From Octopus bimaculoides (Eukaryota): a DNA stretch of 64,000 nucleotides. The notes under the pieces were generated by a model. That model was not told the origin of the DNA, made no database searches, and saw nothing but the letters and a program-made list of their open reading frames with translations. The number at the start of each line of letters is the position of its first letter. The stretch's first letter is position 1. The translations under genes were made by a program, and so were the position numbers. Below, in pieces: positions 1 through 64,000 of the stretch. The DNA lies in assembly GCF_001194135.2 (NCBI RefSeq), contig NC_068984.1:87669820-87733819 (forward strand). The letters run 5' to 3'.

Positions 1-257
1 GAGATGGGTGGTAGGAGGGAGGGTGGGGGAGAGAGACAGGAGGAGGGGGTTAGATGAAGAGTGGAGGGGAGTTGAGCCCATGTGGCGCAAAGGAGCGAAG
101 ATAGAAGATTAATCCCTGTTTACGGCGCAAACGGGAGTCCGGATGGCCCCTGTGCATGGACAATCCAAACACAGACAGGTGACACACACACACACACAGA
201 ATTATCAATATGCATACTTACATCTCTATATACATTTGTAGGCACATACACGCACGT

Positions 258-1235
258 AACTCCAATGAACTCCCACACCGCATCAACAAAGAATTCGTAA
301 TAGAAGGGTTAAAATCCATCTCGGAAAATAACTTCTTCGTATTTAATGACAACGTCCATCGACATACCCGGGGACTGCGATGGGTACAAGAATGGCCCCC
401 ATCCTTTGCTAACCTAGTCGTGGGGTACCTAGATATCACTCTTTCCCAAAAGGTGCTAGAAAAATACGAAAACCCATTCTCCCTTTACATAGAAAATAAT
501 TGAAAGAGATATCGAGATGACTACTTCATTCTTTGGCATGAAAGTATAGAGAGACTTAAAGAATTTCAAGCACTTCTAAATGGACTTGACATAGACATTC
601 AATGTACGATGGAATAAAACCATCAACAACTTCCATTCTTCGACATCCTCAAGCAGCAAATTAGAAACAGATATACTATAAGCCCACGAACTCCAAGCAA
701 TATCTATCGTTCAACTCATGCCACCCCAGATACACTAGAATGAATATCCCTTTCAACCTGACAAAAAGGATTTGCACTATAGTATCTGATAAAAGCATCA
801 GGGACACACGACTACATGAGCTAGAGGATACACTCTTCAGGAGGAATTACCCAACACCACTAATTGATATAGGTTTTCTACGTGCCCTACAACTCAATAT
901 CTACAAACTCAGACATCCAAAATTAAAGAATGAATTACAACCAGAAGCCCTACCATACATATCCACACGCAAACCTCTAACAATGAGGTCTTCGGCACCA
1001 TCCTCCTTTTACAGTGAAAAACTTCATATGGGCTTCGGAAAACCTGACATATGTCTTAATTGACTCAGGGTGTCGAGGGCAATACATTGGTCAAACTAAA
1101 ACAGTCTACACCAGAGGATAACTGTACATAGATCTCAGATGAAAATACGGGAATGCAGGAAAAATAGTATTAAGTGAACACAACGACATTTGCGCTACTA
1201 ATGAAAGGCCTAACTTTACCATTTTACCCCTTTAT
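258..1235 (+). mobile_element. Degenerate Penelope-like retroelement: RT, thumb and GIY-YIG endonuclease
   Basis: Frameshifted translation gives GTAMGTRMAP/SFANLVVGYL (from 371), *KRYRDDYFILW (YIDD-type motif, ~501-535) and thumb NIPFNLTKRICTIV. It ends with NLTYVLIDSGCRGQYIGQTK/SLHQRITVHRSQ (~1035-1140), a GIY-YIG pattern. Multiple stops and frameshifts. Confidence 0.85.
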
Positions 1236-1422
1236 AAATTTAGGGGCACATATCAGAACTGTATGTGATATATATTTGTGTGTAGATATATGTGTGTCGG
1301 TATATGTATATATATACGTGTGTGTGTGTATAGATAGATAGTTGAGAGACTTTGAAATATTACTATTTCTATATATAAATATATAGATAGATGGATACAG
1401 ATAAAGAAAATGACAGACACGT

Positions 1423-1737
1423 AACATAGTTTCCGTCCTGGACGGAGCTGCCTAATACAGCTACTACAAATCTTCGACTGGGTACTAAAATCATTCAAAT
1501 GTGGATGTGATATATCTCGACTTTGCCAAGGTGTTTGACTAAGTCGATCATGGGATGATATGACATAAATTGCGTGACCTCGGTATCACTGGTAGATTGG
1601 GAGAGTGGCTGCATGATTTCCTACGGGACAGAAATCAGGCTGTCACAGCAAATGGTGCTCTTTCTGAAGTGACACCAATCCTCAGTGAAGTCCCCCAGGG
1701 AACAGTGCAGGGTCCACTACTGTTTGTAGTAATATTT
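1423..1737 (+). mobile_element. CR1/L2-type LINE reverse transcriptase fragment
   Basis: HSFRPGRSCLIQLL...NVDVIYLDFAKVFD*VDHG...LRDLGITGRLGEWLHDFLRDRNQAV...EVPQGTVQGPLLF matches the CR1-type RT motifs DFAKAFDKV and GVPQGTVLGPLLF. Confidence 0.8.
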
Positions 1738-1749
1738 AGTCCTAAATTA

Positions 1750-2670
1750 ATGAAAAGTCTAAAGAAATTTCTCCTATGCCTTTCTAACTGTACTTTACTA
1801 GTTCTGTCTAGAAAAAAATAAGGCGTCGTTCCTATATACACACCTTGTTACTTCAGGAAAGGAAGACTGAAAGGCTATATATTCCGACTAGGTCACTGGC
1901 CTGAGCAGAATAGTATGAGCCCATTGCTATAACAAATGCATTTTCCCTATCTAACCTACTCCATAATGTACCATCAAAATCTACTAAAGTGGCTCGTGCA
2001 ACAAGAATAATATCTATTTCTAATTATTAGGTGGATCTGAATCTCTCCCGGGGTTTAATTTTAGGTTAAATCATATTATATTCCTCTTGCATGTCCAGTC
2101 AGTTCGAATTCTATGCCGTGCGTTAGAGTATCTTACGACACCTTGCTAATTGGTATCGGGTTTTCTTCTACATTTAGGGCGTTGCTCTACGATTTTATCA
2201 TTATGGTCTAATTTCTTAGAGATCGCGTTTGTGGAGTGCAGTGAACCTGATCTATTTCTGTGACGACGTTAAAGTGTGTGGTCTTGCTTGTTTAACTCAG
2301 TTACGATGTGATGGGAGGTGATCGAGAGTAGGAACCGGTGCCTCCGAGGCTTTTATGTATGCGATCTTATCTGTGTACTTAGCTCAGGCCAATGCTTCAT
2401 TATAGTAATGGGCGTTCTGTGTGAAGATGTCCCTATTCACGGACAACCTCCATATTCTGGTGGAGACGCTATTTACAATTGATCTTACTACAGTCTTGTG
2501 GTAGTTAGAGTATCTATTAATATACTGGGGTTTTTCATTAGATTTGTGATAAGGACTATACAAACCCATTTCGAGGTTCAGCGTTACATCTAGGAAGTCT
2601 GCTATCCTATGGTTACTGTCTAATGTAACGAGGAGGTCAAAGTTATGGAAAAGACTTAGAATCCTCTTAT
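1750..2670 (-). mobile_element. Second degenerate Penelope-like element (RT C-terminus/thumb and probable GIY-YIG)
   Basis: ORF 2384-2698 reads ADFLDVTLNLEMGLYSPYHKSNEKPQYINRYSNY...IFTQNAHYYNEAL. Downstream are KRNII*FN (KRNIIWFNPP-like, ~2060-2085), GIY (1877-1885) and, after a frameshift, YIG (1830-1838). Confidence 0.7.
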
Positions 2671-2855
2671 ATATATAAATATGTGCGCGCACACACACAC
2701 ATATGTATATATATATATAAATATGCGTACATATATATTTATATATCTATATATATGTTTATACATACATACATACATATATACATACATACATACCTAT
2801 ATATATATATATACACACACATATATTTATATATATACAGACACGCTCACACACA

Positions 2856-2890
<35 letters not shown>

Positions 2891-3030
2891 TTACATATTT
2901 ACGTTTATACATACATCCAACGTAGTCATGGAATAGTAGACGTTAAAACGACCATGGTGATGATATGTGTGTGTGGACATACACACACACACAAGCAAAT
3001 TATGTGTACTCATATTTATGCACACTTCTC
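2665..3030. repeat. Compound (TA)n/(CA)n/(TACA)n microsatellite
   Basis: Directly visible; it produces the spurious Y/I/T/H-rich ORFs in the track. Confidence 0.95.
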
Positions 3031-3657
3031 TAATACATACATTTTAAATTACATCCTTTCCTATTTATAAAGAAGCTTGTGTATATATTTTCTTTCTTTC
3101 ATATACATAGAGACAGAAAGATGTCTGTATTCCACACACACTTACATCGGAGGGAAGAGTAGAAACGTGTGACAAATAAATAGAAGATAGAGAACAGGAA
3201 TTTTGTTTATAATGAAGTTGTTATCCTCTCCTCTATCCGATTTATTTATAGATGCTTTCTGTAACTACATTTTCTGTTTAAGCCATGCTAATGCAAAAAA
3301 CATTAGTCTGGTTAATAATGTTGAAACAAGAAACTTTATCGTTGCAAGATTATTTTATTATACATGGTCTTTATTGAAAACTCTAAGGAATTGTTACAAA
3401 AATACATTTGAAATATTACCATATTATAATTTCTTAGATAAAAGATATTTAAGAAGTTTTGAATGAAATTTATAAGCAAGTACAGGTTATAAAGTGGACT
3501 GTCGTAATTGAGAAAATGTGTATTTTAATCACAAAAAAAAAAAGAAATTAGAAACTGGCAGGAACGTTTGCAACCCAGATGAAATGCCAGTAGTATTTAT
3601 TTAGACTAATACATTTTGTGTTCAAATTTCTTCAAGATGAACTTCTTTCTGAGGGTG

Positions 3658-3660
<3 letters not shown>

Positions 3661-3744
<84 letters not shown>
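3661..3744. repeat. (AG)n microsatellite, about 42 units
   Basis: Perfect dinucleotide run. Confidence 0.97.
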
Positions 3745-3749
<5 letters not shown>

Positions 3750-3854
3750 AAGAAAAGTACCAGTCTTAAGTTTTTTTTAAGAATTTAATTTTAAATATAT
3801 TATGAGAAAAGAAACCTAAGAATGGATTATATACAAATCTATTGATACATAAAC

Positions 3855-4075
3855 GTGACTGTGCGGTTAAGAAGTTTGCTTCCTTATCATGTGGCCTTGA
3901 GTTCAGTATTACTGCACGGCACCTTGGACAAGTGTCTTCTGCTATAGCCTCGGACCTACTTAAACCTTATGAGCAGATTTAGCAGAAAGAAAACATGTGT
4001 GTGAGTTTGTGCGTGTGTACGTGTGTGTGCGTGTGTGCATGTGTGCGCGCGTGCGTGCATGTGTGTATCCTTGTT
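3855..4075 (+). mobile_element. SINE family A (tRNA head, CORE-like block, internal microsatellite), 5' half
   Basis: gtgactgtgcggttaagaagtttgcttcc...gagttcagt...ggcaccttggacaagtgtcttctgctatagcctcgg matches the fuller copies at 21824, 29712 and 47871. Confidence 0.75.
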
Positions 4076-4164
4076 ATGACGTCGATACCCGGTTGTAAAC
4101 GAGAATTATCGTCATACAAGCAAGGTTGTTCTCTTCCAGGATAAACCTCTCTAGCTATGGGAAA

Positions 4165-4290
4165 ATATTACCTTGCTTGGAACTAGGTGAGTGTAAGCGA
4201 CAGGAAGGGCATCCGGCAGTAGAAAAATTTGTTTCCACAAATTCTGTCTGACTTTTGCAAGCATGGAAAAGTGAGCATTAAATGATGTTA
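4165..4290 (+). mobile_element. RTE-type 3' tail fragment
   Basis: ggaagggcatccggcagtagaaa...gcatggaaaagtgagcattaaatgatg resembles the 3' end of the RTE copies. Confidence 0.5.
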
Positions 4291-4380
4291 CACAGCTACA
4301 GGAGCTAGCTGTGGGACTCTGTAAGTTGTATCACAAACTACTTGTCAAAGAGGGCAAGAACTCCGAATAAGAACTGTGAC

Positions 4381-4815
4381 AGCGGTCAGCTAAAGAGTTC
4401 ATAGACTGACCAAATGCTTTCATGGAATGTAAACAAATGAAGTTTATTTTTCAACCTAGTGCCCCTTGCTATCCGCGAACTACTTCTATCGGTGTTGCAG
4501 TGTTTGGATCCCATTGGTGAAGAAACTTTTATCCTGTTCGTCAAAAAAGTTATCAACAGCAGATATGACGTCATCATCATTGCGATACTGGTTTCCAGCC
4601 GAGTGTTTTTTTCATGTTGAGGAACAGAAGATAGTTAGAAGGGACCAAATCAGGAGAATAGGGAGGGTGATCAGTCAGTTTAAAGCCAGTCAAGCACAAC
4701 AACCATTGAAACCAATAACTTGTGTGCTGGAGCGTTGTCCTGATGAAACAAGATCCCTTTCGTCAGTTTTCCTGGGCGATTGGTCTTGATAGCCTTTCGT
4801 ACTGTTCAACCATCT
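4381..4815 (-). mobile_element. Mariner transposase 3' fragment with terminal inverted repeat
   Basis: Reverse strand gives RPGKLTKGILFHQDNAPAH...DHPPYSPDLVPSNY(D>N)...AVDNFFDEQDKSFF. A TIR-like end, ggtcagctaaagagttcatagactgacc, lies at ~4384-4411. Confidence 0.85.
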
Positions 4816-4838
4816 TGAAAAAGGAAGACGTATTAAAT

Positions 4839-4870
4839 CAGTGGTTATCAACCTTTCTAATATTGTGGTC
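4839..4870 (+). mobile_element. Orphan hAT-type terminal inverted repeat
   Basis: cagtggttatcaacctttc is preceded by tattaaat (NNNTANNN). It truncates the mariner fragment; no partner end was found. Confidence 0.45.
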
Positions 4871-5989
4871 AACTGGAAAGTAAATAAAAATTAATGGCCT
4901 GCTTCATACGGATTTTTTTTTAAAAGCTGCTTTGTAAGTTAAATATTTAGGAAAAAACTAGAAAACTATTGCTTACATTGTTATTATTAATCACATTTGC
5001 TTTTATAAAAATTACAAATAATAGGTTTTTCAAGAACCTCAAGATTGGTATGGATTTTCTAAAGCCTTGAATTATATATTTAAAATCTGCAGCAAACGTA
5101 GATACATCACTTTTCCCTGTCAAGTCTCTTCATTGAGTTTTGGGTGGCATTAGATAAGCGAAAAGAGCCTATCCTCTCGACACTGATTTTCTTCAATACC
5201 CCAAGAATGTATCCTTGCGAATCCTGTACGATAAAAGTTTTATTTTCTAAATACTGCATCATATTCATTATGAAAAAAAAAAAAATCATCCACTGGAAAT
5301 AAACTTATTGATTTACGAGCCAATGAAGGAGCATTTACGTTTTTGATCTCAACTTGGAAGAAAAAGCAGCCAAATCACTCGAAAAATCACATTTTACTGT
5401 CTTAAATAATGATTCAAGAGTTTAGTCCCTAATATAAAAACACCAGGCCGGTCACGACTTCAATGTGTTTGATCATAAGTTTATTCATTCAAAAATATTC
5501 TGGGCCCAAACAATAACAAATATATTGATTTCTAATTCTTAAATTTCTATTTAGAGTAAAAATTCATCTGATTAAACATAACCACAAAAGAATATGAAAA
5601 TTGTTTGTAACAATTTGTAATGAAATGCATATCATAAGGAATTTATTAAATATTTATCATTTTTCACAACCATTCCTTCGTGACCAGTTTAAACAACATA
5701 TTGATCGTTAATATTTCATACAATAAATTAAAACTGACCCTAAGTTTCTTTAGACGGCAACAATAAATGCCCTTTTGTTCTCCATATTGGTTGGGATGAT
5801 AGGGAATCAATTTAAAATAATGGCTGACGGTAATTAATTAATGAACTTCATATCTTGCTCTAGATTACTAAGTCCATCTATCCATACGACCCATCATTGA
5901 TTCAAAGTATATACTTTTCCATAGTAGATATGAATGTGCCAAAAGTAGTATCAGGTTTAAATATAAACGAAACAAACTATTGTTTAGAG

Positions 5990-7185
5990 CGGTGGTTCCC
6001 GACCTTTTTCAGCCCAGGGACCATTTTTTACTTGAAAATTTTTCTAGGGACCACTTCTACATTTACTTTATGCTGTTCTATTTTTCCCACTAAAATACTT
6101 ATGAAAAAACAAAATAGTCTATTTACACTTTAAATTTTATTTTAGCAAACCAAAGATAAAATTTAAAAACTATTTTAGTAAACAAAGATAAACACAAGAT
6201 ATCAAAATCATTTTTCATAAAGTTGTTCATTTTTAGTCCATTCAGCTAGTGACTAGCTTGATATTGATGTTTCTGACAGAAGATATCATAATCAATTTTA
6301 ATGAACTCATTTAGTCTTAGTCTGCTGTTGACATCTAATTTATTTCTTTTTCTACTTAAAATATCTACAACAGCTGAAAATGCAGATTCCATCATCTATG
6401 TGGTAGGGAAAGAAATGATGCTTGCTTCTATATGTCGAAAGATATTTGGGTCTGATTCCTTTATCGATATGTAGGCAAAGACACCTTCATTTTCAACTCT
6501 TCTCAGTTTCATAATCTCTTTCAAATACAACAACATTTCAGCCAACTCAAAATTTTCATTTCCTGACTCATAATTTTCTAGGTCTATAAACCAGAGTGGA
6601 TAATCCATCTATCCATCTTTAATAAATTATTGTATCTTCTCTCAAAGTCTACATGAAGACCTTCACGATGGGCAATGCATGCAGCAATGCATTCTGATAT
6701 AGGAACTGTGGTGTTAAAATTTTGTAATGATGCCAAATTTTTTTTTAAACTGTTTTTTCCGAAATTTTTAATTTCCCCATATACCCTTTTATCTTCTGAG
6801 AACAGGTGACCAAATCTGATTTTCTACTTTGCAGATTCACTGTTTTAAAAATATCACTCAAGTAGAATATTTTTGATTTAAACTCAGAAAGTCTTACTAA
6901 AATTTTCTTAGCTGTATCAGCTTGCTTCTTGAACATGAGAAAGTTGATTAATGGTTCCCACAAATTCACTAGTCTTTCAAGGCTCGGGCCTTTTGACAAC
7001 CATCTTCTGTGTGAAGCAATAGGGTTTTAAAATCTTCATCTTCACAGAATTGCATAAAAAAATCTATTATTCACTGAGTTTGATTTGACAAAGTTGATTG
7101 CATGCATGGCAGTGTTGAGTGCTTCTTCCATGTGTCCTCCATTATTCTTAGCAATCAAATGCTGTCTGTGGATAATGCACTGTAT
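5990..7185 (-). mobile_element. hAT (Buster/Charlie-like) transposon, 3' part of transposase plus TIR
   Basis: QCIIHRQHLIAK...NFVKSNSVNNRFF...LLLHTE/WLSKGPSLERLVNLWEP...FPTT*MMESAFSAV...KRNKLDVNSRLRL (hAT CxxH, WLS and dimerisation motifs). TIR cggtggttcccgacctttt at 5990, preceded by gtttagag (NNNTANNN). Confidence 0.9.
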
Positions 7186-7644
7186 ATAAAAAACATAAAA
7201 TTATTATATGTTATATACGAAAAGCTGGTCATTAAGGTTGCACAAAAAAGAATTTGCTGGGTATGACAAGTACGCAATAAATTATAGTTCAAATCATGTA
7301 TAGTCTTTAGTTTTTGTCTAACTTGTTACAATGACTAACATGAAAAAGAATCATAAAAAATTCTTTCTTTCCCATTATTTACAATTTAATTCATATGAAC
7401 TTCTTGTTACTTGGTACAAAATATATTAAGTTTGCATTGCATTGAGTGAACAAAAGCTTTTGGAAGGACAAAATTATTACAAGTCAATTAAATAATGATA
7501 TTAATTTTTACTCAACACAGAAGCAATAACAATACAAAAAAGCCTCAAACTGGTGGTCATATAACACAAGTTAACACTATAGAGGAAATATAGTATTACA
7601 GAAACATACTAAAGTCTTAAACACACACACACAAAAGTATATCT

Positions 7645-8045
7645 TATCTTTTACCGGTTTCAGTCATTAGACTGCAGCTATGTTGGGGCACAGCCTTGAA
7701 TTTCTAACCGAATGTATCGACCCCAGTACTTATTTTTTCTTTTACGCCTGGTACTTATTTTATCAGTCAATTTTGACGAACCACTAAGTTACGAATGTAT
7801 AATCACACCAACATCGGTTGTCAAGCGGTGGCAGGGACAGACATAAAGTCATGCACAAACACGCGCGCGCGCGTGTGTGTGTGTGTGCTCGGCGGGTTTA
7901 TTTCAATTTTCGTCTACCAAATTCGCTCGTAAGGCTTTGGTCGTCCGGAGGCTTTAGTAGATGACACTTGCCCAAAGTGCCAAGCAGTGGTACTGAACAC
8001 GGAACTATGTGGTTGGGAAGCAAGCTGCTTACCACTCACTCACGC
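7645..8045 (-). mobile_element. SINE family A, full length
   Basis: Reverse complement shows the tRNA-like head, gcactttgggcaagtgtc block, (CA)/(CG) tract and 3' tail ending actgaaac. Confidence 0.8.
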
Positions 8046-8899
8046 GTTAATATCGAACAGTGAGAATGAGTGATCAACACCGCATGGGAGGATAAATATT
8101 CTTTATTTGTAGGTTAACAAGGCCACCAATGGTTTAAGGTAGAGATTTCTCTCAACATAAAGCCTTGTTAGTCCATAAATAAAGTATATAGATCCATATA
8201 CACTTATACACACAAACAAACACCGACTACTAATACAACATAAGCGCCTGCACCATGAAAGATCAATTAAAAGCGCCCAACACATTTAAATGATCCAAGA
8301 AACCATTACATTTCATTATTTCAGATTCATCGATAAGGACGATTGACTAGCGTCAACTGCACGAAACCTTTTGGTATGAGGAAATAAAATCTGGTTCACT
8401 AAAGTACAAATGTGTGTGTATTACAATGTGTGTGATATATTTATATGTATATGTGAAATAATGTGAAAATATAAAGGTTATTTGAAAAAGCTAAGGAGAA
8501 CAACTCAGAGAGGATTAGTGCACCTTATTATTCCGTTCTGCACTCTTTCAACACCAACCTTTAGGTGAAACCAAGGAATTTGCTTGCGTTCATCAACACC
8601 AAATTCATAGTTCACATCCATCTGTCATATACTTTATGACTTTTGCCATAAATGTTAGTTGAAGAAATTGATATGGAGTTTTCAAGGGAAGAAAATCTCT
8701 TTTCTCAGTGTTTTTAGTCTTTATTGTCGTTTCCACAGTTGAAAGAAAGAAACAATCGACCTTCCTTATTAAAAGCATGTAACTACTAAATCCTAATAGG
8801 GTACACAGCCAACAGCAATATTCATTCATGTTAGCTTCCATCTTGACCAGTTTAACACCACCAACCCCTGAGTCTTCGGGGTTTTGAACGAATTCGACT

Positions 8900-10110
8900 T
8901 TGTTGCAAGTATTCAAGCCAAGGTCAAACTTATCCGAAAATAAATTTGCACCTCACTCTGATAGTATTGCCCAATTGGTAGAATACTCTAAGTGCCTAAC
9001 AATACTCTAGTTGCCAGCTATTTATTCTCAGTCTATGCTTCTTCAAAGGCACGAGCCGTGGCAAAACATGTTTGGTTGAAGACGACAACACTTCCTTAGT
9101 GCATGCATAAATATCGTCAGACACATCGGCTTAAACCTGCCTAATTTATGTTTCAGAAGCAAATAAACTTTCTGGTACAAGAATCCGTCCTTTCATGACA
9201 GACAAAAAAAAACATGCTTTAAATTTAGACAGATTCCTTCAGTCGAAGCACCTCAACCTGACCTTTCAAAGATAAGTATTAAAAAAGTTATGTTCGCATG
9301 ATGTTGTGAGCAAAATTGCTGATGTTTCTATGTCAAGCTTCTCGTAGGACAGAGAAAAGGCTTGTGACAAAAAATAGAATTCAATACCCGAAGAACACAA
9401 GCATTTTTTTCTTCTCTCCGATAAACGCCTTGTTGGAAATCAAATAAGTTTCTTTGCCGATGCAGACCATCAACATTTTCTTGTTTTTTTTCCCAGTTAT
9501 TTACTTTTCATAGATAGCTTTATCTCATCCCGTTTATAGTTGTTATTAGTCAGTTTAGTCCTCACCTCTTCCTAGTTGTAGGTCCAAACTAGTCCCGCAG
9601 TATTTAATCGGGTACTGAAGCCAGTAATTAATACTGGCCATCTCCTGATGCCAAGTTTCAAACCTGTTGTATTGCGTCAGTTAATTCTAAGCAGATCACA
9701 TCAATATCTGAGAGGTCTGATTCTCATAACTACGATGTCTATGAATTGAGACACCATCTTCCTTTTTCCTAGTTTGAGTGGAATGATCTCAAACGCTAAC
9801 TTCTAACTTCTGTAGCAAACCTCGAAAAGTTCAGTGTTTAGAAACGACGTAAGGTAATATCATTGATCATAATACATGATATCGAACAGATACAGTCGAC
9901 GATCTTTCACTTAATCACTGTAGGAGAGGCACTGCATAATGTAACAAATAACCTTTTGAAAACGGGACCTAAGCCAGCTGCCCAAAACCAGGCTCCTTTG
10001 AAGACTATCAGTTGACCTGTCAAACGATTTTAAAGTTAATGCGCCAGATCCCATTCTCAAAATACCTACTTTGCTCTACTCATTCTAAGATGTTGTGCTT
10101 ACCGTTAGAT
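8900..10110 (-). mobile_element. Highly decayed L1/Tx1-like LINE RT remnant
   Basis: Scattered reverse-strand pieces (KSFDR/VN, WAAGLGPVFKRL, LLQKLE, VSQFIDIVVM, DLQL) occur in the order expected for a Tx1-type RT. Many stops and frameshifts. Confidence 0.4.
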
Positions 10111-10812
10111 AATGATTTGCTTATTCAGTTTTATTAGAGGAAAACAAGTCCAAAGTTGTCCCCATACTGTTAACGATGAAACTAATTTTCCAATCCACAT
10201 TTAATTAATTTAATAAATTAAAATTATGAGATTGTCTCTTATCATGTAATTTAGTTGATTTGTTCTCATCATTAAGAGTGTAATTTCAGTTAATTAAAAT
10301 TCCTTGGCTTATTGTATCAAATAATGTTAAGGCCAATGCTCCTCTTAAATTCAATGGTCTGTATAAGGTATCTTAAAATATTCTAAACTTATTAAGTCTT
10401 TAAATATTTCCTTTATTAAAATTATGGACAGCTGAATGTTACCTCATACCTGACATGAGTCTATTATATTTATAAAACGAGCTTCTATACTGATCTTACA
10501 AATTACCGTCTTACATCACCAATATATATTTTCTACCGTTGGTTTGAAAGTATTTGGCATGAAGAAATAATACTGTAATAAACAAAATTTATTGAACACT
10601 TTCAAACATTGATTTCATAAGAAACAGTCTACTATGAAAAATATCTTTGAAAGCTACAGCATATAGTTACAGGGACTGATAAGCTTCGGACTATTCCAGT
10701 TGGTGCTTATCTAGATTGCCCAGGAGCATTTGATTCAACTGTTCGCGCGATCTTATTAGAGAATCTCCAGATGACATTTGATATCTCTTTCAAAGTATTC
10801 GGATTATTTTAG

Positions 10813-12327
10813 TACTAGCAGCTAAGCCCGGTTTCACCCGGTCAGAGAACGACGCGAAGAGAGAAATGAAGACATAAAAAAGAGGAAGAAGTGGATACGA
10901 AGTGGTGTTTCGGCGACGGATCTTGGTAGAAAAAAAAAAAGAATGTCATGGTGAGTTAGTGAGGAGAGCAAAGCAAGACTGGACTTACGTGTGCTGGCAG
11001 GACGATGAAAAAATTGCGGAGTTGAAATTGGAGCAGTTGAAGTTGCTGTTGTTATCATTGGAGTGCCTCTTGGTAGACAACATTCTTCGTCCTTCCCTCG
11101 GGTNNNNNNNNNNNNNNNNNNNNNNNNNNNNNNNNNNNNNNNNNNNNNNNNNNNNNNNNNNNNNNNNNNNNNNNNNNNNNNNNNNNNNNNNNNNNNNNNN
11201 NNNNNNNNNNNNNNNNNNNNNNNNNNNNNNNNNNNNNNNNNNNNNNNNNNNNNNNNNNNNNNNNNNNNNNNNNNNNNNNNNNNNNNNNNNNNNNNNNNNN
11301 NNNNNNNNNNNNNNNNNNNNNNNNNNNNNNNNNNNNNNNNNNNNNNNNNNNNNNNNNNNNNNNNNNNNNNNNNNNNNNNNNNNNNNNNNNNNNNNNNNNN
11401 NNNNNNNNNNNNNNNNNNNNNNNNNNNNNNNNNNNNNNNNNNNNNNNNNNNNNNNNNNNNNNNNNNNNNNNNNNNNNNNNNNNNNNNNNNNNNNNNNNNN
11501 NNNNNNNNNNNNNNNNNNNNNNNNNNNNNNNNNNNNNNNNNNNNNNNNNNNNNNNNNNNNNNNNNNNNNNNNNNNNNNNNNNNNNNNNNNNNNNNNNNNN
11601 NNNNNNNNNNNNNNNNNNNNNNNNNNNNNNNNNNNNNNNNNNNNNNNNNNNNNNNNNNNNNNNNNNNNNNNNNNNNNNNNNNNNNNNNNNNNNNNNNNNN
11701 NNNNNNNNNNNNNNNNNNNNNNNNNNNNNNNNNNNNNNNNNNNNNNNNNNNNNNNNNNNNNNNNNNNNNNNNNNNNNNNNNNNNNNNNNNNNNNNNNNNN
11801 NNNNNNNNNNNNNNNNNNNNNNNNNNNNNNNNNNNNNNNNNNNNNNNNNNNNNNNNNNNNNNNNNNNNNNNNNNNNNNNNNNNNNNNNNNNNNNNNNNNN
11901 NNNNNNNNNNNNNNNNNNNNNNNNNNNNNNNNNNNNNNNNNNNNNNNNNNNNNNNNNNNNNNNNNNNNNNNNNNNNNNNNNNNNNNNNTCGATAGCAAAT
12001 ATCTCCAAATTGATTAGAAATGTATAAGTTTAATAATAACAATGTTTTTGAGATTCCGGTTCGAATGACATGAGTGTTTTTGTTTCACTTTTGACACGTA
12101 ATACTTAAATAGTGGAGGGGATATGATGTTGCTGTGGGCTAGAAGTATGCAAGAATTTTTTTTTTTTACTAAAACACAACCGGGACCCTAAGTAAGGCAT
12201 GTGTAAAATTTGAAATTGGTTGTGTAGTTCTGGAGTTTTAGAGATTCACACAGACACACACATGCACACAGACACACAAACATACATTCTCAATTTGATA
12301 TATATATATATATATATATATATAGAT
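10813..12327 (+). mobile_element. Non-autonomous Helitron/Helentron-like element spanning an assembly gap
   Basis: 5' end tactagcagctaagcccggtttcacccgg with a short hairpin. 3' part has aaatttgaaattggttgtgtagttctggag, a (CACA/GACA)n tract and a tatagat end, the layout of Lep1/HINE-type elements. Confidence 0.55.
11104..11988. other. Assembly gap (885 N)
   Basis: N run; ORFs containing X across it are artefacts. Confidence 1.
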
Positions 12328-13012
12328 TATCGTAGGAATGGTTTCCAGATAGGAATAAACTGTTTAATTAGTTACCATTGACACATGGAGTTCCTTAGGG
12401 TCCTTAGGCTAGTGTGATTGGACCATCATTTTTTAATCTTAGAAATGACTCTGAAAAACGTCTAAAAATATAAATATAAGCATTTATACTGATGATTTAA
12501 ATCAAAATTGAATTCGAAAAATGTTCCAGATGTAGCTTATTTAAAAGTAACTTTAGTTCGAACTTTGATTAGTTAATTGGTTTTCAGCTCTAAAATCATT
12601 TTCAAGCGACTATATCTGTCCCTCAGCTAAGTTTATGGAGTGTACAAGGAACGTAAGGGTTATTATTATTGATAGCATTCTTAAATATATGTACTAAATA
12701 CATTTCTCACATAGTTCATAAAGTATATAGTTGTATGTAACTGATAAATAAGATCCTCATGAAGAGAAATATTTAATTTCCTAGTCACGTCTATCGAACA
12801 TTAATTACATGGCTTTTATTTCCTTTAGTTCCGTATCAAGTGTCGCATAGGGCGTGGGCTTTAAGAGCTGCGACCCAGGGAAGACCTTCAGAGATTAAGT
12901 GAAAAGTTATTTATGAATGATGAATCAAAATATAAATATGCTCTCTTCAGAAAAAGTACGCTTTAAAAATTTTGGCAGTTTCATGAACGCCGGTACAATT
13001 TTGCAAGACTGA

Positions 13013-13860
13013 ATTACATGGAAAAATGCGAGCAACAGACATAATATTCTTAAGATTATAAAGCTGGAAAATTACAGGACAAGTTATAACACTTGAAAAA
13101 GTTCAGGACAAATTATTACATCTGGTAAAGTACAGAACAAGAAAATTTTTACTCAAAATATTGCAGCTAAGGATAAAATTTCAAATAAAATATATAGATT
13201 TGGAAAATATTAGCTTTTATTAAAACTAAAGATTTTATTACAAGTTATTTCTTCTATTTGCTATTACTTGCTCTATTAAAAATTAAAAAAATACTCAATT
13301 AGAATATTTTTGCACTTTAAAAAAATTCATTTTTTTAATTATTAATTAAAAATTTGAAAATAGGTTATAAAAAAATAATAGTAGTACATAATTATTCAGT
13401 ACAATAAATAAAATAATACAAAATTTAATAAAATCCTTCTATAATAACAAATTCACAGTAAAATTTGCTTGAGTCATTACCTAAGTTATTGCTAAGTCTT
13501 CACATTTTCAGTCTTGACCCAATGCTTATTTTTTTACAAAATGAATTTGTCTACCATATATACTGTTCTACTTTGCTTAAAACTTTAGCTATATTGGTAC
13601 TTTTGGCTGTCGTTTTTTAAGTATTCAAGTGTGTCGATATTTTAACAAAATGATGGTACCTTTTTTAATTATAATTTTACTTTGTAAATTCAAATTTTAT
13701 CCTTAGCTGCAATATTTTAAGTAAAAATTTTCTTGTTCTGTACTTTACCTGATGCAATAATTTATCCTGAACTTTTCCAAGTGTAATAGATTGTCCTGTA
13801 ATTTTCCTGCTATATAATCTTAAGAATATTATTTCTCTTGCTCGTATTTTCCCATGTAAT
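13013..13860. repeat. 169-bp inverted repeat pair around a ~510-bp AT-rich spacer (foldback/MITE-like)
   Basis: 13013-13181 is the reverse complement of 13692-13860, e.g. gtaaagtacagaacaagaaaattttt versus aaaaattttcttgttctgtactttac. Roughly 85-90% identical by eye. Confidence 0.85.
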
Positions 13861-15865
13861 CCATATTTTTTTCCAGGCTATGCTATTATGCTAATTAATA
13901 ATGTGTTAAATGTGTCAATTATCGGTGTCGTGGATAATTTTTTCCTTACCTCAATGACACCGGTGACATATATTAAAAGTCCCTTTATAGAACTATATTC
14001 ATTAAAAAGTATAGAACTATATTATCACTTTCAAATTTGAGAAACAAACACTCACAACTTTTTTTATTTTAAAACTTTATTGCATGAGATTGATACCATG
14101 AAATTCCTTGAATTGAGCTCTACCATTTAAGCTTAATTAAAATATAGTTTGTTTTAAAATAAAAAAAAAGTTAATTAATTTTAAATACAATGTTTTGCCT
14201 TATATTTTTTTCATATATTACCTCAACTTTTTTTATACAAATTTTTGTTGCATGGGACCAAAACTATGAAATTTTTCATGCTTTCATTGAAGCTAAGATA
14301 AATATATTTTGCTTTTAAAATAAAGTTATTTAGATTTAAACTTGACTGGTAGCGTTACTTACTCTCCTATAACGTTGCTACAAATTTTGATGCAAACTTT
14401 TTTCTACTGGATCAAATCTCAGTTTTTTTTTCATGCAAAAATGTAGCTAGAGACCAGTCCTCTTCAAACATGTTAACAGTTTTGAATTTGGTTAAGAACT
14501 GAGTTATCGACAAGCTCTGAAACATGCTGCGTGTGAGTAAATTGTGGTCTTTTCCTTATTCCTTAAATTTGAAGTTGTACTATGGATCTACTTGTGTTTA
14601 ATAATAATTATTGAGGATAGAGAAAGTGGAGTTTCTCCAAGATGAAGCATCTTCAGAATGTACATAAACGATAATGTCATTTAGAATTTACTAATGTATT
14701 GTAGGCGTCAGTTTCCAAGAAATTTCGCAGAGAAAATGTTTGAATTTTAATAGTTGTTAGCATATCTAAAATTTCTTTAGCTTTTTCCTTTTCAAAATAT
14801 TACTGAGGTTTTACAAATTCTTAACTCGGCTTTTTCAGTATCTAATTTGGAACAGACTTAATTGAAAGACTCCAAAATATACCAATGAAGGCCTTCTATG
14901 TTTAAAAATCTTATTTGTAAGCAACGGCAAGAAAAATGAAACTTGAGCGGAATCAGAGTATTGTAAATAACTTTCCGTCCTATCACAAACGCTACAAAAA
15001 ATCTTACATAAGAAGATCGACGTTTCCTTTTCTCATTACATTTCTTTGTCGAATAACATACACCTAAACCATGTTCAGAGAGTAACAATTTTCACTCGCA
15101 TGTACTAATTTTTGTACGTATTACTTCCTTATACAAATCTGGAACTCATTGTCTCTTTGGCTGTTAAATGACAGCAGCAATATTTTTTTAAAATCATTAA
15201 GGCAACAGGATCTCAACGCATAATATAATAATAAATACTAATGGAACCTATTGAAATTTCACAGGTCTTGTTTGTGAACATTGAGGACTTTAGTTGTCTC
15301 TTATTTATAGTAACAGTGGAGAAGACGGCGAATGGCAGGTAAGAAAGATAGAGGGAGTGAGCGATGGAAGAGAAAAGTGTTGGTTTGGAAGGTAACAGTG
15401 AAAGATAGGAGGGAAAAAAATTAAATACCAGTTGTATAATCATACGTGCGCGCACGCACACACACGCACGCAAACAAACAAACGCACGCAAATAAACAAA
15501 CGCACACAGAATACACTGCGGACTGCAATAGTTTGTTGTAATGATGTTGTTAGTAAGACGTTATTTAATGGAGGAGGTAGTGACGACCAACACTTTATTC
15601 CTGCAAACAAAATTTTTTTTAAATACGTTTTGATTAAATGCATGCGCTTTAGTGCAAGTGATTGTTGTTGCCGCCACCAACACTACTATGACTACCAACA
15701 AGAAGCAAACAACAAACATAATAATAAAGATTTACTGTTATTCTCTCTTTATTTTCCCTCTTTTTTCTCTCTTCTTTGATCTACTTACCTTAGCATGACA
15801 CAAAAAGTAGGTTGGTAGAAACTTACAATTGTATTAATATATACATTTTAAAGCATTAAACAAAG

Positions 15866-16228
15866 AAATTTGGGCGGATGTAAAGAATGTGGACCGCACT
15901 CCCTTTCGTTATTTTATTTATTCATTATTTTTTTTACAGAATCCCCCATTTTCTAGNNNNNNNNNNNNNNNNNNNNNNNNNNNNNNNNNNNNNNNNNNNN
16001 NNNNNNNNNNNNNNNNNNNNNNNNNNNNNNNNNNNNNNNNNNNNNNNNNNNNNNNNNNNNNNNNNNNNNNNNNNNNNNNNNNNNNNNNNNNNNNNNNNNN
16101 NNNNNNNNNNNNNNNNNNNNNNNNNNNNNNNNNNNNNNNNNNNNNNNNNNNNNNNNNNNNNNNAAAAAAAAAAAAAAATTAATAACGAAAGTTGGATGCG
16201 GTCCACATTCTTTACGCCGCCCAAATTT
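15866..16228. repeat. 48-bp inverted repeat flanking an N-gap
   Basis: aaatttgggcggatgtaaagaatgtggaccgcactccctttcgttatt (15866-15913) versus the near reverse complement at 16181-16228. Confidence 0.8.
15957..16163. other. Assembly gap (207 N)
   Basis: N run. Confidence 1.
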
Positions 16229-18559
16229 GTACTTATCCTGCCAATATAGCTTTGCTATTTTCATTTTTGTATTAGTCTTCCTAATTTTTCACTTTTATTA
16301 CTCAATATATATTGTATTATTTATCACCAACTTCAAATTTTTTTGTTTCTTTCATAATTTGAATGCTTTAAATTCGATTTTTGGTAGCACTTGTCTGCAA
16401 CTTATCAAACTTAATTTTAGTATTTCTCGTAATTATGTTAATACAGCATTAATTTACAACACATTTGCGCCAGTAAAATAAAAGCTTAAAAAATAGCATT
16501 GGCTATTGGAACTTCGACGAGTACACTAGTTTGTGTCTATCTGACAGTATTACCACTACATTTAACAGCGCTAAGGCTCTAAAGTTATCAACTTATTTCC
16601 CTTCAACTTGCATTTTCTCTATACGGTTCAATCACTCTTCGGTTTACACAAATTTCCAGTTGAAATTCAAACATACACTTAACTCATTTCATCATCTCTC
16701 TTCCATTTATTCGGCAACCCGATACATCCTGATAAATTGCAACTGGATAATACCGCACATTTCGTTATGGTCTTGTAATGGGTTTGTCGGAAGATAGCTT
16801 TGTCGCTACGATATGGCTCTGCCATCTGTGTCTTTTGTTTGCGCATTAACTAAGAAACATAACATTCATGTTTGGTACAGAAGAAATTATGAATATCCAA
16901 TCTAATCTCTTTTTTTTTCTTTTTAATCCCCAACTTCCATATATTACTTATACCTACTTAACAATCTCCAGTAACTGTAGCTTTCGTACTGGATTTAACA
17001 CACGCAGTTTCCATTAACTTCTTAGAAGTTTTTATCCAAGTCGACTCTGTAGTTTTAAAGTCAAGTACATAGAAATGATCTAAGGAGAGAGTCTCTACGC
17101 AGTTTACTCGACTTACTAGAAATAGAAGTCAAATCTCCTTCAATTATACGCTACCTTCTTAGAAAAAGAAGGATGCATCGAACGGTGTAGTCCTACACAT
17201 GGAAAAAAAAAGGCGGGATGAACCTGATTGGGGATAGACCTAAAATCTTCCGATTTTAGGTCTGATGGATTTGGATCTAGACAGAAATTAGATTAAAATA
17301 ACGAAAGCACAAGCAACAACTACTATTACTGCTGCACATAGTTGTGGACACCTGACAGATAACTTGAATATATGCCATCTAGGTGCTCAATCACAGGGGT
17401 AAATTTTGAAAATCAATTTGATACCTGACTTACAGGTTCTCTTAGACAACTTATCTCTCGTTCAGTCACCTTGATCCTCCCATACATCGAACGTCATCGT
17501 ATGCATACCACCTTCACTCCTTTACTGTGACTCACTGCAACATTAGAGTTTATAATTTTGAAGAAATTCTGGTGATCAAGCTCCTACCTGCATTTCCATG
17601 GTTGTCATTCCGATCCATGACCATGTGCCTGTTATAGATTGATATTCAGCAAGATGCAAGTCTCATGGTTGGTCAGAAATTTTCATGTCTCTGATCACTT
17701 TTGCAGCCTCATTTCTAAGATAGTTCTAAGACATACAAAAATCACAACCAGGAGCAGGTCAATGATGTTGGCTCTTAGCTTATTAAGATCTTTGTCACAC
17801 AGTAAAAGCAGGTGGAAATTGTCGAGGTAACTAAAAATGATGTGTGATTAGGAGGGATCTGTATGGGCATACAAATCCCATTGACGTCCATGAATACGGA
17901 GCTATATCGAAACTGTTCTCCGTCAATTGGGTGGAAAGAAAGACCTTGAGAATGCCGGTAGGTCTAGCTTCCATACGTGTGGCAGCTCCGACCACTGAAA
18001 ACTCACTGCCCTAAAAAAGCAAAGAAAGAGAGAGAGTGGGGAGACAGACAGACAGATAAACAGAATGGGGAACAGCAGCAGAGCCGGTATCAACAACACA
18101 AGGTCGAAGAATAGCAAAGACATTTTTGTTTTGTGTCTAAGTTCTCGACAAAAACATCCGGGGATCCTCCTCCTTGTAGTGCTGCCTCATTGTAAGAAAG
18201 AGTACAAATTGAGCAAGCGATAGAGGAACCAAATTACGAGGAACGTGAAAAGAAAAAAAAAAAGAAAAAAAAAATTTTCAAAAGAAAATGAATTTAAAAG
18301 GAATGTAAGCATAATTTTCAAGATTGGCGATGCTCTCATGATTCTTCACAGTTCTTCGTATATCAAGCAAAGAACTAATGGATGTCTTAACCTACAACAA
18401 CATTTAAGGGAAGACAAAGAGCATATTTATAAAAATATATAAGGTGCATGCCAAAGAAAGCGGACCCAACCTTGTCTTTGATGCTTCAAGAATTGGTAAA
18501 AATATAGTACCGGTAAAGTTCGATGTTTAAAATTTACCCTAACTTTTAAATGTGGGACC

Positions 18560-18770
18560 TTATACATAAGTTAGAACTGACTCTAGCCCCAAGTCAGTCC
18601 TGATCAAGTATACTTATGGTCAAGGCATTCCAACTGTAACCATCTTGGCTTTTTATATATGTTGGATTACATGATCTAATGTGTTATTTTAAATAGCAAG
18701 GGGTGATTTGAAGAAAATGTCTCTGATATTACTAGCAAGCCGAACAGCTACATAGAGAGTTCTTGGTTGT
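18560..18770 (-). repeat. Unclassified dispersed repeat family X (other copies near 5315, 17090, 29045, 30270, 43850-44160, 55440-55830, 58500)
   Basis: Recurrent decayed motif ctagaaatagcagccaaatct...gtcttaaa...gaccatcc in both orientations across the window. Confidence 0.5.
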
Positions 18771-19309
18771 CTTAATATTATTGTAGTTGTTGCTGATATT
18801 ACTGCAAACATTGTTGTACTTGTTTATATAGTCGTTGTTGAGAAAGAAAATCTGCAAATGGTTTGTCACTTTTACAAACGTAGTACTGCAGTTTTCATTG
18901 CTGACATTCTTGCTTGTTTCATAGAGGAGATGGACAAGATGGCTTTGTGAAAGCTTGGCTCCTCTTGTGATTATTTCTTTTCTTATCGGAGAACTTTAAA
19001 CTTGCAGTCTCCTATCTTTCGCCACAAGATAAACATAAAATAGAAAAACTGTGCGAAGGGACATTAAAAAAAAATATACGTTAGTAAAATTCTCCGAGAT
19101 TCAGGAGGTGACCAAAGTTTGGTAAGTCATTCTAAAAATTTACCCACATAAATACTTTCATTTTAAGTTTTCCCTTTAACCTTAAAACATTATTGTTGTT
19201 CTTCATGTTAAATTTCAACCTCGGTTAAGACCTGGTCGATCAAACTTGAGATTAAAGGTGACTCTGCTAGTCATTCTCTTCATAACATCATCATCAACAA
19301 CAATAAGGA

Positions 19310-19510
19310 TTTCGGCACAAGGCCAACAATTTTCTTGGTGAAGGTAGTCAATTACATCGACTTCAGTATTTGACTCTTACTTTATTTTATTGACTTCCGA
19401 GGAAATGAAAGGCAAATTTGACTTCGAAATTTGAACTCAAAACGTAAAGATCTGAAATAAATTGCTGCAACGTATTTTATGACGATCCAACGATTCTGCC
19501 AATTCACCAT
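19310..19510 (-). mobile_element. SINE family C (tRNA head, trinucleotide tail)
   Basis: ggcacaaggcc...gaaaggcaaatttgacttcgaaatttgaactcaaaacg...aacgattctgcc; the reverse complement carries A-box (tggcagaatcgtt) and B-box (gagttcaaatt) motifs. Confidence 0.7.
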
Positions 19511-19681
19511 CGTAAGTAATTGTTCGAAATTAGGCTCAAGGCCAACAGATTTGAGAAGTGAGAGTGAATAGATATAAACGACTCCACCCCACAATACTAG
19601 ACAGGGATAGAAAGCAAACATGACCTGGGCGGAATTTGGACTAAAAATGTAAAGGGCTGGAAGAAATTTCGCAAGGTAAAA

Positions 19682-20328
19682 AAAAATCTGACAAGGAACG
19701 TTACTGGCCGGAGCTATCTGTCTGTCTGCCTGCTGGTTTGAGTTGATTCTTTGGCTACTGACTGGCCGGAGCTATCTGTCTGTTTATCTCTCTATCTACA
19801 AGAGCGTATATTGCCTGGTACGACTATAATTTCTGACCTCTGGCGTTCATATAATACGCTCAATCAGCTAGGATATAGACATTTGACTGTAAATCATTCT
19901 ATAAATTTTGTTGATCCGGTAACATTTGCCACAACCAACCACATAGAATGCTTATGGAAGCATGTAAAGAATCGCAACAAAAGAGAAAATGAAACAGCCC
20001 GAAATTTAATTCAGTCGCATCTGATTGAATTCATGTGGCGTTATGAATTTAAGGACGAAATCTTCGAAAAGTTATTGGAACAAATTCGACACCTATATCC
20101 ATGCGTTTGAAACATTACAGAGTATAAATATCTACGGAGCTTAAGTATCACATTTTTAAAAAAACTTAACTTCAAACTTCATTTGTTTTCTATTTTGATA
20201 AATTCTCTCTGTTGAAAATTATATTTTTATATTTTTAATAATTTGCAATTTCAGAAAATATATTTTTATATTAAATTTGCGTTTTCTAATTTGATAAATT
20301 CTACGGACACAAACGAAGGTGGACAAGT

Positions 20329-20362
<34 letters not shown>

Positions 20363-20429
20363 TAGCTCCGGCGAGTCAGTAGCCAAAGAATCAACTCAAA
20401 CCAGCAGTAACGTTCCTTGTCAGATTTTT
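19682..20429 (+). mobile_element. Merlin (IS1016/ISXO2-like DDE) transposon fragment with 70-bp inverted ends
   Basis: Open frame QERILPGTTIISDLWRSYNTLNQLGYRHLTVNHSINFVDPVTFATTNHIECLWKHVK...SHLIEFMWR...PCV* (to 20110) matches the IS1595/ISXO2 transposase C-terminus. The ends at 19682-19777 and 20360-20429 are inverted copies. Confidence 0.88.
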
Positions 20430-20519
20430 CTACTTTCACTTCTGACAGCTAATACCATGACAGTGCCAAATTTGAGCCGGAGAAGTGTTAGCCTCGAGTG
20501 CAAGGAGCGGGTGGGTTAA

Positions 20520-21530
20520 AAATAAAGTTGACCTCGGTGGGATTTGGATTCAGAACGTAAAGAGCCATAACTGAATGTTGCAAGGTGTTTTGTCCAATAC
20601 AAACGATTCAGCCAGCTCATCGCCTAAATATTAACAGTCTTTTTTTTTTACTGAATTAACAAGGCCTGAAATTTTGGAAGGAGGAAGCTAGTCGACTCCA
20701 GTGCTCAACTGTTATTTTATTGACCGTAGAAGGATGAAAGGCAAAGTCAACTACAGCGGAATTTGAATTCAGAATGTAAAGACGGACAAAATGCTACTAA
20801 CTATTTTGTTCGCCGGCGTGCTAACGATTCTACTAACTCCTTAATAATAATAATAATCCTTTCTACTATAGGCACAATGCCTGAAATTGGGGGAGGGGGA
20901 TAGTCGATTATATCGACTCCAGTATTCAACTGGTACTTAATTTATCGATTCCCGAAAGGGTGAAAGGCAAAGTCAACGAAATACCGCTAAGCATTTCGCC
21001 CGGTGTGCTAACGATTCAGCCATCTCGCCTCCATAATAATAGTCCTTTCTGCTATAGGCACAAGGCCTGGTGTTTGTGGAAAGGGGATAGTCGATTACAT
21101 CGACACCAGTACTTGACTGGTATTTAATTTGTCGACCTCGGCGGAATTTGAACTCAGAACGTAGCGACGATGCGAAATACCTCTCAGCATTTCGCCCGGC
21201 GCGCTAACGATTCTGCCAGCTGACCACCTTAATAATGATGATGATGATGATGATTTCTAATTTTGGCACAAAGCCAACTTCGGGGAGGAAGTAAATTGTT
21301 TACATAGAATCCAGTACTCAACTGGTATTTATTTAATCGAAGGGATGAATGGCAAACTAATAATAATAGTAATAATTGTCTCAAATTTTGGCACAAAGTC
21401 AGCAATTTTACGGGAGGGATTTGTCGATTACATTGACCCCAGTACTGGGCAGGTACTTATTTCATCAACCCCAAAAGGATAAAAGGCAAAGGTGACCTCG
21501 GCAGCATTTGAACTCAGAGCTTAAAGGACC
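20520..21530 (-). mobile_element. Head-to-tail cluster of about six SINE family C copies
   Basis: Repeated ggcacaaggcc...gtcgattacatcgac...gaaaggcaaagtc...tttgaactcagaacg...gctaacgattc units separated by (taa)n/(tga)n. Confidence 0.8.
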
Positions 21531-21823
21531 AGAACAAATACTACAACACATGTTCTCAGAAGCCCTGGACTGCCACATAGTAATAATGCTTTGAAGAGAT
21601 TTAAACCGAAAGTGCATAGGTGCATAAATAAACATTGCTTTAACATTTCTGCCGATCTACAAATCCTTTTAATTTTTTTTTTCCACCAGGGAACGTTCAG
21701 ACATACCACAGTGTGTTATGGAAGAGGTTAAAAAAACATGTTGGAATGTACCGGAAAGCAGGGACATTAAACAATATATTGGAACATTAAAAATAATTTT
21801 TTAAAAAACTAACTAAATGAATA

Positions 21824-22120
21824 TAGGCGCAGGAGTGGCTGTATGGTAAGTAGCTTGCTTACCAACTACATGGTCTTGGGTTCAGTCTCACTGCGTGGCA
21901 CCTTGGGCAAGTGTCTTCTATTATAGCCTCGGGCCGACCAAAGCCTTGTGAGTGAATTTGGTAGACAGAAACTGGAAGAAGCCCGTCGTATATATATATA
22001 TATATATAATGTATTTGTGTGTATATGTTTGTCCCCCCAACATCGCTTGACAACCGATGCTGGTGTGATTACGTCCCCGTAACTTAGCGGTTCGGCAAAA
22101 AATGACCGATAGAATAAGTG
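21824..22120 (+). mobile_element. SINE family A, young, 3'-truncated
   Basis: ggcgcaggagtggctgtatggtaagtagc...gggttcagtctc...ggcaccttgggcaagtgtcttc...(TA)n...cccgtaacttagcggttcggc. Confidence 0.85.
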
Positions 22121-22544
22121 CTTTTATGTCGGGCAAATTTATGTTTCTTTATGTCACATTGTGACAGTATTTTTAAGTGCATCTGTTTGCTTTAACATTT
22201 TTGTTCGTTTTTCTTTTTGTGTTATTAATTTTAGTGTATTTGAAAATTACTTCGCTGAGAGGCTTATTCAGCACTAATTTTCTTTTTGTTCTCATCTCTT
22301 CTGGTAAAATGTAAATACAAGAAAATTTTCCAGGAATAATTAAATACTGTCAAAAAGACAGATTTTCATCTATCCCAAATATAGGGTCACATGTCCCAAA
22401 GTACCCTATTTGTAAAATAGTTTTTAAAAAATTCATCCAATCACCCAGGGAAATTTGGTAATAATTTGATTTTCTCGGGGAGGTCTGAAAAACGCGTCCA
22501 TTCACACGAAAGCACATTTACAATAACCCTTTCTACAATAGTCA

Positions 22545-22720
22545 CAAGGCCTGAATTTTATGGGTAAGGGACAAGTTGATTACATCGATCTCAGTGCTTG
22601 TCTAGTACTTATTTCATCAACCCCGAAAGAACGAAAGACAAAGAATTTGAGCTCAGAAAGGTAATGACGGAAGGTAATGCTGCCAAGCTATTTGTCCGGC
22701 GTGCTAACGATTCTGCGAGG
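22545..22720 (-). mobile_element. SINE family C
   Basis: Same consensus as the 20520-21530 units. Confidence 0.7.
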
Positions 22721-25211
22721 TCAATAATCCGTTTATTTTATTTACCACTAGGGCCCAGTTATGTATACCAACATGTAAAACGAATTACATATAAGATGTG
22801 TAGGAGTGTACAAATATATATTATATAAAAATCAGGGATGATGGATGTCATACAATATATATCTATAACATGTTTAAATTTAATATCAATACAGAGAGAG
22901 AGAGAAGTTATGTTGGTTATCATGAATGTAAGGAATAGGCGTAAGTGATAAAGGCACATAACAGACAGAACGAACGAAACAAAACCGAAAATTCAACCGT
23001 CATCAGCTGTTGCAAGATCAGTTTCAACGCCTTATGATAGAAATGCTTTGTGGTGTCAACAAATGATGCAGTGGAGACAAGGCATAAAAACAGATACAAC
23101 TTAATGGGATTTTAATGACAGAGGCAGAGAAAAAAGAGAGGTATCATTCTGCTCTCCGTTATATGCTTAAGGACATCGTCGAAGCACTTACCCAGTTTGC
23201 GACGTATTTGTTGCACTTATTGTATTGTGTTATTTTGTCTAATTGACTAATGTTTTATTTCATCGAAAAATACTTGTTTTATTTAATTTCATGGCAGTAG
23301 GAGTATGTTTTATCTTTTTTTAATGTCTTTTTTTATCTTCCAAATAAAGGCTTTCTTCACACGGACGAGCGAGATGGGGCCACCCAGGTTGAGACTACCC
23401 TTCCCTGTCCAAAAGTGTCCATGAGCACATTTTGAGTCAGTCGAACTGTGAAGTATCCTACATCTCGGGTAAAAAAATCCCTCATACGGTTATTTGCCGC
23501 CAGGACCCAGTCATGCTTACAAAACATGTTACACCCAGGATGTGAATAGATGTTCTAATACAACTCTTCACCAAAAGTCTTTTGTTTAGGTGAGTGTGGT
23601 ATTGCTTTCCTATCTCACATTCAGTCAACTTGTTATTTGGTCGGTTATATATAGGCTATACATTAAATTGCATGGGCAATCATTTTTTCGGATCAATATA
23701 ACGTTGAGGGCCTCTGTGGAAGCAACCTTCTCTTGTGTCATGCACACTTGTTTGGAGATTTCATGGTGTGTTTATTAGTTTTTTTCCAGTTGCTTTGCTA
23801 CCCTTCAGTGGACTCCATTTCCTCTCCAATATGGGGATGAAGCTCTTAGCTTCTTGGTCCTCTCTTCTCTGCTGGCTGCCTTGTCAGCTCTTGAGATTGT
23901 ACTTACCTCTTTGTTGTTGCATGAATCCTACAGACAAAGGAGCACTTTCTTTAGTGACAATCAACTGCTATACTGTTTTCTAGTTCAGTAACAGCCAGTT
24001 GTTTTCTTTGACTGCCAACACCAGTGAAAAAGTTGTTGTTGTTAATGTTATTGTTTGTTTCTGGTAAATGAATGTTTTTACTTGTTAAAATTGTGTTATT
24101 ATTTTCCATTTGACAAATATATATACTTGCCTATTAAATTTATTTTCAGTTTTCTAAGTTTATACTGTGTTTTTGTAAAGTTACTTTTTTATTATTTTTT
24201 TGGTGATGGTAGTGGTGGTGAATTCCCTGCACATTAGCATGCGTAGCAAAAACAAAATTTCTATTTCTTTATTCCAGGAAGGGGTGAATATCCACATAGT
24301 CATACAGTTTTCAACTTGAAAATAATCCAAAACATGAAAACTTTTCATTGAGTAAGCTTGCCAAGAATTCACATCAAATCCAGCTTGTCAGATTCCTACT
24401 GGAACTTCAAACAATTTATAGTATTCATTCTCAGTCTTCATCTATCATTTAGAATTTATATATAAGTGTATAAGAATGTTTTCTTACATTGGCAAAATTC
24501 CACAAATTCTCAGAAGGATTAAGTTGATTGAATCACCTGAATGTGTGCCTAATATTTATTTCATTCATTAATTCAGAAAATGTATCCATTTTAACTCAGG
24601 CAAAATATGATCTTTGAATTCTGAGGGACAAAACTGTTCAATATTTAGTGTTGTAGCCTACTACATTATACAGTAATACTATACAAACATTATATCATTG
24701 ACAATCATAAATACCAGGAGAGTCTGTTAGATTAGGCATGAATTGAGACCCTGCCAAATGAACCTAATTGGAAGAATATGTGCACACACACACAATTAGA
24801 TTATTGTGACAGTGGTACTAAAATAGCAAGTATGCTAGTGCTTCATCAGACTAAATGCCATTACTATTTAGTTTCAGCCCTTTACATTCAGGCATATAAT
24901 TCTCCCAGAATTAATTTTGCTTTTCACACCTTCTACATCAATGGAAGAAGTAGCAGTTATGTACTAGAATTATTTCAATTGACTATTCCACTACAAATTT
25001 CAGACCTTGAGCTAATGTATGAAGTCAATATATCTCGGAATATACTTGAGTGGGAAAACACACAAATTCTAAGACTGCTTTTACATGTCTGGATGTATCT
25101 AAAAAGAAAGAAGAAAGACCAAATGTTTATGATTGAACATAATCAGTATTTCAGATATGACACTTGATAAACAATGGCTCTGATAGATTTCATTTGCAGG
25201 CTTGATGCTAT

Positions 25212-27850
25212 ATCATCATCATCATTATCATTGTCATCATTTAATGTCTGCTTTCCATACTCACATGGGCTGGATGGTTTGACTGAGAACTGGTAAACTG
25301 GGAGGCTGCACCAGGCCCCAGTCTGATCTGGCAAGGTTCCTACAGCTGGATGCCCTTCCTAGCACTACTTTGGGAGTGTGGTGGGTGCGTTTTATGTGCC
25401 ACTGGTATAGGTGCCAGTCAGACAGCACTGGCATCAGCCAAGCTTGAATGGTGCGTTTTACATGTTACCGGCATAGGTGCCACTGGTATTGGCATTGGCC
25501 ATGCTCAAATGTTGCTTTTTACATGACACCAGCACTGACATCGATTTCACTCAGTTCAACAGATCTTCACAAGCATGGCGTATCACCTGATGATTGGAGG
25601 GTGCTTTTAAACAGGCCAGTTATGCAACACTGGCATCGGCCATGATTACAATCCCACTTGGCTTGCCAGGTCTTCTCAAGCACAGCATATCTCCAAAGGC
25701 CTTGGTTGCTTGTTATTGCCTCTGTGAGCCCCAATGTTCAAAGGTTGTGCTTCACCACCTCATCTCATGTCTTTCTGGATCTACCTCTTCCACAGGTTCT
25801 CTCCACTGTTAGGGTGTGACACTTCTTCACACAGCTGTCCTCATCCATATGCATCACATGATCATACCAGTGCAGTCATCTGTCTTACACACCACATCTG
25901 ATGCTTCTTATGTCCGACTTTTCTCTCAAAGCGCTTATACTCTGTTGTGCATGCACACTGACATTACACACCCAGCGGAGCATACTAGCTTCATTTCTTT
26001 CAAATCTACACATGTCTTCAGCAGTTATAGGCCATGTTTCACAGCCATGTAGCATGAATGTTCACACACAGGCATCATACTGTCTAGCTTTCACTTTCAG
26101 TGAGAGGCCCTTTGTTACCAGTAGAGGTAGGAGCTCTCTGAACTTTGCCCAGCCTGTTCTTATTCTAGCAGCTATGGTCCCAGAGTATCCACCCCAACAA
26201 CTGATTTGGTCACCTAGATAATGGAAGCTATCTACTACCTCAAGCTTGCCATGACATGTGATAGAATCTGTTTTCTGTAAATTTTTGGTGTTTATTGCAC
26301 CTGTGCATCTTCTGCTCACAAAAACTATTTTCCCAGTTAGCCTTCCTTTGATATTACTGCACTTCTTATGTGTCCATAGCTTACACCAGGTATATCTTAT
26401 GGAGTTTCTACCTATGCCTTTTCTGCAAGGTACTGTCAATTTGGATAGCTGGTCCCTCTGTTGGGTTGACATTTGGCAGACTCTCTTTCTCCCATTCATT
26501 CTCTTTCTTTAGCAACCTTTCATAGTGGCATCTCCAAGTCTCTCTCTTTGTAGCATCATTAAAGGCAAGTGAGCCATCATCTATGTGGACACATTTCTCT
26601 CCTATGACATCGTGATTTTCTCTCTCTCACAATCTTGCAATTCAAAACATAAGTCTCTGGTCCTCATGATGCAGAACATTGGCAAATTTTTTCTTATCTA
26701 TTTCTCTTCTGGCTAAGTAAACCTGTCTCTTAGCTTCCCTTTTGGCTATCTAATACCCTGCTACCACCACACTTCCAATCCTTCCATTCCTGTTGCTTTT
26801 CCTTAATGGCCTTGTCAACTACACTGTTCCACCACCATGTCACCTTAGGTCGAGAGGGGACTTTGCACCAGCTACAAATCTGGTCAGTAGCCCTCAACAG
26901 GTTGTCCCACAGGAACCTCAAGTTGTCTTCCGCATTATGTGATGCTATATCCTCCTTGCTTTCGTCAAAAACTTCAAGTAATACATCTCTAAATCTTTGT
27001 TCATTCAGAGGATTCTTAAGTTGCCAGATCCTTCTTTTCCACACTGGTCGTCTTCTGGACAGCATTTAGCCCTGATCCTGAAGTCACTAACTACTAAACT
27101 ATGTTGTGGGTGCATACTTCACCAGGGAAAGTTTTGGCATTTATAAGTAACCATCTTTCTCATTTCCCAGTGAAACTGTAGTCAATTTGACTGGTGTACC
27201 CACTAGACTGGTAGATGAACAGATGACTGGCAAGTTTCCTGAAGTTATTACAGATCATAAGATCATTTGCATCACAGAATTCCAGTAGCCTGGTTCCTTC
27301 ATTATGGGAACCAAATCTGTGGCCACCATGCACACCATAGAAGCTCCCTGGATGTTGTCTAACATGCCTGCCACAAAGAAAAGGTCTCTGTCATTCGTTG
27401 ATGAGGTAGTCTGCAACATTGTGTCATAAAATCAGTTTTTCTGTTCATCAGGTTGTCCTGGCTGAAGGGCATAGGCTGAGATAATGGTTGCTTGCAGCAC
27501 TAGCCTAACCTTAAGTATTCTATCACAGACTCTGACTACCTCAATTACCTAATCAACCCATTTCTCAGCAAAGTGTATACTCCACCCCCACCCCATCACT
27601 GTTCCTTACCCAGAAAATCTTATACCTATGTTCTTTGCCTGCAAGGAACCTAGCAGAACTTCCTTTCCACCTTACCTCCTGGATGCAACACAAATCTACA
27701 CACTTCCATTCAAGCATCTCAACAATCTCACCAGACATACCTTTCAATGTGCCAACTCTGAGGGTGTGAAATGTGTGGGCTAGCAAGACCCTGGGATGGG
27801 GGACAGCAGCATTGTGCATCTCAAAAGAAAGCTTGCATGTGCATTAAGCA
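25212..27850 (-). mobile_element. Near full-length RTE-clade LINE (copy 1) with RT core deleted; 5' UTR possibly extends to ~28130
   Basis: APE N-terminus LRVGTLKGMSGEIVEMLEWKCVDLCCIQEVRWKG, linker TWWWNSVVDKAIKEK, C-terminal LEVVDSFHYLGD...WAKFRELLPLLVTKGLS, and a (TGA)n tail at 25212-25240. Confidence 0.92.
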
Positions 27851-28562
27851 GACATTGTAAACATACAAATAGGCTTCAACCTGCATACACTTCATCATTA
27901 TAATTGCTTTAACAGGAGATAGACACTAGACAGGGATGGAGGGGAAGGGAGGGGGGAAAGCGTTGCATATAGGTAACCATTAGATGTGCTCAGGAGAAGG
28001 ACATCTCGTAGAGGTTACAGAAGAAAAACTTCCGGTATAGGTGGTGGGAGTGGGTTAGCAAGGTGCACCAAGAATGGCAAAACATTATGACTGCCCTATT
28101 CCCTAGCTGAAGCTGATGTGAGCCACTAATTAACAATCAACATAGGAAAGCAAGTGGGTAACAAAACTGAGAGAGAGAGAGAGAGAGAGCGGTGACATTT
28201 TTGAGAATTAGGGCTACAGTCAAGGAAAGAATGGAACATTTGGATAAGAGAGCGGGTAACAAAACAAAACAAATGAAGAGATGGAATTTTCGAGATTTAG
28301 AGCAAGAGTAAACAGAATTGAACAATTGGATTTCTTAACTTTGCAATAACATACTGCTAAATAGATAGCTGAATGAATAACAATAATAATTATAATGATA
28401 TATATATATATAAATCATTATATATTGTAAATTATTATATATTTAATGTTTGTTTTCCATGTTGGCATGCATTGGACTGTAAATCTGAAATGCCAGCATT
28501 AGTTGTACTCCTATGAATCAGAAATGACCATAGTGTTCAAAGTCTCCATTTTTGTTTCCTCT

Positions 28563-28661
28563 TCATTCTCCTTCAAATGTTTCTAAACCAGTATTCAATG
28601 CTGGGTACCATGAGCTGTTGTCAGCTTTTACTAGTAATACTTGAATGCGATTTTCTTCTAC
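28563..28661 (-). CDS. Terminal exon of a CS/p23-like domain gene (VEENRIQVLLVKADNSSWYPALNTGLETFEGE*)
   Basis: Acceptor ttctatttttag, phase 0, 32 codons then TGA. ATTAAA lies ~120 nt downstream. It joins in frame to exon 38627-38738. Confidence 0.78.
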   Translation of the reverse strand, partial: VEENRIQVLLVKADNSSWYPALNTGLETFEGE

Positions 28662-29566
28662 CTAAAAATAGAATTTTAAAACAAATGACATTAAAAAAAA
28701 TATTGTGTATCAAAAATGATAAACAATATGGATTACTTATTTTCTTAGTTTTGATATAATGCCAACAATAGTGAACATATATTAAACTTCAACAATAAGA
28801 AATAGAAGAAAATAATTTACTGTACAGGTTAGTAGCATACAAAGAAGCTATGTATAAGGAATTACATTGAAATATGTAGACTGTTGAAATGATAGGTAGT
28901 GAAAATATGTGGTAAGAGGTGGGAATCTTGGCTGTAGCAAGTAAATAAATACAAGCAGCAGAGCTAATTATAGTAAAATATATATCAAAAGTTAAAGTAA
29001 GAAATAGCAAAGAGAAAATGTCTTACTATATTATTAAGAGGGGAAAACGCCTGTAGATGTAGCCTGCTAAAGTCCAGTCATTGAGGTTAGTAGTCTCTAA
29101 ATAATTGGTGCTTAATCTGCAAAAAGTAACAGTTAAATCTATCTCACATCATGCCCTACTCTCTTAAATAAATAAGGATACATTGGATAATGCAGGCCCT
29201 GATAGTATGGTCATGTCTGGAACATCCTTAATCATAGTCATGTATGACCAAGACTGACCTAAACATCAACAATAAATCATAGAAAATTATAGCTCTATAT
29301 GTTGTATACATAGAAAGTTTTATGGAAAGTTTAATTTATAGATATGCTAAAAGAGTAAATTTGTTGCATAACAAGTGGAATATTTCTATAAAAACAGTGT
29401 AGAAATGGTAATTATGATTGAGAATTAAAGATTAAATACCTTTCTATTTCTGATTTTCAATAGTTGTTCTACACAACTTTTATTATTATAGTAAAAAAAT
29501 TTCACTGAGTTACTTAGACATCATCTTCATGAAAAACAATAATTAAGTTAGTGTTAGCCTATTTAA

Positions 29567-30115
29567 CTCTCTAGCATTTAAACTGGTCATATCCAACCCA
29601 AATATACCTGCTTTATGTACAGACTGACCATATTCAGCCTCTCACACATACCGTACACTGTAATTCTAAAAACAAACAAGCACGCCATTGAAACCTCAGC
29701 ACAAAATGATACTCTCTTTTACTTGTTTCAGTCATTTGACTGCTGCCATGCTGGAGCACCACCTTTAGTCGAGCAAATCGACCCCAAGACTTATTCTTTG
29801 GAAGCCTAGTACTTATTCTATTGGTCTCTTTTTGCCGAACCGATAAGTTACGGGGACATAAACACACCAGCATCGGTTGTCAAGCGATGGTGGGGGGACA
29901 AACACACACACACATATATACGACGGGCTTCTTTCAGTTTCTATCTACCAAATCCACTCACAAGGCTTTGGTCGGCCCGAGGCTATAGTAGAAGATACTT
30001 GCCCAAAGTGCCACACAGAGGGACTGAACCCGGAACCATGTGGTTGGTAAGCAAGCTACTTACCACACAGCCACTCAATGTGAATAAATTAGCATTGCAT
30101 TTGACAGTTATTATC
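29567..30115. mobile_element. TTAA/CCCTT-type (piggyBac-like) MITE interrupted by a SINE
   Basis: ttaa|ctctctagcatttaaactggtcatatcc... matches 48512-48731 and resumes after the SINE as aatgtgaataaattagcattgcatttgacag. Confidence 0.55.
29712..30076 (-). mobile_element. SINE family A, young
   Basis: Nearly complete reverse-complement copy of the family consensus. Confidence 0.88.
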
Positions 30116-30974
30116 ATAACTTTTATTATCACAAAGATCAGTAAAATTGACAGATAGTGATCAGGGGCACTTAAACCACTTCAACTTAGTTCAAACCAAC
30201 AAAGAGCCTCTTTATCATTCAGCCTATTGCAAACAGCCTTGCATTTCAAATAAGCAAAGACCACATTAGTCATGAGCCAGCTGAAAATAGCAGCCAAATA
30301 TCTCTAAAATTACAACTTTGCATCTTAAATAAGGAAACAACATATTGGATAATGAAGTTCTATACATTCCAATAAAAAAGGCAGGATGATCATGACTGGA
30401 ATACCTTTGATAACAAGTTTGCTTGAGCAAAGACGACCTGGGGTTAAATAACAATGACTTAGTTTTTTTGTTTGTTTTCATGGATCAACGAAGAGAAAGA
30501 AGTGACATGCATAGCGTCCATGGCCCTCCTAGACCATCTCTGGGATTAGTGAGGTTATATTTAGTAGTATTTAGTACCAACATACAAATGCAGCAAAAAA
30601 AAAAAAAAAAGATGAGTGGAGTAAACTCCCGACTGTTGATGTTCTGCAAAAGGAGAGAGTAAGTATAATGGTTAATGAGGAGAGCCTAAGTGATAAAAAG
30701 AATAGAGATAACTGAAGTGGAAAGAAATGGGTGGAGGTGATATAGTGACATACAACATTCTAGCTCTAACAAACAGAGATTAGTGTACTATCTGTCACAG
30801 TAAATTTAATTAAAGCCAAACTACAAAGTTTTTATTTTTATGTTAAGTTAGAATGATTTTTATTAATAGAACATTCATTAGTATTGTGAAGTTGCTGTTT
30901 TGTTATTCAATGTCAGGTCAACTCTGATCAAGTAGAAATATGATCAAATGCAGTCCAGTCATAAACATCCAGAT

Positions 30975-31113
30975 NNNNNNNNNNNNNNNNNNNNNNNNNN
31001 NNNNNNNNNNNNNNNNNNNNNNNNNNNNNNNNNNNNNNNNNNNNNNNNNNNNNNNNNNNNNNNNNNNNNNNNNNNNNNNNNNNNNNNNNNNNNNNNNNNN
31101 NNNNNNNNNNNNN
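30975..31113. other. Assembly gap (139 N)
   Basis: N run. Confidence 1.
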
Positions 31114-31150
31114 ATTGAAATATAAATAAATAAGGTAAGACTTTGAAATA

Positions 31151-31195
<45 letters not shown>

Positions 31196-31997
31196 GGACA
31201 CAGATACAGTTGTGTAATTTAGAAGTTTGCATTTATACATGGTGTCAAGTTCAACTTTACTGCGCAGCACCTTGGGTAGGTATTTTCTACTTTGGTCTTG
31301 TGTTAACCAATATTTTGTAAGTAGAATCAGGTAGATGGAAACTGTGAAGAAGCCTGATATGTGTGTGTGTGTTTTGTACACTCCTCTCCACCTCCACCCC
31401 CAGCCTCCTTACTCAGATGGATAAATAGGTAGGTGGGTAGTTAGAGACATAGGTATGTGTTCGTATGTGTTTAGACAGTTTCAATGCCAGTGTCTCTTTT
31501 ATGTTCTGTTCCTTTTAAGTCTCATAATATCTCTGTTCAATAAATACAGATCAACGCTATTATGTTAATCAGATTGAAATGGAAACAAGAGTGGGGTGGG
31601 GTTGTGTTGATATCATCAGCTAAAAGCCCTCGAAGAGGTGTCCCAGCATTGCTGCAGTTCAACAACTACAAGAATAATCTAATAGTATATTTTGACAGAC
31701 ACATTTCTAAACAAGAAGAGATTGGCTCTTGGTTAAGTTATAACAGAATCATCATCATCATCATCATCATCATCGTTTAACGTCCACTTTCCATGCTAGC
31801 ATGGGTTGGACAATAAAGTTCAGTATTGGAATAAGCGTGCAGGCATTGATCTGTGACTCAGTTCACTTTGCAGTCATTTGTAGTTCTAGGTTCAATTTCA
31901 TGGCATGCCATTTTGGCAAAATGCCTTATTCCATAGCCTCAGATTGACCAATTTTTGAGAGTGAAATGCAGTTGACAGTAATCAAGCAGATGTCTAT

Positions 31998-32039
<42 letters not shown>

Positions 32040-32454
32040 CTTGTATTTAAGTTCATAAAAACGAAGTAAATCTACAACGGGCTCTGAGGAAGCTAGAGGT
32101 AGATGAGTGGCTTGTGAAAGCCATGCAAGCCATGTCTCTGTAAAGAGATATGACTCTGGTAAACTTGGTGAATTGAAAATAAAATTTTATAAAATGAATG
32201 TAATAAAATGATATAATTAGCAGTGTGTTGATAAGCCACAGTCAACTGACTGCATTAAGAGAACAATAAAAGAATAAAACAGTATATTAAATGAAAACCT
32301 GAATATACATAAAGGAAATTAAAAACAAAACAACCATCTCTCTGGATACATAATTGACATTTGTTTTATTTTGCTTTTCTGTTCTGTAATTCATACATCT
32401 CTATAGGTTTCAAACAAAAATACATATTCAGGCTGAAAACTTTTTCTTCTTCTT

Positions 32455-32485
<31 letters not shown>

Positions 32486-32773
32486 TATATTATCATCACC
32501 ACCGTCATCATTGTCGTTGTTGTCATCATTCATGTCTAATTTCTTTTCCATTCTAACTTGGTTAGACACATCATCAGTCCAAATCATTTTGAACACATAC
32601 ATAACAGAAAAAAATGGATAACTTTAGCGTTATGTATGTCTTAAAGGAAATTTTATCATGCCACTGACATTATAGAAGTTGTTTCATTGAGTGGGGTGGT
32701 AGAACTGAAAAGTTTTTATCTGCTGTGAATCAGATCTTATTCGGAGTTACTGCTCTTCTAGATGAGTTAGTTA

Positions 32774-33144
32774 GTTGGCACTCCGTCGCTTACGACGTCG
32801 AGGGTTCCAGTTGTTCTGACCAACGGAACAGCCTGCTCGTGAAATTAACGTGCAAGTGGCTGAGCACTCCACAGACATGTGTACCCTTAACATAGTTCTC
32901 GGGGTTATTCAGCGTGACAAGGCTGGCCCTTTGAATTACAGGCACAACAGAAACAGGAAGTAAGAGTGAGAAAAAGTTGTGGTGAAAGAGTACAGCAGGG
33001 TTCGCCACCATCCCCTGCCAGAGCCTCGTGGATCTTTAGGTGTTTTCGCTCAATAAACACTCACAACGCCCGGTCTGGGAATCGAAACCATGATCCTATG
33101 ACCGTGAGTCCGCTGCCCTAACCACTGGGCCATTGCGCCTCCAC
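32774..33144 (-). mobile_element. SINE family B, full length, 11-bp TSD
   Basis: Head gtggaggcgcaatggcccagtggttagggcagcggac...ggtttcgattccc with A/B boxes; TSD tctagatgagt at 32757-32767 and 33145-33155. Confidence 0.9.
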
Positions 33145-33548
33145 TCTAGATGAGTAACATATGCAATATGTTTCCCTCAATTATTCCAGTTTTGGCATTG
33201 TTTTATACAGGTGAATTCCCTTTGTATTACTTATCACTTTACAGAATTCACTCAGGGCATTTTATCATATTAGAAACAGTAGAAAAATTATCCCATGTTA
33301 GAACTAAGGTGTTTCCTTTACTCTGTATCAACTGTTTATTACTACTGCTCTTGTAGACAGGTAGCATGTGAAGCGTCTTGCAGAACTTATGTCTCATTCA
33401 TAGATTCCATTTTTGGTATGGTTTCTATGAACGAGTACACTTTCAAGTACTACTTCACAACATGATGGCATGACTATTAATAAAACTGAAAGAAAAGAAT
33501 AAAGTAGACTTTTAGATGATAGCCAAATCTTTTGGGATTAGCCTGAAA

Positions 33549-33905
33549 GTTGGCACTCCGTCTGTTATGATGTCGAGGGTTCCAGCTGATCCGATCAACG
33601 GAACAGGCTGCTTGTGAAATTAATGTGCAAATGGCTGAGCACTCCACTTCTCGGGAATATTCAGCGTGACACAGTGTGACAAGGCTGGCCCTTTGAAATA
33701 CAGGTACAACAGAAACAGGAAGAAAGAGTGAGAGAAAGTTGTGGTGAAAGAGTACAGCAGTGTTCACCACCATCCCTGCCGGAGTCTCGTGGAGCTTTAG
33801 GTGTTTTCGCTCAATAAACACTCACAACGCCCGGCCTGGGAATCGAAACCACGATCTTATGACTGCGAGTCCACTGCCCTAACCACTGGGCCACTGTGCC
33901 TCCAC
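33549..33905 (-). mobile_element. SINE family B, 11-bp TSD
   Basis: Near-identical to 32774-33144 with a short internal deletion; TSD agcctgaaagt at 33540-33550 and 33906-33916. Confidence 0.9.
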
Positions 33906-34083
33906 AGCCTGAAAGTAAGGAATTAATTTAAAAAAAAAAATTCTAATAAAAAGAACATGCCCAAAGACCATACACAGGACAAAACGTTCTTTAGTAATGA
34001 TTGCTTTCTTGGTTTCTTCCCAACAAGTTATCTGCCAGGTTAGTCAAACTTTTGCATCATGTAAGCAGTTAGCTACGTTAGAC

Positions 34084-34209
34084 AATACACAAAACGTGTT
34101 AAAGAATATATACAGTGTGCTAAAGAAAATACACAATGTGTTATAGAATATATACACTGTGTTGGAGTATATGTATATTGTGTTGGAGAGTGCAAAATGT
34201 TTCTCGAAG
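34084..34209. repeat. Degenerate 21-bp minisatellite, 6 units
   Basis: Units such as aatatatacagtgtgctaaag, aatatatacactgtgttggag and tatatgtatattgtgttggag with an exact 21-nt period. Confidence 0.7.
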
Positions 34210-34650
34210 ACAGTGATGGAACTGGGTCTTAGGAATTAAGGGTAAGATCTGTGAAGCTTGGTTTAGAAGGGAAGGTTAAATACTATAAGCTCTTCACCCA
34301 AGCTGAAAAGCAGGTGAATACTGTACCACTGCATATCCTACTTCATTTCTGTCCTTGATTAGAGTGTATAGTTACTGTGTTGGAGAATGAACATTATATG
34401 CTGAAGATTATATATCTAAACTCTGTTGGTAAAGGTGCAATATTCATTCCAATTGAAAAATTCCTGAATCTATGTTACGGCCCACTGCTTTGGAATTTTT
34501 CCATGCCTAGTCTCCTTCACAAAATTATATCATTCAAAAAACATTTTCCTCCATAAATAAACCTCGTAGGTTGTTAATGTTGCGCTAGATTTTAACTTTG
34601 TCCACAGCTTTTTTTAGTGAATAAACCAGCCGTTATAAACATGGGAGAGA

Positions 34651-35570
34651 TAGTTGGTTCCGTAGAATTATACATTGATAAAAAATGTACGTATGATTAT
34701 GTGCAGCTTCTTGCATGTACAGATTGTTGATGCACAAATCATATCAGTGTTAGTATGTACCTAATATGCAAACATACTCACAGAAAAAATAACTATATCA
34801 ATATATTAATGGCACAGCTGAAATCTATAAATGAGATGCTAGATTTCAGCTGCTAAAGCACAGCTGAAATCTATAAATGAGATGCTAGTCAGTGTTTTCT
34901 GGTACAAACATTTATTAATCTCTTAAACTTTGAATTATTGACATCTAGACACCTTCAGAATTACCCTACATCTTTTTAAGAGAAATAGTTTGCTACACAG
35001 CAATTCTCGTTAGGAATGCTATATCAAATAGTTTCAAAATAACAGTACAAATGATGCTCATGGAGCTTGGACAACAAAACAGCCATTTATTCAAACATTG
35101 TAAGGAAGAATTTTTTAATATCTTGAAAGGTAATGTTGTTTCTATTATAGAAGGTACTGAAGCTATCAAACAGTGCAAACATTTCTTTTGTGTTGTGATG
35201 TAGGTGCATTACTAGAAGCTAAGACACACACCATTGTGGCATAGAAAAACAGGATCAAATTTGTAAGGAAACTAAAGTGAAGTAACGTACACAGGTTTTA
35301 AGTCCCTAGTATTTCAGGGAGACGAGAGGATAGAAGGATTATAGCAAAATGCAAAACTGCTGCTATGAATATTGCAAATCCTAAATATTGTAAATGTAGT
35401 GTATAGTGCCATTAGTATATTGATATAGTTATTTTTACTGTGAGTATGTTTGCATATTAGGTACATACTAACACTGATATGATTTGTGCATCAACAATCT
35501 GTACATGCAAGAAGCTGCACATAATCATATGGACATTTTTTATCAATGTATAATTCTACGGAACGAACTA
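34651..35570. mobile_element. 920-bp non-autonomous DNA element with 165-bp TIRs (TAG...CTA termini)
   Basis: 34651-34815 versus the reverse complement of 35406-35570: 5 mismatches in 165 nt by hand. Flanks are gaga and gaca. No coding remnant recognised inside. Confidence 0.85.
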
Positions 35571-38500
35571 GACAAGGGAAATAACTCTTTTCCTTACATT
35601 AAGTTACTGTTATTGAAAAGGAGTAGCTATTTCGTTTTGTTTATGAAGAATTTCATAATTTATCACATAAACTAGAGAATTTCGTTCTCACACAACAATA
35701 AATTTTAGTAATGAGAAAAATAATCTGAAAGAGGGGAAAAAATGAATGGCATTTTTATTAAGATAGATATTACTTCCAGAGATAGTTGTGAGCATGACAA
35801 TGCATGGATAAACTCTGTATGATACAAGACAAGACAATAATCGGAAGATTCCCTTAATTTATAGCAGTTAAAATTAGTTTTCCTACAGGAAATGTTGAAC
35901 CTTCATTTTATCTATCATTTTGTAATTTGTTGAAGCACCTGTTTTATATTTTTGTGATATATTCACATCATAACATGATGCCTTGTTAGCTCTGCTGCTT
36001 GAATTAATATAATTTTCTTTATCCCTTTTTTTTTTTGTTCTCTAAAGTTATTCCATCACTGTCTATTCTGTTTTCTAAATGTCTTTCTAAATCAAAATCG
36101 TGAATATTTTGACAGCTTACAATTGATACCTTTAATTATAATGCCAAACATGTTGGTGAGAGTAAGAGAAGTTTCAGTCACCAGGCAGGTAACTTTGACA
36201 AGATCCATTCTCATCCTAATTACAGCTGAAGACTTCACTGTCAAAGCTAATGATTTCTTTTCTCAAAGGGCAAGAAATCACTTGTGAGTTATATAGATCT
36301 CAAGTGTATAAATCTACGCATTATCTTTCTTGAACATAGCAAGCATAAGTTTCATATTTTAACTCTTTGTTCCAAAATAATGGCTGATATAGCTGCCGCT
36401 ATTTGAATATACTTTAGTACTAGTAAATCTGCCTCTAAATACATCTGACTGGTAGAACTGTTATTGTGTTGAATGGGCTGTCTTGCAGTATCTAGTCCAG
36501 CCCTTCATGCTCTGAGCTGAAATCCCACTGTGGTTCACTTTGGTGATAAACTTCTGACTACTAACCAGTTTAAAACTACCAGTTGAACTTTAGATGCCTT
36601 TAGTTGAATCATCCAATTTGTTACAAGCATTTCAGTTGGGTTTTCATTTTGAGGATATTTTTCTTCCTCCCATCTACTGGTTGGAGGGAGGGGGAGGACA
36701 TCCTCAATAGAGGCCCTAAAAAGCTTCATGGGCATTGTCCTTTCAGTTAATTGAGTGATAATAAATAAGTAATAAAATAAAAAGAAAACTCATTTAACAC
36801 TGAACAAACGCTGACATTTTACTTTGGTCACAGCATTACGTCTTCATGGAAAATAACCTGGCAATTATACATTTTAACATAACCTAAACTGTATTACAAA
36901 TGCTGCTTCTCTCTAAAATACTTTGGCCTGAAAATCTGTTAATTCTACCCACAATTGAGCAATTGCTCACAACTGAAATGATGTAAGCATCACACTCATG
37001 TCCATTACAGATTATGTTGTAAAGAAAACTATGTAAACTACACTAAACTTAAATGACAAAGAATTTCAGGTTTGCCTGTCTCCTTACTTTTATTGCTGCC
37101 ATAAAAGTACTCAGCCACTTGTGCATTTATTCAGTGAGGAGGTAACTCAGTTAATTCAACAACTCATCACTGAAACTGACAGAGATGAATTGTTAAGTAG
37201 TTTCACAAAATTTTTATTGATTCTTTTTTCACGAACTAAAACCACTAATTTTTACCTTTCGAAATAGTGTGGCATGAAGTGGATGCGAAACACATCTCCT
37301 CTAGATGGTAATACCAAACTATCAAAGGTAACTTTCCCAGAAGCTCTGGCACATAGTCTAAACAACCAAATGAATTGAGATAATATAGAATAAAATATCC
37401 TGGCCAGAAACAATAAACCTGTTCAACAGCAGTTTCATGCTAATATTTGCATTAATGTTATACAATTATACAATAAAACATAAGCTTCAAGATCCTGTTT
37501 TCATAATTCATTGATGAAAACTTTGCTCCTCCTCTTCCTCTGCTTTGCCACCATCATAATATTTTTTTACATGCACTTTCCATGTTAGTATGAGCTGGAT
37601 GGTTTGACAGGATCCACTGGGTTGGAGGGCTATGTATATCACACCAATGTTTTAATTTTGAAAGGCTTCTGTTGCTGGATGTTCTTCCTAATACAAACAC
37701 TTTACAAAGTGTACTGGGTGCATAAGCACTAGTGAGATTATAACTGACAAGACCAAAAAGCCATCCACTTTACAGAGTGTACTGGAATGCTTTTTTGTGA
37801 CACCAGTAGTGCTAATGTAGTTTATCTTGTCACTCAAAAGACGAAAGAATCTCTATGAGTGAAGGAGTGAATAGGAGAGAGAATAGGTGAGGTGTTGAGA
37901 AGTATTATAGAAGGAACATAATCTATATAAAATATAATATTATTATATTATTGCCATTTCATGCTATACTGGGTCATCTTTGGTTGATTTCACTAGCATG
38001 TCAGTTTTGCTGGGTGAAGAAGTTATCAGCCCCTTGCTCGAACATTTGCTATTTCTGAAGACGGATATTGTGAGTGCTCTCCCACAGCTCTTCTCATGGT
38101 GCAATATAGATGATTCTAAAAGAGAAAGAGAGAGAGGAGGGGGGCAGGTTGGCAGGCAGAGGAAATTGACTTTATTTACTACTTCTAAAAGGATGAAAAG
38201 GCAAAGTTCACCACAATATGGTTTGAAATCACACTGCAGACTATGGAAACAAATACTGGCAAAATATTTTATTCAATGTTCTAATAACTCAACTAATTCA
38301 CTACTTTAACCTCTTTATAAAGTATTCTTTTAACATAAAACAATCCAATGATTATATCTATCAAAGTTTGGTACAAACTATGTAAGGTAAGCATGTATAA
38401 TTTCAAAATTTAAATAAATGTAATTAACAGTATTTTTGCAGCACAATAACAACTGTTTTATTTATTCATGCACTTCTGTTTATATCACTTAAAATACAAA

Positions 38501-38626
38501 GTTCCATGTTAAAATTTAACGTAAAGTGACATGTAGCAAAAAACTGAAGGGGAGAATTAATTGAATAACCTCAACAGAGAAAACTTGGTGCAAATCAGTA
38601 ATTGTCTTAAAAAAATATTTATTTAC

Positions 38627-38738
38627 CTTAATATGAGAAGTATTTTCTTCTATATCACCTGGTAGCCTTTTAATATCGAGTTGATAATTTTTGTTCTGTA
38701 ACTTTCCTTTGTTTCCATTAATTGTGATGCACATAGAT
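38627..38738 (-). CDS. Internal exon of CS-domain gene (R-SMCITINGNKGKLQNKNYQLDIKRLPGDIEENTSHIK)
   Basis: Acceptor tgtttcacag, donor aag|gtaaat; 112 nt, phase 2 to phase 0; open frame compatible with both neighbouring exons. Confidence 0.8.
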
Positions 38739-39229
38739 CTGTGAAACATATTTCATAGTTGATACAAAAAAAAAATAATAATAATTTGTGTGTGAGTGAG
38801 TGTATAAGTTTAAATTTGCTTGAATTAAAAACAACAAATGCAAATAAAAAAATGGCAACAAAAATACAAATACAAAAATTCACTTGCTACATTAACCTCT
38901 ACCTCCACCTGTTTGCTCCCCACTCACAGTCTTATGAAAGCATCCATTCCCTCAGCCCCCTTTTATGATCCACTGCACATATCCTGTTTTATGTTCACCT
39001 TCTTATTCCTTAAAACTCCATCCTAATGTATCTCCTCTTATGACACATGTACTTGCCTCTCAATCATAGTTTAGTCTTTCAAATATTTGCCACAAAGGCA
39101 CCCACCTCCACCTCCTAGATACTTCCTCTTAGTAGTGGGAGTTTTTCTCTTAACTTTTTCCTCTGTTCTTTTCTGTCTTGCTACTTACATGGCAAACTCA
39201 TCAGTGCCAATGGCATGAAAAGAGCACCC

Positions 39230-39365
39230 AATACACTTTGTGACGTGGTTGGCATTAGGAAGGGTATCCAGCTGTAGAAACTATTGGAGCTTGATGCAGT
39301 CCTACAGCTTGCCATTACCATGCCAACATGGGAAGCAGATGTTTGATGATGATGATGATGATGAA
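39230..39365 (+). mobile_element. RTE 3' tail fragment
   Basis: gtggttggcattaggaagggtatccagctgtagaaac...ccatgccaacatgg...(gat)n. Confidence 0.65.
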
Positions 39366-39739
39366 AATTTACATATTAGAAAGAGATGTTTAGTATGATA
39401 TTGAATTCCCTTTGGCCACTGAGTTTCTAGCATAGCTAAAGAGAAAAGGGTGACTTGTTTTACTATATCCATAGTTTGTTATAACTGTTTTATATATACT
39501 TTTCAAAAGCATCATTGTGACTTTTGCTTATTCAATACTGATCTTGTAACTACTATATTATTTTCTAAGTATTATATATTACAATACTGTATCACAAAAT
39601 ATTATCAATTTTTTTAAAGCAGAAATGGATAGATTATCTCCCTTCTGATATCTGAGCCAATTATATGGTTTTAACCTGTGATCTTTCAAGTACATGAAAT
39701 ATGTTTCTAATACAGTTTATGTGGGTTTCAAATTTTGGC

Positions 39740-39935
39740 ATGAGGCCAGCAAATTCAGAGGAGCAGGTAAATTGATTATGTTAACCCCAGTGATCATCTG
39801 TTACTTATTTTAACAACTTCAAAAGGATGAAAAACAAAGTTGACCCTGGCAGCATTTGAACTCAGAATAGAAAGATGGATGAAATGTTGTTAAGCGTTTT
39901 ACCTGGTATGTTAATGATTCTGCCAGCTAGCCACC
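39740..39935 (-). mobile_element. SINE family C
   Basis: ggcatgaggccagc...aaaggatgaaaaacaaagttgaccctggcagcatttgaactcag...gattctgccagct. Confidence 0.7.
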
Positions 39936-40627
39936 TTAGTGCAATTATATATCAAAATATATTTGTATCATGGATAGTGTCAGATACAATTAAATGATTG
40001 ATTTGGATTTTAGACTAGCTATATGCTCAGAAGCTGAACATAACTTACACCCATGTCATATCTATTCTTTGCTCAAAACCTAGATAATACAAGAATGTAA
40101 GTTGCTTTTTATTAAGTGAACAACTAACACTCTCTCTTCATTCTCTTCCTTGTCTCTTCAGGAGAATAAATTTCGAATTAATGCTAGTAACATTTTTTTT
40201 TTCTCATTAAGATTATAATTTGCATGAATTAAAAAAAGTACTTTTGGCTCATCATCTCATGTAAAGTAAACTGCATTTCACTGCTGAACAGGTAAGATTT
40301 CCAATTAGTGGCACACTACACATTACAGTGGTACAGTGTCATTCATTGGTTACAGTTGGTAAATTTTTATGTATTTATTTAGGGTATGAAATATAACCAG
40401 GATGCTGATATCATTGTTTAATGTTATTATTGGTTAGTTTTACTACTTAGAGCCACTATTCTCACTTTGATATAAATTTATGCCCACTTTTTAATTATTT
40501 CAATTTTTCCAATAGGGCACATTTTTGAACAAGAAACAAAACTCCATTGACACTAGGCACCCATACATGTATGGTTACAGTCACATAGATGTGTACAAGA
40601 TGCAAAGACACGTGCACACACATACAT

Positions 40628-43410
40628 ATCATCATCATCATTTAACGTCAATTGTCCATGCTGGCATGGGTTGGACAGTTTGACTGGGCTACCATGCTGG
40701 AAGGCTGCACCAGACTCCAGTCTGATTTGGCATGGTTTTATATGGCTGGATACCCTTCCTAACGCCAACCTCTCCAAGAGTGTAATGGGTACTTTTATGC
40801 ACCACCAGCACGGGTGCCATTTGTGTGACACCACGATGCATATAAATGCCATTGGCATGGGTGCCAATTTTTGTGACACTGGTATCTGCCATGACTGCAA
40901 TTTTGCTTGGCTTGATGGGTCTTCTACTCAAGTAGAACGTAATGCCAAAGGTGTTGGTCATTGTCTCCATGAGGCCCAACACTCAAGAGGAACTCAGCCA
41001 CTTTGCCTCTGTGAGGCCTAATGTTCAAAAGATGTTTCTTATGAGGCTCAATGCTCGAAAGGAACTCTGTGAGGCCCAACATTCAAAAGATGTTCTTTAC
41101 ATGCCACCAGTATGGGTGCACTTGGCTTGACGGGTCCTCCCAAGCACAGCACATCGCCAAAGGTTTCGGTCACCAGTCAATGCCTCTGTGAGGCTCAAAG
41201 TTTGAAGATCATGCTTCACCACCTCATCCCATGTCTTCCTGCATCTACCTCTGCCACAAGTTCCCTACTCAGAGATTGGCATTTCTTCACACAGCTGTCC
41301 TCATCCACACGCATCACATGACCGTACCAGCACAGTCATCTCTCTTGCACGCCACATCTGATTCTTCTTATGCCTAACGTTTCTCTCAAGATGCTTGCAC
41401 TCTGTTGGACATATACACTGACAATGCACATCCAGCAAAGCATACTGGCTTCATTTCTTTCAAGCCTATTCATGTCCTCGACTGTCATAGCCCATGTTTC
41501 ACTGCCATGCAACATAGCTGTTTGCACACAAGCATCATACAATGTACCCTTCATTCTGAGAGAGAGGCCCTTTGTTACCAGCAGGGGTAGGAGCTCTCTG
41601 AACTTTTCCCAGCCTAATCTTATTCTCACAGCTACACTCTCGGAGCATCCACCTCCTCTACTAACTTTGTCACCTAGATAATGGAAGCTATCTACTACCC
41701 CTAGCTTGCTGCCCTGACAGTTGATGGAGTCTATTTTCTGCATATTTTCAGTGTTTATTGTACCTGTGCACCTTCCACATATAAAAGTTAATTTCCTTGG
41801 TAACCTTCCTCTGATGATACTGCACTTTTTATGTGTCTAAAGTTTACACTGGTTATATTTTATGGAGTTTCTACCTACAACTTTTCTACAGCTTGGGGAG
41901 GGCCATTTACCTGAAGGGATTTGTGATTTGTCTGCCTTCCTACTTACTATGACTTTGGTTTTTGCTAGGTTAACTCTAAGGCCTTTTGATTCTAGACCTT
42001 ACTTCCATACCTGAAACTTCTTCTCTAGTTCAGGTTGTGATTCAGCTATAAGAGCAAGGTCATCAGCATAGAGGAGCTCCCAGGGGCAGCCTGTCTTGAA
42101 TTCCTGTTATTGTTTGGGGAACTATGATGAACAAGAGGGGGCTGAGCACCAATCCTTGATGAAGCCCTACTTTGACCCTGAATTCTTTGCTGTACTCGTC
42201 CACCCTCACCTTACTTGTAGTGTCTCTGCACAAGGCTTGTACAGCTCTCACCAACCACTTGTCTATCCCTAGTTTCTGCATTGACCACCAGATAAGGGAT
42301 TGGGGGACTCTGTCAAATGCTTTCTCCAAGTCAACAAAAGCCAAGTACAGAGATTTATCTTTGGCTATGTATTTCTCCTGCAGTTGCCTTACCAGAAATA
42401 TAGCATCGGTGGTGCTTCTACCTGGCACAAAACCAAACTGTATCTCATCTAGACTAACTTTCTCCCTAATTAGTTAGGTTATGACTCTCTCTGCAACCTT
42501 CATCACCTGATCCAACAATTTGATACCTCTGTAATTATTTCTATCTAAGGCAACACCTTTACCTATGTAGCAGTTGACTATAGTGCTGCTACACCAGTCA
42601 TTGGGTATGAATCTTTCATGAACCACCTGATTTACAATACGGGTGACTAGACCATCTCAGCGGTGATTCCTGATGGCCTGGGGGCTTTCCCTGTCTTCAT
42701 ATCCATAATTGCTTTATCTACCAGGGTACTGTCGTTTCAGGTAGATGGTCCCTCAATTAGATCAACATCTTTTCATTCATTCTCCATGTTCAGCAGTCTT
42801 TCATAATGGCATCTCCAAGCCTCTTTCTTTAAAGACTCATTAAAAGCAAGTGCACCATCATCCATGCACTTCCTATGACATCACAATTTTCTCTCACACA
42901 CTGTCCTGCAATCCAAAATATTTCAGTTCTTTGGTCCTCACGATGCTGAATATAGGCAAACTTATTCTTTTCTGCCTCCCCCTTGGCTAGATACACATGT
43001 CTCCTAGCTTCCCTTCTGGCTATCTGATACAATTCCCTGCTACCTCACTCCTCTAGGCCTTCTCAGGCCTTTTTATTTGCTCTAATGGCCCTGTCTACAG
43101 TATTGTTCTACCACCACGTTACCCTAGGTCTGGAAGGGACTTTGTACCAGCCACAGATTTGGACTGTGACACTCAGCAAGCTGTCCCACAGGAATTCCCA
43201 ATAGCCCTCTATGTCACAAGTTTGTAGCTCCTCCTCCCTCTCATCAAATTTCTCAATTAGGATGTCCCTAAATCTCTGACCTAAATCTTTTCCAGATTGG
43301 TCTGCTTCTTGGCATCCTTCTAGCCTGGAGTCTAAAATTGCTAATGACTAGTCTATGCTGGGTGGTATATTCTTCAGCAGGGAGGGTTTTTGTATTTAAG
43401 AGCAATCATG
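40628..43410 (-). mobile_element. RTE-clade LINE copy 2, 5'-truncated, RT region complete but degenerate
   Basis: PGRSTTDAIFLVRQLQEKY...YLAFVDLEKAFDRVP...GLHQGLVLSPLLF, then ELLYADDL (~42055-42075) and VVDSFHYLGD...TAMLHGSETWA; (TGA)n tail at 40628. Confidence 0.93.
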
Positions 43411-44359
43411 CATCCCGCAACAATCACCAACCCTACTAGTTACCAAGTAAGGAAATAATCTCCCAGTTTAGCAAACAACAAAAAGTTTAACATGTTTTAC
43501 ATGGAAAACTGGAAACAAACAACAAGGTTTTTTACATTCCGCAGGACTAAGGAGGCACAAATTTAAAAGAACACATAGTTCACAGGAAATAGTATTGTTT
43601 TGTTATAATTTTATTTTAACAACTTGGATTTGAGCAGTTTGATGTGTGTGTGCACATATGAACATCATTTACTATTCAAATAGATATATTTGCAAGTGTC
43701 TAGCGATTATGACTACAATGATATTAAAACTGTAAAATACATGTTCTATGCTGGGTGTTTTGAAAACCTAACAATGCAAAAGAAATTTGGCAATTGAATT
43801 ACATGGTAAACTGCAGTCATTCTTGCTTATAATGTTGTCTTTTTTATGTTTGACCCAAAGTTAACTTTGATCCAGCAGATCCCTCGTCTTTTATCATATA
43901 TAGTATATCTAGTATGTCCTGTCTTTTTTAAGATGATTGGTTGCAGTTCTTAAGAGATTTCTTGTAGTTTGAGGGGACCTCTTAAAGGTTATCAACTCAG
44001 CTTATTTGTTTAATATATAGCAGTGGAAAAACAGATTAGCAGCCTCAGCTTTCTTATACCTTACCAGCTTAGAAAATAAAAGATACACTGGTTAATGCAT
44101 TTCTAGATGCAGTGTGTTTAAATATAAGACAGGATGGTCATGGTTAAAATGCCTTTCATAACAGATAAGTCTGTTGATGGCTGCAATGGGATAAAACTAC
44201 AGCTTATACAACAGATGATTAAAAAGAACCACATATAACAAAGCTTGTGATGAGGAATGCATGCAGATACTCAATACAAAGATTATTGCAAGAAAATAGT
44301 CAATGACGTTAATATTTTAGGTGCATAAATGTGTGTGTATGTGTATGTGTGTGTGCGTA

Positions 44360-44570
44360 ACTATGAGTCTGTGTTTGTCCCCACTGTCATTGCTTGACAA
44401 CTGATGCTAGTGTCTTTATGTCTCCATAACTTAGCAGTTCAGCCAAAGAGGCCGATAGAATAAGTACTAGGCTTACAAAGAATAAATCCCAGGGTCGATT
44501 TCTTCAACTAAAACCCTTTGAGGTGGTGCTCCAGCATGGCTGCAGTCAAATAACTGAAACAAGTAAAAGA
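44360..44570 (+). mobile_element. SINE family A, 3' half
   Basis: gtttgtcccc...gcttgacaactgatgc...ccagcatggctgcagtcaaataactgaaacaagtaaaaga. Confidence 0.75.
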
Positions 44571-44685
44571 ATATCTGCAAAATGAATGCACAGTCTCTAA
44601 AACACAGAATGGGAAATGGAAGTTGGTTATTATGCATAATATACATATCAGTTGTAGAATAATGAAACACTATGTGGGTTGTTTA

Positions 44686-45036
44686 GTGGAGGCGCAATGG
44701 CCCAGTGGTTAGGGCAGCGGACTTGCGGTCATAGGATCGCGATTTCGATTCCCAGACCGGGCGTAGTGAGTGTTTATTGAGTGAAAACACCTAAAGCTCC
44801 AAGAGGCTCCGGCAGGGGATAATGGCGAACCCTGCTGTACTCTTTCACCACAACTTTCTCTCAGGGGCCGACCTTGTCACACTGTGTCACACTAAACCTC
44901 CCTGAGAACTACGTTAAGGGTACATGTGTCTGTGGAGTGCTCAGCCACTTGCACGTTAATTTCACGAGCAGGCTGTTCCGTTGATCGGATCAACTGGAAC
45001 CCTCGGGGTTGTAAGCGACCGAGTGCCAACAACAAC
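44686..45036 (+). mobile_element. SINE family B, 11-bp TSD
   Basis: Same head; ends gagtgccaacaacaac; TSD gtgggttgttt at 44674-44684 and 45037-45047. Confidence 0.9.
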
Positions 45037-45120
45037 GTGGGTTGTTTGCTTGACCTGCAAGAAACAGGAGCCAAATCTCCCAAAATTTACAATCCACTAT
45101 TTTAAAAAGACATATTAGAT

Positions 45121-45444
45121 CAGTTGCTCTCAGTCAGGAGTTACATAGATGTTTAGGGGTCCACACAAGCAAAATACTACATTGGGGATGCACAGTAGTA
45201 TATTAAGGGTCCATGAAAAAATTTTGCTTTAGATGTATTTTATTACAAGAAACAGCAAGATTTCTTTCTCAAATGTTTTACATAGTTCAAACAACACAAG
45301 TGAATGTGTGTAAAAAAACAAAATAGGAATTTTGAAGACAGTATCTATAAAATTAGTTCCTAAACATTGAATGGCTATGGGGGTCCATCAGAATAAAATA
45401 ATAATCAAAGGGGTCCATAGCTAAAAAATGGTTGAGAAGCCCTG
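45121..45444. mobile_element. hAT-type MITE
   Basis: Ends cagttgctctcag... and ...ggttgagaagccctg; 8-bp TSD tattagat/tattagac (NNNTANNN). Internal sequence shared with 48855-49232. Confidence 0.8.
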
Positions 45445-45745
45445 TATTAGACAATGTAGTCAGAGATATACAAAAAACAAGATGGCTCCGGCTTGAATGC
45501 CTTTGATCAGAGGTCACCTTAATTGAGTTGACAGGGAGAGGAAGCTTAGACAATAACATTATCTCTAAAATAAATGAACTATTAGAGCAACTAAAGTAAA
45601 CTAATAAATTCCATGCTCAAATTCTGAATCCATATTTCAAACAATGGTTATCTGTAGTCTTTAGAAAGATGAAACAGACAAAAACATACATAATCATATA
45701 CACGACATACAAAAACATGAAGAATATGGAAATTTATAAGACAAC

Positions 45746-45869
45746 CTTGTATGGAATTCATAAATTACATTGGCATTTTTAGCATTTGGTTGATTTTTCT
45801 TGAATGGTTTCAGGTTAGGTATATCTAATATAACCTGTACAATGCCTGGTTTAAAGTTTTCATCAGTTA
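45746..45869 (-). CDS. Internal exon of CS-domain gene (TDENFKPGIVQVILDIPNLKPFKKNQPNAKNANVIYEFHT-R)
   Basis: Strong acceptor ttcttcttcttttcag, donor ag|gttgtc; 124 nt, phase 1 to phase 2. Splicing to 38738 gives YEFHTRSMCITI. Confidence 0.78.
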
Positions 45870-46061
45870 CTGAAAAGAAGAAGAAAAAAAAATTATAATT
45901 GTCATGAAAATATAAAATAGATAAAAATATAAGTACAGGTGTTGTATTGATAAGTATTTCCAGCATAATAATTTATTTTGACTAACTGAAAAACATCCAG
46001 ATCATGAAATAGAGTAAATTCATAATGAATATATAAATGTACACACACATACATATATACA

Positions 46062-46420
46062 TATAGGAGTGGCTGTGTAGTATGAACTTTGTTTCCCAAC
46101 CACATGGTTCCAGTTCAGACCCTTGCCACCTTGGGCAAGTGTCTTTTGATTGGATTTGGAAGATGGAAACTGAAAGAAGCCCAACATATATATATGTGTG
46201 CGTGTGTATGTGGGCGTGCGTGTGTGTCCGAGTTTGTCACCCCACCATCACTTGACAACTGGTGTTAGTGTGTTTATGTCTTTGTAACATAGCACTTCGG
46301 CAGAAGAGACTGATGGAATAAGTGCTAGGTTTACAAAGAATAAGTGCTGGGGTTAATTGCTTCAACTAAAGGTGGCACTCCAGCATGGCCGCAGTCAGAT
46401 GACTGAAACAAATAAAAAGA
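46062..46420 (+). mobile_element. SINE family A
   Basis: ggagtggctgtgtag...caccttgggcaagtgtc...ccagcatggccgcagtcagatgactgaaac. Confidence 0.8.
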
Positions 46421-46459
<39 letters not shown>

Positions 46460-46468
46460 TATACTTAT

Positions 46469-47635
46469 ATCATCATCATTGTTTAACGTCCGTTTTTCAT
46501 GCTGGCATGGGTTGGACGGTTCGACTGGGGTCTGGGAAGCTAAGAGGCTGCACCAGGCTCCAGTCTGATCTGGCAGTCTTTCTACAGCTGGATGCCCTTC
46601 CTAACGCCAACCACTCCAAGAGTGTAGTGGGTGCTTTTCACGTGCCAGAGGGGGCTGGCAATGACCACGATCGGTTGGTGCTTTTTATGTGCCACCGGCA
46701 TGGAAGCCAGCGCTGGCATCGGCTATGTTTGGATGGTGCTTTTTACATGCCACCGGCACAGGGATCACAACTACAATTTCCATTTGATTTTGGTTTTGAT
46801 GTACTTGACTCAATAGGTCTCCTCAAGCACAGTATGTCACCCTACAATCCAAGGTACTTTTGAGTGGGCTGGTTATGTGACACTGGTGTTGGTTACAGCT
46901 GTGAACTCACTTTATTTTCTGGGTCTTCTCAATCACAGCATCTCTCCAGAAGTCTCTGTCTTTCGTCATTGCCTCTGTGAGGCCCAACGTTCGAAGGTCA
47001 TGCCTGACCATCTCATCCCATGTCTTCCTGGGTCTCCCTCTACCCCGGATTCCTTCCACTGTTTGGGAGTGGCACTTCTTCACACAGATCTCCTCATCCA
47101 TCCGTAGTACATGACCATACTAGCTCAAACGTCTCTCTTGCATGCCACATCCGATGCTTCTTATGTCCAACATTTCTCTCAGGGCGCTTACAATCTGTTG
47201 TGTGTACACACTGACATTACACATCCAGCAGATCTTGCTAGCTTCATTTCTTTTGAGCCTACTCATGTCTTCAACAGTCACAGCCCATGTTTCACTGGCG
47301 TGAAGCATGGCAGTTCACACACAAGCATCGTACAATCTACCTTTCACTCTGAGCAAGAGGCCTTTTGTCACCAGTAGGGGTAGGAGCTTTCTGAACTGTG
47401 CCCAGGCTATTCTCATTGTAGTGGTAACACTCTCTGAGCATCCACCCCTACTACAGACTTGGTGGAAGCTATCAGCTACTTCTAGTTTCTGGCATGTGAT
47501 GGAATCTGTTTCCTGAGCATCTGTGGTGTTTATTGCCCCTGTGCATCTGCTGCACATGAAAGCTATCTTCCCGGTTAATTTTCCTTTGATGTTGCTGCAC
47601 CTCTTATGTGTCCATAGCTTACACTGGGTTACATC
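46469..47635 (-). mobile_element. RTE-clade LINE copy 3, 5'-truncated
   Basis: TQCKLWTHKRCSNIKGKLTGKIAFMCSRCTG...WAQFRKLLPLLVTKGL...VEGIRGRGRPRKTWDEMVRHDL; (TGA)n tail at 46469. Confidence 0.9.
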
Positions 47636-47790
47636 TCTGTAAGTTAGTGGTTCGGCAAAAGAACTGAGAGAATAAGCACTAGACTTAAAAAATAAGCCAT
47701 GGGGTTGATTTCTTTGACTAAAACCCTTCAAGGTGGTGCCCCGGCATGGCAGCAGTGGAATGACTGAAACAAATAACAAATAAACAAAAA
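47630..47790 (+). mobile_element. SINE family A, 3' half fused to RTE copy 3
   Basis: tacatctctgtaagttagtggttcggcaaaag...ccccggcatggcagcagtggaatgactgaaac. Confidence 0.7.
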
Positions 47791-47822
47791 GATAAAAGAT
47801 ATATATATATATATATAGATAG

Positions 47823-47870
<48 letters not shown>

Positions 47871-47873
<3 letters not shown>

Positions 47874-48285
47874 AGGTGTGGCTGTGTGGTAAGAAGCTTG
47901 CTTCCCAACTGCATGGTTCCAGGTTCAGTCCCATTGTGTGGCACTTTGGGTAAGTGTTTTCTATAGTTTTGGGCTGACCAAAGCCTTGTGAGTGAATTTG
48001 GTAGACAGAAACTGAAAGAAGCCCATCATATATTTACATATATATATTTATGTGTATGTGTATCTTTGTGTCTGTACTTGTCTCCACTACCTTCCACTAT
48101 CGCTCGATGACCAATGTTGGTGCATTTACATCCTCTTAACTTAGTGGTTTGGCAAAACGGACCAATACAGTAAGTACTAGGCTTACAAAGAATAAGTCCT
48201 GGGGTCAATTTCTTAGACTAAAACTTTTTAAGGCGATGCTCCAGCATGGCTGCAGTAAAATGACTGAAACATGTCAAAGAATAGA
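47871..48285 (+). mobile_element. SINE family A, full length
   Basis: Head, CORE-like block, (TA/TG)n tract and 3' tail all present. Confidence 0.82.
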
Positions 48286-48511
48286 AGAAAAGAATGTATG
48301 TGTGTGTGTGCATGCGTGCATGTGTGTGTATGTGTATATGTATATGTATGTATATATATGTAAATATCAAACAGTGAGAATGCGTGCTCAGTGCTGCATT
48401 ACTGGATAAAGATTCTTTATTTGAGCATTAAGGCTATAATTGGTAGCCTGTGGTATTGGTTTTGGTGATGATAATGTCTGTGACATGATGGTGAGTGTTA
48501 TTGGCCATTAG

Positions 48512-48731
48512 CCCTTTAGTATATTCAACTAGCCATATCAGGTTTGAAGATTCTACCTGGTTTATGTTCAAACTGACCAGATCCAACCTCTCATACCTAC
48601 CTTACAATGTCATTCTAAAAATAAACAATCACATCACCGAAACCTCAAAGTATGAGATAATGTCTCATTAATTCGAAGCCATGTGAATAAGTAAGCATTA
48701 CATTTCACAGAGCAATCTGAATGCAAAAGGG
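48512..48731. mobile_element. piggyBac-like MITE with decayed TTAA sites
   Basis: ttag|ccctttagtat ... atgcaaaaggg|tgaa. Confidence 0.6.
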
Positions 48732-48854
48732 TGAAGGAATTGATGGTGGCAGTGGTGGGGATGCTGTCCACATTGGTTGTTGTTTTTGTTTTTGTTGTTG
48801 ATGGTTGTTGTATTAGTATTGATAATTGTGGTAGTTGTAAAAGTTGGTTCAAAC

Positions 48855-49232
48855 CAGTTGTTCTCAACTGGGGTCCTCATGACCCCTTGTGGCCCACATA
48901 GGACTTTTGTGGGTTCATGCAAGCAAAGTAGTAAATTGGGAATCCACAGTGGTATTTGAAGGGTTTGCTTTAGATATATTTATCACAAGAAACAGCTAGG
49001 TTTCTTTCTCTAATGTTTTACATAGTTTAACATGTTTCTGGCCACAGAAACATGTTCTCTCAGAGAGTGCTGTGGCAAACTTATACGAGTGAAGATGCGA
49101 AAATGGAAATTTTGAAAGAAGTATCTATAAAACTTGTTTCTAAACACTGAATGGCTATGGAGGTCCACAGAAATAAAATAGTATTCACAGGGGTCCATAG
49201 GTTAAAAAAAAAAAGATGGTTGAGAAACACTG
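48855..49232. mobile_element. hAT-type MITE, same family as 45121-45444
   Basis: cagttgttctcaactgggg ... ggttgagaaacactg; shared internal ttgctttagat...caagaaacagc...tttctttctc; TSD decayed. Confidence 0.75.
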
Positions 49233-49852
49233 ATTTAGATAGTGAGTGAATGTGTTAGGTAGGTAGGTTGATAGATAGAAAGATAGGTAGATACTTATTG
49301 GTAGGTTGATAGATAGAAAGATAGGTAGATACTTATGAAGAAAATTTACATAAACACACACAAATGTTCACATTGAAAGATTGCATCTCACACTACATTA
49401 GTACTTATAGAAACACAAACACAAACATACATACATATATGTATCTATTTATTGAAATGATAGTTTTCCAAATTACTAACAACTTTAATCCAATCTAAAA
49501 CATTGAGGAGCGATCTTCTATTCTTTTATCAGTTTCAGTCATTTGACTGAAGGCCATGCTGGAGCACCAAATCAACCCCAGGACTTATTTTTTAAGCCTA
49601 GTACTTATTCAGTTGGTCTCTTTGGTTAAACTGTTAAGTCATGGGAATGTAAATACATCAACACTGGTTGTCAAGCAGTGCTGGGGGAACAAATACATAA
49701 TTCATAAAAGTTCTATACCTTTTACGCAACACCACTCCTATCTTGCAGCCCATAGACCAACAAGTGATTTTTAATTTTAAAAAATTGTATACCACATGCC
49801 TGTTTCATCAGTGCTTTGAAGTCATCGAAAATATAAATCTAACCCTTCGTTA

Positions 49853-50135
49853 GTTTTGGAAGAAGCACTACAACATTAACTGCCCAAAAATCATCAATAT
49901 GGTCTGGCAGGTTGTAATGAGGAAAATGCTGAATTCTGCATGGAGGAAACTGTGGCCTGACTGCATATCCAGAAGAGACTTTGAGGGGTTTGAGTCTGAG
50001 ACACCTGTAGTTGAAGAGATAGTGTCTCTTGGCAAGTCCATGGGCCTCAAGGTTGACAATGGGGACATTAATGATTTCATCGAGGAACACTCAGAGGAGC
50101 TGACGACAGATGAATTCCTGCAGCTTCAAACCAGT
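49853..50135 (+). mobile_element. pogo/Tigger (TIGD1-like) transposase C-terminal fragment
   Basis: FWKKHYNI...MLNSAWRKLWPDCISRRDFEGFESETPVVEEIVSLGKSMGLKVD...EEHSEELTTDE. Confidence 0.85.
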
Positions 50136-51369
50136 AGCTGCCAACAACCCAGATATATCACCTTAACATTAGCTGCACCTAAATACTGGCTGCATCACAG
50201 CTAAGGACAGGGTTCCTCACCAACAATGCCTACACAGACTACAAGCTAGCCTTCCAACCTTATGCATCCCCTGTAATTCCCTATGTTCAACTCCATATAT
50301 GTGGGTGCTGACACACATATGTCTATGTACATATGTTTTCTCTCTCTTTCTTTCTCTCCCTAATACCACAAAACCTCAATGCTCTATGATCTCCCCCACC
50401 CCACCAGCAATGCTGTTGTGACAACATTAGCATTCATCTGTCATGCTGACATGGGTAAATACCAAAAGCATGAATGTGTATGTACACACACACTAGATAA
50501 CACACTAGATAACACACATATACGTTCTTCCAGACAAACATGCACACATTCATATGCACACATATCAATGCAGGAATGTACATATTCATGCTCACCAATC
50601 ATCCACACACACACACATACTCATATATGCATCCTAAACACATATGTGCACACATGTATATACAGCAGGCACTAATGAACACACATTCACGCACACACTT
50701 ATATAACTGATACATAGCTGATATACACGTGGCACCATACATCCACATATTCATGCATGCAAGTACACACACATACCTGATATGTACTCACACCCATATG
50801 TACACACACACACTCAGGTAAGCATGCACATATGCACCAACAAGCTAATGCCATCAGCTCTCATTGACACGTACACTCCCCCCACTACTAAACACACATG
50901 CATAGCTGACACAGATGCATAGGCATCAGATATCCACATTTATGCATTCACACATCTGCTATACACACACACACACATGCCTTCTCCAAAGACTGACCAG
51001 ACAGTAAGGCACAACCAACTTCCTGTCTTGCCATGTGGGCCAAGAAATTCTCTGTTTTAATGCATCTGGTGTTACTGGAGTGCTGATCTCACTTTTAACA
51101 ACACCATGTGACTTGCCTTGGCCAATGGCAGACCAGTTTTCTGTAGCCATCTTGGATTTACTGTATCTCTCCATTCAGTTAACTGAGCTCCATGAGCCTA
51201 TGAAACTCATGGGGCAAAATCAAACCGTTTTAAATAATAATATATGTAACTCCTACTAAATATGTTGAGTGTCTCTTTAGTTTGTTTGTCCACTGAACCA
51301 TATATATTAGGTACGTTGCTTAGTAGTTAAGATATTTGGCTCATGATCACAAGGTTGTGAGTAATTCCA

Positions 51370-51625
51370 AGTGATGCATTGTGTCCTTGAGCAAGACTCT
51401 TTATTTCATGTTGCTCCAGTACACTCAGCTGGTAAAAATAAGTAGTACCTGTACTTCAAAGGGCCAACCATGTCACACTGTGTCATGCTGAATCTCCCTG
51501 AAAACTACATTAAGGGTACACATGTCTGTGGAGTGCTCATCCATTTACGTGTTAATTTCACAAGGAGGCTGTTCCGTTGATCGAATCAATTGGAACTCTT
51601 GTCTACATAACCAATGGAGTGCCAT
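51370..51625 (+). mobile_element. SINE family B-related, decayed 3' part
   Basis: caaagggccaaccatgtcacactgtgtc...ggtacacatgtctgtggagtgctc...ggagtgcca. Confidence 0.65.
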
Positions 51626-51669
51626 ATACATATATATATATATATATACATATACATGTATATACATAT

Positions 51670-51710
<41 letters not shown>

Positions 51711-51713
<3 letters not shown>

Positions 51714-52208
51714 TCTTCTTAATCCTTTTTGCCCCTTGTGGAGCATAGGGCCTCAACAGTTGTTTTCCACTTTTTGCGACCATTGGCATGTTTCTTGACC
51801 GCTTCCCATATCAGGCCAGTGTTCCTGAGCTCGTCCAAAATGCTCCGCTTCCATGTCTGTTTCGGGCGTCCTCGTTTCCTTTTCCCCTGCAGGTTCCAGT
51901 GAAGTGCTTGTCGTGTCACATTTGAGGGTTCTTTCTGCAGTGTGTGTCCGATCCATCTCCATTTCCTTCGTCTAATCTGAACATGTATGGGCTCCTGGTT
52001 GGCCCTTTCCCACAGGTCGATGTTTGGCACTGTCAAACCACTTCAGATGGAGGATCTGCTGGAGACATCTGTTGATGAAGGTCTGGATCTTCTTGTAGTT
52101 GTTGCAGGTGGCTCTCCATGTTTCAGAGCCATACAAAAGCACAGATTTTACGTTTGAGCTAAATAAGCGGAGTTTAATTCGAGTTGAGATGGCAGTGGAC
52201 TTCCATAC
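51711..52208 (-). mobile_element. Second RTE-clade LINE family, 3' fragment with (AAG)n tail
   Basis: KLRLFSSNVKSVLLYGSETW...IQTFINRCL / QIRRRKWRWIGHTL...WNLQGKRKRGRPKQTW...VEALCSTRGKKD*. Confidence 0.88.
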
Positions 52209-52313
52209 CGGCCGAAGAATAGTGAAGGCTATATATATATATACACACACACACACATGTTTATGTATTTTAAATGGTAAAATATGACCATCCCCAAGTA
52301 TAACAATATATAA

Positions 52314-52497
52314 TACAGTTCTATATTTAAGGGATGAGCAAGTATGTACATTATTTACATTTGACTGATATTTGTCCTCATCTTGTTTGTTGTTAACACA
52401 ACGTTTCAGCTTACATACCCTCCAGCCTTCATCAGGTGTCTCGGGGGAATTTCGAACCTGGGTTCTCATTCCTAAGGTATTTTTCGATGTTATTATC

Positions 52498-52528
<31 letters not shown>

Positions 52529-52593
52529 TCACTGCCTGGAATGGAACTCGGAATTTTGGGGTTAGTAGCCTGCGCTCTTAACCACTACGGCAT
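52314..52593 (-). mobile_element. SINE-like family D: tRNA head + (TAA)n + hammerhead-containing tail
   Basis: Reverse strand: gccgtagtggttaagagcgcaggctact...gagttccattccagg (A/B boxes), (taa)n, then gacacCTGATGAaggct...agctGAAACGTTgtgtt. Confidence 0.7.
52395..52440 (-). ncRNA. Putative minimal type I hammerhead ribozyme (Penelope-type)
   Basis: Stem I GACAC/GUGUU, core CUGAUGA (52435-52429), stem II GGCU/AGCU, GAAA (52407-52404), palindromic ACGU, cleavage triplet GUU. Activity not demonstrated. Confidence 0.6.
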
Positions 52594-52604
52594 ATATATA
52601 TTCT

Positions 52605-52885
52605 TTTATTCATTTTAGTCATTTGGCTGCAGTCATGCTGGAGCACCACCCTGAATTTTCTAGTTGAATGAATTAACCCCAATACTTATTTTTTTAAGCA
52701 TTGTACTTTTTCTATCAATCTCTTTTGCCAAACCATTAATGTAAACAAGTGGTGATGGGTAACAGACACAAAGACACACTGCCTGAGGCTATAGCAGAAG
52801 ACACCTGCCCAATGTACCACACAGTGGGACTGAACCTGGAACTATGTGGTTGAGAAGCAAGCTTCTTACCACACAGCCACGCCTG
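52605..52885 (-). mobile_element. SINE family A, decayed
   Basis: cagtcatgctggagcacc ... gacacctgcccaatgtacc...gggactgaacctgg...cttaccacacagccacgcc. Confidence 0.7.
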
Positions 52886-53256
52886 CACAGATATATATCT
52901 ATATATATAAATTTGACATGGTCGATTCTTTCTTGTCTTGGGATTCACAGTCAAACGGCTGGGTGGAATTGCACGAAAAATTACACAGATGTGTAGAATG
53001 ATCCGGTGGTGATGCTGGACTTTGTAGTTTTTCATAGCTCCCATGGTTACCAAGATAATCTACTATGATAATACTCTTGTGTTTATAAATGAGAAAGGAA
53101 GGGGTTAGGGTTAGGGATGATGAAAATTGTATGCTGAAAAAACTAAATCAAAAGCGTTTCAACACTGTGTGAATATGTGTATGTAAAAGTGGGTATGTGA
53201 ATGTGTGTGTGTGTGGGGGGGGTGCAATGGAAGTGGGATGGTGCATTTGTGTTCGC

Positions 53257-53531
53257 NNNNNNNNNNNNNNNNNNNNNNNNNNNNNNNNNNNNNNNNNNNN
53301 NNNNNNNNNNNNNNNNNNNNNNNNNNNNNNNNNNNNNNNNNNNNNNNNNNNNNNNNNNNNNNNNNNNNNNNNNNNNNNNNNNNNNNNNNNNNNNNNNNNN
53401 NNNNNNNNNNNNNNNNNNNNNNNNNNNNNNNNNNNNNNNNNNNNNNNNNNNNNNNNNNNNNNNNNNNNNNNNNNNNNNNNNNNNNNNNNNNNNNNNNNNN
53501 NNNNNNNNNNNNNNNNNNNNNNNNNNNNNNN
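53257..53531. other. Assembly gap (275 N)
   Basis: N run inside the predicted gene's first intron. Confidence 1.
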
Positions 53532-53570
<39 letters not shown>

Positions 53571-53804
53571 TTCTTAAGTTACCACTACTCTTCTACCCTG
53601 CCAGTGCACATATGCACCATTGCATGCATGCATATGTTTATATTCACATAAGCAATGCTATATTGAGTATTTTATGTAAGTCTGTTGTCCACCAAGTTCA
53701 GTAAGAGAATATGCTTACTCAGTCTACAGTCATAAAAGATACATTCTGCAGAAACGTGTATAATTATGTTGTTGAGACAAGCAGAGTCAGGATATTTTTT
53801 TTTT

Positions 53805-53997
53805 CCTTTGTACTTGTTTCACTCATTATACTGTAGCAATGCTGAGGAATTTTAATCAACTGAATCAATACCCATAGTTAGTTTCTTTTTAAACTTGGCA
53901 TTTATTCTATTTGTCTCTTGTTGAACCACTAAGTTACAGGATGTAAACACACCAACACCGCTTGTCAAGCAGTGGTGGGAGACAAACACATAGATAC

Positions 53998-54051
<54 letters not shown>

Positions 54052-54190
54052 GATGGGCTTCTTTCAGTTCCTGTCTACCAAGTTCACTCACAAAGCTTTG
54101 GTCAGTCCAAGGCTATAGAAGACACTTGCCCAAGGTGTCATGCAGTGAGAGTGAACCTGGTTGTGAAGCAAGCTTCTTACCACACAGCTA
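53805..54190 (-). mobile_element. SINE family A
   Basis: gaaccactaagttacagg...cgatgggcttctttcagttcc...gacacttgcccaaggtgtc...cttaccacacagc. Confidence 0.78.
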
Positions 54191-54464
54191 TATATACATG
54201 GATCAAAACAGTTTCATTCAGATTCTGGTAGAAACTTGAATAGATATGGAAGGGGGATCCCCTTCTGTCTCTGCCTCTACCTCTCTCCCTCCCTCCCTCC
54301 ATTGTCAATGGAACCTCACCCCCCAAAAAAACAACATTCTCTTATTCTAAACAAAACCTCCCCAAAAATATCTTTTTGTACATTCACACGTGTGTGTGTA
54401 TTGGGTTATCAGATAAATTCATTAATTTCTTTCCAATGTTATTTGACTTAATCATCTTCATTTT

Positions 54465-54690
54465 CATCATCATCGTTTAACGCCTGCTTTCCATGCTGGC
54501 ATAGGTTGGACAGTTTGACTGAGGACTGGCAAGCCAGGTGTCTGCACCAGGCTCCAATCTGATCTGGCAAGGTTTCTAATGCCAACCACTCCAAGAATGT
54601 AGTGGGTGCTTTTTACGAGCCACTGGCTTGAGGGCCAATCGGGTGGCACTGGCATCGATCATGGTCGAATGGTGCTTTTTACATGCCACA
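54465..54690 (-). mobile_element. RTE 3' UTR/tail fragment
   Basis: catcatcatcgtttaacgcctgctttccatgctggc...gtgctttttacatgccac. Confidence 0.8.
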
Positions 54691-54807
54691 ATAATATTTT
54701 TATTGTGTTGTTTTATGGGGGTTTTTTTTGTATCTCTGTTCTTCTGCAACAGCTTTTGTTTATCATTTTTGAAATTTGCTAAAACTTTATCTCTTTTCAG
54801 GTGTATG

Positions 54808-55280
54808 ATGATAGAGTGTCAAGTAGAAAAAGATAAGCATTTTTGATATTTGCTTCTCTTTGTTTTTCTAACAGGGTTCCAAAACTGTCAAAGCCACTTG
54901 ACATGGAGAAGATGCTATTATTGAAAGAAGCACACAGATATGGTTTCCACACTTCAAGAAGGGGAAATTCGACCTCAAAGACACTCCAACTTCCAGCCAG
55001 CTCATGCATTTCAATCAGTATCAATTGAATGGGCTCATCCATGCCAATCTACTAGAAAATGATACCACTACCTGTCACCTTCACAAATTTGGTGCAGGGC
55101 AGCCACATACTCTGAATGAAAGAGACAAATGCTAACACACATCTATCATTACAATTTGCTCTTCCAACACCAAGCTGCTTGCGGATACAGCGATTTTTTT
55201 ACTGCATCATCACCAGTGATGAAAAGTGGTATCTTTATAGTAATATGCAGCAGAAGAAAGAATGGTTGTTCACGGCTACT
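54808..55280 (+). mobile_element. Mariner transposase N-terminal fragment
   Basis: MIECQVEKDKHF*...GEDAIIERSTQIWFPHFKKGKFDLKDTP (HTH region), then CIITSDEKWYLYSNMQQKKEW (first catalytic D). Confidence 0.85.
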
Positions 55281-55984
55281 GCTAACCAGAGATGGAATGT
55301 TTATTCAGACAAAATAAATTATTATTGCTATTTGTTCAGAGAGATCTTATCCTCGTCTTTTCCTTCCATGAACTATGTATGGATTTGTGAAGCACCCAGC
55401 AAGTGCTAATCACATATTTTCCTACAGGTGTGATCTGATAGAGATATGGCAGCTATATTTTGTAGCTGTAACTCCATTTCAACCTTGATCATAGGTAATA
55501 GTGTATTTAGGATTACTTTATCTAATGTACTGTTTTTAAAAATAGGAAAGTGTGATTTGCAAGAGATATGGCTGTTATTTCTAGAATTTGGAGCAACTAC
55601 AATGAGGTTTCCTCATTCATTTGTCAAAAGGCTTAAGCTGTTACTGCTTAATCCAGGATGGTTTGAACAAAGAAATTTTAGCCATGACCATCCTGTCTCT
55701 TTTCAAATATAATAATATCTAGGACTACATTATCAAATATATTCTTTCATTTTATGTGATTCCAGGGAAATCTAGCTGTTATTTCAAGTGATCACTCGAA
55801 AAATCTTTCATTGGCTCAAACAGCTTAAGTTCATTATGTATGGTAAAATTTTTATGTTTTTCGGATTTTGAAGAAAAAAATGAAATTCTTGGAAAAACTC
55901 AGTCAACAAACCATTTTTCACTTGCATGTGTAGAAGATTCCAAGGCATTCCTACACATGTATGTCCTCTGCCTCTAACCGACTT

Positions 55985-57095
55985 TGTTACCTCATAACTG
56001 CCAGAAAATGGATAATTTTAAATGAAATTTTCTACAAAGACACTTCAGATGGTGTAGATTCTGATTATATCTGAATATGTGGTGAGGAGTTTTGAAAAAT
56101 TTACATGAGACAGCTTTCTTTGCTCATAACTTTCAGAAATATGGGCAATTTTTAAATGAAATTTTCTAATTTTCAGAATGTGTAGATTACCATTATATCG
56201 GAATTAAATTTGAAAAAAAAACAAAAACAAAAGAAATTGGTGGGTTCATACACATACATACTGACACACGTCACATATATCAACAAAATGAAACTTGAAA
56301 TTTTGAACAAAAAAATGCGACGTGTCAGTATGTGTGTGTACATGCTCACTATTTTTCTTTCACACATCAAATTCCGGCAATGTTTCGTTGATGGTCTAAA
56401 TCTTCGGCAATTTCCGTCGTAAAGAATTTTTATTTATATACCTTTATTTTCATGTCCTGTTGAAGGTAACATTTACTTAGAAGTCATGGCGGGGAGGGGC
56501 GGTGAAGAGTGAAATATGCACCAGCGCGCACGCACTCACACACGCACACACACACACACACACACATTGACTTTCATGCCCATGATATGAGTGCGTGAGT
56601 AAATACAAATACATAAAGCTGAACACGCACGCACACACAAACACACACATTGTTTCACATACAAACATACATACATACATACATTGTGTAAGAGTGTGTG
56701 TGTGTGTATGTGGTAGCGCGTTTCACCTTTCGCCTCCCTCACCGACTTCAACAAGACCTAAAAGTGAAACTAAATTCTTCACGGAAATTGCCGAACTATC
56801 AACTGGAAGAAAACGACAAGATTAAGACCATAATCATCACCCAAGTTCCGATATAATCGTAATTTACACACCCCGAAAAGTATTTGTAGAAAGTTTCATT
56901 AAAAAATCCATTTTTCTGAAAGTTACGAGGAAACAAAGCCAACTTGCGTGAATTTTCCGAATCTTCTCTTCCCACTCACAGAAAGTTTTCTCACAACAAA
57001 TTCCGATATAATCGAAATCAACACCATCTGAAGCGTATTTGTCGAAAATTTCATTAAAAAATATCCATTTTTCTGGAAGTTATGAGGAAACAAAA
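55985..57095. repeat. Modular imperfect palindrome (foldback-like element)
   Basis: Two ~100-135-bp subunits at 55985-56205 are mirrored by two reverse-complement subunits at 56845-57095; an inner inverted pair lies at ~56400-56430 and 56773-56798. Confidence 0.7.
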
Positions 57096-58066
57096 TCTGG
57101 GGTGGGGTTACAAACGTATGTAGGAATGCCAATTTTAAAATAATAGTTAGACAAAATGCTTCATCGTATTTAATATGGAAAACAGTTTTCCTTTTTTTTT
57201 CCGGTCTAGCGGGCAGCATGAAGAAGTGATATCGTTTTTGCGCGCATTCTACCAATGTAAACAATATGCTTTTAGGTAACTTACATATTAGCTTAATTTC
57301 TCTTTGACACTATCATCAAAACAAAGAATTACTTTCATTTACTTTAACGAAACAAATATATACACAATCATCAAACTTGTTATTGTTTTGAATGGAATTT
57401 AAGGTAGGAAATATCTGTGTTTTAGCAAACAATATAACTACTTCAGCTGCTGCTTTCAAACAATTTCAGCTGTCAGTGGATAAACTGTCAAATAAAAATA
57501 TACTGATCCAAAATTAATCCCCATAATCAGCCACCTATGTTTTACTTTTCATATTGTGAAACTTCGCGCATTTTTAAAATTCAAATTTAAGCACTGACTG
57601 AATAATTAATAGTTACTAAGTTAAATAGGCACAAATCCACAAAAATTTCTGCAGGGGCTTTAAAGATTTAAAGAACTAGTACTTTGTTTTATACATCGCG
57701 GAAGTAAATAAAGACAAAAAAAATGGTGAGATTAAGTCGGAAGGTAAAGGGGAATAACTGTATGTATACAATTCTTTGTCTCTGTTCCTTATGCATTCTC
57801 AAACGGCTCCACCAAATCAAATGTCAACATGTAATTTTTGTTTTCCTTTGGATTGAAACAATATAACATTTTCTCGAAAATAATCTTCTTATAGTCAACT
57901 ATAGTGACGGATATTTTATAATACGACGACAACGATGTCACACTTTGTATATGAGAGTGTATGTCTGTGAGTGTGCGTGTTTGCGCGTTCGTTGTACAAG
58001 ATCGTCCTTTCTATTGCGCGTTTGTTGAGTACGAGATTGTCCTTTCCACTGGAGGCACAAGGCCTC

Positions 58067-58228
58067 AAATTTGGGGGAAGGGATCAAGTCGATTACATGG
58101 ACCCCCGTGCGTAACTAGTACTTATTTAATCGACTCCGAAAGGATGAAAGGCTAAGTCGACCTCGGCGGAATTTGAACTCAGAACGTAGCAGCAGACGAA
58201 GCATTTCGCTCGGCGTGCTAACGATCCT
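58067..58228 (-). mobile_element. SINE family C, young
   Basis: ggcacaaggcctc...gtcgacctcggcggaatttgaactcagaacgtagc...cgtgctaacgat. Confidence 0.8.
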
Positions 58229-58823
58229 AACATTTTACACAATGACATCTCTCTGTCATTCTCTCTTCATGTTGTCAGCTACCCTGTCTAGCGTTTACCG
58301 TTGTAACAATGTCTGGTACCAAAAATGGTAAATATTTCGTACCTGGTGTGAAATAATATTTTCCCAGTTTTATTCGAGTGCATTTAACGTATCTAATCTC
58401 CAAACCCGCCGCAAGCCACTTTTTTCCGGAAAAGAAAGTGTGGGGAGAGGTTAAAAAAATGTTCTCAGCGAAATATCAGCGGGTCCTTTACCGCAAATAG
58501 CTGTTACGTGGTACTAGGGCGTGCTAGAAATAGCAGCCAAATCTTTCCTTTTCTCGGAAAAGGAGCTGTTTACGCGTGATTTCGATGTGACATTTGTTGA
58601 GAGTATGCGAACCCAGTCCTGTTTGTCATAAATATATACAGGTTGCTTAGATCTTATTTAAATAGTAGAACAGTCATATTTGATAGTTCTTTGTTTACAA
58701 ATTTCAGAAAATGAATTATTCATGGGATAAAAACTACATTGTTACGACGATGGTAGCCATTTACAATAAATCATTTTCCTTTTATGAAATAACAACAAAC
58801 AATTTCAAAGACAGTAACTTTAC

Positions 58824-58857
58824 CGTAAACTGGGGTCTGATAATTAGCTTCTGCCAT
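58824..58857 (-). CDS. Candidate first coding exon of CS-domain gene (MAEANYQTPVY + g)
   Basis: caacATGg start context and donor g|gtaaag; phase 1 matches exon 45869. No homology support seen. Confidence 0.5.
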
Positions 58858-61391
58858 GTTGCTGTAGTAATGCCTATCGGTGTAAACGTAAAAAATATCC
58901 CAGGGAAAATAATATCAATTTTTCCGACTGCGTCACTTTATATTAATTTATGGTTTGTTATAGATACCAACTTCAACATATATCTTAGGAAATGTAATCT
59001 TAAGAATTTATGTAATCACTAGACTATTAGATATTTATCTATACAAAAGTGTCTCCCAAATAGAAACGTTTGACTTTTTGGTCAAGTTTTCGCTGCTAAC
59101 TTAAGCCAAAATCCAAATGTTTTTGTCAAGCTATACCAGAACATATACGCACAAACACACATACATACATACATACATATTTCGTTTACAAAAATCCAGT
59201 GGCTATATGCTAGGGTCTACAACTGCTAGAGATGCCAATGTAATCCATAATTTCTTTGTGTATAACCTGAGGATTTATGCTAAAAGTGTTGACAATGCAA
59301 ACAAATTTAAAAAATAAAAAAACAGGGTAAATAACAACTGTTTCAAGTGACATAGGACTAGAATTTGGCCAAAAGTAGTCAAATTGCTGAACGTGGACAA
59401 TCAGTCACCCAAACCCAAAACATGTACATCGATCTCTTTCCTGTTCCACACAAAGAACACTACAAATAACTAGGTATTGATGAAAATATACAACATTCGA
59501 AAAATACTATAAATAACTAGGTATTGATGAAATTATGTCATAGGAAGGTGCTGTGAACAAAGAGTGATCCTGGAATATTACTCGAGAATTAGAAAAACAA
59601 AATAAGGACAGCCTTACAATACGACAATATCCCTCAATGTATTTGAAGTACCAGTGCTAATACCAATATTTGGGGTGCTTGAGTGAGGGGTGGGGTGAGG
59701 GGAGCGTGTCCCACTGAAGAAAAGAAGTACACCCTTCTAAATAATGTTACTACGCCCTTTTCTCCTGGAATTGTATTCCCTTCGAAAAATTCCTGGGACC
59801 GGCCCTGTGAGTGGTCTTTAGAGGAAATCCATTCCATAGACATTAAACCCCGAAAGATCCTGACATCAACAGAAAACATTCACAGAAACAATGATTTCTG
59901 TAGGCTCTACATAAGAGATGAAAGAGTTAGAGGTTTGATATTAGTACAGACAAATTCCGTATGTCATATAGTATCACTCAGATAGCATCTGCTAAACAAC
60001 TGTAAATATATAAACCTAATGCTGATATACAAAGAGAATACCATCCCACAAGTCGGCAGTGAGCTCTACCAAAACAACTGGACTAGCATACCTCAGAGAA
60101 AACCTAGATGTGAAACACTCAACCTACCAAAAAAAAAAAAAATGAAAAAATATGTATGAGTATGTTTCCCGAAGACTTGAACATGACACTAATACTGACA
60201 TGACTGGTGTAATTAATAGGGAAGCAAGGAGAGCGACCGCTCCACGACGAGTACATTTTAAAAAATTGGTGCCTTTTATAAAAAAAAAATTATCAACGAG
60301 TTAAAAATCATTTGGCATGTGTCATGGCTTCTTTTTTTATGCGCTCGCTCCACCTAACTTTAGAACCTAACTACGCCCCCCCACCACCGGAGCGGAGACT
60401 GCTACGTCACATTTCGAAGACTATACGTTTACGATCCAATAGGAGGAAACTGCTAAAAGTATTTAACGAACAAAAGGGACAGTGAAGTCTTTGGAGCCCG
60501 AAGATGCAACCGAAAACGTCGATTTGTCATATTTTTGTAGACATAACACGTTAGGGGTAGCAGCTCACAAATGTCATCAAGGTATTCTCATTCAATGCGA
60601 CATGACGAAAATGACTGTCCTGAGATGAATATAGAGAATCCCCCGAGTTATTGAGTACATGCATAAACATCAACACAAGGAATGTTGGCGGAACATTCCA
60701 ATCAAAAATTCTACAAAGTGCAAATAAAAGAGGTCGAATGTCGTTGTTTGGAACAAGCAAGGAAAGTAACCTGCCGGCAAAGAGATCAGCTACCCATCTG
60801 ATGCGATAACAACTATCCCATTTATACCAATATAGTTGGTGCTCTTGGTTTTGTTAGAAAATGCCTAAGAGACAGTTAGAAAAAGTTAGGGTTTTCAAAG
60901 AAAAAAAAAGTGAAACAACCAACGCGCACATTTACAAATACAATCTGTAAGCGTAACAGTAAAAATATGCAAAACTTTTCACAAGTTCAACATATAACAA
61001 TGATTTTGTTATCTTCATTCCAACGATGGAGCTTTGTATCTTTTGTCAGAGACCAACTTCTTCCCGATAGGAAGACTTCAAATAATTAAAAATAGAAGAG
61101 TGCATGCATCCATTCATGTATGCATGTAGCCAGCTCTTATACTCAGGCTAAAGATTTTCTTTTGTACCTATTATCACTGTATAACAAAATCTTATACTAA
61201 TTCTGCTTGTCATTCCGTTACTTGGCTCGTTGGTAACGCTTTCACGTGATTAGAGAAGGAAAGGGAGAACGAACAGAGGGAGACATAAAAAGACGGAGAG
61301 TGAAGCGTCCATGACGTGAGGGAGAGGGAAAGTAATTGTATTGAGTAATCATGGATAAATTACTTCATTAATTTATGATGATGATGATGAT

Positions 61392-61591
61392 TGTTATAAA
61401 CCCAAACTCGAATATCAAAATTTAAAAGGTTTTAATCGACTAAAAATACAGCAATATACAATACAAAGATTGCTAAATTGTAAGCAAAACCAAACTTCAA
61501 CGCAATAACATTTTTATGCAGCGAGTTACTACATTCTCGACTAACTGAAACCAACACTGAACACGTCATTCCGCAGACAGAACAGATGATA

Positions 61592-61626
<35 letters not shown>

Positions 61627-61647
61627 AATGATGATAAAGTATTCACA
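61392..61647 (-). repeat. 3' LTR (probably 256 bp, TG...CA) with an (ATC)n tract
   Basis: The CA end is fixed by the match to 63983. The TG start at 61647 (tgtgaatac) is inferred; 61533 is an alternative start. Contains an Inr-like TCAGTT (61548-61543) and ATTAAA. Confidence 0.6.
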
Positions 61648-61719
61648 TTGAGTGTCAATAGCGTTCTTTAATTTTGAACCATTTCTGAATTCTGTCACCT
61701 CTTTGTCAATGCAGGGATA

Positions 61720-63945
61720 ACGACGCTCATTTGGGTTGAGGGTTCTTGTAAAAATGCAACTGGCTTTTCGTTTTGGTGTAAAATGCCAGATATAGCTACC
61801 TCCGATGCGTCTGTTTCTATTGAGAAAGGAAGGCTTTCATCAATCACTTTTAAGGTAGCGTTTGCTAAATCATCTCGTAAAGTTTTTAAACTTGACAAGG
61901 CTAGTTCACTCAAAGAAAAATATTTAGTATCAACCAACGGTTTTATCTTGTCAGAGAATTTTGGAATCCATTTAGAATAATACGCAAATAGACCAATAAT
62001 TCGACTCAATACTTTGTGGGTACTAGGAATAGGTAGTTCTAGTAAGGGTTTTACCCGGTCAGGGTCAGGTTTCAAGTTACCATTTTGAATTTTATAGCCA
62101 AGCAATCGAATCAGTGTAGTGCTGTAAATGCATTTGGTACCATTAAAAGTTAAATTACAGTCCTTAGCAACTTGAAGAAAATGTTTTAAATTTCGATCAT
62201 GTTCTTCCTTCGATTTACTACACACAGTTATATGGCTACAATTATGGTTTTCGATTATATTATCGATCATTCTCTGGAAACAGGGTACTGCATTTGTAAG
62301 TCCGAAAGCAATACGTTTACTTTGATATAATTTTCCCTGCGCTTCGAAAGCCGTGTAAGGTCGATCTTCAACTGGAATCTCAACTTGATGTGCTAAAATA
62401 ATTTGAGATCCAGTGTGCTAAAATAATTAAATTGAGCTATTTTTGTGACCACGTCATGTATATTTGGCAGTGGATATCCATTTAATTGCGTAAACTTATT
62501 TATAGTCTCACTATAATCAATACACAGTCTCTTGCGATAATTTTCTCCTGATATTACCAATACCTGGGCTCGCCAGGGAGAAACATTGGGCTCGATTGCC
62601 CCTTCTGCCAGATCTCGGCTTATAGTATCAGCAATAAATTTTTCATTATTGGCTGACTGTCTTCTCGATTCCGTAACTATGGGTTTACAGTCAGAGTTTA
62701 AATTTTCAAACAACCCCGGTGTAATGTCACTTTTAATGCACTTTAGAGATCCTAAATGTAACGGGGGCTTATCGCCGTCAAAAGTAATTTGTATATGTTT
62801 TAAGAAATTTTGTCCTAAAATTATATCTAGAAACAAATTATCAAGTACCACCAGCTTTACTTGCTCGTAAATTCTTCCTTGAAGTTCAATTGAACTCATA
62901 CAATAACCGTCGCTTTGGGAACGATTTCCAATGACAGCCATGTTAATTTCATTCCTTCACCACCAATTTGCTTTTCTTTGCAAAGTCTCTGCTAATATGA
63001 TTCATAGTAGAGCCGGTATCAATCAAAGCAAATGATTTCACGCCGTCGACTGTTATTGTATAATTAACTTTAGTAGTAGCTCCACCTTGACATAAAGCCG
63101 CGGCGAAGTTGCCATCATCTGGAGCTGCTGATGTCTTATCAAAATTTTTACGGTTACTTGATCGGCATTCTTTAGCAAAATGACCAAAATATCCACATTT
63201 GTAACACTTGCTCCGCCTAGCAGGACATTTAAACCTCAGATGAAAATCATTAGATCCGCAAAAGGTGCAGGATTTTTGAGTTCGTTTTGTCGCTGCACAA
63301 ACTGTGTTTCCGTCAGGAATTGAGATTTTGTCTTCTTTACGTGGAATAAACGTTGACAAACAGCTTCCTCGACTGTTTATAGCAGACTGACTGCAATTAT
63401 ACACTTCGGAATTCCTTTGAGCAACTTCCAGCGTGCGGGCTTAGTTAAATGTCCCTTCTAAAGTTATCGTCGCATCTTGAATACTTTCTAAAAGTCTAAG
63501 GTAAGTTGAAGATGACGTTAATCCCGAGATAAATGCGTCACGAACAGCTTCATTTTTGTGAGTCTCAGCATCCACTGCTCTGTACCCACAATCTTTAGCT
63601 AGTTTCAATTTCTGTAAATAGTCGTCAACTGATTGACCTGGTTCTTGTTTACATGTCATTAAAAGGTGTCTCGCAAAAATAATGTTCAAGGGTTTCACGT
63701 ACAGTCTCTCCAGAGTTCGAATTGCTTCTGCGTAATTCTCACCATTCACTTATGAGTTCATAAACGTCTTTATCTATGTGCGCTTTTAAACATCTAAGCT
63801 TGCTTTCATCCGTGATAGGCGGTTCAGCAGAAAATGATTCTAAAAATTTTTTTAAAGTTCTGAACCAATATTTCCATTCTTTTGAAGCTTGACTCGAACT
63901 TGGATCAGCGGTGAACAAATTAGGTTTTATAAATTTGCTGTCCGT
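61720..63945 (-). pseudogene. Disrupted gag-pol of the Gypsy element
   Basis: ORF pieces 63441-63749, 62949-63404, 62393-62941 and 61695-62270. ACG stands at the expected start (63945-63943), and the RT catalytic YLDN is missing. Confidence 0.85.
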
Positions 63946-64000
63946 TCTCTCTCTCTCTCTAGCTATAATTAGTCGATTGAATTGTTATAAACCCAAACTC

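Follow-up and report, generated by a model that had tools for sequence, protein, structure and literature searches.

Self-priming of reverse transcription has been described for Tf1 and Tf2, where the mechanism is known (PMC5341516, PMC4600332), and for the Tf1/sushi chromoviruses in general (PMC6317226, PMC6934838), a group that includes Tf1, Tf2 and Tj1 of Schizosaccharomyces, Maggy, Skippy, Cft-1, Boty, Grasshopper and sushi-ichi, together with Tcn1 in non-seed plants (PMC4600332, PMC5341516, PMC6934838, PMC6317226). For the plant Tcn1 elements self-priming has been predicted (PMC6317226, PMC6934838), as it has for the plant Ty1/copia TAR elements Houba and Osr-1, in the latter case from a complementarity of at least 10 bp between the LTR and a primer binding site (PBS) beginning 0-5 nt after the LTR (PMC6317226). 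PBSs for tRNA-Ser, Leu or Arg were reported for the Mag elements of Culex (PMC3286476), and PBSs for tRNA-Ser and tRNA-Met for two Mag-related elements of locusts (PMC3391268); PMC2774666 is silent on PBSs. The LTRs of Mag A and Mag C start with TGT..., end in ...AYAACA and have a clear AATAAA and no conserved TATA (PMC3601003). In the open-access literature we found no description of self-priming linked to Mag or to any other non-chromoviral animal gypsy lineage.

The DNA analysed here is a 64-kb stretch (64,000 nucleotides) from Octopus bimaculoides, referred to as the window, with a gypsy-type element on the minus strand at its right edge. The element is a dead, non-chromoviral, Mag-like copy, and we consider it likely that minus-strand DNA synthesis in its lineage is primed in the manner of Tf1, by a piece of the element's RNA in place of a tRNA. 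The object of interest is not this dead copy; it is the self-complementary PBS, which co-varies with its own LTR across the whole lineage.

The element at the edge of the window

The features of the element are collected in Table 1, and all element coordinates in the text refer to the minus strand. The 18-mer that closes the 5' LTR also closes the 3' LTR copy, without a difference, at 61409-61392, which makes two matches in the window where 0.11 would be expected, and its ATAACA terminus agrees with the AYAACA LTR ends of the relatives described below. The order of sequences 3' of the 5' LTR is A, TTCAATCGACTAA, TT, ATAGCT, (AG)n and a mutated gag start. The (AG)n microsatellite has expanded within the short leader, at 63960-63946, ahead of the gag start codon, which is now ACG (63945-63943). 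The coding region carries frameshifts and one in-frame stop and has lost its YxDD box; it breaks off in RNase H at ~61696, the remnant corresponding to residues 2-756 of the 1191-aa relative P0001, and integrase is therefore missing.

Table 1. Features of the gypsy-type element in the window
Feature	Position	Strand	Remarks
5' LTR, last 18 nt (U5 end, ...TTTATAACA): GAGTTTGGGTTTATAACA	64000-63983	-	remainder beyond the window edge
Spacer A between LTR-terminal CA and PBS	63982	-	1 nt; same in most aligned families
PBS TTCAATCGACTAA	63981-63969	-	complementary to LTR arm TTAGTCGATTAAA; same register (+2 after LTR) as in relatives
Leader remnant, PBS to gag	63968-63946	-	includes (AG)n microsatellite; 0-30 nt here in relatives
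Degenerate gag-protease-RT-partial RNase H	63945-61696	-	from six-frame translation, Pfam scan and tblastn of P0001
3' LTR copy, TGTTCTG...TATAACA, 193 nt	61584-61392	-	5' boundary putative, assuming a TG start
Upstream word AGTTAGTCGAGAAT at Inr-like TCAGTT	61546-61533	-	marginal complement of PBS
Candidate self-primer arm TTAGTCGATTAAA	61443-61431	-	ends in ATTAAA (poly(A)-signal-like hexamer), then ACC
Possible small hairpin ACCU...GGGU	61430-61400	-	directly 3' of arm; suggestive only

The 3' LTR copy is bordered on both sides by (ATC)n, at 61585-61650 and 61375-61391, and the polypurine tract is absent upstream of it; because of this, and because the other LTR lies outside the window, the 5' boundary of the LTR cannot be confirmed. 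An internal deletion, or a solo LTR adjoining a truncated element, could explain both the (ATC)n-flanked 3' LTR and the stop within RNase H. With its coding region wrecked and both integrase and polypurine tract missing, the window copy is a dead, 3'-truncated fossil that cannot be active and that has kept the priming signature with one mismatch. No other copies were found within the 64-kb window by tblastn with P0001, and the LTR-end and PBS words are unique to the element. The surroundings are AT-rich eukaryotic DNA with many microsatellites and SINE-like repeats of several families, one of which consists of (ATC)n followed by GTTTAACGTC..TTTCCATGCTGGCATGGGTTGGAC (e.g. 25225-25361, 40626-40688, 46467-46603 and 54461-54597).

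The sequence that follows the 5' LTR, ATTCAATCGACTAATT at 63982-63967, can pair with either of two words of the 3' LTR copy. The first-pass annotation had claimed that there is no tRNA-type PBS here, and this was borne out: the LTR ends at 63983 with the sequence given, the junction reads ACA followed by ATTCAATCG, and the TGG of a tRNA-type PBS is absent. One of the two words, TTAGTCGATT (61443-61434), which the same annotation had named as a second partner for the site, is an exact 10-nt complement of 63978-63969; together with the AAA that comes next, it makes 12 of 13 pairs with the PBS and reaches +2 after the LTR. The single mismatch is at PBS position 3, where TTC stands in place of the expected TTT, as would fit an old copy. 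Comparison with shuffled LTRs and with random 20-mers of the window gave P ~0.006 for finding, within the 20 nt that follow the LTR, a 10-nt stretch exactly complementary to the element's own LTR. The arm lies ~40 nt before the LTR end, and in a composite leader made of the 3' LTR tail and the post-LTR sequence the arm:PBS duplex is part of the minimum-energy fold (z = -2.8). Measured by the same yardstick as the copia TAR elements (at least 10 bp, from 0-5 nt after the LTR; PMC6317226), the complementarity is 10 nt exact from +5, or 12 of 13 from +2, in the window copy, and 10-19 nt exact from +2 in relatives. Judged by its position, its register and its ...ATTAAA-ACC context, all of which are as in the relatives, the word at 61443-61431 is the conserved partner of the PBS. 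It is read here from the 3' LTR copy; the functional arm would be its equivalent in the 5' LTR, outside the window.

Relatives and the covariation of arm and PBS

With the conceptual gag-pol translation of the window element as the query, 549 homologues were found, the best of them at 56-58% identity and a broad group at ~40-47%. Loci were taken from the contigs of homologues and from 80 metagenome-contig loci, the latter reached through an alignment of 15 proteins, and LTR pairs were delimited by blastn. The relatives show 39-76% protein identity to P0001. The named hosts are Pieris brassicae (L086), Ischnura elegans (L088) and the sea cucumber Apostichopus japonicus (L087), and many of the other relatives come from metagenome-derived contigs. 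When contig ends were examined for signs of the transcription start, the Logan contigs L089-L091 proved to be collapsed into circles or interrupted within the LTR and so gave no pointer to an RNA 5' end.

About 35 families share a single layout. The LTR contains an arm of 11-26 nt, the 3' end of which reads A(A/T)TAAA and is followed by RCC(T), and the distance from the arm to the terminal CA of the LTR is 29-86 nt, with a median of ~41. Next comes a spacer, usually of one nt and nearly always A among the 35 aligned families (T in L028 and L068, 4 nt in L054), and after the spacer the exact complement of the arm, with the gag ATG 13-47 nt after the LTR. The hexamer at the 3' end of the arm is AATAAA in 11 families and ATTAAA in 12, i.e. 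in 23 of 35 together. Neither a TGG in the first post-LTR positions nor any tRNA-type site was found among the ~35 families. The intact L001 has LTRs of the form TGTCG...CGACA, a target-site duplication ATTAA and the polypurine tract agagaggatgag; its LTR and gag ATG are separated by only 17 nt, A TTTATTTAACTTAAT A, and this stretch is matched by an exact complement, ATTAAGTTAAATAAA, that lies within the LTR ~40 nt short of the LTR end. In several families the whole stretch of 13-20 nt between the LTR and the gag ATG is the complement of the arm, so that no space is left for another PBS. Further pairs of arm and PBS are TGATTCTAAGCTGTTAAAA and TTTTAACAGCTTAGAATCA in L008, TGATTCAGTGGAATAAA and TTTATTCCACTGAATCA in L005, GTTTACGCGTAATAAA and TTTATTACGCGTAAAC in L017, TTTCTAGTCGAATAAA and TTTATTCGACTAGAAA in L019, and AGTTATAGTAAATTAAA and TTTAATTTACTATAACT in L048. 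The arm and its complement are likewise present in the sea cucumber copy. The Pieris brassicae copy has LTRs that are 100% identical, a target-site duplication GTGCG and an intact ORF of 1214 aa, and the LTRs of the Ischnura elegans copy are 100% identical over the aligned 132 nt; from their sequences, these two copies, which both bear the feature, look recently active.

Several other observations were made on the loci of the relatives. Their polypurine tract is conserved, ends in GGGGTGAA or a near variant, and abuts the LTR start TGT (L001 7606-7621, L086 6645-6655). In L030 (5094-5456 / 12330-12696), a member with a self-complementary PBS is nested inside another LTR pair, and the outer, unrelated element has an ordinary tRNA-type PBS, TGGTGGCAGCGTCGGGA. 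A block consisting of LTR end plus PBS is tandemly duplicated in L021 (133-246). In L088 the 5' and 3' LTRs are identical except for a 9-nt indel immediately ahead of the terminal ACA (2950-2975). Two metagenome contigs, L006 and L007, end 13 and 24 nt past the arm hexamer in the 3' LTR, which is the distance expected of a poly(A) site; these ends could be those of read-through transcripts or a coincidence.

The complementarity is specific to each family. The exact match of a PBS to the LTR of its own family is 10-19 nt long (median 14), as against mostly 5-7 nt with the LTRs of other families, and the few longer cross-matches are between sister families. We aligned 30 families with ungapped arms on two anchors, the LTR end and ...TAAA-RCC, both of which are independent of the complementarity, and in this alignment, the register of which was read from the complementarity itself, 93.8% of the cells are paired, against 65.7% after shuffling, with none of 500 shuffles reaching the observed value. 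Both sides are altered by compensatory changes at 14 of the 16 pairs, and when the partner is slid by 1-3 columns, pairing falls to 29-47%. RNAalifold, with no structure supplied, returned the same helix, with 13 bp and 11 compensatory pairs; the arm:PBS duplex is in the minimum-energy fold of all 35 sequences, and a covariance model built from the motif matched ~58 loci. Near-identical families within one genome are also set apart by a compensatory pair: the arm and PBS of L015 are GTTGATTAAA and TTTAATCAAC, whereas L013 combines GTTTATTAAA, found in both of its LTRs, with a PBS reading TTTAATAAAC. On this comparative evidence we take the arm:PBS pairing to be real, and the conservation of complementarity among relatives, on which the first-pass annotation had made its proposal depend, is found throughout the families.

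Two further traits of the arm region were seen. A stem of at least 4 bp starts right after the arm in 27 of 35 families, as against a mean of 16.3 and a maximum of 23 with shuffled loops; a hairpin in this place recalls the U5-IR-like stem of Tf1 and is suggestive only. Within the arm, 10 nt before its 3' end, there is a nearly invariant A-G(-T) (alignment A2 columns 6-8; 61441-61439 in the window), its G forming a G:C pair in 27 of 30 families; it is initiator-like, yet the pairing with the PBS extends 5' of it.

Proposed self-priming and its alternatives

Since the PBS is self-complementary, since there is no tRNA-type PBS, and since the complementarity has been kept by compensatory change, self-priming is the best reading of these families. 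The first-pass annotation had proposed self-priming with the upstream word at 61546 as the primer; self-priming remains the best reading, with a PBS that co-varies with its own LTR, and the candidate primer word is instead the one at 61443-61434 that it had put second. It can be hypothesized that the transcript starts in the 5' LTR, at or upstream of an arm of 13-20 nt ending in ...A(A/U)UAAA. The arm would fold back over a loop of ~30-90 nt onto the PBS, one nt past the LTR-terminal CA, a step for which the pairing is shown by covariation, and a small hairpin RCCU...AGGY often lies directly 3' of the arm, although this is suggestive only. By analogy with Tf1, the RNase H of the element would then cut ...UAAA^RCC after the last paired base and leave a 3'-OH. 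RT could extend this end across the spacer and U5 into what remains of R, with transfer of the product to the 3' R. During plus-strand strong-stop synthesis the primer would be copied back into the PBS in each cycle. A PBS that is rewritten from the arm in this manner would be expected to show perfect complementarity in young copies and joint change of arm and PBS, as in the double change of L013.

The primer 3' end would coincide with a poly(A)-signal-like hexamer, which makes it plausible that the pairing of arm and PBS also hides the 5' copy of the signal, while the 3' copy, having no PBS downstream, would stay exposed. The same placement counts against the model in one respect, in that a hexamer lying in R has to be suppressed in its 5' copy, and so does a duplex longer than the 11 bp of Tf1. 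A search of the relatives for a TATA-like motif at constant spacing from the arm gave no positional peak upstream of it, and the arm is accordingly placed only putatively in R or at the 5' end of the RNA.

Of the other explanations, the least improbable is that the helix is a conserved structure of the leader RNA that serves some other function, be it masking of the 5' poly(A) signal, packaging or dimerisation, or control of gag translation, and that priming is done by something else. Covariation proves pairing and not priming, and with arms that end in AATAAA or ATTAAA in 23 of 35 families an occlusion of the signal is plausible. However, the start of minus-strand DNA defines the LTR end, and hence the place where a PBS must sit; the paired segment is found exactly there, one nt past the LTR-terminal CA, defining the cDNA end. 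Moreover, the interval between the LTR and gag holds neither a TGG nor another conserved site, in several families it contains nothing besides the paired segment, and no alternative primer is in sight, so that we regard a helix with some other job as unlikely.

It is also rather improbable that the same arm acts as primer from another place, either from the RNA 3' end, with the arm in U3, or from a co-packaged second RNA, by pairing in trans or through 5'-3' cyclisation. Such an arrangement would agree with the lack of a conserved TATA that fixes the start of transcription, and a hexamer in U3 would need no suppression at the 5' end. On the other hand, R would be squeezed between the transcription start and a poly(A) site 10-30 nt past the hexamer, with almost no repeat left for strand transfer, and the families have conserved the geometry of a local hairpin, its loop 29-86 nt long, which a purely long-range contact would not need.

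The upstream word of the first-pass annotation makes a third candidate, in which the Inr-like A at 61546 would be the first transcribed base and the 14 nt beginning with it, AGUUAGUCGA-GAAU, would be the self-primer. The pairing is present as that annotation gave it: AGTTAGTCGAGAAT, the A of which lies inside the initiator-like TCAGTT, forms 10 bp with the PBS including one G-U, then a 2-nt bulge and 4 bp more. Taken alone, however, the site has P ~0.075 in the window copy, its pairing requires the bulge and the G-U, and the conserved partner of the PBS lies elsewhere; a search of the 21 relatives with a defined U3 for a U3-side complement to the PBS gave chance-level results in all of them. 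The word at 61546 is found in the window copy only, near chance and with no counterpart in those 21 relatives, and we reject it as the conserved primer partner. Probably it repeats TTAGTCGA by chance or in this copy alone and is not a primer, and a start of priming from it is very improbable.

Least credible is a tRNA, a tRNA fragment or another host small RNA as the primer, for although half-tRNA primers exist in some copia lineages (PMC6317226), the PBSs differ even within one genome (L008, L013/L015 and L019 of WLWD01), each matching its own LTR, a conserved host RNA cannot track such changes, and TGG is absent from the first positions of every PBS; a tRNA primer is accordingly rejected on the covariation and the absence of TGG. 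ARAGORN found no tRNA genes in the window and one doubtful match in 684 kb of the relatives' loci.

Self-priming by the downstream arm may have a wider reach than the families studied in detail. We see about even chances that a large, pan-metazoan clade of non-chromoviral Ty3/gypsy elements has abandoned tRNA priming and self-primes from its own R, independently of Tf1/sushi, with one sequence acting as the poly(A) signal in the 3' LTR and as the masked primer 3' end in the 5' leader. Members of the clade were seen in Lepidoptera, Odonata, a sea cucumber, the window host and many metagenome-derived contigs. If this is true, it would be a second, apparently independent and very widespread self-priming lineage, and the loss of the tRNA primer would be a recurrent event; the clade would also offer a natural comparison for the choice of cleavage site by RNase H, and would link priming to the control of the poly(A) site. 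LTR annotation pipelines look for a tRNA-complementary PBS, some of them as a filter, and would score elements of this clade as PBS-less. The motif ...TAAA-RCC, 30-90 nt, CA-A-TTTA plus complement, or the covariance model, could be used to recover such elements, and with the intact-looking copies of Pieris brassicae and Ischnura elegans the mechanism is open to direct test.

Clade membership and comparison with known systems

The relatives have single gag-pol ORFs of 1191-1228 aa, which run from the gag N-terminus to integrase in the gypsy domain order PR-RT-RH-IN. The double CCHC knuckles that the first-pass annotation had pointed out are indeed there: two are present in the window remnant, CTFCGSNDFHLRFKC with irregular spacing and CYKCGYFGHFAKEC, and two are invariant across the 15 proteins of relatives (C226/C229/H234/C239 and C246/C249/H254/C259). 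Pfam scans of P0001, P0111 and P0059 detected PR, RT, RNase H and integrase and no chromodomain, nor was one found in the Pfam lists of the homologues; with no chromodomain and the gypsy domain order, the lineage probably does not belong to Tf1/sushi. The LTR features of the Mag A/Mag C type are also seen, with TGTTCTG...TATAACA in the window, ACAACA or ATAACA at the ends of many relatives, and no TATA peak; as judged from sequence, this match to Mag A/C is a resemblance and is not diagnostic. The term Mag-like would suit elements with such LTR termini, with gag and pol in one ORF and with two invariant CCHC knuckles. Since the Mag elements of Culex were reported as tRNA-primed (PMC3286476), the present lineage is to be taken as a distinct sub-lineage, or as not being Mag in the strict sense; a tRNA-Ser, Leu or Arg PBS of the Culex Mag type was found in none of the ~35 families examined.

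The comparison with known systems can be put as follows. To Mag (Bombyx mori Mag and the A and C clades, including SURL) the lineage is similar in its gag-pol ORF of ~1200 aa, its PR-RT-RH-IN order and its two CCHC knuckles, as well as in its short LTRs of 130-300 nt, often with an AYAACA end, a conspicuous AATAAA and no conserved TATA, and in its wide occurrence in metazoans; it differs in that tRNA PBSs are reported for the Mag elements of Culex and the two Mag-related locust elements, and none of the families here has one. With the copia TAR elements it has in common that self-priming is predicted purely from the complementarity of LTR and PBS, whereas those elements belong to another superfamily, with the copia domain order, and are found in plants. 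Compared with Tf1/sushi, the lineage is without a chromodomain and its named hosts are invertebrate animals. The primer of Tf1 is the RNA 5' end, which for the present lineage we infer, and the duplex, of 11 bp in Tf1, is 13-20 bp here; the primer 3' end of the present lineage is a conserved ...A(A/T)TAAA followed by RCC, and its PBS is set off from the LTR by a spacer of one nt. What the two have in common is the absence of a tRNA PBS, possibly a stem-loop next to the primer duplex, comparable to the U5-IR-like structure of Tf1, and a PBS beside the 5' LTR that can pair with part of the LTR of the same element.
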